Below are positions 1-46,636 of a stretch of DNA of 46,636 nucleotides, in pieces (within the stretch, counting starts at the first letter, position 1; every line of letters begins with the position of its first letter). The stretch is taken from contig JBBCAX010000302.1 of assembly GCA_051382335.1 (NCBI GenBank), positions 1 through 46,636 on the forward strand, written 5' to 3'. The stretch comes from Deltaproteobacteria bacterium TL4. GTDB lineage: Bacteria > SAR324 > NAC60-12. Below the pieces are notes generated by a model that saw only the letters and a program-made list of their open reading frames with translations, was not told the DNA's origin and did not search any database. Both the position numbers and the translations under genes were made by a program.

Positions 1-116
1 AAAGGATTCAAAGATAGAATCATGGAAATTGCCTGTGGGCTACACAACTTTAGATTGAAGTTTCGACCTTGGAAGGCAATGGAAATTCAGGTAGTGTAAA
101 ATCGGCATAATGTCTA
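1..116 (+). mobile_element. 3' end of an IS5-family (DDE_Tnp_4/ISL2-like) transposase plus probable right IS end
   Basis: Frame 1 (1-99) reads KGFKDRIMEIACGLHNFRLKFRPWKAMEIQVV*; MEIACGLHNFR resembles the C-terminus of these transposases. It is followed by ...CATAATGTCTA, after which homology to the PEGA gene family begins at ~116. Confidence 0.65.
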
Positions 117-1411
117 ATGATCATCTGCTCTCAGGAGTTTATCTGCTGAGTGTCCGCAAGGCGTTGTATCTGCCGGTGGAAAACCAAAGGGTCGTGATTG
201 AGGACGAGGGGAAACTCCAGCAGTCGTTCACACTGGACCCCAACTTTGGTGAAATTCGTGTTGAGGCGGAACCGCGAGGCACACAAATTGTGGTAGCCCC
301 GTGTTTCGTCACGGGGAAAGAGAGCGGCGGCGCGACAAAATGTGAGACGGACAACTCCCCCGCGGCGAAACGCGGGGCTACCGAGACCTCTCCCGCGACC
401 CTGCGCCTGGAACCCGGTGATTATCAGTTCAAACTCAGAAAAGACGGCTACGCCCCGCTGGAATTCAAGGTGAGCGTGGCACGGAATAAAAAACAGATGA
501 TCTCTGCCACAGAGGCCACGCTCAGGAAGCTGGAAGGCTTCGTGATGGTGTCTTCCAAACCATACATCGAAGGGGCCAGTGTCTTTGTGGATGGGGAGGA
601 TCAAGGCGAAGTTCCCGCCCAACTGACGCTTGCCGCCGGAGCGCATGAGATTGAGGTCCGCCAGGACGGCAAAGCAGGCAAGGAAACGATCACGCTCAAG
701 GATGGACAAACCTTGACGCTGGAATTGGAACTCAAGGAACAAGCGTCTGGAGATTTTGTCCTGGTCAAAGGCGGCTGCTTCCAGATGGGTGACATCTTTG
801 GAGAAGGAGGAAGTGACGAAAAGCCCGTGCATAAGGTTTGTCTCGATGATTTTTACCTCGGCAAAACGGAAGTAACTCAAGGCCAGTGGCAAAAGGTGAT
901 GGGCAATAATCCTTCAAACTTCAAGAACGGAGACAATTATCCGGTGGAGCAAGTGAGTTGGAATGATATTCAGATTTTTCTGCAACGGCTGAATCAGCAG
1001 GGCGGGAAGTACCGCTTGCCGACGGAAGCGGAATGGGAATACGCCTCCCGGAGCGGAGGAAAAAGGGAACGCTACTCTGGCAGCGACTCAATTGACGGGG
1101 TGGCGTGGTACGATGGCAACTCCGGAAATCAAACCCATGCGGTGGGAACGAAAGCGCCGAATGGCTTGGGTTTGTATGACATGACCGGAAATGTTTGGGA
1201 ATGGGTTCAGGATTGGTACGGTGAAAATTATTACTCACAAAGTCCTTCAACGAACCCCCGTGGACCGTCCAATGGCTCGTACCGTGTCTACCGCGGCGGC
1301 AGTTGGTACTACTTCGCCGGGTACTCGCGTTCGGCGAATCGTTACTACGACTCGCCCGACTGCCGGTACCACTACTTCGGGTTTCGGTTCGCCTTCTCCC
1401 CAGGTCAGTAG
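110..1411 (+). CDS. PEGA-repeat + FGE-sulfatase (C-type lectin fold) protein, likely DGR target; 5'-truncated by the upstream IS
   Basis: PEGA repeats (V.S.P.GA.V.VDG...G.VP..L.L..G.H.IEV) and FGE-domain motifs EVTQGQW, YRLPTEAEWEYA, PNGLGLYDMTGNVWEW, RGGSW and GFR. The ATG at 110 lies in the IS end and the ORF starts mid-PEGA. Confidence 0.85.
   Translation: MSNDHLLSGVYLLSVRKALYLPVENQRVVIEDEGKLQQSFTLDPNFGEIRVEAEPRGTQIVVAPCFVTGKESGGATKCETDNSPAAKRGATETSPATLRLEPGDYQFKLRKDGYAPLEFKVSVARNKKQMISATEATLRKLEGFVMVSSKPYIEGASVFVDGEDQGEVPAQLTLAAGAHEIEVRQDGKAGKETITLKDGQTLTLELELKEQASGDFVLVKGGCFQMGDIFGEGGSDEKPVHKVCLDDFYLGKTEVTQGQWQKVMGNNPSNFKNGDNYPVEQVSWNDIQIFLQRLNQQGGKYRLPTEAEWEYASRSGGKRERYSGSDSIDGVAWYDGNSGNQTHAVGTKAPNGLGLYDMTGNVWEWVQDWYGENYYSQSPSTNPRGPSNGSYRVYRGGSWYYFAGYSRSANRYYDSPDCRYHYFGFRFAFSPGQ
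292..382. repeat. Inverted REP doublet (REPIN-like) embedded in-frame in the PEGA gene
   Basis: GGTAGCCCCGTGTTTCGTCACGGGG (292-316) and CCCCGCGGCGAAACGCGGGGCTACC (358-382) are near reverse complements; each is GTAG plus a hairpin. Confidence 0.8.
1274..1411 (+). other. DGR variable region (VR)-like segment
   Basis: GSYRVYRGGSWYYFAGYSRSANRYYDSPDCRYHYFGFRFA: variable positions are NNC codons (9 TAC plus TTC, GAC, TGC, CAC), while scaffold codons largely avoid A (CGT, CGC, GGC, TCG, GCG, CGG). Confidence 0.75.
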
Positions 1412-1432
1412 GAGGGCAGATTCAGGCAGAGA

Positions 1433-1514
1433 GGAGTTGGGAAGCGTCCGCGCCGGAACGGAACGGAGCGAGGGACGAGCGGAGAGGAGAGGAGGTCGGA
1501 GGGTTCCCAACTCC
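1433..1514. repeat. 11-bp perfect inverted repeat just downstream of the VR (possible DGR cis hairpin/cruciform)
   Basis: GGAGTTGGGAA (1433-1443) and TTCCCAACTCC (1504-1514) enclose a purine-rich 60-nt spacer. Confidence 0.55.
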
Positions 1515-1550
1515 GAGTCAGTGGGAAAAAGAAAAAGGGGGTCAAGGGGG

Positions 1551-1961
1551 CTTGCCGGGAGCTATCAGTTCAGTCTGCGCAAACCCCTGTATCACCCGTT
1601 GGAGAACCAACGGATCGTGATTGAGAATGAAGGACAGCATCGGCATTCCTTCACGCTGAAACCGAAATTCGGGACGCTGACGGTGAGCAGCACCCCTTCG
1701 GAAGCAGAAGTATTTCTGGCGGGGGAGAAAGTGGGTGAGACGCCATACACGAATGAGTATCTGCTCTCTGGGGTGTATCTGCTGAGTGTGCGCAAGTCGA
1801 TGTATCTGCCTGTTGAAAACCAGCGGATCGAAATCAAGGACGAAGGCAGTCACCAACAGTCCTTCACACTGGAAGCGAATTTCGGAGAAGTGAGAATTGA
1901 ATCCGTACCCATTGGAGCAAAAATTGAGGTGATTCGTTTAGATTCACAAGCATTGAAATGA
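1551..1961 (+). pseudogene. Headless PEGA-repeat gene fragment paralogous to the 5' part of 110-1411
   Basis: LAGSYQFSLRKPLYHP...GTLTVSSTPSEAEVFLAGEKVGETP; ~1752-1930 aligns with 116-291. It has no own start codon and ends just before the RAYT cassette. Confidence 0.75.
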
Positions 1962-1980
1962 AATGGATTGCGACAAGTTT

Positions 1981-2000
1981 GTAGTTCCGCCTTTAGGCGG
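1981..2000 (+). repeat. REP (GTAG type), left flank of RAYT
   Basis: GTAGTTCCGCCTTTAGGCGG: GTAG tetranucleotide plus CCGCC/GGCGG stem. Confidence 0.85.
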
Positions 2001-2018
2001 TTTCTAAAGGAATTTAAG

Positions 2019-2621
2019 ATGTATGACTGGCGAAAAATGTCAGAGATCGAACGACAAGAAATTCTGACATTACGACAGAAAAAAGAGGTGCCTTGGCATT
2101 CACCTCCTCATTGGAAACAAGAAGGAGAAATGACGTTTATCATTACCGCCTCCTGTTATGAACATAGTCCGATCATAGGGAAAAATCGTCATCGAATGCT
2201 GGAATGTGAATCAAGTGTGTTGCAAGTTAGTCATAGCTGGTCATCGAAAGTGTTTGCCTGGTGTATTTTGCCTAATCATTATCATCTCTTGGTACAAACC
2301 GGACAAATTAAGAAACTCTTAGGTGAACTGGGACAGTTTCATGGAAGGTCATCCTTCCGATGGAATGGCGAAGACGCTCAAAGAGGACGAAAGGTATGGT
2401 ATCGGAGCACAGATCGCTTCATTCGATCCGATGATCATTTTTTCGCGACATTAAATTATGTGAATCATAATGCCGTAAAACATGGATATGTGGCAAAATG
2501 GCAGGATTGGCCGTTTTCGAGCGCAAAGTCGTTTCTTGAAGAGATAGGACATGCAAAAGCTGAGGAAATTTGGCGATCTTATCCGGTACTGGGGTACGGA
2601 GAGAAATGGGATATTGATTGA
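2019..2621 (+). CDS. REP-associated tyrosine transposase (RAYT, IS200/Y1 HUH family)
   Basis: FIITAS, AWCILPNHYHLLV (HUH), LNYVNHNAVKHG (catalytic Tyr) and WQDWPFSS motifs; AAGGAA RBS before ATG 2019; flanked by inverted REPs. Confidence 0.85.
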   Translation: MYDWRKMSEIERQEILTLRQKKEVPWHSPPHWKQEGEMTFIITASCYEHSPIIGKNRHRMLECESSVLQVSHSWSSKVFAWCILPNHYHLLVQTGQIKKLLGELGQFHGRSSFRWNGEDAQRGRKVWYRSTDRFIRSDDHFFATLNYVNHNAVKHGYVAKWQDWPFSSAKSFLEEIGHAKAEEIWRSYPVLGYGEKWDID

Positions 2622-2633
2622 TGTGATTATTAA

Positions 2634-2653
2634 CCGCCTGAAGGCGGAACTAC
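2634..2653 (-). repeat. REP (GTAG type), right flank of RAYT
   Basis: Reverse complement GTAGTTCCGCCTTCAGGCGG, one mismatch to the left REP. Confidence 0.85.
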
Positions 2654-2690
2654 GAACTGGGATCTAAAACTTTTTAAAGAGGAGGACTTC

Positions 2691-3455
2691 ATGTTGAAAA
2701 ACCCGCTCTTCACAGGGCTGATCTGCTTTTTTATTTTTGGCTGTGCTCCCCAAACTCCTTCACCAGCAAAGTCAGCGTCACAGGAAACAGTAATAGATAG
2801 AAATTCTCAGACTGCCAGCAGCACGGCTGCCACTACAAACACCAACCTGACGACTCCCACCACGCTGCGCCTGGAACCCGGTGACTACCAATTCAAACTC
2901 TCGAAAGAGGGCTACGCCCCGCTGGAATTCAAGGTGAGCGTGGCACGGAACAAAAAACAGACGATCAGCGCCACAGACGCGACCTTGCGGAAGCTGGAAG
3001 GCTTCGTGATGGTTTCCTCGAAGCCGTATGAGGAAGGAGCGCGGGTGTTTGTGGATGGCACGGATCAGGGCGAAGTTCCGGCGCAACTAACGCTTGCCGT
3101 CGGAGCGCATGAGATTGAAGTCCGCAAGGACGGCAAAGCGGGCAAGGAATCCATCACGCTCAAGGATGGACAAACCTTGACGCTGGAACTCGAACTCAAA
3201 GAACAAGCGTCTGGAGATTTTGTCCTGGTCAAAGGCGGCTGCTTCCAGATGGGTGACATCTTTGGAGAAGGAGGAAGTGACGAAAAGCCCGTGCATAAGG
3301 TTTGTCTCGATGATTTTTACCTCGGCAAAACGGAAGTAACTCAAGGCCAGTGGCAAAAGGTGATGGGCAATAATCCTTCAAACTTCAAGAACGGAGACAA
3401 TTATCCGGAGAAAAACAGGACAACCAGTGCGCCAGGCGAAGCTGGCAAGAAATAG
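2691..3455 (+). pseudogene. Lipoprotein PEGA + FGE-domain paralog, truncated at 3408 (lacks the C-terminal lectin/VR half)
   Basis: GAGGAGG RBS and FIFGC lipobox; ~2855-3408 aligns with ~391-944. Identity stops after TTATCCGG (3408) and the ORF runs out into intron sequence. Confidence 0.8.
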
Positions 3456-4186
3456 AGAGTGAAAGTCTCTTACTCGGTAAGGCAGTAGCGTCCCGCCGAG
3501 ACCCCGAGTCATGGGCAGCTTATCCGTAAGGGTAGGTGTTAAGCGTTGACAGGGGAGTGCCTAGGCTCGGTATCGAGCTTCGAAATCAAAATTCCAGGTG
3601 CTGACCTTGTTGGCTGAAGGGGAAGGCCATATCAACCAAAGGCGTTAAGGCGAGCCGCGGTTGGACCAGGCGGAGTCATAGACCCGATGCCTGTGAGGAA
3701 GTTTCTTGACCAAAACCTGGGAGATCCTGAAAACGACTGTCAACGTTTCAAGGGCAGTCGGGCTGGGAAAATTAATCAATAACCCCGGCCTTTACGTTTT
3801 CAGGAAGTCGGACAAGTCCATAGGAGTGATGAAGCAGGCGAACAACGAAATCAATTTGTAGAAAGAAACTAAGGATACAAAAGAAATCAGCGGAGTTTGT
3901 GGAGCAAAGGGACTTGGCTAAGAGGAATTCGGCTTGCCCTCCTGTGTCTGGGACTCAGGGACCGGAAAAATCAGAGAGTGGTTTAAGCAGGATACGCGCT
4001 GCAGCGAAACGGGAACCCAAGCTTCAGTTCAATAATCTCTTAAGGTTGAACTGGGACCACTTCACAGTTCTGGTTAGACTTCACATTCCTTCGGTAAGAA
4101 TCACTCACCCGTATCCGAATCAACGTCTGTTCGTCTGACTCGAAGCAGGAGCCGGATGCGTTAGTAGCGCAAGTCCGGATCTGTGC
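3427..4186 (+). ncRNA. Group II intron RNA (bacterial class E-like) with internally deleted IEP and no domain VI
   Basis: 5' GTGCG at 3427; DI motif GAGAGTGAAAGTCTCT; GGGAAGGC, GGAGATCC and GGAAGTCGGA-type DI-DIII motifs; domain V GAGCCGGATGCGTTAGTAGCGCAAGTCCGGATCT (4149-4182) with AGC triad. Confidence 0.8.
3899..4138 (+). pseudogene. Remnant intron-encoded protein: N-terminus fused in frame to C-terminus
   Basis: SGLSRIRAAAKREPKLQFNNLL (IEP N-terminus) joins RLNWDHF...IPSVRITHPYPNQR (maturase C-terminus) at ~4042/4043; no RT core. The true start is uncertain. Confidence 0.7.
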
Positions 4187-4889
4187 CGAAAGACAATCTC
4201 TATAAGCTTTGGAATCGTATGTCCTCTGGAAGCTATTTCCCTCCACCAGTACGCATGGTAGAGATCCCAAAAAATGATGGAAAAACCACACGTAAGTTAG
4301 GAATTCCCACCGTTTCGGATCGAATTGCTCAGATGGTTGTTAAATTGTATCTGGAGCCGAATGTGGAGCCTTATTTTCATACAGACGCATACGGATACCG
4401 ACCTGGAAAATCCGCAGTGGAAGCCGTAGGCCTTGCCTTGCCCAACAAAGATGTTGGCGTTATGACTATGTGCTGGATTTGGATATACAGGGATTTTTCG
4501 ACAATCTGGATCATGAACTGACCCTGCGACTCATTAGCCAGTACACAGACTGCAAGTGGATTTTACGCTATATTGAACGATGGCTTAAAGCTCCCGTTCA
4601 ACAAGTAGATGGAGTCCTGGTAGATAGGGACAAGGGGACCCCTCAAGGGTCAGTTATTTCACCCTTGATCTCGAATGTGTTTCTGCATTATGCCCTGGAT
4701 GATTGGATGCAAAGGAATTACCCGGAGCATCCCTTTGAGAGGTACGCTGATGACATGGTGGCACACTGCCGAAACGAAGCGGAAGCTCAAAAGCTATGGA
4801 AAGCCATCGAGGATCGGCTCACTGAATGCAAACTGAAACTACATCCTGAGAAGACTAAAATAGTCTACTGCAAGGATGCTTTTAACTAA
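4183..4889 (+). pseudogene. ltrA: Group II intron reverse transcriptase fragment (class D/RmInt1-like), frameshifted and truncated
   Basis: KDNLYKLWNRMSSGSYFPPPV, LGIPTVSDRIAQ, LDLDIQGFFD, GTPQGSVISP, RYADD and HPEKTKIVYCKD motifs. Frameshift from the CCTTG-CCTTG duplication at 4431-4440; stops before FLG and domain X. Confidence 0.85.
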
Positions 4890-5039
4890 GGCCATTGACA
4901 TTCTTGGATATTGAGCATAAGATTCCGACCAAATTTTTGTAAAAAGTTGGTCAGCAAGTATGGAGCGATTGAAGGAACTTTGTGCCGCGCTTTGCAACGC
5001 ATCGGGATGCTCTCTTTGGCTGTGAACCTCAAGCAAGAA

Positions 5040-5201
5040 GAAATTAATGAAAGTAAAGAAAAGGATGTACGGAGAACTCTTTCAGCTCTTGCCCATGCTT
5101 GCCGTTCCGATGGGATCGTTGTTATCAATGCCTTACTGTGGCTACCCAACGGCAAAGTTGACAGAGAAAAACTGATTAGCATAATTGACAAAGAAGGATA
5201 A
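5040..5201 (+). pseudogene. C-terminal scrap of an adenylation (AMP-binding) domain gene
   Basis: ...IVVINALLWLPNGKVDREKL resembles the A10 motif (LP.TPNGKVDR..L). Confidence 0.5.
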
Positions 5202-5225
5202 CACTTCAATTATAGAGGAAATAGC

Positions 5226-7277
5226 ATGATTCTCTCAGCATTGGTTTTAGGTAGTGTTCTATATATTGGTTATAAAGAATTGAATAAGGGGACTGAAAAG
5301 GGCAACTCGTCTCTGCCGCTTAAAAACGACGACGATAAAGCTTTAAGTGCCATAGAAAATAAAATGTCTCAAATGTTTGAGCGGAATACGGAATCCGATG
5401 CTAACAAGTTAGAAGTTTATAAAAAAAAGAGTAAACGCGAAATGATTTCGGTTTCGACAGCACTCGCCTTTTCTGTGGCTGGGTTTATTTATCATCCTTT
5501 TTTTCTACTCAGTGTTCCTTTCATTCTCTATTCGAGTAAGGATGTTTATAAGGCGGCCTTTTTACAGCTTAAAAAAGGTAAAATCAGCGTTAGTACGCTA
5601 GTGAGTATTACCATTACAGGGGTTATGATCCTGGGTCATTTTTTTATCGCCAGCTTACTTATTGTATTCCTGGCCCTGGCCACGCGACTTACCGAACGAA
5701 TGGCTCAAACGTCTAAAAAACAACTGTTTGATGTGTTTGAACAAAAGATTGAGAATGTTTGGATTCTGGTGAAAGGCGTTGAAGTTAGTATTCCTTTTAA
5801 GGAACTGCAAGTGGAGGATTTGGTGGTGGTTAGTGCGGGAGAAACTATTCCCGCAGATGGGACGGTTATCGAAGGCATGGCCAGTATTGATCAGCATATT
5901 TTAACCGGTGAGGCAAGACCTATAGAAAGAGGTGTTGGTGACGAAGTGTTTGCTTCAACCGTGATTTTATCAGGAAAAATTCATGTTAAAGTGGAAAAAA
6001 CAGGTGAAGAAAGTACTGTCGCCAAAATCACAAAAATCTTGAATAGTACAGTGAGTTTTAAGTCAACCACGCAATTACGCGCGGAAAGTTTCTCTGAGCA
6101 TTTAGTGAAGCCTGCCATGGTTGCCGGTTGTTTCGCGGTACCAATTTTGGGTTTTACTAGCGCTTTAGCCGTTCTGAACACTCACCCTAAAAACAAGATA
6201 ATGATTCTTGCTCCGCTGAGTATTATGAACCATCTCAATTTGGCTTCCAGGCAAGGAATTCTTGTTAAGGATGGACGTTCTTTAGAATTGCTGGATCAAG
6301 TAGATACCATCGTTTTTGATAAAACCGGCACCTTGACAGAGGAACAACCGCACGTAGGAGCTATTCACTGTTGTGCGCATTATACCGAACACCAAGTCCT
6401 GACTTATGCGGCGGCGGCTGAACATAAACAGAGCCACCCTCTTGCTAAAGCGATTCAACAAGAAGCGAAAAATCGTCAATTAAATGTCCCCCTTATCGAT
6501 GACAGTGAGTATAAAATAGGTTATGGACTCATTGTTGAAATAGAGGGACAAACCATCCATGTCGGAAGTACTCGTTTTATGAAAGTGGAAGGTATGACGA
6601 TCCCGGTTTCCATCAGACAGCAAGAACAACGTTCTCATGAAGAAGGAAACACGCTCATCCTGATCGCCGTTGATCAGCAGGTCGTTGGTTCGATTGAATT
6701 GATACCGACCGTGCGTTCAGAAGCAAAAAACATGATCCGCCTGTTAAAACAACGCTCCAAAATCAAAACCACTATTATGATTTCCGGAGATAATGAGATC
6801 CCAACGAAAAAATTAGCGGAGGATCTTGGCATCGATTCATATTATGCGGAAACGTTGCCAGAAGAAAAAGCGAATATTATTGAGAAATTGCAACAACAAG
6901 GTCATTTTATTTGTTATGTGGGAGATGGCATCAATGATTCGATCGCACTCAAAAAATCGCAAGTCTCTGTGTCTTTGAGTGGTGCTTCCGCGATTGCTAT
7001 CGATACGGCGCAAATTATTTTAATGGATAAAGGCTTAAATCATCTTAACTTATTGTTTGAGCTGGCTGATGCTTTCAATGCTAATATGAATACGACCTTT
7101 AAAATTCTGTTGACTCCCGCGATTATTGGCGTAAGTGGGGCCTTTTTATTCGGGTTTGGTATCGCCTCCACTGTTATCTTAAATATGACGGGGTTAGCTT
7201 TCGGCTTGGGCAATACGATGTTACCCTTGTTAAAACAGTCTAAGCCACCTGTTATAGAATCACAAATATTGATCTGA
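5226..7277 (+). CDS. P1B-like (heavy-metal-type) P-type ATPase lacking the canonical CPx motif
   Basis: IPADG, LTGE, FDKTGTLT, SHPLA and YVGDGIND motifs; LNTHP sits where CPC/CPH is expected. Confidence 0.85.
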   Translation: MILSALVLGSVLYIGYKELNKGTEKGNSSLPLKNDDDKALSAIENKMSQMFERNTESDANKLEVYKKKSKREMISVSTALAFSVAGFIYHPFFLLSVPFILYSSKDVYKAAFLQLKKGKISVSTLVSITITGVMILGHFFIASLLIVFLALATRLTERMAQTSKKQLFDVFEQKIENVWILVKGVEVSIPFKELQVEDLVVVSAGETIPADGTVIEGMASIDQHILTGEARPIERGVGDEVFASTVILSGKIHVKVEKTGEESTVAKITKILNSTVSFKSTTQLRAESFSEHLVKPAMVAGCFAVPILGFTSALAVLNTHPKNKIMILAPLSIMNHLNLASRQGILVKDGRSLELLDQVDTIVFDKTGTLTEEQPHVGAIHCCAHYTEHQVLTYAAAAEHKQSHPLAKAIQQEAKNRQLNVPLIDDSEYKIGYGLIVEIEGQTIHVGSTRFMKVEGMTIPVSIRQQEQRSHEEGNTLILIAVDQQVVGSIELIPTVRSEAKNMIRLLKQRSKIKTTIMISGDNEIPTKKLAEDLGIDSYYAETLPEEKANIIEKLQQQGHFICYVGDGINDSIALKKSQVSVSLSGASAIAIDTAQIILMDKGLNHLNLLFELADAFNANMNTTFKILLTPAIIGVSGAFLFGFGIASTVILNMTGLAFGLGNTMLPLLKQSKPPVIESQILI

Positions 7278-7400
7278 TAAATTATTAAAATGAGGCCCTG
7301 TTGTTGAGTCATTGGGTCTTTGAGGAAAGTACTTTACTCTTTAAGTCCTTTTTAACTTCACACAAAATAGTTTACTTCACTGTATAGCCCATGCAAAATC

Positions 7401-8051
7401 ATGTTAATTTCTCATAAGTATAAAGTCATATTTGTTCATATTCAAAGAACCGGGGGCAACTCTATTCAAAAGGCGTTCCGGGAATTTGATCCGAATTTGC
7501 TAGAATCCATATCAACGGCGTCTTCAAAAAAACTAATCAGGCATAGTTCAATTTTAGATATTAAAGCGGCCCTTGATGATGAAATTTTCAAAAACTACAC
7601 AAAATTCTGTGTGGTTAGAAATCCCTACGACAGAATATTATCTTGGTATTTTATGTTCAAGGATGGCTATGGAAAAGATGGAATTATTATGCCAGACAAA
7701 GTGGTCGGAGATCAGGTGGCGAATGAGGTCAATAAAATCGCGAAAAATTTTGATGAGTTTGTGAACCTGCCCGAAAATCATGCAAGTGGGTTCTTTAAAA
7801 GATTTTATACTAACCAACTGGATTATATTTCAGACTCAAAACTCATCCTTGTGGATAGAGTCCTTAAATTTGAAAATCTAACCCATGATTTTGATGATTT
7901 AGCGAAGGCCATTGGTTTCGAAGGCTCACTTTCTCATATTAATAGAACGACTAGTAGAGACAATTATCGAAAGTACTACAATGATTTCACCAAATCATTG
8001 ATCTTTAAACGTTTTCATAAAGATTTTGAATACTTTGGGTATGTATTCTAA
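7401..8051 (+). CDS. Sulfotransferase family 2 protein
   Basis: IFVHIQRTGGNSI (5'-PSB-like), FCVVRNPYDRILSWY (3'-PB), LKFENL, DFEYFGY. Confidence 0.85.
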   Translation: MLISHKYKVIFVHIQRTGGNSIQKAFREFDPNLLESISTASSKKLIRHSSILDIKAALDDEIFKNYTKFCVVRNPYDRILSWYFMFKDGYGKDGIIMPDKVVGDQVANEVNKIAKNFDEFVNLPENHASGFFKRFYTNQLDYISDSKLILVDRVLKFENLTHDFDDLAKAIGFEGSLSHINRTTSRDNYRKYYNDFTKSLIFKRFHKDFEYFGYVF

Positions 8052-8321
8052 GGAGCTCATGAGTTATAGACGTTCCTTAGAGAGTTCTTGTCTTTTACAG
8101 GATACTCTTATTTCGTCATCCTTTGCCAGGAGTATATTCAAAAATCAGGTGATCCTGGATGATTGGGATGTCCTGATAGGTGTGACATAACAACAACATC
8201 CTTGATTTTGGCGTTCCCTCAAATTTGGGCTGCAAATGTCAAAGTTTATCCGATAAAAGGTTGAATATGATTTCAAACCTATTATTTCCCAATATCATCA
8301 TCATAAAATGAAAGGTAATTT

Positions 8322-9365
8322 ATGCCTCAAAATGATCTGCCTAAAATAGAACAGCTTAAATGGGGATTCGTTGGATTTCAGATCCTGGCAACCTGTACTG
8401 AATTGGATTTGTTCCCTTTTATTGATCAGGCCAAAAGCAAATCGAGAACTTTTACTGAGATACAGGAATACTTAAAATTTCCCGATCATTCGGTGCGCAT
8501 CTTATTGTTTAGTTGCTGTGCTAATAATTTATTAATAAGAAACACCGATAGCAGTTATTCCAACAGCAAGGCGATTCCCCAGGGCATCGAATATGAAGGC
8601 CTGAAATTGCAGGCTGAATTTGCCAAAAAAATAATTTATCCCGCATTTACCTATTTAACAGAAAGTCTTAAAACCGGTAGGAATGCAGGGCTCAAGACCC
8701 TTGTCGGGGAAGGGGAGACTTTATATGAAAGATTGAGTCTCTATCCTGAATTAGAAGCTCTTTTTCAAAAACGGAGAACCCAAAAGGCAGAGGCAAATCA
8801 GTTGCCATTTTTAGCAAAAGTGCTGGGAGACCATGGTAAAAATATCACCCACCTGCTGGATGTCGGGGGTGGAATGGCCGATACCCTCATTTTTTTATGC
8901 GGGCAATACCCCCTACTTAAAGCCACGGTCTTTGATTTGCCGACAGTATGCGCAAAGGCAAAAATGAACATTCAGGACAAAGGTTTTTCCGGTCGAATCG
9001 AGGTCATCTCCGGAGATATGTTTACCGATGCTTATCCCTCCCATATTGACGGTATTTTATATGCGGCTTTATTGACTATTTTTTCGGAAGATAAAATTTT
9101 ACGTTTACTTCATAAAGCCTATGAAGCCTTAAGGCCTGGTGGAAAACTTTTGATTCATACGATAACCAGCAATGCGGAAGAAACAATGCCTCTTTCTGCG
9201 GCATCGATGTCGCTATATTTTTCGGTTTTGGCCAGCGGCCAGGGAATGGCATATCCTGTAACCGATTATCAGAGATGGCTAACCAAGACCGGCTTTACTA
9301 AAATCGAAGTCATCAATGAATCTGTCCGCCCTTTTGTCGCGGTCATCGTTGCTACAAAGAATTAA
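8322..9365 (+). CDS. SAM-dependent O-methyltransferase (Methyltransf_2 with dimerisation domain)
   Basis: LLDVGGG, VFDLP, GDMF, ALRPGGKLLI. Confidence 0.85.
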   Translation: MPQNDLPKIEQLKWGFVGFQILATCTELDLFPFIDQAKSKSRTFTEIQEYLKFPDHSVRILLFSCCANNLLIRNTDSSYSNSKAIPQGIEYEGLKLQAEFAKKIIYPAFTYLTESLKTGRNAGLKTLVGEGETLYERLSLYPELEALFQKRRTQKAEANQLPFLAKVLGDHGKNITHLLDVGGGMADTLIFLCGQYPLLKATVFDLPTVCAKAKMNIQDKGFSGRIEVISGDMFTDAYPSHIDGILYAALLTIFSEDKILRLLHKAYEALRPGGKLLIHTITSNAEETMPLSAASMSLYFSVLASGQGMAYPVTDYQRWLTKTGFTKIEVINESVRPFVAVIVATKN

Positions 9366-9690
9366 GATAGTGGTCTGGATAAGTTTTTAAATGAACGTCT
9401 ATAGCTTATTTATTCAAAAAAAACATTCAGAATCACAGAAAAAAACTGTTTGACATTTATGAATGATGGCTATACTTGAAGGAAGTAGAATCATCTGCTT
9501 TTTATGCCCTTGATGAAATGACCGCGAAACAAGGATATCAAATATCGTGGACTACTCTATCATCCAGTGCTTCAACCCATTGAGAGATGCCGGGAGGAGG
9601 GGCTGGAGTTTCAGACAAATTTCATAAAAATACTCAGTCATATGTCAACATCTTTAGGAAACTATTATAATAGAGACAGAGAGGAAATCT

Positions 9691-11445
9691 ATGGATGAAT
9701 TAATGATGAAAAACGTTACCAAAAAACTATTAGCAGTATTGGCGACATCAACTCTTGTTGCCTGTACGACTGCTTCTAAAACTGTGCTTGACTCAGGTGA
9801 AACAGTCCAAATATCAAAGGTCAAGAAGCCTAATTTTATCACTATCATAATTGATGACATGGGGTTTTCTGATATGTATAATTTTGGGAGCGAAATTTTA
9901 ACGCCTAACCTTGACGCAATTGCGGCACAAGGTACGATGCTCACCAATTTCTATGCGGCTCCCACCTCAACGCCATCCCGTGCCTTATTTTTTACTGGCA
10001 AGGATAATCATCAAGTCGGTGTGGGAAATATGGCCGGTTATATGAAAAGTCGCCCAATGCAGAAAGGTCAGCCCAATTATGACGGTTATTTGAATAAAAA
10101 CGCACTACCCTTTCCTGAAGTGCTTCAGAGTAATGGCTACCACACCATAATGACCGGCAAATGGGATTTGGGAGAAGGAGAAGGCCTTTATGCCCATGAC
10201 AGGGGTTTTGATCAGACCGATGGCTTACTCATCTTAGGAGGAGATACCCATTTTCTCTCCAATGATCAGGGTGAAAATATTACGACTCATCCGCCTGCTG
10301 TTTATAAGCGCCTGAAACGTGACACCATTTATAATAAAAGTGGAAAAGAAATTCCTAAAGGGGGCTTTCCTCCCAACGCTTTTTCCACCACCTATTATAC
10401 GGATAAGGCGATTGAGATGTTAGCCAATCGGGATAAGAGCAAACCATTCTATCTGAATATTGCGCACATTGCTCCTCATTTTCCATTGCAGGCACCCTCA
10501 GATATGATAGCGCCGTATCTGCCGATCTACGAGAAAGGCTGGGATGTTATTCGAGCACAACGGTTTGAAAATCTGAAGGCCAAAGGTATGGTTCCTAAAG
10601 ATGCCATATTGCCTCCTCGATGGAAAGGTGTGACGGCCTGGGATGATTTGGCTGATGAACAAAAAAAGGTTGAAGCTAAAAAGATGGCGATTTATGCGGG
10701 CCTGATCGGAATGTTGGATAAAGATATCGGGCGTTTGCTTCAACACCTCAAAGATATCGGTGAATATGAAAACACCGTGTTTTTGATCGCCTCTGATAAT
10801 GGTGCGGCTTATATGTTATCAGGAACACCAGATACCGTGAAATTTCGTACAACCCATTTTACCGGTGACGAAAACTACGATAATATGGGATCGGGCAGCT
10901 CCTATATCGGTTATGGGTTAGGATGGTCGCAGGTCGCCAATACACCGTTTAATAACCATAAAGGGTCAACTTTTGACGGTGGCATCCGTACCCCGGCTAT
11001 TATCCACTATCCCAAAGCAACTAATAAAGGCAATAAAGATAACTGCATCCGTTCGATTATGGATATAGCACCAACTATTTTAGATATGTCGGACATTGAC
11101 TATCCTGATACCTATAACGGAAATCCTAATCCTCCGATGTTGGGTGTTTCAATGGCCGGTATCTTTGATGGTTCATCAACCTGTGATCCCGATCGTCAAC
11201 TCTTCTGGGAATTGGATGGTGTTAAAGGTGTGCGCAAAGGTGATTGGACGCTCTCTCAGGAAAGAGGAGTTGAACACTTTTATCTTTATAATTTGAAGGA
11301 TGATCCGTTTGAACTGAATGATCTTTCCAACTCTATGGACTCGGATGTTGTTGCTAAATACGCTGAGTTGAAAAAACTTTATGCTCAGTATGCAACTGAT
11401 ATGAAGGTTGTTCCCGTGCCGAACGACGCGCTTTTTGGTGACTAA
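9691..11445 (+). CDS. Arylsulfatase, Ser-type, probable lipoprotein
   Basis: KPNFITIIIDDMGFSD, SxPxR signature (TSTPSRALFFTG), GKWDLG, APHFPLQ and SDNG motifs; LVAC lipobox. Confidence 0.9.
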   Translation: MDELMMKNVTKKLLAVLATSTLVACTTASKTVLDSGETVQISKVKKPNFITIIIDDMGFSDMYNFGSEILTPNLDAIAAQGTMLTNFYAAPTSTPSRALFFTGKDNHQVGVGNMAGYMKSRPMQKGQPNYDGYLNKNALPFPEVLQSNGYHTIMTGKWDLGEGEGLYAHDRGFDQTDGLLILGGDTHFLSNDQGENITTHPPAVYKRLKRDTIYNKSGKEIPKGGFPPNAFSTTYYTDKAIEMLANRDKSKPFYLNIAHIAPHFPLQAPSDMIAPYLPIYEKGWDVIRAQRFENLKAKGMVPKDAILPPRWKGVTAWDDLADEQKKVEAKKMAIYAGLIGMLDKDIGRLLQHLKDIGEYENTVFLIASDNGAAYMLSGTPDTVKFRTTHFTGDENYDNMGSGSSYIGYGLGWSQVANTPFNNHKGSTFDGGIRTPAIIHYPKATNKGNKDNCIRSIMDIAPTILDMSDIDYPDTYNGNPNPPMLGVSMAGIFDGSSTCDPDRQLFWELDGVKGVRKGDWTLSQERGVEHFYLYNLKDDPFELNDLSNSMDSDVVAKYAELKKLYAQYATDMKVVPVPNDALFGD

Positions 11446-11464
11446 GGTTACCATCCTGATATGA

Positions 11465-11500
11465 ATCCATAGGGTTCTCCGCAAGGAAACCCCTATGGAT
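11465..11500 (+). terminator. Stem-loop after the sulfatase gene
   Basis: ATCCATAGGG...CCCTATGGAT followed closely by TTTTT. Confidence 0.55.
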
Positions 11501-11652
11501 ACCCTTTTTCTAGTATTTGATACGATCATAGCTATGCGAATTTATGAAGAAGGGATGTCTTATTGATGAACTGAATGATAACAACAGGAAGATGCGGCTT
11601 CAAATTCACGACAGAAAGTCAAAATTTTAACTTTTAAAATAAGGAACTTAAA

Positions 11653-12300
11653 ATGAAACTATTAAAATGCTTAATAATCACAATCGTTGTTATTGGGGTT
11701 GTTGCAGCGTGTTCATCATCACAAAAGCCCTACGTTTTTTCAGTAAAAAATGAACCAGCTAGCTATACCTCCAGTGATCCGTTACTGGAACAAAATAAAG
11801 AAATTGCATTAGAGGTTTCCAAATCCATCATGAATGGCGACTGGGATAAACTGGATTCATTTTTAGCCACAGAATTTGTTTATGATGGCGATCGTCTGCA
11901 TCTGAATAAGGATGAATACATGGGGTCTATGCAAGATCTTTATCTTGCGATGCGTGATATGAAAATGGAATTTTTGCAAGTATACGCAGAAGGCGAATTT
12001 GTAACGGTTCGCTTTGAGAATTCTATGAAGAATTTAGGGAGTTTCATGGGAGGACCTGCAACAGGAAAAACTTTAGTTGCAGAAGGTATTTTTATTCGTC
12101 AAATACGTAACGGAAAAGTGATCAAAGAAAACCAAACCACGGATATTTTAGGACTGATGACTCAAATGGGTTCTGGTGCTCTGTTTGGCTATTCAACGGC
12201 TGTAGGGTTACTCGACATTGCGCAAGATAGGCCTGTTCGTAAAACCACTGAGGAAATGAAAAAACTGGATGCCGAAATAAGAAAAGAAGAATCTGAGTAA
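11653..12300 (+). CDS. SnoaL-like ester cyclase / NTF2-fold lipoprotein
   Basis: VAAC lipobox; AEGEFVTVR, GSFMGGPATGK, IRNGKVIKE...DILGLMTQMG. Confidence 0.8.
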   Translation: MKLLKCLIITIVVIGVVAACSSSQKPYVFSVKNEPASYTSSDPLLEQNKEIALEVSKSIMNGDWDKLDSFLATEFVYDGDRLHLNKDEYMGSMQDLYLAMRDMKMEFLQVYAEGEFVTVRFENSMKNLGSFMGGPATGKTLVAEGIFIRQIRNGKVIKENQTTDILGLMTQMGSGALFGYSTAVGLLDIAQDRPVRKTTEEMKKLDAEIRKEESE

Positions 12301-12551
12301 CAAAAACTCTAAACGGGTGTTTAGAGGCAATTGGGATGAACACACTTAATGAATCCTTCCTGGTCGCTTTAGCGGCCAGGCTCTCTGTCTATATCCCATT
12401 CGGGGTTTTTCATACAATCACCATACAATATAACATCTACCACTTGAGCGGTCTGACAAACGCTTACGCAATTTGCCTCTTTGTATCATCCAACATTATC
12501 AATAATTATATCCCAAATCCTGACAAATTTTGACTTCCCACGAAATTAGCT

Positions 12552-12672
12552 CTAGGAGTTTGGCTGACTTATTCAGAAACACTTGATATGATTGACTTTA
12601 TTTTAATGACCAATATTATTGTTTTTCTTTTATATCAGTGACTTATCCTTGACAAGTCAGACAGACACCTAG
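12552..12672. mobile_element. MITE-like element with imperfect TIRs bounded by CTAG
   Basis: CTAG-GAGTTTGGCTGACTT ... AAGTCAGACAGACAC-CTAG (12/15 match inside the CTAG ends); AT-rich non-coding interior. Confidence 0.55.
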
Positions 12673-12821
12673 CATTTTTTTAGTTAGTTTTGCGATAAAC
12701 TCCATGAAGAGGAACTTAAGCATAGGCACGCATAATTCCTTGTAGGCAACCCCCAGCCAACCTGATTGAAGTTGACTGCGAGGATAGTGGCAATCAACTC
12801 CTCTCGAACAGATCAAGGACT

Positions 12822-13973
12822 CTAATAGAATATTTTTATACCGCCACCTATCATTCTTGATATTCGATCTTCATCAGTGGGGAGGGTCGAAGTTTGGTTT
12901 GTGTAAAAAAATTGGGATTGCAGCCCTTTTTCTATATCATAGTTATAAAGAAGATTTGAATATAGATCTTTTGTTTCGGCACCTGCATCATCTGTAATAA
13001 CACTGGCACCCGTTATGACCACACTACCATTCTGGCCCACACCTATCGTTACCTGAAATGCTGTATCAGCGACGTCAAAGCTTGTCGTGCCATCTTCGTC
13101 GTAGTCTAGTGTTCTGCTTGAGTAGTCAACAGAGAAAGAGTTACGTTCAGATAAATGATATTTTATGCCAGCATGGTTATTAGAGCGAGCCAGTTTCTGC
13201 TGATCACCTGGAATGTCTGGGTTATCCACATAATTCTCATATTTTCCTTCTCCTTGTATGAGGCTCAATCTAAACTCCGTCGAGCCAATTCGGCCCATCG
13301 ACCCCAGTTGCAGCGACGTTCCAGTATTCAAACCAATGGTATCCCCATCAAAAACTGTACCGCATATTTCAATATCTTTAACTATTCGGTAGCGCAACGA
13401 AACCCCAACATTTTTGGCTCTGCCAGTGTTGGTCCCATATTTACCGAATTGCGTTTCACCGGCTATACCACCGGCTCCTCTGGCAAAATTATATCCCTCT
13501 TCAGGAGCTTGCTTTCCTAAAATAAGAGTAGTCTTATCAAGCTTGGTGATAGTGGTAATTTGATCAATCCAAAAGTCATGGTGGTCCCCTTTATCCGTTC
13601 TTCCCCCCTGACCAAAAGCATTATACGTATTGGCATAGATTGATACAAATCCAATTGTATTGCCACGTTTTACAGTGGGTTTAAAGTAAACTTCGTTAAT
13701 TGCGACAACGTGATCCTCCTGTTGTCCTGATATGATTTGTCCTGATGCATCCGTTGCAGGAAGTGCCCTGGGATTAGCTGAATTATAAGTTGCGGCATCC
13801 CCATACTTACCGATCCCTATATAGGTGGCAACTACACCTTTAACATAAAAGTTACCTATCGGTTTTTCCATTACCTTTTCCGACTCCTTTTCCGACTCTG
13901 CCATAGCACAAGGTACGACAAGGGCGACAAAAATCGCGACCATTAACAATTTTTCTAGTTTTCTTCTTACCAT
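12822..13973 (-). CDS. Porin-like outer-membrane beta-barrel protein
   Basis: Signal peptide (...VVPCAMA), alternating beta-strand pattern, C-terminal IKIFY; GAGG RBS before ATG 13973. Confidence 0.6.
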   Translation of the reverse strand: MVRRKLEKLLMVAIFVALVVPCAMAESEKESEKVMEKPIGNFYVKGVVATYIGIGKYGDAATYNSANPRALPATDASGQIISGQQEDHVVAINEVYFKPTVKRGNTIGFVSIYANTYNAFGQGGRTDKGDHHDFWIDQITTITKLDKTTLILGKQAPEEGYNFARGAGGIAGETQFGKYGTNTGRAKNVGVSLRYRIVKDIEICGTVFDGDTIGLNTGTSLQLGSMGRIGSTEFRLSLIQGEGKYENYVDNPDIPGDQQKLARSNNHAGIKYHLSERNSFSVDYSSRTLDYDEDGTTSFDVADTAFQVTIGVGQNGSVVITGASVITDDAGAETKDLYSNLLYNYDIEKGLQSQFFYTNQTSTLPTDEDRISRMIGGGIKIFY

Positions 13974-14260
13974 TTTGATTCCTCGAGTTTGAATTAGCGA
14001 AAACACCCGACAACGTATGAGCTACATTGCCAAAGCCTATAGACATATGATAGGTATGTCTCCTATAATATAATAAAAATCAAGTCCTTAAAATATTATT
14101 TTTTCTGAATTACTATCTCCGATTGTATTCGCTCTATTTGTCGTTCGCCAAGAGTTTTCTGGCAAAAAATTATAACAAAGCTGACGTAATATGATGAGGA
14201 AACTGGACTTTTTGGCATCAGTCGTCATGCAATGTCGACCGTTATATAATGGAGAAGCTA

Positions 14261-14400
14261 GTCGCTGTCACGAAATAGCATTTAGGTGTTAGCTTTTAGG
14301 TTTTATGGAAAAAAACTTCAGAAAAAGCCATTGAATATCAGCAACTTTGTGAATCTAACACCTAATTACTAAACTCTAATACCTATTTCGTGACAGCGAC
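14261..14400. mobile_element. 140-bp MITE with perfect 18-bp TIRs
   Basis: GTCGCTGTCACGAAATAG (14261-14278) / CTATTTCGTGACAGCGAC (14383-14400); inner TTAGGTGTTAG/CTAACACCTAA inverted repeat. Confidence 0.7.
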
Positions 14401-14487
14401 ATTTGGAACCTGAAATTCTACATTTAGAGTTAAATGGGGCCCACTACAGCGAGACAATTCTCAGTCCGTTTTAAGCCGCTACCCTGT

Positions 14488-15531
14488 TTAATGGGGTTGC
14501 TTTAAAGACACCCCTTCCATTACAGTCAGTCCCGATGCGGTGGGAACGATTTGCGTCAATTTGAAACTAGCGGCTTCAAACAGCTTGCGAAACTCGTCTT
14601 CGGTACGCGTCCGTCCGCCATTCGTAGCTAACATCTTCATATCTCCAACCAGCTCCCTCCACGAGGAGTTGAGCGGATCAAGAATTTTTTCAATGAGTAA
14701 CAAGCGTTTTCCTTCTGTCATGGCCTGATGGCAATTTTGTAGAATTTTTAAAGCTTTTTCATCATCCCAGTTATGAACAACATTCTTAAGTAAATAAGCA
14801 TCACCTCCAGTAGGTACAGACTCAAAAAAATCTCCAGCAACACGTTCACACCGATCTATAACGCCTTCGGTTTTAAGCAGATCATGTGATTTATCAATGG
14901 TTTCTGCGCGATCAAAAAGGACACCTGTCACAGTTGGATATTGCTTCAAAATGGCGGCTAAGAGCCCCCCCTGTCCACCGCTGATATCAATTACTCTGCC
15001 TAGAGAAGAAAAATCATAAGCAGTCGGAATAGCTACATTCTGCATCCTTGACAGATTTGTCATCGCTCTATCAAAGAGTTCACCAACTGCTGGATTTTGT
15101 TCGAGATACTGATAATATTCCATACCATACACACTTTCAAAGGCATTCTTACCTGTGTAGACACTATGTATTAAGTTCTCCCAACAGGCATAAGATTCTG
15201 ATCCTCCTGTTAAGATAATAAAATCCCGCACAGAACTGGGATGATTTTCCTGTAAACAAACTGATAACGGGGTGAGTTGAAAATATTTTGCTTGGACTTC
15301 AGCAAAAATGCCTCTGCTCGCCAAAGTCCGTAAAAGTCGATAAAGCGAATCACTATGAGTATGCGTTGCATTTGCCAACTCATCAGTGTGTTTTTGACCC
15401 TCTTTAAGTAGATCAGCAATGCCTAATTTGGCTGCGACAAAAATACATCGTGCAAAGCCAATATGTGCCGTTGCCATTTCCAAGATAGTTTCCCGAGGGG
15501 AAACCTGATCAAAATGTTTAGGTAACGTCAT
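14488..15531 (-). CDS. O-methyltransferase (family 2), downstream of the PKS
   Basis: AAKLGIADLL, LYRLLRTLAS, DISGGQG, GDFF, LKNVVHNWDD, GGRTRT. Confidence 0.9.
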   Translation of the reverse strand: MTLPKHFDQVSPRETILEMATAHIGFARCIFVAAKLGIADLLKEGQKHTDELANATHTHSDSLYRLLRTLASRGIFAEVQAKYFQLTPLSVCLQENHPSSVRDFIILTGGSESYACWENLIHSVYTGKNAFESVYGMEYYQYLEQNPAVGELFDRAMTNLSRMQNVAIPTAYDFSSLGRVIDISGGQGGLLAAILKQYPTVTGVLFDRAETIDKSHDLLKTEGVIDRCERVAGDFFESVPTGGDAYLLKNVVHNWDDEKALKILQNCHQAMTEGKRLLLIEKILDPLNSSWRELVGDMKMLATNGGRTRTEDEFRKLFEAASFKLTQIVPTASGLTVMEGVSLKQPH

Positions 15532-15583
15532 AGAACGTGAACTCCATTTTAAGTTAACTGTTTTCCAGGCGTGTTGAATCCCA

Positions 15584-15731
15584 GGCTACGCACTTAAGGT
15601 GGGACAACATTTTATGTAGGGTGTGTTAGCCGCAAGGCGTAACGCACCAATAAACATAGCATTGTTCTGGTGCGTTACGTTCGCAAGCTCACTAACACAC
15701 CCTACATTTGTCCCGGCTTAAGCAGGTAGCC
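15584..15731. mobile_element. 148-bp MITE with 8-bp TSD containing an inverted REP doublet
   Basis: TSD GAATCCCA at 15576-15583 and 15732-15739; TIRs GGCTAC...CTTAAG..GGGACAA (19/24); internal GTAGGGTGTGTTAG...CTAACACACCCTAC (15616-15705). Confidence 0.8.
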
Positions 15732-15862
15732 GAATCCCAAAACTGAAACTTTGAACATTTTTTATACAACCTCTCCAAATGATTGAAAATTTATCGGCGT
15801 TGGAAAGCTGGTCCGCTGTTGGTGGGCAGTGCCCGCCCTTTCTAATTTAATGATCTGAAAGC

Positions 15863-18800
15863 CTATACTTGTTTCAATCCTCGTTCCAGTTGGTCGATTA
15901 TAACTTGGACCTGTGGCTGATTATTCATGGTGAGGTGATTGCCTGGCACTGTATTGATTTCGATACCGCCAGCGGCAAGCTCAATCCAAAAATGTTCGGG
16001 ATGATAGGTTAGATCTGGCTTCCAGGATTCTTGAGCGCGAAAGAAAACTAAACGTCCGGAATAAGGACGAGGAATGTAGTTCAGCATTGCCGCATTGTTC
16101 GCTTTGATCACTTGAACCTGTTGACGCATTTGAGATAACCCCAAATGGGACGGAAGTTGCCCACTGTATCGTGTTAAGAATAGGTTTATCTGTTTATCAA
16201 CACTCAATCCGCGTAATTCGTCTATGGCAATCGCGCTTTTGTCCAATTTCAACAAATGTTCGATGATAAAAAAGAGAATGTCTGTCTCATCTTCCAAGTT
16301 AAATAATGCTTGATTCAGCGGCGTATCGGCAAGGAACAAAAATTTCACTTCTTGCCCCTGAGCCTGTAATTGTTGTGACATTTCAAAGGCAACCAAACCT
16401 CCAAACGAAAAACCGCCTAACAGGTAGGGACCATTGGCCTGGACGGTTCGCATGGCTTCAAGGTAGTGAATCGCCATTTCACTGATTTGGGTCAAAGGTT
16501 TTGTTTCTTCGGTTAAACCTGGGGTTTGGAAACCGTAAACAGGACGATCTGGATCAAGTCCACGGACTAACTCTTGATAGATGAAAACTTGCCCATCTAT
16601 GGGAGGTGCCAAAAATAATGGTTTTTTTCGTTTGTCTCCCGTTTTAAGTCTAACCAGAGAAAGAGGCATAGCGGGCGTTGTAGGGGAAGCCGAAACACTG
16701 GTTTCAATGATCTCAGCCAATTCAGCAATCGTTGGGGCATTCAAAAAACTTTGAAGTGATAACTCAGTTTCTAAGGTTTTGCATAGTTGGGCGACTAAGT
16801 GACTGGCTAATAAAGAATCACCGCCTATATCAAAGAAATTGTCATAAATGCCCACTTCTTTGATGCCAAAAATATTTTTCCACACCGCAGCGATTTTTTG
16901 TTCTTTAGGAGTTCGAGGTGTTGCCTCAGAAGACAATGTCACTGCCGAATCAGCACTTGACTCCGCGTCACCCGTCAATTGTCCCAACATCGCTAACGAC
17001 AATTGTGGTTGGTTCGTACCTCTTTGTGGAGCGTCAATCCAATAACGTTTGCGTTCAAAGGGAGTCGTTGGTAAATGCAAACGCTGGCGTTGCTCTTGAG
17101 CATAGAATCCGGACCAGTCTATTTTGACACCAGCAAGCCACAGTTTCCCCAAAGTCGTCAGCAAAAACGCGACGTCAGACTGATTTTCCTGGGGATGACG
17201 TACAGAGGTGAGTACCACTTGTTCTGTGGCCTTATTGGGATGTTGTTTTGCCAATGTATTCAAAGTTCGTCCGGGGCCCACTTCAAGGAGAAGGTGTTCC
17301 GGTGTCCGAAAAAGCACTTCCAGCCCTTCAGCAAAGCGCACGGTTTGCCGCAAATGGGTAGCCCAATAATGCGGATCAGTGGCTTCCGCTTCGGTGATCC
17401 AGGTACCGGTTACATTAGAAATATAACGCAGTTGAGGTGGTTTGAGCTTCATTTGCTTCACCCGTTCAGCAAAGGTCTCGACAATCGGTTCCATCATTTC
17501 GGAATGGAAGGCATGAGAGGTTTGCACGCGACGGGACGTTATCTCTTTTTTAGTTAACTGCTGTTCCAAACCTTCTATCGCTTTGGGTTCTCCGGCAACT
17601 ACGCATTGGGCGGCACCATTAATCACAGCCAAGGAAAGTCCATTGCCCAAAAAGTGCTGCAATGCTTGCGGTGAAAGGGGGACGGCCAACATTTCTCCGG
17701 GAGGCATTTGCTGCATCAACTTTCCTCGGTCAGTCACTAAGGACAAGGCTTCTTCGAGAGAAAAAACTTCCGCCAGACAGGCTGCGACATATTCGCCAAT
17801 GCTATGACCGATCATCGCTTGAGGATGTACCCCCCACGCCATCCATAACTTGGCGAGAGCATACTCAATCACAAATAGAGCCGGTTGGGTTATTGCGGTT
17901 TGTTGTAACGCTTGCGCTGCTGATTCAGCTTTTTCTGCCCTTGGGTATAATAGATCGCGTAAATCCAGTTCTAAGTGGGGTAAAAGAATTTCCGCGCAAA
18001 GATCCACTTGTTCTTTAAAAATCGCCTCAGCTTGATAAAGTTCCAAGGCCATATTGACGTACTGTGCTCCTTGTCCGGAGAACATAAACACGACGGAAGG
18101 GGTTACTGATTGATGGATCTTGGCCGAAAAAACTCGTTGTGGTGCCAAGGTGTTCAACATCAATTCAGCATCTTTAACCTCTTGACAAACCAACATTCGG
18201 CGATGATTGAACGGTTTGCGTCCCACTTGAAGGGTATAAGCCGCATCAGCAAGATTAAGTTCGCTTGATTGCTTCAGATATTCGGAAAAATTCGTAGTTA
18301 TGGTTTCAATAGATGTGCTGGTTTTTCCTGACAATAACAACAACTGCCAGGCGCGAGATTGTTCGGAAGGGGGGCAGGCTGGTGCTTCTTCCAACGTCAC
18401 ATGGCCATTAGTTCCCCCAATACCAAAAGCATTCACCCCGGCACGGCGGGGGATTCCCTTCGTTTTCCATTCCTGCAGGGTGGTATTGACATAAAAGGGG
18501 CTATTGTCAAAATCAATTTTCGGGTTAGGTTTCTTAAAATTGATGCTGGGGGGCAATTGTTTATGTTTCAGGGCCAGGATGGTTTTGATCAAACTCGCTA
18601 TGCCTGAGGCATGGTTGAGATGGCCAATATTGGGTTTCGTTGAAGCGATAGCGCAAAAGTTATTTTTCAACGGTTGCGTGTCTGAGGCCGTCGCTTGAAA
18701 CGCTTTGGTCAAGGCCGCTATTTCAACGGGGTCACCCAGTTCGGTGCCGGTACCGTGCGCTTCAATATAGGATATCGTGTTTGACGCTATGCCGGCGAGT

Positions 18801-19717
18801 GAGATAGCGTTAGCGATGACGGTCGCTTGCCCCTCTATACTGGGCGCCGTATAACCAATTTTGGTAGAACCATCATTATTCAGGGCGGTGGCTTTGATAA
18901 TGGCGTCAATAGAGTCGCCATCGGCAATCGCGTCTTCGAGCCGTTTTAATAACAAGACGCCTACACCCGCCCCGGTCACAATCCCTTTACTGTCCGCGTC
19001 AAAAGTACGGAGATGGCCATCCGGAGAATAAATCATCCCCTCCTGATACAAATAACCTTCCTTGGACGGAGTGCGGGCAAAGCTCGCTCCAGCCAGCGCC
19101 ATATCCGATTGATAACACAGCAAACTTTGACAAGCCAAGTGCACAGCGACCAATGACGTAGAGCACGTCGTTCCCACGGAGATACTGGGCCCGGTTAAAT
19201 TCATCTGGAACGAAACGCGCATGGGCATCGTATCTTTATGATTGGTTAACGCCATTTCCAAGCGATCAGCGGTAGGGAAATTAATCAGATTGTTGGGCAG
19301 AATATTTCTAAGCAAGTAAGTACTGAAGGACGTACCCGCGTAAACACCAATCTGCCCCGCATAAGTTTCCGAATCATAACCCGCGTTCTCCATAGCTTCC
19401 CAAGCACACTCCAAGAAAAGGCGATGTTGCGGGTCTAAAATTCTCGCCTCTCTAGGACTCATATCAAAAAAGCCGGCATCAAACATTTCTATATCATCCA
19501 ATACGCCATGGGCTTTGACAAATTTAGGGTTTTTTAGCAGTTCAGGATCTACTCCGCTTGCCAAAGCCTCCTCATCGCTGAAAAAGGTAATGGACTCCAC
19601 TCCATCACGAATATTTTTCCAAAACTCCTCCAAATTCCTGGCTCCTGGAAAACGTCCCGCCATCCCAATAACCGCTATTGATTCCAACCCCGAATTTCGC
19701 GTTTCTTCATGATCCAT
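15863..19717 (-). CDS. Type I PKS module KS-AT-ACP-TE
   Basis: KS: IAVIGMAGRFPGA, TTCSTS, HGTGT, NIGHL. AT: GHSIGE and HAFH (malonyl-type). ACP: GGDSL. TE: GFSFGG and GNH. Confidence 0.95.
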   Translation of the reverse strand: MDHEETRNSGLESIAVIGMAGRFPGARNLEEFWKNIRDGVESITFFSDEEALASGVDPELLKNPKFVKAHGVLDDIEMFDAGFFDMSPREARILDPQHRLFLECAWEAMENAGYDSETYAGQIGVYAGTSFSTYLLRNILPNNLINFPTADRLEMALTNHKDTMPMRVSFQMNLTGPSISVGTTCSTSLVAVHLACQSLLCYQSDMALAGASFARTPSKEGYLYQEGMIYSPDGHLRTFDADSKGIVTGAGVGVLLLKRLEDAIADGDSIDAIIKATALNNDGSTKIGYTAPSIEGQATVIANAISLAGIASNTISYIEAHGTGTELGDPVEIAALTKAFQATASDTQPLKNNFCAIASTKPNIGHLNHASGIASLIKTILALKHKQLPPSINFKKPNPKIDFDNSPFYVNTTLQEWKTKGIPRRAGVNAFGIGGTNGHVTLEEAPACPPSEQSRAWQLLLLSGKTSTSIETITTNFSEYLKQSSELNLADAAYTLQVGRKPFNHRRMLVCQEVKDAELMLNTLAPQRVFSAKIHQSVTPSVVFMFSGQGAQYVNMALELYQAEAIFKEQVDLCAEILLPHLELDLRDLLYPRAEKAESAAQALQQTAITQPALFVIEYALAKLWMAWGVHPQAMIGHSIGEYVAACLAEVFSLEEALSLVTDRGKLMQQMPPGEMLAVPLSPQALQHFLGNGLSLAVINGAAQCVVAGEPKAIEGLEQQLTKKEITSRRVQTSHAFHSEMMEPIVETFAERVKQMKLKPPQLRYISNVTGTWITEAEATDPHYWATHLRQTVRFAEGLEVLFRTPEHLLLEVGPGRTLNTLAKQHPNKATEQVVLTSVRHPQENQSDVAFLLTTLGKLWLAGVKIDWSGFYAQEQRQRLHLPTTPFERKRYWIDAPQRGTNQPQLSLAMLGQLTGDAESSADSAVTLSSEATPRTPKEQKIAAVWKNIFGIKEVGIYDNFFDIGGDSLLASHLVAQLCKTLETELSLQSFLNAPTIAELAEIIETSVSASPTTPAMPLSLVRLKTGDKRKKPLFLAPPIDGQVFIYQELVRGLDPDRPVYGFQTPGLTEETKPLTQISEMAIHYLEAMRTVQANGPYLLGGFSFGGLVAFEMSQQLQAQGQEVKFLFLADTPLNQALFNLEDETDILFFIIEHLLKLDKSAIAIDELRGLSVDKQINLFLTRYSGQLPSHLGLSQMRQQVQVIKANNAAMLNYIPRPYSGRLVFFRAQESWKPDLTYHPEHFWIELAAGGIEINTVPGNHLTMNNQPQVQVIIDQLERGLKQV

Positions 19718-21521
19718 TCGATAATCTCCTTGTTTTATTCAGTTGTTTCTGTCGGGCGAGTGCCGCCTTTTGTTTTTGAGTCCGATTATAAACCAAACTT
19801 GAGTCAAGTTCTTTATGAAACACATTTTTGCTTATAAATTGTGCCATTTCAGCAATCGTTAGATGTTTAAATAATTCTGCTACCGCAATATTACGATCAA
19901 AAATAGCTTCTAATTTCTTGCAGATGGACAGTATGGTCAGTGAGCGACCCCCTAAATCGTAAAAATTATCGTGAATCCCAATTTTCTCCCTGTGGAGTAC
20001 TGTTTTCCAAACAGACGCAATCTTTTGCTCGGTTTCATTTTGAGGTTCGACATAAGGAACAGCTACAGAGTGAAGCGGAGAGGTTTGAAGATTAGCTGGG
20101 GTGCTGAATTGGGGAAGGTCTGAAAGGTGACATTGGGGATTGGCCACGAATTGTTCTAATAAAATGTGAAAATTCCCTAACAAGCTTTTGATGGTTGAGG
20201 TGCCAAATAAATCTGTTTTATAACGCAACACACCAAGCATGGCTTCGCCCTTTGCCTTCATGGAAAGGAACAAATCAAAATTCGCGATGCCTTCTTCTAT
20301 ATCCAAAGGCGTGACACTCACATCCGATGCCAGTTCCAAAGGCTGACTCGGGACATTTTGCAACGCGAACATGGTTCGGGAGAGGAGGAGGTTCGGCATA
20401 TTCAAGATATCAACTAACTGTTGAAGCGGCAAATCTTGATATTCATTAGCCGTTAAAGTGATTTTGCTAACGCGCGCCACCAATTCAGTGAAACTTGGAT
20501 TTTCGCCAAGGTAGGTACGTAGGAGTAAGACATTGCTGAAATAGCCAATTAAATTTTTTGTTTCGACGCGATAACGACCAGCAACCGGTGAACAGATGAT
20601 GATATCTTGTTGCCCCGAGTACTGATAGAGCAACGCCTTAAAGGCCGCTAACAAGATCACAAACAAAGAAACCCCTTCCTGTTGACCCAATCGTTTCAGA
20701 GCGTTAACCAAATTTCCCGGGAGTTCTAAATATTGAGACGCGCCTTGGTAAGTCGGTATAGCGGGTGCGGGATGATCCGTCGGCAACTGTAAGAGCGGCA
20801 GTTCACCGTTCAGTTGTTGTTTCCAATAATCCAATTGAGCGTCCAGGACTTTTCCCCTGAGCCATCCGCGTTGAAATTGAGCAAAATCCGCATATTGAAT
20901 GGGAAGCTTGGGAAGTGGTGACGATTTACCCGTTAAAAACGCTCGATAGTGTACCGCCAATTCCCGCATAAACAGGCTGGTGGACCAGCGATCATTGATA
21001 ATATGATGGCTAGTTAACAAAAAGATATGTTCCTCTTGGTTTAGGCGCAGAAGCTTGAAGCGCACCAGCGGGCCACTCGCTAAATCGAAAGGTTGTTGTG
21101 CCTCTTTAATAGCCAGCCTCCGGACTTCGGCCTCACGCTCTTGAATTGAAAACTCCCCCAGTTCCACGATGGGTAACGTTAACTTGATATCGGGTAAGAC
21201 GGTTTGAACAGGTTGCTCATCGACGGCAGGAAAAGTGGTTCGCAGAATTTCGTGTCGTTGTTCAATGGCTTGTAAACTTTGCTCCAAGATAGTAATATTC
21301 AGTGGACCTTTCAGTTGAAAAACCGCACGTAGATTGTGCATCGTATTGTCGGGTTGTAATTGGTCAATAAACCACAACCGCTCCTGAGCAAAAGACAGAA
21401 GTAACTTGCCGTGACGAGAAACGGGTTTGATCACTGGAGATTTATGTTGTAACTTGGCGTTGACCCTGACAGCTTGCCAAAAATCTGAGTGGGTTGGTGA
21501 GGTGGAATTATTTTCTTTCAT
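19707..21521 (-). CDS. NRPS-like protein, condensation + PCP, no adenylation domain
   Basis: LSFAQERLWF, RHEILRT, HHIINDRWS and QYADFA motifs; PCP DNFYDLGGRSL; overlaps the PKS start. Confidence 0.9.
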   Translation of the reverse strand: MKENNSTSPTHSDFWQAVRVNAKLQHKSPVIKPVSRHGKLLLSFAQERLWFIDQLQPDNTMHNLRAVFQLKGPLNITILEQSLQAIEQRHEILRTTFPAVDEQPVQTVLPDIKLTLPIVELGEFSIQEREAEVRRLAIKEAQQPFDLASGPLVRFKLLRLNQEEHIFLLTSHHIINDRWSTSLFMRELAVHYRAFLTGKSSPLPKLPIQYADFAQFQRGWLRGKVLDAQLDYWKQQLNGELPLLQLPTDHPAPAIPTYQGASQYLELPGNLVNALKRLGQQEGVSLFVILLAAFKALLYQYSGQQDIIICSPVAGRYRVETKNLIGYFSNVLLLRTYLGENPSFTELVARVSKITLTANEYQDLPLQQLVDILNMPNLLLSRTMFALQNVPSQPLELASDVSVTPLDIEEGIANFDLFLSMKAKGEAMLGVLRYKTDLFGTSTIKSLLGNFHILLEQFVANPQCHLSDLPQFSTPANLQTSPLHSVAVPYVEPQNETEQKIASVWKTVLHREKIGIHDNFYDLGGRSLTILSICKKLEAIFDRNIAVAELFKHLTIAEMAQFISKNVFHKELDSSLVYNRTQKQKAALARQKQLNKTRRLSNGS

Positions 21522-21864
21522 ACTTGACAGATCAGCTTAGTTGAAATTTTATGCGGGGTCCTCATAACGTGAGTAGGTTTACCCCTATCCAAGAAAAGAA
21601 ATTCATAAGTAAAAGACAAGATTGTTAAGACGCTAACGAGAAGATGTCCAAGGTTTCCATTTTTGGATTTCATTGATCAGGGCGCCGATTTTTACATTAG
21701 AAAAAAACTTCCGCAAGACATTAAGTTAGTCGGACAAATTCAAATTTTGATCGATTTTTTTAAACGGGGATGACGTTCCTGAGATCTTCCGGGAGGGTAC
21801 TTATTGCGGGGTTCCATTTAAAACACTCCTCCAATTTTAAAATATTCATCGTTATGGAGAATCC

Positions 21865-22698
21865 ATGAAAACGGATATGATTACTTTGCCGCAAAAGCAG
21901 CAATGGCAAAAACAAGTTCGGCAAGCAAAGCAAGTCACCATTCTTACAGGAGCCGGTATTTCTGCGGAAAGCGGCATTCCTACATTCCGTGGTCCGGAAG
22001 GTTATTGGACCATTGAATCCAAGGAATACTTTCCTGAGGAGATGGCAACGAACGCAATGTTTCATCGTCATCCGGTTGAAGTGTGGAAATGGTATCTTTA
22101 TAGACGTAATGTATGTCACCAAGCACAACCGAACCCGGGACATAAGGCGATTGAACGTTTGGAACAGTTGCTTGGGGATCGGTTTAAGCTGATTACTCAA
22201 AATGTGGATGGTTTACACCTGAGAGCGGGTAACCGCATGGAACGGACTTATCAAATTCATGGAAATATCAACTTTATGCGTTGTTCTCAAGAATGTACTT
22301 CCGCGATTTATCCACTTCCTTCAGAGATTCCTTATCAGCCTCACGTTCTTGAAATGACAGGCCCTCTCATGGAGGTGCTGTCCTGTCCTCAGTGTGGGGC
22401 CATGACACGTCCCCATGTGCTTTGGTTTGATGAGTATTATAACGAAGAGCATTTTCGCTTTGAAAGCGCGCTGTTGACCGCACAAAATACGGATGTGCTT
22501 CTGATTATTGGAACTTCTGGCGCAACAACCTTGCCCAATCGTGTGGTTTCAACGGTTGCAAATCAAGGGGGGTTTATCGTTGATGTGAATAGTGACAACG
22601 ACCCTTTTTCCAAGGTGGCGTTACAAAGCGGGGGGATTTATTTGAAACATCCCAGCGGGCAAGTTCTACCTCAACTGGTGGACTGTCTTTCAGGCTAA
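21865..22698 (+). CDS. cobB: NAD-dependent deacylase (sirtuin)
   Basis: GAGISAESGIPTFRG, ITQNVDGLH, IHGN, two Cys pairs, RPHVLWF, IGTSG. Confidence 0.9.
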   Translation: MKTDMITLPQKQQWQKQVRQAKQVTILTGAGISAESGIPTFRGPEGYWTIESKEYFPEEMATNAMFHRHPVEVWKWYLYRRNVCHQAQPNPGHKAIERLEQLLGDRFKLITQNVDGLHLRAGNRMERTYQIHGNINFMRCSQECTSAIYPLPSEIPYQPHVLEMTGPLMEVLSCPQCGAMTRPHVLWFDEYYNEEHFRFESALLTAQNTDVLLIIGTSGATTLPNRVVSTVANQGGFIVDVNSDNDPFSKVALQSGGIYLKHPSGQVLPQLVDCLSG

Positions 22699-22724
22699 TC
22701 CGGAAAAAACGAACTCTTGAACGA

Positions 22725-22762
22725 TGACTTCAGGAAGGTGTATCTTTACCTTCCTGAAGTCA
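22725..22762. terminator. 15-bp perfect hairpin between convergent sirtuin and acnA (likely bidirectional terminator)
   Basis: TGACTTCAGGAAGGT / ACCTTCCTGAAGTCA. Confidence 0.7.
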
Positions 22763-22771
22763 AACCATCAA

Positions 22772-25453
22772 TTAACTACGGCTTTCTCTGATAAAATTCC
22801 GCAAAACCGTGTGTAAGATGCCTCCGTTTTTATAATACTCGATTTCTACCGGAGTATCCAGGCGACACAGAACAGGAATTTCGCGGTTGTCCGCTTTTAA
22901 AGTCAGCTCTTGCATGGGTTGCATCGTATCACTCAAGCCTAGAATGGAGAAGGACTCTTTTCCGGTAAGGCCCAGGGATTCATGAGTTTGGCCATTTTTA
23001 AATTGCAATGGCAAAACACCCATACCGACCAAATTAGAGCGATGAATCCGCTCGAAACTCGTAGCAACCACGGCCTTCACGCCAAGTAAGAAGGTCCCTT
23101 TGGCGGCCCAGTCCCGTGAGGAACCTGTACCGTATTCAGCCCCAGCCAAGACAACCAGTGGTATTTTTTCCTGCTTGTATTTGAGAGAGGCGTCATAAAT
23201 CGACATTTGTTTCCCACTAGGGATATGAATGGTGTATCCGCCTTCTGTCCCTGGTGCGAGTTGATTTCGCAAACGAACATTCGCAAAGGTTCCCCGAGTC
23301 ATGACACGATCGTTTCCTCTTCGAGAACCATAAGAGTTGAAATCCTCTAGAGCAACGCCTTTTTGGATCAGGAATTGACCCGCAGGAGAGTCTTCTGTAA
23401 AAGATCCCGCTGGTGAAATGTGATCTGTGGTTACAGAGTCTCCTACTTTAATCAGGGCTCTTGCGCCAACAATATTCTTAAGGGGTGCAAGATCCAGGGA
23501 CATGTTGCTGAAAAAAGGTGGATTTTGAATATAAGTGGAAGCCTCATCCCATTCATAAACCTCACCTTCACGGCTTTCAACAGCATTCCACAAAGGAGAG
23601 GAGGAACCAACATTACCATATTCGGTGTGGAACATTTCTTTAGTAATCAAATTTTCAACCGCTGTAATTTCATCACGAGTCGGCCAGATGTCTTTCAAAT
23701 AGACGTCTTTGCCATCTTTCCCTTTTCCAAGAGGTTCGGTGGTCAAATCGATATCAACGGTTCCGGCAATAGCATAGGCCACGACCAAAGGCGGACTTGC
23801 CAGGTAGTTGGCTTTAACCTGAGGACTGATGCGTCCTTCGAAGTTACGATTTCCAGAGAGCACTGCTGCTGCAACCAAGTTCCCTGCCTCAATGGCCTCA
23901 ATAATGGGTTCATTCAAGGGACCAGAGTTTCCAATACAAGTCGTACAACCATAACCCACAATGTGAAAGCCGAGCTTGGATAAATCACCTAACAGGCCAG
24001 CGGCTTCCAGGTAGTTGCGAACCACTCTTGAGCCTGGGCCCATAGAGGTTTTTACCCAAGATTGGGATTTCAGTCCTTTTTCGACCGCTTTTTTCGCCAA
24101 AAGTCCTGCGGCAATCATGACCGAGGGATTACTGGTATTGGTACATGAGGTGATTGCGGCAATCACAACAGAACCATGTTTTAACTCCGCGCCTTTTAAA
24201 CCTTTAACCGGTTCTTTGCTGTGCAGGGCTTCGCCTTTGAGTTCAAACCCACGTTGTTTGATCGGAGCTTTCAAGCTTTTATCAAACTCACTTTTCATTG
24301 CGGACAGATTAATGCGGTCTTGTGGACGTTTAGGTCCCGCTAAGGCGGGTTCGATGGTTGATAAATCAAGTGCTACCGTTTCGCCAAAAACAGGATCTGG
24401 AGTGCTGTCTGTTCGAAATAAGCCTTGAGCTTTACAATACGTTTCCACTCGGGAAATCAAGTTTTCTGAGCGTCCTGTTTGTCGAAGATAGCGCAGACTT
24501 TCCTGATCTACAGGGAAGAAGCCCATGGTGGCGCCATATTCAGGTCCCATATTCGCAATGGTCGCACGGTCCGCCAAGGCTAAATTGGAAAGGCCGGGTC
24601 CATAAAATTCAACGAATTTTTCAACAACGCCTTTTGCTCGCAGGATCTGAACGACTCTTAACACTAAATCGGTTGCGGTGGTTCCCGCAGGTAATGAGCC
24701 TGTCAGCTTAAATCCAACCACTTCGGGAATTAACATATAAATCGGCTGTCCCAGCATCACCGATTCGGCTTCAATGCCTCCGACGCCCCACCCCAAGACC
24801 CCCATCCCATTGATCATGGTCGTGTGAGAGTCTGTTCCAACCAGGGTATCCGGAAAACAGACGCCCTCTCGTAGCTGAACAACTTGCGCCAAGTGTTCCA
24901 GATTGACTTGATGAACAATTCCAACACCCGGAGGACACACACCAAAGTTATCAAAGGCTTTTTGTCCCCATTTCAAAAACTCATATCGTTCCTGGTTGCG
25001 GCTGAACTCGATTTCCATATTTTGTCGTAAGGCATCTGCCGTCCCATACTTATCCACCTGGATGGAATGATCAATCACCAAATCCACAGGGACTCTAGGA
25101 TTGATAACCTTGGGATCCCCACCCATTTCGACCATTGCGGTTCGTAAAGAGGCTAAGTCCACAACTGCGGGAACTCCGGTAAAATCTTGTAAAATAACGC
25201 GTGTTGGTTTGTAAGGAATCTCAGCCTCAGACTTTTGGTTCGGACTCCATTTTGCCAAGGCTTCAACATCTTCCGCCCTCACCTGAAAGTTGTCAACATT
25301 CCGCAACGCTTGTTCTAAAAGGATCTTAATCGAAAAGGGGAGTTGACTTACAAGCCCGACTCCATCCTTTTCCAATTTTTTTAAACTGTATAAATCGGCT
25401 TTGCCACTGCCTGTTTCAAAGGACGTTCTGCAACCGAACTTATTGTCTGACAT
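22772..25453 (-). CDS. acnA: Aconitate hydratase A
   Basis: [55 protein letters not shown]. Confidence 0.97.
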
Positions 25454-25628
25454 GGTACCTCTTTTAAAGGAGTTAATGATAAATTTTTATAACCGTTTGC
25501 CTCTGCCTAACGTTCTTAAGGCAAATCTTCATATAGGCCTTTCCCGAATCGATGCTTCCTTTCCGGTATCTGACTAACGTCCGGAGTGAGACGATATTAG
25601 GGACTCATAAAACGCAAAGCACCCAGGT

Positions 25629-25702
25629 TTTCGTAATCGTAATCTTGCTCTTAATCGTCAGAGAAGGAGAGTACGAGTAAAATTACGATTACGATTACGA
25701 AA
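25629..25702. repeat. Inverted array of CGTAAT/ATTACG hexamers
   Basis: TTTCGTAATCGTAAT (25629-25643) pairs with ATTACGATTACGAAA (25688-25702), with degenerate hexamers in between. Confidence 0.6.
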
Positions 25703-25810
25703 CATTAAAAAAAGTGGGACCTTTTATTTCTTCAGAGTCTCTTCCTAATGGAAACGTATTCCGGTTTCCCCCAAAACCGAATTCAGAAAACGCGGTGTGT
25801 GCCAATTCAC

Positions 25811-26851
25811 TCAATCCAACTCAATCGATTTGAGAAGTTCAATTTGGTCCAACACTAATCCTGTCCCCAAGGCCACACAGGATAAGGGATCTTCGGCATG
25901 AAAGACAGGCAAACCCACTTGTTGTCGAAGCAGCACATCCATTCCCGCAAGCAGAGAGCCACCCCCCGCAAGGACAATTCCTTTATCCACAATATCAGCC
26001 GCCAGTTCGGGAGGTGTTTTTTCCAAAGTATTCCGTACCGTTTGCACAATTTGATTACACACATCAGAAAGCGCGTCACGAATTTCTTCTTCACTTAAAA
26101 TCAAAGTTTTGGGAATGCCTGTCACCAAATCGCGACCGCGGACTTCAAGGGTTTTGGGTTCTCCCAAGGGATAAGCTGAGCCAATTTTTTGTTTGATAAT
26201 CTCGCCGGTTCTTTCACCAACCAGCAGGTTATATTTTTGTTTAACAAACTTGACAATCGTATCGTCCATAGCATCTCCGCCAATACGGGCCGAGTTACTA
26301 TAAACAATACCCGCCAAAGAAATCACCGCAACCTCTGTGGTTCCTCCTCCAATATCAACAATCATATTTCCGCTGGCTTCTGTGATCGGAAGTCCTGCGC
26401 CGATAGCTGCCGCCATAGGCTCTTCAATCAGAAAAACTTCTCTGGCACCCGCGGATTCTGCCGCTTCACGAACAGCTCGACATTCTACCTGTGTAATTCC
26501 GGAAGGAACCGCAATGATAATCCGCGGTTTGAATCTCATGAACGAAAATTTCTTTTGTGTCAGTCGGATGAAATACCGTAGCATTTCCTGTGTAATGTCA
26601 AAATCCGAAATCACTCCATCTTTCATCGGCCTAATCGCAGTGATACTGCCAGGAGTTCGGCCAAGCATGGCTTTAGCCTCTTCGCCCACAGCCAAAACTT
26701 TATAACCACCGTGTGCGTCCCGCTGTACGGCGACAACAGAAGGTTCACGAATGACTATCCCCTGCCCCCGCATATAGACCAAAGTGTTAGCCGTTCCTAA
26801 ATCAATTGCCAGATCTTGTGAAAAATATTTCGTTAGCGATGAGAATTTCAC
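25811..26851 (-). CDS. mreB: Rod shape-determining actin homolog
   Basis: [54 protein letters not shown]. Confidence 0.95.
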
Positions 26852-27214
26852 AGTTGTCTCCTGAGATCATCCATTGGTGAAAGAATTACAGTACGTTCAC
26901 AGATAAACCTAATCAGCAAATCTATTAATATTGAACAACAGAGCAAGCTTTTAATTCTGTCTCTGATAATAAACTTACAACTGGTTCATGTTACTCTATA
27001 TTTGGCAGTTCGGTCAGAGGAACGCCTCTTGTTGGAATGCAAATATTGAGTTTTCATTTCAAAACGATTCGATCCATTTTAGTCCAATAATAGCGTTTTA
27101 CATTTTTAGAATTTACACTATAATTTCGACTTGAATTTGGTGAACGCTCATTGATGAACCTTTCTTGCGTCATTGATGTCCTCCTGTTTGACTCAAACCA
27201 TTGAGGTTTTTTCC

Positions 27215-28759
27215 ATGATTAAATTGATTCAGCGGTTTATGAACACCGCCAACGTACAAAAAGAATGGGTTTTGGGATTATTTATCCTTTTATTTTGCAT
27301 CCGTCTGTATCACCTCACAGGGCCTATTGTCGACAGGCATAGTTGGAACCAGATTTCTGCGGCAGCAATGGCAAAGTCCATTGCTCAGGACTGGAAATAT
27401 ATCACGACGCCCACAGTGGACCTGTTCCGTTCATTACACGATCTCAGCCGAACCTATGCGCAGGAATTTCCCTTATATCATATCCCGATTGCGTTGATTT
27501 ACCAAATCACAGGCGTCTGTGAGTGGCCTGCGCGCATGGTTTCGATCATTTACGGCATGATAGGTTTGGGATACTGGTTTTTATTGTGCAGACAAGTCTG
27601 GGGAGATCGTATTGCCTGGATCACCACCTTGATTGCGGGATTTTCATCGTTGAACTGGTTTTATGACCGGACCATTATGAGTGATACCAGTATGGTCACC
27701 GCAATGATCGCTGGCTGTTATCATTTTTATCAATGGTTAGAAACCAAGAACAATCGACAGTTGTGGGCCTCCTGTCTTTGGACGGCGGCTGCCGGCCTTT
27801 TTAAACCCTTTGGGTTGATTATAGGCGGAACCTACTTGCTCCTGATTCTCTTCAGAAAAAGCTATGAACTCTTTAAAGATCTAAAACTTTACGTCTTTGT
27901 GATTTTAGTTTGGCTGCCTACGGTGCTTTGGATTCTGCATGTGGTGAACTTACCGGAAGGAACCACCGAGTTTACGGGCGTCAAGAGTATGGGACAAATA
28001 CGTTCTCCGGAATTGTTACTGACTTGGGATTTTTATTATCGTCTCATCTTTGTCCGGTTGATTGATGCGGGTTTAACTCCATGGGCAGGTTTGTTCGCGG
28101 TCATTGGGATTAGCGCTACCCGTTTAAAAGATCCACGGTTCCATGTTCCCTTAGCCTGGTTGCTCTCTTGTGTGGTGTATGCCCTGATCGTACAGAATGG
28201 AAACTATGTTCATGAATACTACCAACTTCCTTTCATTCCTGGGCTTGCCTTATTTGCGGCAATCGGTGTTGACCGATTTTGGCAGTGGGATAAAATCGCG
28301 CCCAGGTACCGAAGTCTGTTGTTGGGTATCTTTTTGATCCTGATGATTTTGCATAACAGTGTCTATTTTTGGCGCTATTCCCGCTATGATATTGGTTCCT
28401 ACAACACGGGTCGTAAAATTGCGGAATTAAGTCAAGATCCGCAAGAAACGGTATTGGCTTTTGATATGGGTGTGAACAAGTGGAATCAACTCATTTTCTA
28501 TTCGAACCATTACGGATGGTATCATGATACTAAAATGCGTCCGTTTACCTTGGAAGAATTGGAACTTTTTCAACAACAGGGTGCCGACTGGCTCGGTGTT
28601 AATTTGACCTATGAGACCCACTACAAACAATATGAACCTTTGCTTCGGGAGTTGGAAAAACGGTATCCTAAAGTCTGGGAAGATCTTCACTCCTCCGATC
28701 GATATGGTCTAAGAGTGGTTTCCCAAGTTTATGATTTAAGACAGCCGTTAACGCCCTAA
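27215..28759 (+). CDS. GT-C fold membrane glycosyltransferase (family 39 / ArnT-like)
   Basis: Many TM helices, EFPLY, AR...IIYG, SDT, KP and HEYYQLP motifs; GAGG RBS before ATG 27215. Confidence 0.75.
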   Translation: MIKLIQRFMNTANVQKEWVLGLFILLFCIRLYHLTGPIVDRHSWNQISAAAMAKSIAQDWKYITTPTVDLFRSLHDLSRTYAQEFPLYHIPIALIYQITGVCEWPARMVSIIYGMIGLGYWFLLCRQVWGDRIAWITTLIAGFSSLNWFYDRTIMSDTSMVTAMIAGCYHFYQWLETKNNRQLWASCLWTAAAGLFKPFGLIIGGTYLLLILFRKSYELFKDLKLYVFVILVWLPTVLWILHVVNLPEGTTEFTGVKSMGQIRSPELLLTWDFYYRLIFVRLIDAGLTPWAGLFAVIGISATRLKDPRFHVPLAWLLSCVVYALIVQNGNYVHEYYQLPFIPGLALFAAIGVDRFWQWDKIAPRYRSLLLGIFLILMILHNSVYFWRYSRYDIGSYNTGRKIAELSQDPQETVLAFDMGVNKWNQLIFYSNHYGWYHDTKMRPFTLEELELFQQQGADWLGVNLTYETHYKQYEPLLRELEKRYPKVWEDLHSSDRYGLRVVSQVYDLRQPLTP

Positions 28760-28808
28760 AAATCGAGCTTGGTCAGCGTAATGGCGCTTTGACGCCAATT
28801 GCCAGGTT

Positions 28809-30254
28809 TCAATAAAATGTCAAACGATACATGAGTTGAACCAGGTCATCATCAGGGTCTTCGGAGGCAAGATAACCTTCGTTGCCTTTTCGACTGCTGT
28901 TGATGGTCAAATATTCTACCCCTATAATCTGGGCTTCGTTTAGAGATAGCAGATAAGCGATGGTGACTGCCGTACCATGGGAACGATTATTATCCTGAAG
29001 TTTGTCCCTATCCTCAACGCGGAAAGCATCATAGCGAACGCTTAAGCGATGAGATCCCATGACTTCGCTTCCCAGTACATACCAAGCGTCAAAATCGTTA
29101 TCAACCCCTTTGGCGATACGGCTTCCCATCCAGGTGTTGCCCCACAATTTTTGTGCTAACCAGGTCATGTGATCGAAAGGGGTCCATTGTAGAGAGACGT
29201 TGGTGAAATTCGTTTGCCAGGAATATTCCCATTCATGATCCCTGATTGTTTTTTCAGGGTCTGCCAGTGAATTGAGATAAAATACTTGCATTTTGAATCG
29301 TTGTTCGAGAGTGAAACCCGCCCGTGTGTAGACCCCCAGACGACCATCCATTTCTTTGGAAGGCTGTTCCCATTCCTCTTTGGGGCCTAATGGCGAAGGA
29401 ACGATGTGCTGTAGTTTGAGGTGGCTTCCAACCGTGTATTGATAATCATGTAAAGCCCAACCACGCCAGGAAAGGAGTGAAGCGGAAGGATCATTTCCTG
29501 AATAAGCGGCCAAGAGGAAATCCATGCTCACCAGAGAAGCCAATTCCTGACGGTAACTCACCTCCAGAGCATGAGGCCGCAATTCTTCTCCCACCCAGGT
29601 ATTGATCGCGGAAGGGGTGATGGTGTAAAGAGAGCTCCATGCTGTACCGGGATGTTCCAAAGAAAAAGGAGGAATGACAGCTCCCAGACGTAAGTTTATC
29701 CGTCGCGTTGGATTCCAGTCATATTCGTATTTCAGAAAGGCTTCCACAATACCTATTTTGCCACGGACCGACCCAGGTTCTTCGTGATCATCATAGTTCA
29801 ATTGGATGTGTCCCGCGACGTGGCCGTTTTTGACCATCTCTACCACCAAAGAGGCCTGTGATAATTTGAAACTGGTATCACCGCGATCTCCTTGGGGATA
29901 CTCTTCATAAGCGGAACGATCCGTATCAATGCCTCCATAACGGCTTAAGCCACGTCCCCCTTGCTGCCAATTCACCGATGTTCCTGTCTGTACCAAACGG
30001 GCATCCAGAACTCCGCTCCAGAGGATCTGTAAGGGAAGTGATGACACAGTGCGCGGTAATTCTGCCTTTTGAGATACGGCATTACTGGTGTTTACAGCAT
30101 CGTCTTCCGCGAAAAGATCCACTTCATCTCCACTGGATTGTGCCAGACTCATATATGGAATACTGCCCAGCAACATCAGCGTAAGCCAACCTTGCCAGAC
30201 AACCCATTGCCATAAACATTGTTTTTTTGAAGAGAACATAATCCTCCTTTTCAA
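28809..30254 (-). CDS. Outer-membrane beta-barrel hypothetical protein
   Basis: Signal peptide; PPFSLEH...WSSLYTITPSAINTWVGEELR, LLSWRGWALHD, HRLSVRYD; terminal YRLTFY. Confidence 0.65.
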   Translation of the reverse strand: MKRRIMFSSKKQCLWQWVVWQGWLTLMLLGSIPYMSLAQSSGDEVDLFAEDDAVNTSNAVSQKAELPRTVSSLPLQILWSGVLDARLVQTGTSVNWQQGGRGLSRYGGIDTDRSAYEEYPQGDRGDTSFKLSQASLVVEMVKNGHVAGHIQLNYDDHEEPGSVRGKIGIVEAFLKYEYDWNPTRRINLRLGAVIPPFSLEHPGTAWSSLYTITPSAINTWVGEELRPHALEVSYRQELASLVSMDFLLAAYSGNDPSASLLSWRGWALHDYQYTVGSHLKLQHIVPSPLGPKEEWEQPSKEMDGRLGVYTRAGFTLEQRFKMQVFYLNSLADPEKTIRDHEWEYSWQTNFTNVSLQWTPFDHMTWLAQKLWGNTWMGSRIAKGVDNDFDAWYVLGSEVMGSHRLSVRYDAFRVEDRDKLQDNNRSHGTAVTIAYLLSLNEAQIIGVEYLTINSSRKGNEGYLASEDPDDDLVQLMYRLTFY

Positions 30255-30339
30255 AGTTAAAATTTTGCTGTAAGAATAAGCTTATTCGCCTATATAGTTC
30301 ATTCCTGATTAAATTTTAAACCTACCACTGATTCACCTT

Positions 30340-30993
30340 ATGAAAAAGATCTTTATCCTATTATTTTGCTTTATTAGCGGATTGCCTGTTTGTGCCGGAG
30401 ACTTACAAGGCACTGTCAGGATTATAAATGCGGTAGGCACTTCAGCGGACTCACAGGGGAATGAGGATGCGGTCGTGTTCGTTACCGGTTTTGAGAAAGA
30501 GTTCTTGCCCTCAACGGAACGGATCTATCACGATCAGATCAACAAAAAGTTCATTCCCGCGGTTTTACCTATTGTCAAAGGTCAAGCTGTCCTCTTCCGT
30601 AATCAAGACGAAATTAATCACAATGCCTTTTCACTCTCTAAAGCACATGAATTTGACCTTGGACTCTATAAAGCTCCTGAAGAAAAAAAACTCACGTTTG
30701 AGACACCCGGTATTGTTAAAGTTTTTTGTAATATCCATCCTCAAATGCGTTCGACCATTTTAGTCCTCAAAAACGATAGGTTTTTTCGTACAGCTCCGGA
30801 CGGCAAGTACCTGATCAAAAATATTCCTGCAGGCGCATACCAACTCAAAGTATGGGTTGATGGCGCTGATTTGATCTCCAAGCAAGTGGTGGTCACGCTC
30901 ACGTCTCACGAAGAACACCACTTTAACATTCCTATTCGGCGGCAGACTGTGGAACACCTGAACAAATTTGGAAAGCCCTATGAACCCTATTGA
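30340..30993 (+). CDS. Secreted cupredoxin-like protein with carboxypeptidase-regulatory-like domain
   Basis: Signal peptide; FRNQD..HNAFS and VFCNIHPQM (type-1 Cu-like His/Cys/His/Met); DGKY.IKNIPAGAY.LKVW. Confidence 0.75.
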   Translation: MKKIFILLFCFISGLPVCAGDLQGTVRIINAVGTSADSQGNEDAVVFVTGFEKEFLPSTERIYHDQINKKFIPAVLPIVKGQAVLFRNQDEINHNAFSLSKAHEFDLGLYKAPEEKKLTFETPGIVKVFCNIHPQMRSTILVLKNDRFFRTAPDGKYLIKNIPAGAYQLKVWVDGADLISKQVVVTLTSHEEHHFNIPIRRQTVEHLNKFGKPYEPY

Positions 30994-30999
30994 CCGAAC

Positions 31000-33027
31000 T
31001 CATTTTTCTAACATCACCTGTACTCCATTCCATGAGGTATCCGGAGGCTGGGCGATGAAATTGCGGCAGCGCTGAATAAATAGTTCGGCGGGGGAATCGT
31101 CAGGAATTGTCTGCAGGCATTGCTCAAAGTGTCGCAGCGCTGTTTGGAAATTCCTCTGATGGTAAGCCGTTACTCCTTGATGAAAGTTTTCTACCAGCAT
31201 CAGTTGTTGTGGAGAAGCCGCATTTCGAAATCCCATCAGTTCATAAACCTGAACCATCTCGCTTTTTCCTTTGACTTGAACGCTATCCAAAGTACGCGTT
31301 AGAAATTCATTAGGGTCAATCGCCCGAAAGGTATTTTCAGAAATCAAAATACTCGTTCCATAAAATTTATTTAAGGACTCCAACCTTGACGCCAAATTGA
31401 CGGCATTGCCAATGATGGTATAGTCCATGCGATCTTCTGAACCAATATTCCCCACGATGGCTTCTCCGCTGTGAATACCAATGCGTGTTACAAAGCGGGA
31501 CGGCATGGCATAGCGAGTCCACTGATCCTGAAATTGCTGCTGTAAAGGCGCTTGAACCAGGGCGGTTAGACAGGCCAGACGAGCATGGTTCTCGGCATGC
31601 AGGGGCGCCCCCCAAAACGCCATGATGGCATCACCGATGTATTTATCTACAATGGCTGAATGTTGTTCCAGTATTTGTGCCATTTTCGTCAAGTATTGAT
31701 TCAAAAAGCTCAATAGTTCTTCTGGAGGAAGCTTTTCGCTGAAGGTTGTAAAATTGGCAATGTCAGAAAAATAAATAGTTACGTCTTTTTTTTCGCCTCC
31801 TAAGGTTACCCTGCTTTTAAGGATTTCATCCACTATTGACGAATTCACGTATTTCTTGAACGTGCGTGTGATCCGCTCTTTTTCTTGTAATCCCTGAATC
31901 ATGGAGTTGAAGGCTTGCGCCAATTGTCCCAGTTCATCTTGTGAGAGGATCGGCAATTGCACCTCCAGGTTCCCGTTTTTTACGGCGTCTGCTCCTGTTG
32001 AGAGGTTCTGTATCGTTCGGACCACACTTCGGCTGAAAACCACAGAGAAAAAGACAGCAGTCGCAATTCCCAGCAGGGCAATCATGTTTAGTACGCGTGA
32101 AAGATGGGAATAAAATACGAGTTCTTGCGTTTGAGAACGAAAAATAATGATATGCCCTACGACGTTCGCCATTCCATCTTTAACAGCGTGAGCCATCGCC
32201 ATAAATTGTTCTTTTCCATGTTCGAAACTATATAGCGCTTTGGAACGTTGGGGTTCCATTTTTTCTACCACTTGCCGCAACTGGACGTTCAATTCAGAAG
32301 GAGCTGAACTGGCGTAAAGATGTCCCTGTTGGAAAAAGGCAATTTCAGAAAGTGTGATATTTTTTATGCGGTAAAGTTCTTCGGTACTGGCGAAACCAAT
32401 AATCAGCAAGCCAACCACTTCTTTTCCAAAAATCACGGGCTTGAAAAATACTTCATACAGCATCTGCGGTTGCGATGGCTGTTCCGGGGGCAAGTCGCTG
32501 TAAATGGGAGAGGAGGCTCCCCACCAGGTAAATAGTTCATTGCCTGAGAGCGCGGTATTGACCACTGGCAAGTCCGCAAGGTTTTTATTGACCAGATAGT
32601 CGGCTCCTTTTTGATAAAGCACATTCCCCTGCCCATCAGTAATGATAAATAAGCGACTCTGTTGAAACAATTCTACCTCCTGCAGAATTTCTTCCAACGC
32701 TTGATACCGTAAGGCAGAATCCGGTTTGGCTTCTCCAAACAAATCGTTAACCACTTGATTGTACTCGGACAAAGAGGCTCGCAATTGAGGATTGTAGCGA
32801 ATCAGTGATGCCGCCGCATCGGAATAGGACTTTAACTGGGTCTCACGAAATTCTCGCAACACATTGATGGTCACCAGCATTTCTCCTTCAATTTTTTGAT
32901 CGCTGGCACGTTTGAGATAAGTGTTGACCACCAGCATAATCATACTCACCGTAAAAATGAGCAGGGTTGTGACAGAGAGCAGGAGCTTATTACGAAAGCT
33001 GGTTGCCAAAAAAGCTGGAAAGGGCAT
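31000..33027 (-). CDS. Membrane class III adenylate cyclase (periplasmic sensor, HAMP, C-terminal TPR-like)
   Basis: Two TM helices; DELGQLAQAFNSM (HAMP), FSDIANFT, DKYIGDAIMAFWG, DYTIIGNAVNLASRLE. Confidence 0.92.
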   Translation of the reverse strand: MPFPAFLATSFRNKLLLSVTTLLIFTVSMIMLVVNTYLKRASDQKIEGEMLVTINVLREFRETQLKSYSDAAASLIRYNPQLRASLSEYNQVVNDLFGEAKPDSALRYQALEEILQEVELFQQSRLFIITDGQGNVLYQKGADYLVNKNLADLPVVNTALSGNELFTWWGASSPIYSDLPPEQPSQPQMLYEVFFKPVIFGKEVVGLLIIGFASTEELYRIKNITLSEIAFFQQGHLYASSAPSELNVQLRQVVEKMEPQRSKALYSFEHGKEQFMAMAHAVKDGMANVVGHIIIFRSQTQELVFYSHLSRVLNMIALLGIATAVFFSVVFSRSVVRTIQNLSTGADAVKNGNLEVQLPILSQDELGQLAQAFNSMIQGLQEKERITRTFKKYVNSSIVDEILKSRVTLGGEKKDVTIYFSDIANFTTFSEKLPPEELLSFLNQYLTKMAQILEQHSAIVDKYIGDAIMAFWGAPLHAENHARLACLTALVQAPLQQQFQDQWTRYAMPSRFVTRIGIHSGEAIVGNIGSEDRMDYTIIGNAVNLASRLESLNKFYGTSILISENTFRAIDPNEFLTRTLDSVQVKGKSEMVQVYELMGFRNAASPQQLMLVENFHQGVTAYHQRNFQTALRHFEQCLQTIPDDSPAELFIQRCRNFIAQPPDTSWNGVQVMLEK

Positions 33028-33163
33028 AGCTATAAAATCCCCACATTAATGATTCAAGAATGGATAACCGCATTGGCAGCAGGTGAACTTTTAAGGATTG
33101 AGTTCTGTTACCTGATAGATCGTTAAACTACAAGTCTGTTTCTGAGACTTCCAGACCCTGCTT

Positions 33164-33308
33164 GCCAATGGCGATATTTCCAACAAGAGGTGCGATTCCT
33201 GTGTGCTGCGAATCTTTATATGGCGGAAGCCATTGCCGAGGGAACCAGGAGCATAGAGGGAACAGAAGTAGAAATGCGTCATGTTCTAGAGACCCTGCCA
33301 AGGGAAGT
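33164..33308 (+). pseudogene. Degenerate duplicate of the wrbA upstream region and 5' coding part
   Basis: 33164-33217 matches 39018-39071 (48/54); 33219-33308 matches 39309-39398 (82/90). Confidence 0.85.
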
Positions 33309-33348
33309 AATTGATTCGTGCCGTGAAACGATTGTGTTCTCCTCTGTT

Positions 33349-33774
33349 TCAATTTTGATCAAAATGCTTCCGAATAGTCTCTACTCTTCTGCGGTTCGCA
33401 CCAAAATCACTCAATCCTAATCTGGAAGCGGAACGCACATGAATAACCTTTTCTCTTTCATCCAAATAAAACTCCAGGTCATCAACAAATCTCATTAATT
33501 TGCTAGTATACTCCGCATAGAGATAGAGGTCTTCATTTTTAATGATTTCAGCTTCACTCATTGAAGAAATAATATCATGAAGTCTCTTCATCGCTTCTTC
33601 AGGGGAACCTTGATAGCGAAAAGGCTTAACTCGTTGGAATGCTATCTTAGCTTGGCTGGAAACGTAATTAGGAGTGAGTGGGCCAATTGCTAGTTTTCCT
33701 TCTTTTACGCCTAAATTATTTGGCCTGCCTGCTATCGAAGTTACCGAAACAATTCGTTTAGAATTTTTTTTCAT
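33349..33774 (-). CDS. DUF1499 family protein
   Basis: LGVKEGKL...PNYVSSQ, FVDDLEF, IHVRSASRLGLSDFGANRRRVE. Confidence 0.85.
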   Translation of the reverse strand: MKKNSKRIVSVTSIAGRPNNLGVKEGKLAIGPLTPNYVSSQAKIAFQRVKPFRYQGSPEEAMKRLHDIISSMSEAEIIKNEDLYLYAEYTSKLMRFVDDLEFYLDEREKVIHVRSASRLGLSDFGANRRRVETIRKHFDQN

Positions 33775-34047
33775 ACCATCTCCTTAAATTCGGAATAGAA
33801 AGGGATCTCTCATTTTGAAATGAAAACCATATCCCAGCCTGAATATCTGCAAAAATTCTTGAAAATTAACAGCAGGGAAAAATTGGTGACCCCACAATTC
33901 ACCTCAATCTTATTCGTTCGAGGTTTTCCCTGTCTATCTCTTTAAACCGGAACACTTAGACTGAATCATGCTCGCATCATTGAAAAAAACAATTAAATAA
34001 CACGAATATTGTGAACTGGGATAAAGTAGCAGAGCGATTGACCTGAT

Positions 34048-35682
34048 TCATTTCCTTGTCATGGTGAGATGGTTATAAGGAGGGAGCGTACTTATACGTG
34101 AATCTTCCAAGGGACACCCAATCGTAAAATGGTAAAGACTTTGATAGGTATTATCCTTGAATCCGCAGATTGAATGCATCTCATCATCAAGAAAGCACCC
34201 AATCCCTGTTCCACGGAGTCCGTAGGCTTCGGCCTGCAAATATAAAACTTGTCCAATCATTCCCGCCTCCCAAAACAAATGTCGATATCGAAAGGGTTCT
34301 TTTTCAATCACTTCTTGAAAATGGGCCACCATTCCCAGGGAAAAAGCGCTGTCTCCCGCAATCTCTTGCTGACAACTCAGCTTAATGGCGCTTTGACGCC
34401 AATTTCCAGGTTTCAATAAATAGAATGGGATCCCCTGTTCAATAATTTCCCAGAGAAAATCCGCATGGGTATGCTCTTTTAAATGAGAATAGTGGTCTGG
34501 ATTACGAATAAAGAGGTAGAGTCCTGGCTCAACTCCTTTCACATAATGTACAAAGATAAATAAATGAATTGAGGGCTGGATCAATTCCACATCAAAAGGA
34601 GCGCAATTGTCTTGTGGGAAGGTAGCCTGGATACATCCAAAAAAATGTTCACGGCTGATTAAACTGTGTTTGAGATCAAAGGCAACAGCGCTACGTCGTT
34701 TTCTGATTATTTGTGACGCTGAAAGTGGTGATGCGGGAATCTGAAAAGTATTCTCTGCGGGGAAACGGAGGGTCTGTTCCGAACTATCCGGTTTTTGGCT
34801 GGCAACAGCTATTTTTTCAATGATGTTCCAATGATACACTTCCTGACTTAATACTTCGGGGGTCCCGTAAATATTCTGCGGGGTGATTTTTGAAATCAGT
34901 TCAGTGGACAAACTCTCTGAAATTTTGGGTGATCCTTGTGGACTGATCCAGCACAATAACTCCACTTCTTCCTGTTCTCCTTCCGTCCATTGAGTGAGAT
35001 CAAAGCCTAAAATTTTACTCAGAGTTTTATCACTCACCGTATGAATGTATTGCGCATGCCATCCCATGAGGTTAGCCGCAATGCTGATTGCCGCCAGAGC
35101 ATGTCCTGTATCATGATTACAATAACGAAAGGCACGTTCTCCATATTTCCAGGACTCTCTCCAAAAAATGCTGCTGAGTGCGCACAAAACCCCATCCGAA
35201 GCAAAAGACTGACGCCATTGTTCTTCAAGAGAGGCCTCAAGTAGGGCGCGATTTTCCAAAGCATGGAATAGTGGGTTGTAATGATAAAGTCCTCCAGGCA
35301 TTGTTTCCAGTCCGGGGAGAATCCAGTAGGATTCCGTTGGATGTAAGTTGCCGCTGGAAGGATTCATTCGAAGTGCCCATTTGGACGATGAAATTGTTTT
35401 CCAGGCCGATAGTCCCAACGACAATTCAATCATGCCGCTAATATTTTCGAGAGTGAAGGCTCGAGGCTGATTATTATTTCGTAAAAATAAATCTAAATGG
35501 TTTGCCTGAGGATCTTGTTGCGGAAAAGGCAGATTATAAACACGGCAATCCCTATAAAAACGGAAAGGATTGGGTTGATTATTCCAATCCAGATATCCTA
35601 ACGAATTTGCATACTTGTGAGGATGATGCTTGGTAGCTTCATGATAATTGAAGATTTGTTCAACGGATTGAGCATGATCCAT
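34048..35682 (-). CDS. SagB/ThcOx-family nitroreductase-like dehydrogenase
   Basis: YHEATKH, LDWNNQPNPFR, LRMNPSSGNLHPTE, WKYGERAFRYC.HD.GH, GQVLYL.AEA.G..GTGIGCF; GAGG RBS before ATG 35682. Confidence 0.88.
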   Translation of the reverse strand: MDHAQSVEQIFNYHEATKHHPHKYANSLGYLDWNNQPNPFRFYRDCRVYNLPFPQQDPQANHLDLFLRNNNQPRAFTLENISGMIELSLGLSAWKTISSSKWALRMNPSSGNLHPTESYWILPGLETMPGGLYHYNPLFHALENRALLEASLEEQWRQSFASDGVLCALSSIFWRESWKYGERAFRYCNHDTGHALAAISIAANLMGWHAQYIHTVSDKTLSKILGFDLTQWTEGEQEEVELLCWISPQGSPKISESLSTELISKITPQNIYGTPEVLSQEVYHWNIIEKIAVASQKPDSSEQTLRFPAENTFQIPASPLSASQIIRKRRSAVAFDLKHSLISREHFFGCIQATFPQDNCAPFDVELIQPSIHLFIFVHYVKGVEPGLYLFIRNPDHYSHLKEHTHADFLWEIIEQGIPFYLLKPGNWRQSAIKLSCQQEIAGDSAFSLGMVAHFQEVIEKEPFRYRHLFWEAGMIGQVLYLQAEAYGLRGTGIGCFLDDEMHSICGFKDNTYQSLYHFTIGCPLEDSRISTLPPYNHLTMTRK

Positions 35683-35854
35683 TTTATGTCCTCTCTTTTT
35701 CGTGGCGTTCAAATATTTAAATCAATCATCAGATGAGTGGGTTCGAATGATTGGTACGCATGAAAGATGGGTATAAAATATGAGTTTTTGAGTTTGAGTC
35801 GGATCGTATTTCTGAAAAATAATGGATCCTGAAAACTCACTTTATTCAGAATTT

Positions 35855-36265
35855 TCATGCATCAGCGCTGTACACAGGTCGCTTTTTTTTGAATAATTCG
35901 AGTTCAATGGTAGCATGTAGGGTGGTTAGGTTGAAGGGTTTACCGATAAATCCCAAAGGTTCGTTGATGAGTGACTGCGGCAATCTATCGGGATTTGCGG
36001 TAAAAAAGACAATCGGGACATCTGAAAAACTTTTGATGGCCTCCATCGCCTCAACACCATCCATAGATCCGGATAAGGAAATATCCATCAAAATAAGATC
36101 CGGTTCTTCTCTGCGAGCCACTTCAACCGCTTGTTCTCCAGAAGACACAATACAAGGTATCAGATAACCCAGGCGTTTTAGAATTCGTTCAACGTCCAAC
36201 GCGGTAATCCCTTCATCTTCAACCACCAAAATTTTTGTATTTTCGGTTATTAGTCCTTTAATCAT
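35855..36265 (-). CDS. Single-domain response regulator (REC)
   Basis: ILVVEDE, LILMDI, DGVE, FFTA, KPF. Confidence 0.9.
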   Translation of the reverse strand: MIKGLITENTKILVVEDEGITALDVERILKRLGYLIPCIVSSGEQAVEVARREEPDLILMDISLSGSMDGVEAMEAIKSFSDVPIVFFTANPDRLPQSLINEPLGFIGKPFNLTTLHATIELELFKKKRPVYSADA

Positions 36266-36310
36266 AGTTCTCCTTTAAAAGTATAAAACTCAAAATGAGA
36301 ATCATTTTGT

Positions 36311-37462
36311 TCACCAATTCAGTAAAAATGAGAAACAACTGCCCTCTTCGATTCTACTAGACACCTCAATTTTAGAACCATGCGCTTTTATCAATTCTTG
36401 CGACAAAAACAACCCCCAGCCAAACTCATTGGACTTCTCTTGATTGAAGACACTCATCCTTTGGAATGGATTAAAAAGCTTGGAGATTTCTTCAGCGCTG
36501 ATGCCTTGTCCCGTATCGGAGACCTCAATTCTCAGTCCTTTCTTTTCAGGAACAGCGTTTAAGGAAACAAGGCCTCCTGGACGAGTAAACTTTAGGGCAT
36601 TATCGATTAAATGATCTAAAACCTGTCCCAACCGTTTGATATCCACTGTGACTTCATAGGAATCTTCCAAGTGACAACATAATAAAATACCACGTTGCTG
36701 AGCCAAGTCTTTGAAGCATTCAATCGTCTCATGAAATAAAAAATACACATCACAGACTTCCAAGGTCAAGGAAGATTCACCGCTTTGAAGGGACATTAAC
36801 TCTAAAAGATCTTGAACCAAACGAAACCCTGTAAGACTTACACTCGCAATCCGGTCCAATACAATCTCACGTTCAGGGTCATCGGGCTTTTTTAAAAGAA
36901 ATTCCGCCAACCCATAGATGCTTGCCAGTGGTGTTTGTAGATCTTGTGAAATCATCTTTATGAAGGATTCCATTCGTTTATTGTTACTGAGGAGTGCATC
37001 ATTAGATTCCTTGAGTTGCACAGAGGTATGGTGAAGTAAATTTGAAATTTCCTGTTCATCCGCGAAAAAGGAGGTCAAATCCGTTTCCCTTTGTGCTTTT
37101 TGCAACGCGATTTTAATGGTTGCGTGTAATTGTCTTTCTTGAAAAGGCTTAATCAAATAGCCAAAGCACGACGTTTTTTGCGCTTCTCGCAAGATTTCAT
37201 CATCAGCAAAAGCCGTTAAATAAACAACAGGGATTTTGTGAGTTTTCCATATTTTTTCCGCGGTTTCCAAGCCACTAAGTTTTCCTGATAAGCGTATATC
37301 CATCAAAGCCAAATCAGGCGAAATATGCCCTAACTGTTCCAGTGCTTCCTCTCCTGACATAGCGACAGCAGGAACCTCATATCCCAAACGTAACAATTCC
37401 TTTTCTATAGATTTAGCGACAAGGCCTTCATCTTCAACGATCATTACTTGTGTATTTAACAT
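36311..37462 (-). CDS. REC + HisKA/HATPase hybrid with degenerate H-box
   Basis: VEDE/MDI/KPF receiver; ISQDLQTPL in place of SHDLRTPL; NALKFT, DTGQGI, FNPF. Confidence 0.85.
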   Translation of the reverse strand: MLNTQVMIVEDEGLVAKSIEKELLRLGYEVPAVAMSGEEALEQLGHISPDLALMDIRLSGKLSGLETAEKIWKTHKIPVVYLTAFADDEILREAQKTSCFGYLIKPFQERQLHATIKIALQKAQRETDLTSFFADEQEISNLLHHTSVQLKESNDALLSNNKRMESFIKMISQDLQTPLASIYGLAEFLLKKPDDPEREIVLDRIASVSLTGFRLVQDLLELMSLQSGESSLTLEVCDVYFLFHETIECFKDLAQQRGILLCCHLEDSYEVTVDIKRLGQVLDHLIDNALKFTRPGGLVSLNAVPEKKGLRIEVSDTGQGISAEEISKLFNPFQRMSVFNQEKSNEFGWGLFLSQELIKAHGSKIEVSSRIEEGSCFSFLLNW

Positions 37463-37594
37463 GTCTCTCTCCTATCTGAAGAACATCAGCTAAGCATCAC
37501 GCTATCCAAAGGCATATTTCAATCAGCGAATTTTAGAACAGACGTTCGTTTATGATTATCGAATTAGCGAAAGCTCAACATCATGAGTTGCGCT

Positions 37595-38608
37595 TCAAGT
37601 TTGAACCTGTTTAAAGCAAATACGAAATAAACTGCCGTTTTTGATCTCTACCTCCATGCTTCCTCTCAGTTGTCGAACTAACGTTTCTACTATTTCAAAC
37701 CCTAAGGTTTCTATCTTTTTTAGATTGAGCCCTTTCGGTAATCCGATTCCATTATCACGGACTTCCAAAACCAGTTGCTGGTTCTTTTGTAATAAAAAAG
37801 TAATGCCTATTTCCTTAGGCTTTTGTTCGGGTAAAAAAGCATATTTTAAGGCGTTGGATAACAACTCATTAATAATCAAGGCACAGGGAATCACTTGATT
37901 AACGCTCAAAATAACAGGTTCGACTTCAAGGTTCAGCTGAATTTCCTTACTATCGAATCCGTAGGATTGCCGTAATCCCTGGACTAATTCCGTGAGATAA
38001 ACGGAAAGGTCGAGTTTAACCAAATCCTTAAACTGGTAGAGTTTATTATGGACTAAGGCCATCGCATTGATCCGGTCTCGACTTTCGTTAAAGATGGCCT
38101 GTGTCGGAGCATCCTCAATATACTCAGACTGTAAACGTAACAAACTGGAAATAATTTGTAGATTATTCTTAACTCGGTGATGTATTTCCTGTAACAATAT
38201 TTCTTTTTCTTCAAGAAGTTTCTGTAACTCCCATTGTGCTTGTTTCAAATCGCTTAAATCATGAACAATTCCGGTAAAAATCCTTCGACCCTCAACTTGA
38301 ACCTCACTCACCGCAATATGCATGGGAAACATGGTCCCATCTTTACGTTGAGCAATCTGTTCACGACCTTTACCGATGATATTTTTTTTACCTGTCTCTG
38401 AATATCGCTTCAGATATCCATCGTGCTCCAAGCGAACAGGTTCGGGCATCAATATTTTAACATTTTCCCCAAGCATCTCCGCTGAGGAATAACCAAACAA
38501 CCTCTCTGCAGCAGGATTAAATAACTCAATAATTCCATGCTCATCGATATTAATAATCCCATCTGCGGCCATGTTTAAAATGGCCTGCATTTTCGCCTCT
38601 GTACTCAT
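37595..38608 (-). CDS. PAS sensor histidine kinase (HisKA_2 type; FixL-like PAS)
   Basis: FNPAAERLFGY...LMPE...HDGYL.RY...G (FixL-like heme-PAS pattern); EIHHRVKNNLQ, NELLSNALKY, DNGIG. Confidence 0.9.
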   Translation of the reverse strand: MSTEAKMQAILNMAADGIINIDEHGIIELFNPAAERLFGYSSAEMLGENVKILMPEPVRLEHDGYLKRYSETGKKNIIGKGREQIAQRKDGTMFPMHIAVSEVQVEGRRIFTGIVHDLSDLKQAQWELQKLLEEKEILLQEIHHRVKNNLQIISSLLRLQSEYIEDAPTQAIFNESRDRINAMALVHNKLYQFKDLVKLDLSVYLTELVQGLRQSYGFDSKEIQLNLEVEPVILSVNQVIPCALIINELLSNALKYAFLPEQKPKEIGITFLLQKNQQLVLEVRDNGIGLPKGLNLKKIETLGFEIVETLVRQLRGSMEVEIKNGSLFRICFKQVQT

Positions 38609-38967
38609 GCCTGCTCCCTGTGATCCGCATGTTCATCCTCAATTTGCTGATCTACTTTTGCCGCAAAAATAAAATCACTTGCCGATAAACCATCAATTTT
38701 GTGAGTCCAAAGGCTGAGTTTTACCTTACCCCACGCTAAATAAATATCAGGATGATGACCCTGATTTTCGGCTAACGCACCGACTCTGTTAGTAAACGAC
38801 AAAGCGGAACTAAAATCTTTGAAATGGTATTCCTTCTCTATATGGTGCTCTTCTATTAGAAGCCATCCATCATCTAACTGTGAGATAAAAGAGCGCAAAG
38901 CTTCTCCTCGTAAAGAAGGAGTCCCACCCTGACAAGGGATGCATTGCCTCTGTGCGAGTCTCTCCAT
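38605..38967 (-). CDS. phhB: Pterin-4-alpha-carbinolamine dehydratase
   Basis: CIPC.GG, AENQGHHPDI, LWTHKIDGLS..DFIFAAK. Confidence 0.9.
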   Translation of the reverse strand: MERLAQRQCIPCQGGTPSLRGEALRSFISQLDDGWLLIEEHHIEKEYHFKDFSSALSFTNRVGALAENQGHHPDIYLAWGKVKLSLWTHKIDGLSASDFIFAAKVDQQIEDEHADHREQA

Positions 38968-39261
38968 AACACCTTCCTTTATCCTTTAAGGATTTTAAAG
39001 TCCATCGAACTTGCATCGCCAATGGCGATATTTCCAACAAGATCCGCGATTCATGGGTGCTGCGAATTTTTTTAAAACCATATATTGATTTAATAGCACC
39101 AATATGGTACTGTTTCAAGCATTAAGATTAAATTATATTTCGATAGGCGTTTCGATGTGTTGAAAAAACAGGATGGAGATCGAAAGAACTTGTTGGATTT
39201 TCATTAGGTCTGATAACATTTCGAAAGGTGAATTAGCATCAAAACAATCAATAGAGGTGAT

Positions 39262-39873
39262 ATGAAAGTACTCGTCGTATATTACTCAATGTATGGTCAC
39301 GTTCATCGTATGGCGGAAGCCATTGCCGAGGGAGCCAGGAGCATCAAGGGCGCAGAAGTAGAAATGCGTCGTGTTCCAGAGACCCTACCAAGGGAAGTTC
39401 TTGAAAAGATGGGGGCTCTAGAAGCTCAGAAAACTTTTGAACATATTCCTGTTTGCCTGGTAGAGGAATTAGCTTCTGCCGATGCTATCATTTTTGGAAC
39501 ACCTACACGATTTGGGAATATGTGTGGACAGATGAGACAATTTCTGGATTCAACAGGATCGCTTTGGATGAAAGGAGCTTTGGTTGGCAAAACGGGAGGT
39601 GTTTTTGTCAGCACCGCGACTCAACATGGGGGACAAGAATCGACTATCCTCAGTTTTCATACGACGCTCCTCCATCATGGAATGGTTGTTGTGGGCTTAC
39701 CCTATGCGTTCCAGGGACAAATGCGCATTGATGAGATTACAGGCGGATCTCCTTATGGTGCCTCTACAATTGCAGGGGGACAAGGCGAACGTTTGCCCAG
39801 CGAAAATGAGTTAGAAGCCGCAAGATTCCAAGGGCAGCATGTTGCCACTATAGCCTCTAAGTTGGCAAGATAG
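39262..39873 (+). CDS. wrbA: NAD(P)H:quinone oxidoreductase, WrbA family
   Basis: [37 protein letters not shown]. Confidence 0.95.
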
Positions 39874-39897
39874 CCTTATTCAAAGACAGAATGGGTT

Positions 39898-39921
39898 GGT
39901 GACGGGGTTTTCGCCGTCACC
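39898..39921. terminator. Hairpin between convergent wrbA and hydrolase genes
   Basis: GGTGACGG...CCGTCACC. Confidence 0.5.
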
Positions 39922-39989
39922 ACATAGTCTGCTTGCGAAGAATCTGCGCAGAGAGACGCATTACAGTTCACAAACAAATATAAATTGAA

Positions 39990-40880
39990 TCAACGAGGAA
40001 ATCCTATTTCCGCTTTCATCCAGTCCGCGATTTTTTGGACTACAGGTTCAGGGACTTTTTTCACCCATTGGAAATGATCGACGTTGTGACCGTTCAGGTC
40101 TTCAGGAGTCAGGTGCCAGTGGGTCAGTCGGGCTTGTGACATTTTATGGGCAAGATTTTCAACAGCTCGTTGGGTTACAAAAGAATCACTTTCGAACGAC
40201 AGCATCAAAATGGGAAGTTTGAGGCTTTGAAGCAGTTTCTCAAAATCATAAGGACTTTGAGGAACATGATAACGTCCTGTCACCGCGGTAATGGTCCAGT
40301 CTCTCATCATTTGAATGGATTCCGTTCCCGCAAATTTGAGTTGCTTGCCTGGAAAATATCCCAAGAGTTCCGCAATGACACGAGCCAGTTGAGTGGAAAA
40401 AAGGATGTTGAAGTTTTGAGGGAAAGGCCATCCACGGTAGTAAATAGAGCACGATGCGATTAAAATGAGGCCTTGAATTTGATGATTGTGGATTGCGGAA
40501 TAAAACGCGTTAAGATTTCCACTTAAACTGTGTCCACATAAAAAAAGAGGCTGACCGGGAAATTGTTGACGTGTCGCGTTAACAATAACAGGCCAATCCT
40601 GAGTCACCACTTCATAAAATCCAAAACGAGTTTTTTTTGAAACTCGCACCGAACTGTACCCGTGTCCCCGAAGATCACACGTCACCACATTCCATCCTTT
40701 TTTGAGCATGGCTTTGACCAAAGGATCGTAGAAATCCGCGGTGACTCCCAAAGCCGGTGTGCAGAGGACAACAGGTTGAGTTTCCCGAGGTTGTTCTTGA
40801 CGGTAGATGGTAATACAAGAGTAGGTGCCATCTTCCATCAGCAGCGGATATTTTTGTTGAGCCAAAGGAGCCATCTTCAT
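39990..40880 (-). CDS. Alpha/beta-fold hydrolase
   Basis: PALGV...FY, DLRGHG, GHSLSG nucleophile elbow, DHFQW. Confidence 0.85.
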   Translation of the reverse strand: MKMAPLAQQKYPLLMEDGTYSCITIYRQEQPRETQPVVLCTPALGVTADFYDPLVKAMLKKGWNVVTCDLRGHGYSSVRVSKKTRFGFYEVVTQDWPVIVNATRQQFPGQPLFLCGHSLSGNLNAFYSAIHNHQIQGLILIASCSIYYRGWPFPQNFNILFSTQLARVIAELLGYFPGKQLKFAGTESIQMMRDWTITAVTGRYHVPQSPYDFEKLLQSLKLPILMLSFESDSFVTQRAVENLAHKMSQARLTHWHLTPEDLNGHNVDHFQWVKKVPEPVVQKIADWMKAEIGFPR

Positions 40881-40883
40881 TTT

Positions 40884-41888
40884 TTAAGCAACAACAGAGA
40901 CCCCATGCTCCGAGTCATCTGTCAGAATTTCAAATGCGGCCCGGTTTTGAGAAACCAGGGTGCGACGATCGCCCTGATGTTCCAGCGTTAGCTCACATCG
41001 GGCGATTTTGGTATTTAAACAGGTTTTGCTTCCTCCAGGAGGATTGTAATAAGTTAACCCCACAAAAGCAGACTTTGGTGCTTGAATCAATCCATAAATG
41101 CGAGTGTCATCCTTTTGGGTGTCAAAATTCCAGGTAAAATAGGAAAATCGCCCGTGTGCATGATAGGCCTGGGTCAAGGTATTTAAAGCATATTCTTCGC
41201 CATCAACCCTCAACACGATTAAAGCCAGCCAGGGTGTCCAAAGTGGACCAATTTTGACACGGGCCGTGGAACATTCCAGGAAAGCCTCCGGCGCATTATC
41301 AAAGCCTGAGACTTGCCCCCAGGCGTAGAGATCGGTATGTTTGCTTCCCCAGTTATGGTTTTGACTTCCAATCCAGTTTTCAATTTTAAGGCTTTTCCGA
41401 TTAACACGAAGCTCACCATTGTAAAGAGCGTTTGGAGAACCTACCAGGGCTTTGGCTTTAGGAAAGCCTTTTTCATAATAGGATTCATCCAGCAACAGCA
41501 AAGGCGGAGCCTCCCCTTTGAAATTTAAATCCCACCCAAGGGTATTTCCTCTTGAAGTTGCTCCGCCTTTGAGGTGTCCATCATACAAAACGGAACCCTT
41601 GATTTTGGCATTCAAGCCTGTTTTGGAGAAAGTACATTGTTCAATGGGAAACTCTTCTTTCGCAGCGGTGATTCGGTTCTGCTCTCCATCAAAATAGATG
41701 GACCATAATTCACCAAGGGCTTCCTCGGGATTGCCTTTGGGACAAAAAATCGTATATCGAATCCAAAAGGCCAGGGGGCGAGTCGGATGATTGGCTCGTT
41801 GGAAGTAGCTTTCATAATGTCCTCCTTTTTCTCCAGAGTTAAAACGAATGCTATTCCAATGATTTCGTTCTTGAGTGAGATCTTTCAT
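40884..41888 (-). CDS. Conserved hypothetical protein (tocopherol-cyclase/AttH-like beta fold, tentative)
   Basis: GHYESYF, AFWIRYT, GSQNHNWG.KH...YAWG pattern. Confidence 0.5.
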   Translation of the reverse strand: MKDLTQERNHWNSIRFNSGEKGGHYESYFQRANHPTRPLAFWIRYTIFCPKGNPEEALGELWSIYFDGEQNRITAAKEEFPIEQCTFSKTGLNAKIKGSVLYDGHLKGGATSRGNTLGWDLNFKGEAPPLLLLDESYYEKGFPKAKALVGSPNALYNGELRVNRKSLKIENWIGSQNHNWGSKHTDLYAWGQVSGFDNAPEAFLECSTARVKIGPLWTPWLALIVLRVDGEEYALNTLTQAYHAHGRFSYFTWNFDTQKDDTRIYGLIQAPKSAFVGLTYYNPPGGSKTCLNTKIARCELTLEHQGDRRTLVSQNRAAFEILTDDSEHGVSVVA

Positions 41889-41912
41889 GTTTTCTTACTC
41901 CCTTCATGGTGT

Positions 41913-44258
41913 TTAAATACGTGCCGCAATAAATTCCGCAGCTCTCATAGCCAAAGACATAATTGTGATTTGAGGATTTACGCCCAAAGGACCTGGAACC
42001 GCGGAACCATCGACGACAAACAGATTTTTCAAATCCCATACCTCGTGTTCAGGGGAAATCACCGATTTTTCCTTTGAAGCTCCCAAACGACAAGTTCCCA
42101 AAGGATGATAAGCGGTCAGCATGGGTTCATAGCGTTTGACAGGGTTTTCGAATAATTTCATCAACTCTTCTTTATTCCGAACGCGCTCTCTTCCTGAAAT
42201 GGGCAAGAGGAGTTCTTCCGCACCACCTTCAAAAAGGACTTCTCCCAGAATCCGTATTCCGCGTGTCAAGCGTTGCAGGCCTTCCTCATTGATTTGATAA
42301 AAAATGGAGGCCTTTTTATTTTTCGCAAGCTTCAGATGCCCATAATTGGTATCACGGACCATAATGCCGAAATTGCCGTAGTATTGATAACGGTCCATAT
42401 AGTTTTGGAAATCCGTTCCCATGATGGGTAAGGATGCTGCGCTGAATTCAGGGGGAGTTGTTCCGCCTTCAAACATTAAGCCTTCTTCGCAAAAATGCTC
42501 AATCGAATAACTTTGCGGAATGTAGTTGGCAACCTGCATTCGTTTGGGATACATCCCTCCCACGTTTAATGCGGGATGGATACTTAAATTTCTGCCCAAT
42601 TCAGGATGAGACGCACTAATATCGTTATCCATTAAAAGCCGGGGCGTCATGAGGGTTCCTGTGGAAAGAACGACACTTTTTGCCCGGATTTCAAGATCCC
42701 AACGGGAATCAAAACCCGGGACCCTTGCCCGAACGCCAACAGCCTTACCGTTTTCCTTAATAATTTCATAAACCCGATATCCTGTAAAAAGATTGGCACC
42801 GTTTTGAAGCGCGGAAGGAATGAACGATATATTCGTTGAAGTTTTAGCGGCCGTGGGACATCCCATGGCGCATGACGCCTGACCATCACAGCCATCGGCA
42901 TTCCTTCGTAAAGGCGCATGAGCGTAACCCAACTTTTGTGCCCCTTCCGCAATCACATCCGCAATGGGGCCCAGGTACTTGGGATCGCCAGGCTTCACCT
43001 TAAGTCGATTTTCAACTTTCTCAAAATAGGGATCGAGTGTTCCCTTTTGGAGTTCGTGCAGTCCATTTTCTTTACGCCACTGTTCCAGTATCCAGGAAGG
43101 GGTACGAAAACAGGTTCCAGAGTTGATGAGTGTTGTGCCTCCGACGCCGATACCTGTGGGCAAGGCAATGGGGGGAACTCCAAGCGCGAACTGTGTCGCG
43201 AACGAACGATAAAGCTTAACGCATTTATCAATAGGCCGACCTTGTAATCCCTTTCTGTCCCAATACCGACCTTCTTCCAAAATAATGACTCCTAAGCCTT
43301 TTTGCGTCAGAGAGTCGGCAACCACGGCTCCTCCGGCACCGCTCCCAACTACCACCACATCACATTCAAGCGGTTCCCTGCTCCATTCTTCCGAGGGAAC
43401 AAAGATATGTTTCTGCCACTTTTCCTGAGGCTCTGTCGCGGAAAGCGTGTCTTTAATTTCCAGTTCGTGCTTTTGGTAAAAACCACGGTCGTCAAAAATG
43501 GCCAGCCGCAAGGGCAACTGTACCAATTCAACCAATTTTCGAAGGCCTCCGCCTTGTTTTTGAAGCAGATCTAGCGCTTTGATGCGCACTTCGACGGATA
43601 GTTTTTCAAAAGGCGTAAAGATTTTCAAGGTGCCTAAAATCGAGAATAACTGATAAAAATCATGAACGGTTTTATGCTGGCCTCTCGGAACCAAATTAAT
43701 CATCTGATTGAAGCGATTCCAAACCGCTTCCCGTTTTAAAGGATCGTTGAGGAGTACAGGATAAAGCGTTTCCGCAAGCGCGAGGACAGGTCCCTTCAGA
43801 TTTTCAAAAGAAGAAACGACGCTTTCCTTGGAGTACAAGCGCATGTCTTTCACTAACTGAAGCAGAGGTGCCCGATAAACCAACTCCAGATCCGCGACTT
43901 TGTTTCCGGCGCTGTTTTCCAGGATAGCAGGGAGGGTGATGAGGCTGGACCTGAAATTTCGAAGACTGTATTGCTTTTTTCCATACAAACGCAAACGCCC
44001 GTGCTTCGGATCATTAAAACAAAAGTCATATTCCACGCCCTTGGGCGGAGAGATTCTTGTCACGCCAAAAGCGGGAACACTTAAAAATCGGCCCGGACAA
44101 TTGACCAGGCCTGATAGTTTACGCGCTCTCCACCACTGTAATTTATCGGACCACATTGAAACCGAAAAGCTAAAGGGATGGCGTCCTTCACCGTCATTCC
44201 AATCAACCCATCCGGACATTGTTTCATGAAGGGATAACCCCATCTCCTGCTCTTTCAT
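41913..44258 (-). CDS. GMC-family FAD oxidoreductase (long-chain alcohol oxidase-like) with extra N-terminal domain
   Basis: VVVVGSGAGG, VGGTTLINSG, C.G...C.MGCP, GRNLSIHP, AYHPLGTCR, GVNPQITIM; AAGGAG RBS before ATG 44258. Confidence 0.88.
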   Translation of the reverse strand: MKEQEMGLSLHETMSGWVDWNDGEGRHPFSFSVSMWSDKLQWWRARKLSGLVNCPGRFLSVPAFGVTRISPPKGVEYDFCFNDPKHGRLRLYGKKQYSLRNFRSSLITLPAILENSAGNKVADLELVYRAPLLQLVKDMRLYSKESVVSSFENLKGPVLALAETLYPVLLNDPLKREAVWNRFNQMINLVPRGQHKTVHDFYQLFSILGTLKIFTPFEKLSVEVRIKALDLLQKQGGGLRKLVELVQLPLRLAIFDDRGFYQKHELEIKDTLSATEPQEKWQKHIFVPSEEWSREPLECDVVVVGSGAGGAVVADSLTQKGLGVIILEEGRYWDRKGLQGRPIDKCVKLYRSFATQFALGVPPIALPTGIGVGGTTLINSGTCFRTPSWILEQWRKENGLHELQKGTLDPYFEKVENRLKVKPGDPKYLGPIADVIAEGAQKLGYAHAPLRRNADGCDGQASCAMGCPTAAKTSTNISFIPSALQNGANLFTGYRVYEIIKENGKAVGVRARVPGFDSRWDLEIRAKSVVLSTGTLMTPRLLMDNDISASHPELGRNLSIHPALNVGGMYPKRMQVANYIPQSYSIEHFCEEGLMFEGGTTPPEFSAASLPIMGTDFQNYMDRYQYYGNFGIMVRDTNYGHLKLAKNKKASIFYQINEEGLQRLTRGIRILGEVLFEGGAEELLLPISGRERVRNKEELMKLFENPVKRYEPMLTAYHPLGTCRLGASKEKSVISPEHEVWDLKNLFVVDGSAVPGPLGVNPQITIMSLAMRAAEFIAARI

Positions 44259-44271
44259 GACCTGTCTCCTT

Positions 44272-45780
44272 TCATAATATTTTAAAACGATCCAACCCCG
44301 AGGCATTCAACAAGGTATTCATTGAACGTAATATTTTATATTTGGTCTGATTGTAGGGGTACCACCAAAACTCTTGTTTAGGCTCTTTAATCCGGCTCAA
44401 CCCAATATGTTTTTCGTCAACAAACTCCAATAAGCCCAAGTGACCTGAGGTTCCGCGTCCTAAGCCGCTTTCCTTGCGCCCACACCAGGGAGCTCCCGGG
44501 AGGTTATAGGCATAAGACACATCATTGACAGTCACCGTGCCAAATTTTAAATAGCGTGCCAACATGAGCGCCTGTGCTTCATCCTTGGTCCAAATGCTCG
44601 CGGTTAAGCCATAAGGCGAGTCATTGGCCAGATTGACGGCGTCTTCAAGGGTTTTGAAAGGCTGAATGGGCAAGACAGGACCAAAGGTTTCTTCCCGCAT
44701 AATTTTCATGTCGTGCCGAACATCCACCATGACTGTTGGTTTTAAAAATAACGGACCCAGGCTTGAATCCACTTCGCCTCCGCAAAGCACTTTCGCTCCG
44801 AGTTGTTTTGCTTCTGCGATTTGATCCAGGACTATTTTCAACTGCCCTTCGTGGATCATCGGCCCTATTTCGGTATCAAAGCCGCCTTTGCCTTGACGTA
44901 ATTTTTTGGTTTCTTCAACGATTTTACGAATCATCACCCCAAGAATGGATTCATGCACATAGACACGTTCCGTCCCTGAGCAAACCTGTCCCTGATTAAA
45001 AAACGCGCTCCAGACCGCGGCTTTAGCCGCTCGATCCAGATTGGCGTCTCTGAGAACGAGGAAGGGGTCTTTGCCTCCCATTTCCAAAACACAGGGAATC
45101 AGCTTTTGTGCCGCGATTTGAGCTACTTTTTTACCTGTGGTGACACTGCCTGTGAAGGCAACCATATCAATCTCGGCATTCACCAAGGCCTCGCCTGTCC
45201 GGCCATCGCCTGTAACCACTTTGAATAAGTCTTTGGGAAGCACAGGAGCAATTAACCGCTCAACCATCACCGCTGTTAACGGAGTATATTCTGAAGGCTT
45301 CCAGATCACCGCGTTTCCTGTCAACAGGGCCCCACAAATGCTTTTCATGGCAATAACCAACGGATGATTCCAGGGCGAAATGACAGCAACGACTCCCCGA
45401 GGTTCATAAGAAATGAAACTACGTTTCAGGAATTTAAAGGGAAGGCCTACCTCCAAAGGATATTCTTCCAAGATTTTGGGGCTGCGTGTGATTAAATCAT
45501 CAATGTACATACTGATCGAAAGAATCTCAGAGGAACACACTTCAAAAGGGACCTTACCATTCTCCTGAGAAATTTGCTCAATCAACTCATCGGCATGTTC
45601 GATCAGAATTTTTTTAATCTTTTTTAGGGCTTCAATTCTATTTTTTAAAGGCAGGCGTCCCCATCGATCCTGGACTTCATGGGCTTGCGTGACATAAGTG
45701 GCGATTTGGGGAAAGGTATAGGCTGGAACTTCTCCTAATAACTCCCCCGTTACAGGAGAGTAACTTTTGAGTGTAGTCAT
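44272..45780 (-). CDS. Aldehyde dehydrogenase
   Basis: ISPWNHP, KPSE, FTGS, LEMGGKD, GQVC, EETFGP. Confidence 0.95.
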   Translation of the reverse strand: MTTLKSYSPVTGELLGEVPAYTFPQIATYVTQAHEVQDRWGRLPLKNRIEALKKIKKILIEHADELIEQISQENGKVPFEVCSSEILSISMYIDDLITRSPKILEEYPLEVGLPFKFLKRSFISYEPRGVVAVISPWNHPLVIAMKSICGALLTGNAVIWKPSEYTPLTAVMVERLIAPVLPKDLFKVVTGDGRTGEALVNAEIDMVAFTGSVTTGKKVAQIAAQKLIPCVLEMGGKDPFLVLRDANLDRAAKAAVWSAFFNQGQVCSGTERVYVHESILGVMIRKIVEETKKLRQGKGGFDTEIGPMIHEGQLKIVLDQIAEAKQLGAKVLCGGEVDSSLGPLFLKPTVMVDVRHDMKIMREETFGPVLPIQPFKTLEDAVNLANDSPYGLTASIWTKDEAQALMLARYLKFGTVTVNDVSYAYNLPGAPWCGRKESGLGRGTSGHLGLLEFVDEKHIGLSRIKEPKQEFWWYPYNQTKYKILRSMNTLLNASGLDRFKIL

Positions 45781-45845
45781 GGTCCCTCTCAAAATGTGGA
45801 TTTTTTAATGCAAAGGCGAAGCAAAAGTTGAAAGTCTCCCTATCT

Positions 45846-46283
45846 TCAAACGGAATAAGGACGCGCGCTTAAGATGAGCCGGGGTAATTCTTTGAGATCA
45901 AACCATAGCTCTCCCTCGCCAAAAACTTGAGCTCCAACGTAAAGAGTCCCCGTAAGAGAGGTCATGGTATCTAACAGTTTTGAATATTTGATGTGCTTTT
46001 TGCCAACGAACTGACACGCCTTGCCGTCATCACTCTCAAAATCAAAACGATAGACCAGCTCTTTGCGTGTGAAAATCGCGATTTCCAAGGTTCCGTTAAG
46101 GACACTTTGGCTGGCCAAGTTTCCCACATGTACGGTTCCTGTAATTTCTGTCATTTGGTTTTTGATAAACCGGAAAATTGAATTCGCACTCACCTTCACT
46201 TCAAAAAAGATCATCTGTTTTGTCTCTTTTTCTGTCTCTGGAAGGTATACGCCACGCATCGTTTCTTGAAATGAAAATCCCAT
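45846..46283 (-). CDS. Hypothetical protein, homologous to the N-terminal domain of the downstream GMC protein
   Basis: GFSFQETMRG...LVYRFDF...FVGKK vs GLSLHETMSG...VEYDFCF...LYGKK. Confidence 0.6.
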   Translation of the reverse strand: MGFSFQETMRGVYLPETEKETKQMIFFEVKVSANSIFRFIKNQMTEITGTVHVGNLASQSVLNGTLEIAIFTRKELVYRFDFESDDGKACQFVGKKHIKYSKLLDTMTSLTGTLYVGAQVFGEGELWFDLKELPRLILSARPYSV

Positions 46284-46332
46284 CGTTGCCCTTTTTATCA
46301 ATAATTTGGTAATTTATGTACCCGGACCCAAA

Positions 46333-46347
46333 ATTGGTACGACCAAT
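46333..46347. promoter_or_regulatory. GntR/FadR-type operator-like palindrome upstream of the oxidation operon
   Basis: ATTGGTACGACCAAT (TGGT-N3-ACCA). Confidence 0.5.
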
Positions 46348-46413
46348 AGTCCAATTTTAAAATAAGCTACAAGGAAATTGAAAGGAATGCAAGAATATTT
46401 TGAGTTGAATTCA

Positions 46414-46489
46414 GGAGTGCCAAAGCTTGCTTTGGCCAGAAAGGCGAAAGCCTTTCTTTGTATTTGGCCAAAGCAAGCTTTGGCACTCC
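46414..46489. repeat. Inverted REP-like doublet (GGAG type), 25-bp perfect arms
   Basis: GGAGTGCCAAAGCTTGCTTTGGCCA / TGGCCAAAGCAAGCTTTGGCACTCC with an internal AGAAAGGC-GAAA-GCCTTTCT hairpin. Confidence 0.75.
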
Positions 46490-46636
46490 ATCCTGAATTG
46501 GTCAGACTCCAGTAAATTTATTTAAATGAGCGTCTATAGTTACTCGACTTTGAACAATTTGCTCAATATTACTCCTGAATAAAATCAGAGACTTATAAAG
46601 TCGTATTAGAATTAATGATAGGTTTGGCCTGAAAAA

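Follow-up and report, generated by a model that had tools for sequence, protein, structure and literature searches.

The window analysed here, 46,636 nucleotides, is contig C302 of the 6.59-Mb assembly of Deltaproteobacteria bacterium TL4, which comprises 445 contigs. A lectin-like gene near its left end finishes in a Tyr-rich variable stretch, and the locus raises the question of what wrote these codons and whether the writing continues. The gene and its variable part are:

110..1411, plus strand: target ORF of 433 aa with PEGA repeats and an FGE-type C-type lectin (CLec) fold (Pfam PF08308, PF03781), 5'-truncated and without a signal peptide
1274..1387, plus strand: variable repeat (VR), with variable positions 1280 to 1377; 20 of 35 template adenines changed and 1 of 79 other bases (T to C at 1326), Fisher p 6e-12

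The target ORF contains Pfam PEGA and FGE-sulfatase domains, and its best PDB match is Treponema TvpA (2y3c, E 2e-36), in agreement with its initial annotation as a PEGA/CLec gene. The VR appears to sit at the C-terminus of the CLec-fold protein, as judged by PF03781 and by the TvpA alignment, which spans the VR. The ORF ends with positions 1274-1411, 46 codons of which the last is the stop. The VR codons opposite A-containing template codons are TAC (nine), TTC (two), GAC (two) and one each of TGC, CAC, GGC, GGG, AGT and AAT, a listing that bears out the NNC codons (nine TAC plus TTC, GAC, TGC and CAC) first read in these last 46 codons.

We found the template on the minus strand of contig C207, from position 13077, by searching the whole assembly with BLASTN and with a scan that treats template adenines as wildcards. 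The counts given above for the VR refer to its comparison with this template over 114 bp. In the scan, the C207 sequence showed 2 non-A mismatches in 117 bp and the next TR-like sequence 20, while six codon-shuffled VRs, used as controls, gave 28-30 non-A mismatches in 114 bp at best. The template is non-coding and AAC-rich and lies behind a remnant of a DGR RT; its codons permit about 1e20 amino-acid variants over 19 codons. We consider it nearly certain that the VR in the window was written by a DGR. The window itself has neither a TR nor a DGR RT, as had been stated, and the RT pieces at 4183-4889 follow the 5' end of a group II intron. The template predicted from the VR agrees by eye with C207 except at two specified positions (VR positions 18 and 22), showing that a template can be read off one variable repeat. 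An adenine-differing copy next to a DGR RT and avd had been anticipated elsewhere in the genome; the copy lies beside a DGR RT remnant as foreseen, but the accompanying gene is HRDC, not avd.

Two further remote targets, on C394 and C3, share the VR and its 3' hairpin, in line with the suggestion that other genes might do so. In the C394 target, 21 of 35 template adenines and 2 of 79 other bases are changed. The C3 target is a frameshifted gene with changes at 14 of 27 adenines and 1 of 66 other bases in the 93 bp that precede a 2-bp deletion. The VRs of C302, C394 and C3 each match the C207 TR only, among six TRs scanned. C302 and C394 are identical over the 69 bp before the VR and differ within it at 21 adenine positions and 1 other, a pattern close to the expectation that paralogs would differ only at template adenines. 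In both, VR position 53 (1326) shows the non-A T-to-C change and template A18 is replaced by C; C3 equals C207 at both positions.

The region from the end of the VR onward holds two elements:

1378..1411, plus strand: predicted IMH, the constant 3' end of the repeat, differing from the template IMH* at 1388, 1394 and from 1404 on (VR-TR comparison)
1433..1514, no strand assigned: post-VR inverted repeat with an 18-bp stem (1433-1450 / 1497-1514) and a 46-nt purine-rich loop (inverted-repeat search, DNA fold)

Of 31 related TR-VR pairs examined, 27 have the TR motif at the IMH site; in all 27 the VR differs from the TR there, 9 of them by a C-to-G switch as at 1404. The inverted repeat, described initially as 11 bp, is perfect at 1433-1443 / 1504-1514; the extended arms, separated by 46 nt, span 18 bp and match at 89%. 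Its DNA fold has z = -3.77, and none of 200 shuffles was equally stable. In this genome the stem-loop occurs solely behind the three targets, all of which have it. Rfam gave no match over the element in eight loci at E <= 0.5. Rfam DUF805 RNA matches are found near DGR targets at L143 2526-4056 and L163 240-308.

We then investigated the C207 cassette, which, to judge from its sequence, is a broken Treponema-like HRDC DGR without avd. The frame upstream of the TR consists of the N-terminus of an HRDC gene, with a TGA at codon 43, joined after codon 89 to the last 87 residues of a DGR RT. This remnant corresponds to residues ~248-334 of the closest intact RT (P0002, 334 aa; source label 'SAR324 cluster bacterium') and is 90% identical to it. 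No other part of the C207-clade RT was found above 45% identity in all 445 contigs, and the assembly yielded no intact cognate DGR RT with a catalytic YxDD; contig ends interrupt most of the DGR RTs present. The closest intact loci (L099, L100 and L101) have the order target-HRDC-RT-TR, with HRDC overlapping RT and the TR following a few bases on. Comparison with these relatives implies a deletion of 937-952 bp on C207, where AAGGA at the joint fits both parent frames. A 142-bp gap with a palindromic repeat separates the RT stop from the TR on C207. The HRDC remnant is 64-67% identical to the HRDC genes of L099 and L100, with PF00570 on L099. Among 80 metagenome loci of the C207 RT clade, HRDC was matched in 69 and avd in none (tblastn with two avd queries, which distant avd genes could escape). 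C207 carries no avd; the genome has four avd matches. The spacer 3' of the C207 TR is similar to those of L099 and L100 (scores 73 and 76, shuffle maximum 28), and scores 17-20 against four other cassettes of the genome. The C207 TR region was matched, partially, in 1 of 40 related genomes; a search of 87 further genomes from the phylum yielded no intact C207-clade RT at high identity (best 35-42%). The cassette has a close intact relative in L100 (974-3811), whose target is a NACHT/STAND NTPase plus lectin protein, not a PEGA protein; therefore, the same DGR clade serves surface-type and sensor-type targets.

The closest known system is the Treponema denticola DGR (PMC4891356; architecture C, target category b in PMC5758913), which likewise has an FGE-type CLec target and an HRDC gene overlapping RT. 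It also shares several remote targets and targets that remain after core loss (PMC4891356). In Treponema, however, HRDC lies between TR and RT, unlike the target-HRDC-RT-TR order of the intact relatives here; the PEGA stalk and the survival of the TR beside a deleted RT are further differences. Targets left over after core loss have a precedent in section 11 of PMC4891356, and remote targets are reported for 45 of 372 DGRs in PMC5758913. Remote targets, leftover targets and Tyr bias are all already published, and the core of this case is a clean example of known biology.

The target gene and its surroundings are also damaged:

1..118, plus strand: right end of an insertion sequence (IS), with the transposase C-terminus at 1-99 and a terminal inverted repeat at about 101-118, recognised by identity to C292:586-703; it provides the ATG at 110
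293..381, no strand assigned: REP-like palindromic doublet, an in-frame insertion within the target gene (its inverted ends are visible in the sequence, and C374 has similar palindromes)
1551..1935, plus strand: PEGA-only fragment of a second paralog, fused directly 3' of the hairpin (Pfam PEGA; 78% DNA identity to 116-253)
2691..3408, plus strand: third paralog with a lipoprotein-like N-terminus, PEGA and the first quarter of the lectin domain, ending before its own VR close to 3427, where a group II intron begins (a 208-bp stretch is identical to 737-944)

In this assembly, the target gene on C302 is by all appearances 5'-truncated, not an intact target gene, because its ATG at 110 lies in the IS end, inside the inverted repeat. 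Positions 1-118 are 100% identical to C292:586-703, and other DNA follows on C292. Left ends of the IS with a matching inverted repeat were found three times (C228, C245 and C323), in no case with a PEGA gene ahead of them. The alignment of the target protein begins at residue 402 of an 840-aa paralog on C153, and the missing N-terminal part was not found in this one assembly. By the usual rules for signal peptides, the paralogs on C153, on C3 and at 2691 have hydrophobic, signal-like N-termini, and the target copy has no such start; the PEGA-lectin paralog family is probably exported. The joins around the target gene may be mis-assembled, since two gene fronts and three continuations carry one 208-bp exact repeat (737-944 / 3201-3408). 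The 89-bp palindromic doublet at 293-381 lies in the linker at which the neighbouring paralog is broken by a Y1 transposase block (about 1940-2860). The Y1 (RAYT-like) transposase itself lies at 1968-2621, and the inverted palindromes flanking it (about 1980-2000 and 2635-2657) have about 50 BLAST matches across the genome. The group II intron 5' end at 3427-4889 has a frameshifted, truncated RT, and related intron copies on C392, C46 and C148 show a similar 10-base 5' flank.

How the VR came about can be explained in other ways. The many FGE-type paralogs in the genome might suggest that the VR resembles the TR through ordinary paralogy or codon bias and that no retrohoming took place. This is refuted by the adenine-wildcard scan, by the adenine specificity (Fisher p 6e-12) and by the shuffled controls (28-30 non-A mismatches), and a non-coding, AAC-rich template behind a DGR RT remnant also stands against it; we give it practically no credence. 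It is also conceivable, though most improbable, that a different DGR RT encoded in the genome, such as that of the intact HRDC-avd-RT cassette on C153, which likewise targets a PEGA plus lectin gene, works in trans on the C207 TR RNA and that diversification continues. However, the C153 and C207 RTs are 39% identical, the spacers 3' of their TRs are unrelated, and the 3' flank of the C153 target differs and has neither stem nor motif. The VR shows 20 non-A mismatches in 117 bp to the C153 TR, so it was not written from that TR. Rescue by the intact C153 RT is further argued against because the C207 spacer resembles those of L099 and L100 and not those of the other cassettes.

Alternatively, the target might still be served by a sister cassette that is intact but absent from the assembly and carries a TR differing slightly from that of C207, which would be a dead duplicate. 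With the genome in 445 contigs and contig breaks running through most DGR RTs, such a cassette could have gone unassembled. The true template of C302 and C394 may be another copy, since they have in common the non-A base at 1326 and the C at A18, both absent in C3. The two targets share the change at position 53 and yet differ at 21 adenine positions on both sides of it, and near-identical duplicate TRs of another DGR are kept in this genome (C156 and C58). According to PMC12875486, non-A positions are overwritten efficiently by cDNA in BPP-1; because non-A markers travel with the cDNA there, the T-to-C change at position 53 suggests an unassembled sister TR, a TR change at a later time or paralog gene conversion. 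The last two account for the shared base equally well. Furthermore, no second TR, HRDC or RT fragment of the clade was found at any contig end, and the completeness of the assembly is 100%, as measured by marker genes only. We regard a surviving sister cassette as unlikely, though less so than rescue from C153.

We conclude that the VR was most likely written in trans by a Treponema-like, avd-less HRDC DGR that has since probably died, a reading to which we assign a probability of about 0.68. That the DGR system is dead is likely in itself because most of the RT gene is deleted, and the target and VRs are then likely a frozen record. The nearly perfect state of the C207 TR and spacer speaks against a dead system, fitting recent loss or continued use. 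The initial proposal of diversification in trans by a remote DGR holds in that the template is on another contig; its present-tense activity on an intact surface protein does not, the RT core being deleted and the target lacking its 5' end. An active system cannot be taken for granted from a VR that looks perfect.

In the reading we prefer, the DGR RT would have made cDNA from a TR-containing RNA, misincorporating where the template has adenine. With the DNA stem-loop downstream as a guide, this cDNA would have gone in at the IMH of each target in place of the existing VR, altering as many as 19 codons for the lectin's ligand face. Tyr would have built up from AAC-to-TAC as the commonest error, possibly aided by selection. 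A later microhomology deletion may have fused HRDC codon 89 to RT codon ~248, a stop would have arisen in HRDC and a palindromic element landed between RT and TR. Insertions of IS, REP and intron elements would have broken the targets, and the VRs would then likely have been fixed.

For comparison of the Tyr content, 29 of 84 related loci provided 31 distinct TR-VR pairs. AAY codons in these pairs most often became TAY (87 of 418, 21%). The C302 VR has TAC at 8 of 14 (binomial 0.003, with codons treated as independent), a share matched by 1 of the 31 pairs; the C394 VR has it at 1 of 14. First-position adenines of C302 are changed in 16 of 18 codons and second-position adenines in 3 of 16. As described in PMC12875486, the BPP-1 RT converts AAC mostly to Tyr, Ser and Asp, and the comparison with antibodies is already drawn there. 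The Tyr enrichment of the C302 VR is thus largely the known AAC-to-TAC bias, at its high end, although the high share may reflect selection. The idea of an antibody-like, Tyr-rich surface survives insofar as the VR is Tyr-rich, but the richness is mostly this published bias and holds for the C302 target only.

The loop of the post-VR element contains two small predicted hairpins:

1468..1480, plus strand: predicted mini-hairpin of two outer pairs, two sheared G.A pairs, one G-C pair and a GGA triloop (sheared geometry inferred, not computed)
1453-1461, plus strand: second hairpin with a GAA triloop

The 16-mer GAGYGAGGGACGARCG in this loop has exactly three copies in the genome, one per target. 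In 11 of 31 related pairs an exact copy of its 9-base core follows the VR at a distance of no more than 190 nt; none of the 31 TRs is followed by one. There are 21 plus-strand core copies in the 84 RT loci, 16 of them within 200 nt of a detected lectin end; the motif is missing behind two thirds of the related VRs. The outer stems around the loop vary in sequence between loci. The two bases flanking the core on each side pair at both positions in 14 of 15 distinct contexts, the exception (L096) not lying behind a VR; the inner flanking pair occurs as C:G, T:A, G:C and T:G. The genome background for the flanking pairs is 12 of 38 Watson-Crick. In an alignment of 16 related rows, picked for containing the core, whose invariance is therefore by construction, 48 of 48 cells pair, 8 changing on both sides; none of 500 shuffles reached the score and slid controls gave 4-42%. 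L096, C394 and six near-identical copies (L144, L150, L151, L160, L163 and the second L143 copy) were left out of this alignment. With near-duplicates removed, a strict sheared-hairpin pattern is found behind 6 of 26 VRs, on no opposite strand and behind no TR, with 0.11 expected from shuffles. The simplest predicted fold of the core is GC-GA-G-[GGA]-C-GA-GC, a GNA triloop on two sheared G.A pairs. Sheared G.A pairs are stable in a DNA stem and are not modelled by ViennaRNA.

The motif is not confined to DGRs. DGR genes (lectin, RT, HRDC, avd) were found within up to 1.5 kb at 0 of 56 other 16-mer loci (53 viral stretches and 3 genomes), and we rejected a DGR-specific motif on this ground. Because of this result, and because the flanking bases could also pair in 32 of 38 distinct viral contexts, the motif looks like a general single-strand DNA module. 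A general enrichment of GNA triloops behind VRs was likewise rejected: the sense strand has 27 and the antisense strand 4, with 9.8 in shuffles, yet TRs have 17 (p 0.055), and the excess is not specific. In distant lectin-domain relatives, among the matches listed, the 9-mer occurs five times on plus strands in 832 kb, once behind a lectin. Another genome of the phylum has the same 16-mer in the loop of a long imperfect stem (L235 1472-1549), which presumably resembles an integron attC site.

A comparison can be made with the target site of BPP-1, for which PMC3240598 describes a constant IMH differing from IMH*, a GC-rich inverted repeat about 20 bp past the stop, a variable stem and a conserved purine motif in the sense-strand loop, all as here. 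The BPP-1-type hairpin has a 7-10-bp stem and a 4-nt GRNA loop; two extra loop bases abolish homing, and the loop sequence matters while the stem sequence does not (PMC3240598). The post-VR element falls outside this definition, having an 18-bp stem, a 46-nt loop with an inner covarying mini-hairpin, and no avd. The GNA triloop is very stable in DNA (PMC3201870), and, as in the d(GNA) mini-hairpins of PMC3201870 and PMC13037366, a sheared G.A pair above a short GC stem could close the GGA loop. Unlike those, the hairpin here has a G:C closing pair, not the more stable C:G, and two further G.A pairs in the stem. We found no link between d(GNA) triloop mini-hairpins and DGRs in the literature. 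Nor did the open literature on DGR hairpins and loops, sheared GA/GNA, mini-hairpins and SAR324 DGRs give a description of the post-VR element; Table S1 of PMC5758913, a list of inverted repeats, may bear on the novelty of the element. The covarying predicted mini-hairpin in the 3' element looks like the new part of this case.

Our suggestion that the mini-hairpin is a functional target signal is tentative. It can be extended, at a similarly low level of confidence, to a clade of avd-less HRDC DGRs that might mark its targets by a long stem plus a single-strand DNA mini-hairpin with sheared G.A pairs and a GGA triloop, and not by a GRNA tetraloop. Other mobile DNA might be the source of this module, with HRDC or the RT as its reader, and copying IMH plus element behind any lectin gene might recruit it as a remote target. 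The open DGR literature yielded no test of target recognition by avd-less HRDC DGRs. The covarying 13-base motif is a precise thing to mutate and a candidate HRDC ligand.

The genome holds other DGRs. C153 (L004), at 1116-6055, has a complete DGR in the order target, HRDC, avd, RT, TR, with an 840-aa PEGA plus lectin target and an RT of 341 aa; between its TR and VR, 12 of 23 adenines and no other base are changed over 84 bp. There are further lectin-type TRs or RT pieces, at least five in number (C156, C58, C208, C133, C387, C68, C60, C54 and C69), most of them cut by contig ends. The TR of C156 and C58 has remote targets on C60 and C54. Counting C135 and C34, the genome has at least three DGR lineages.
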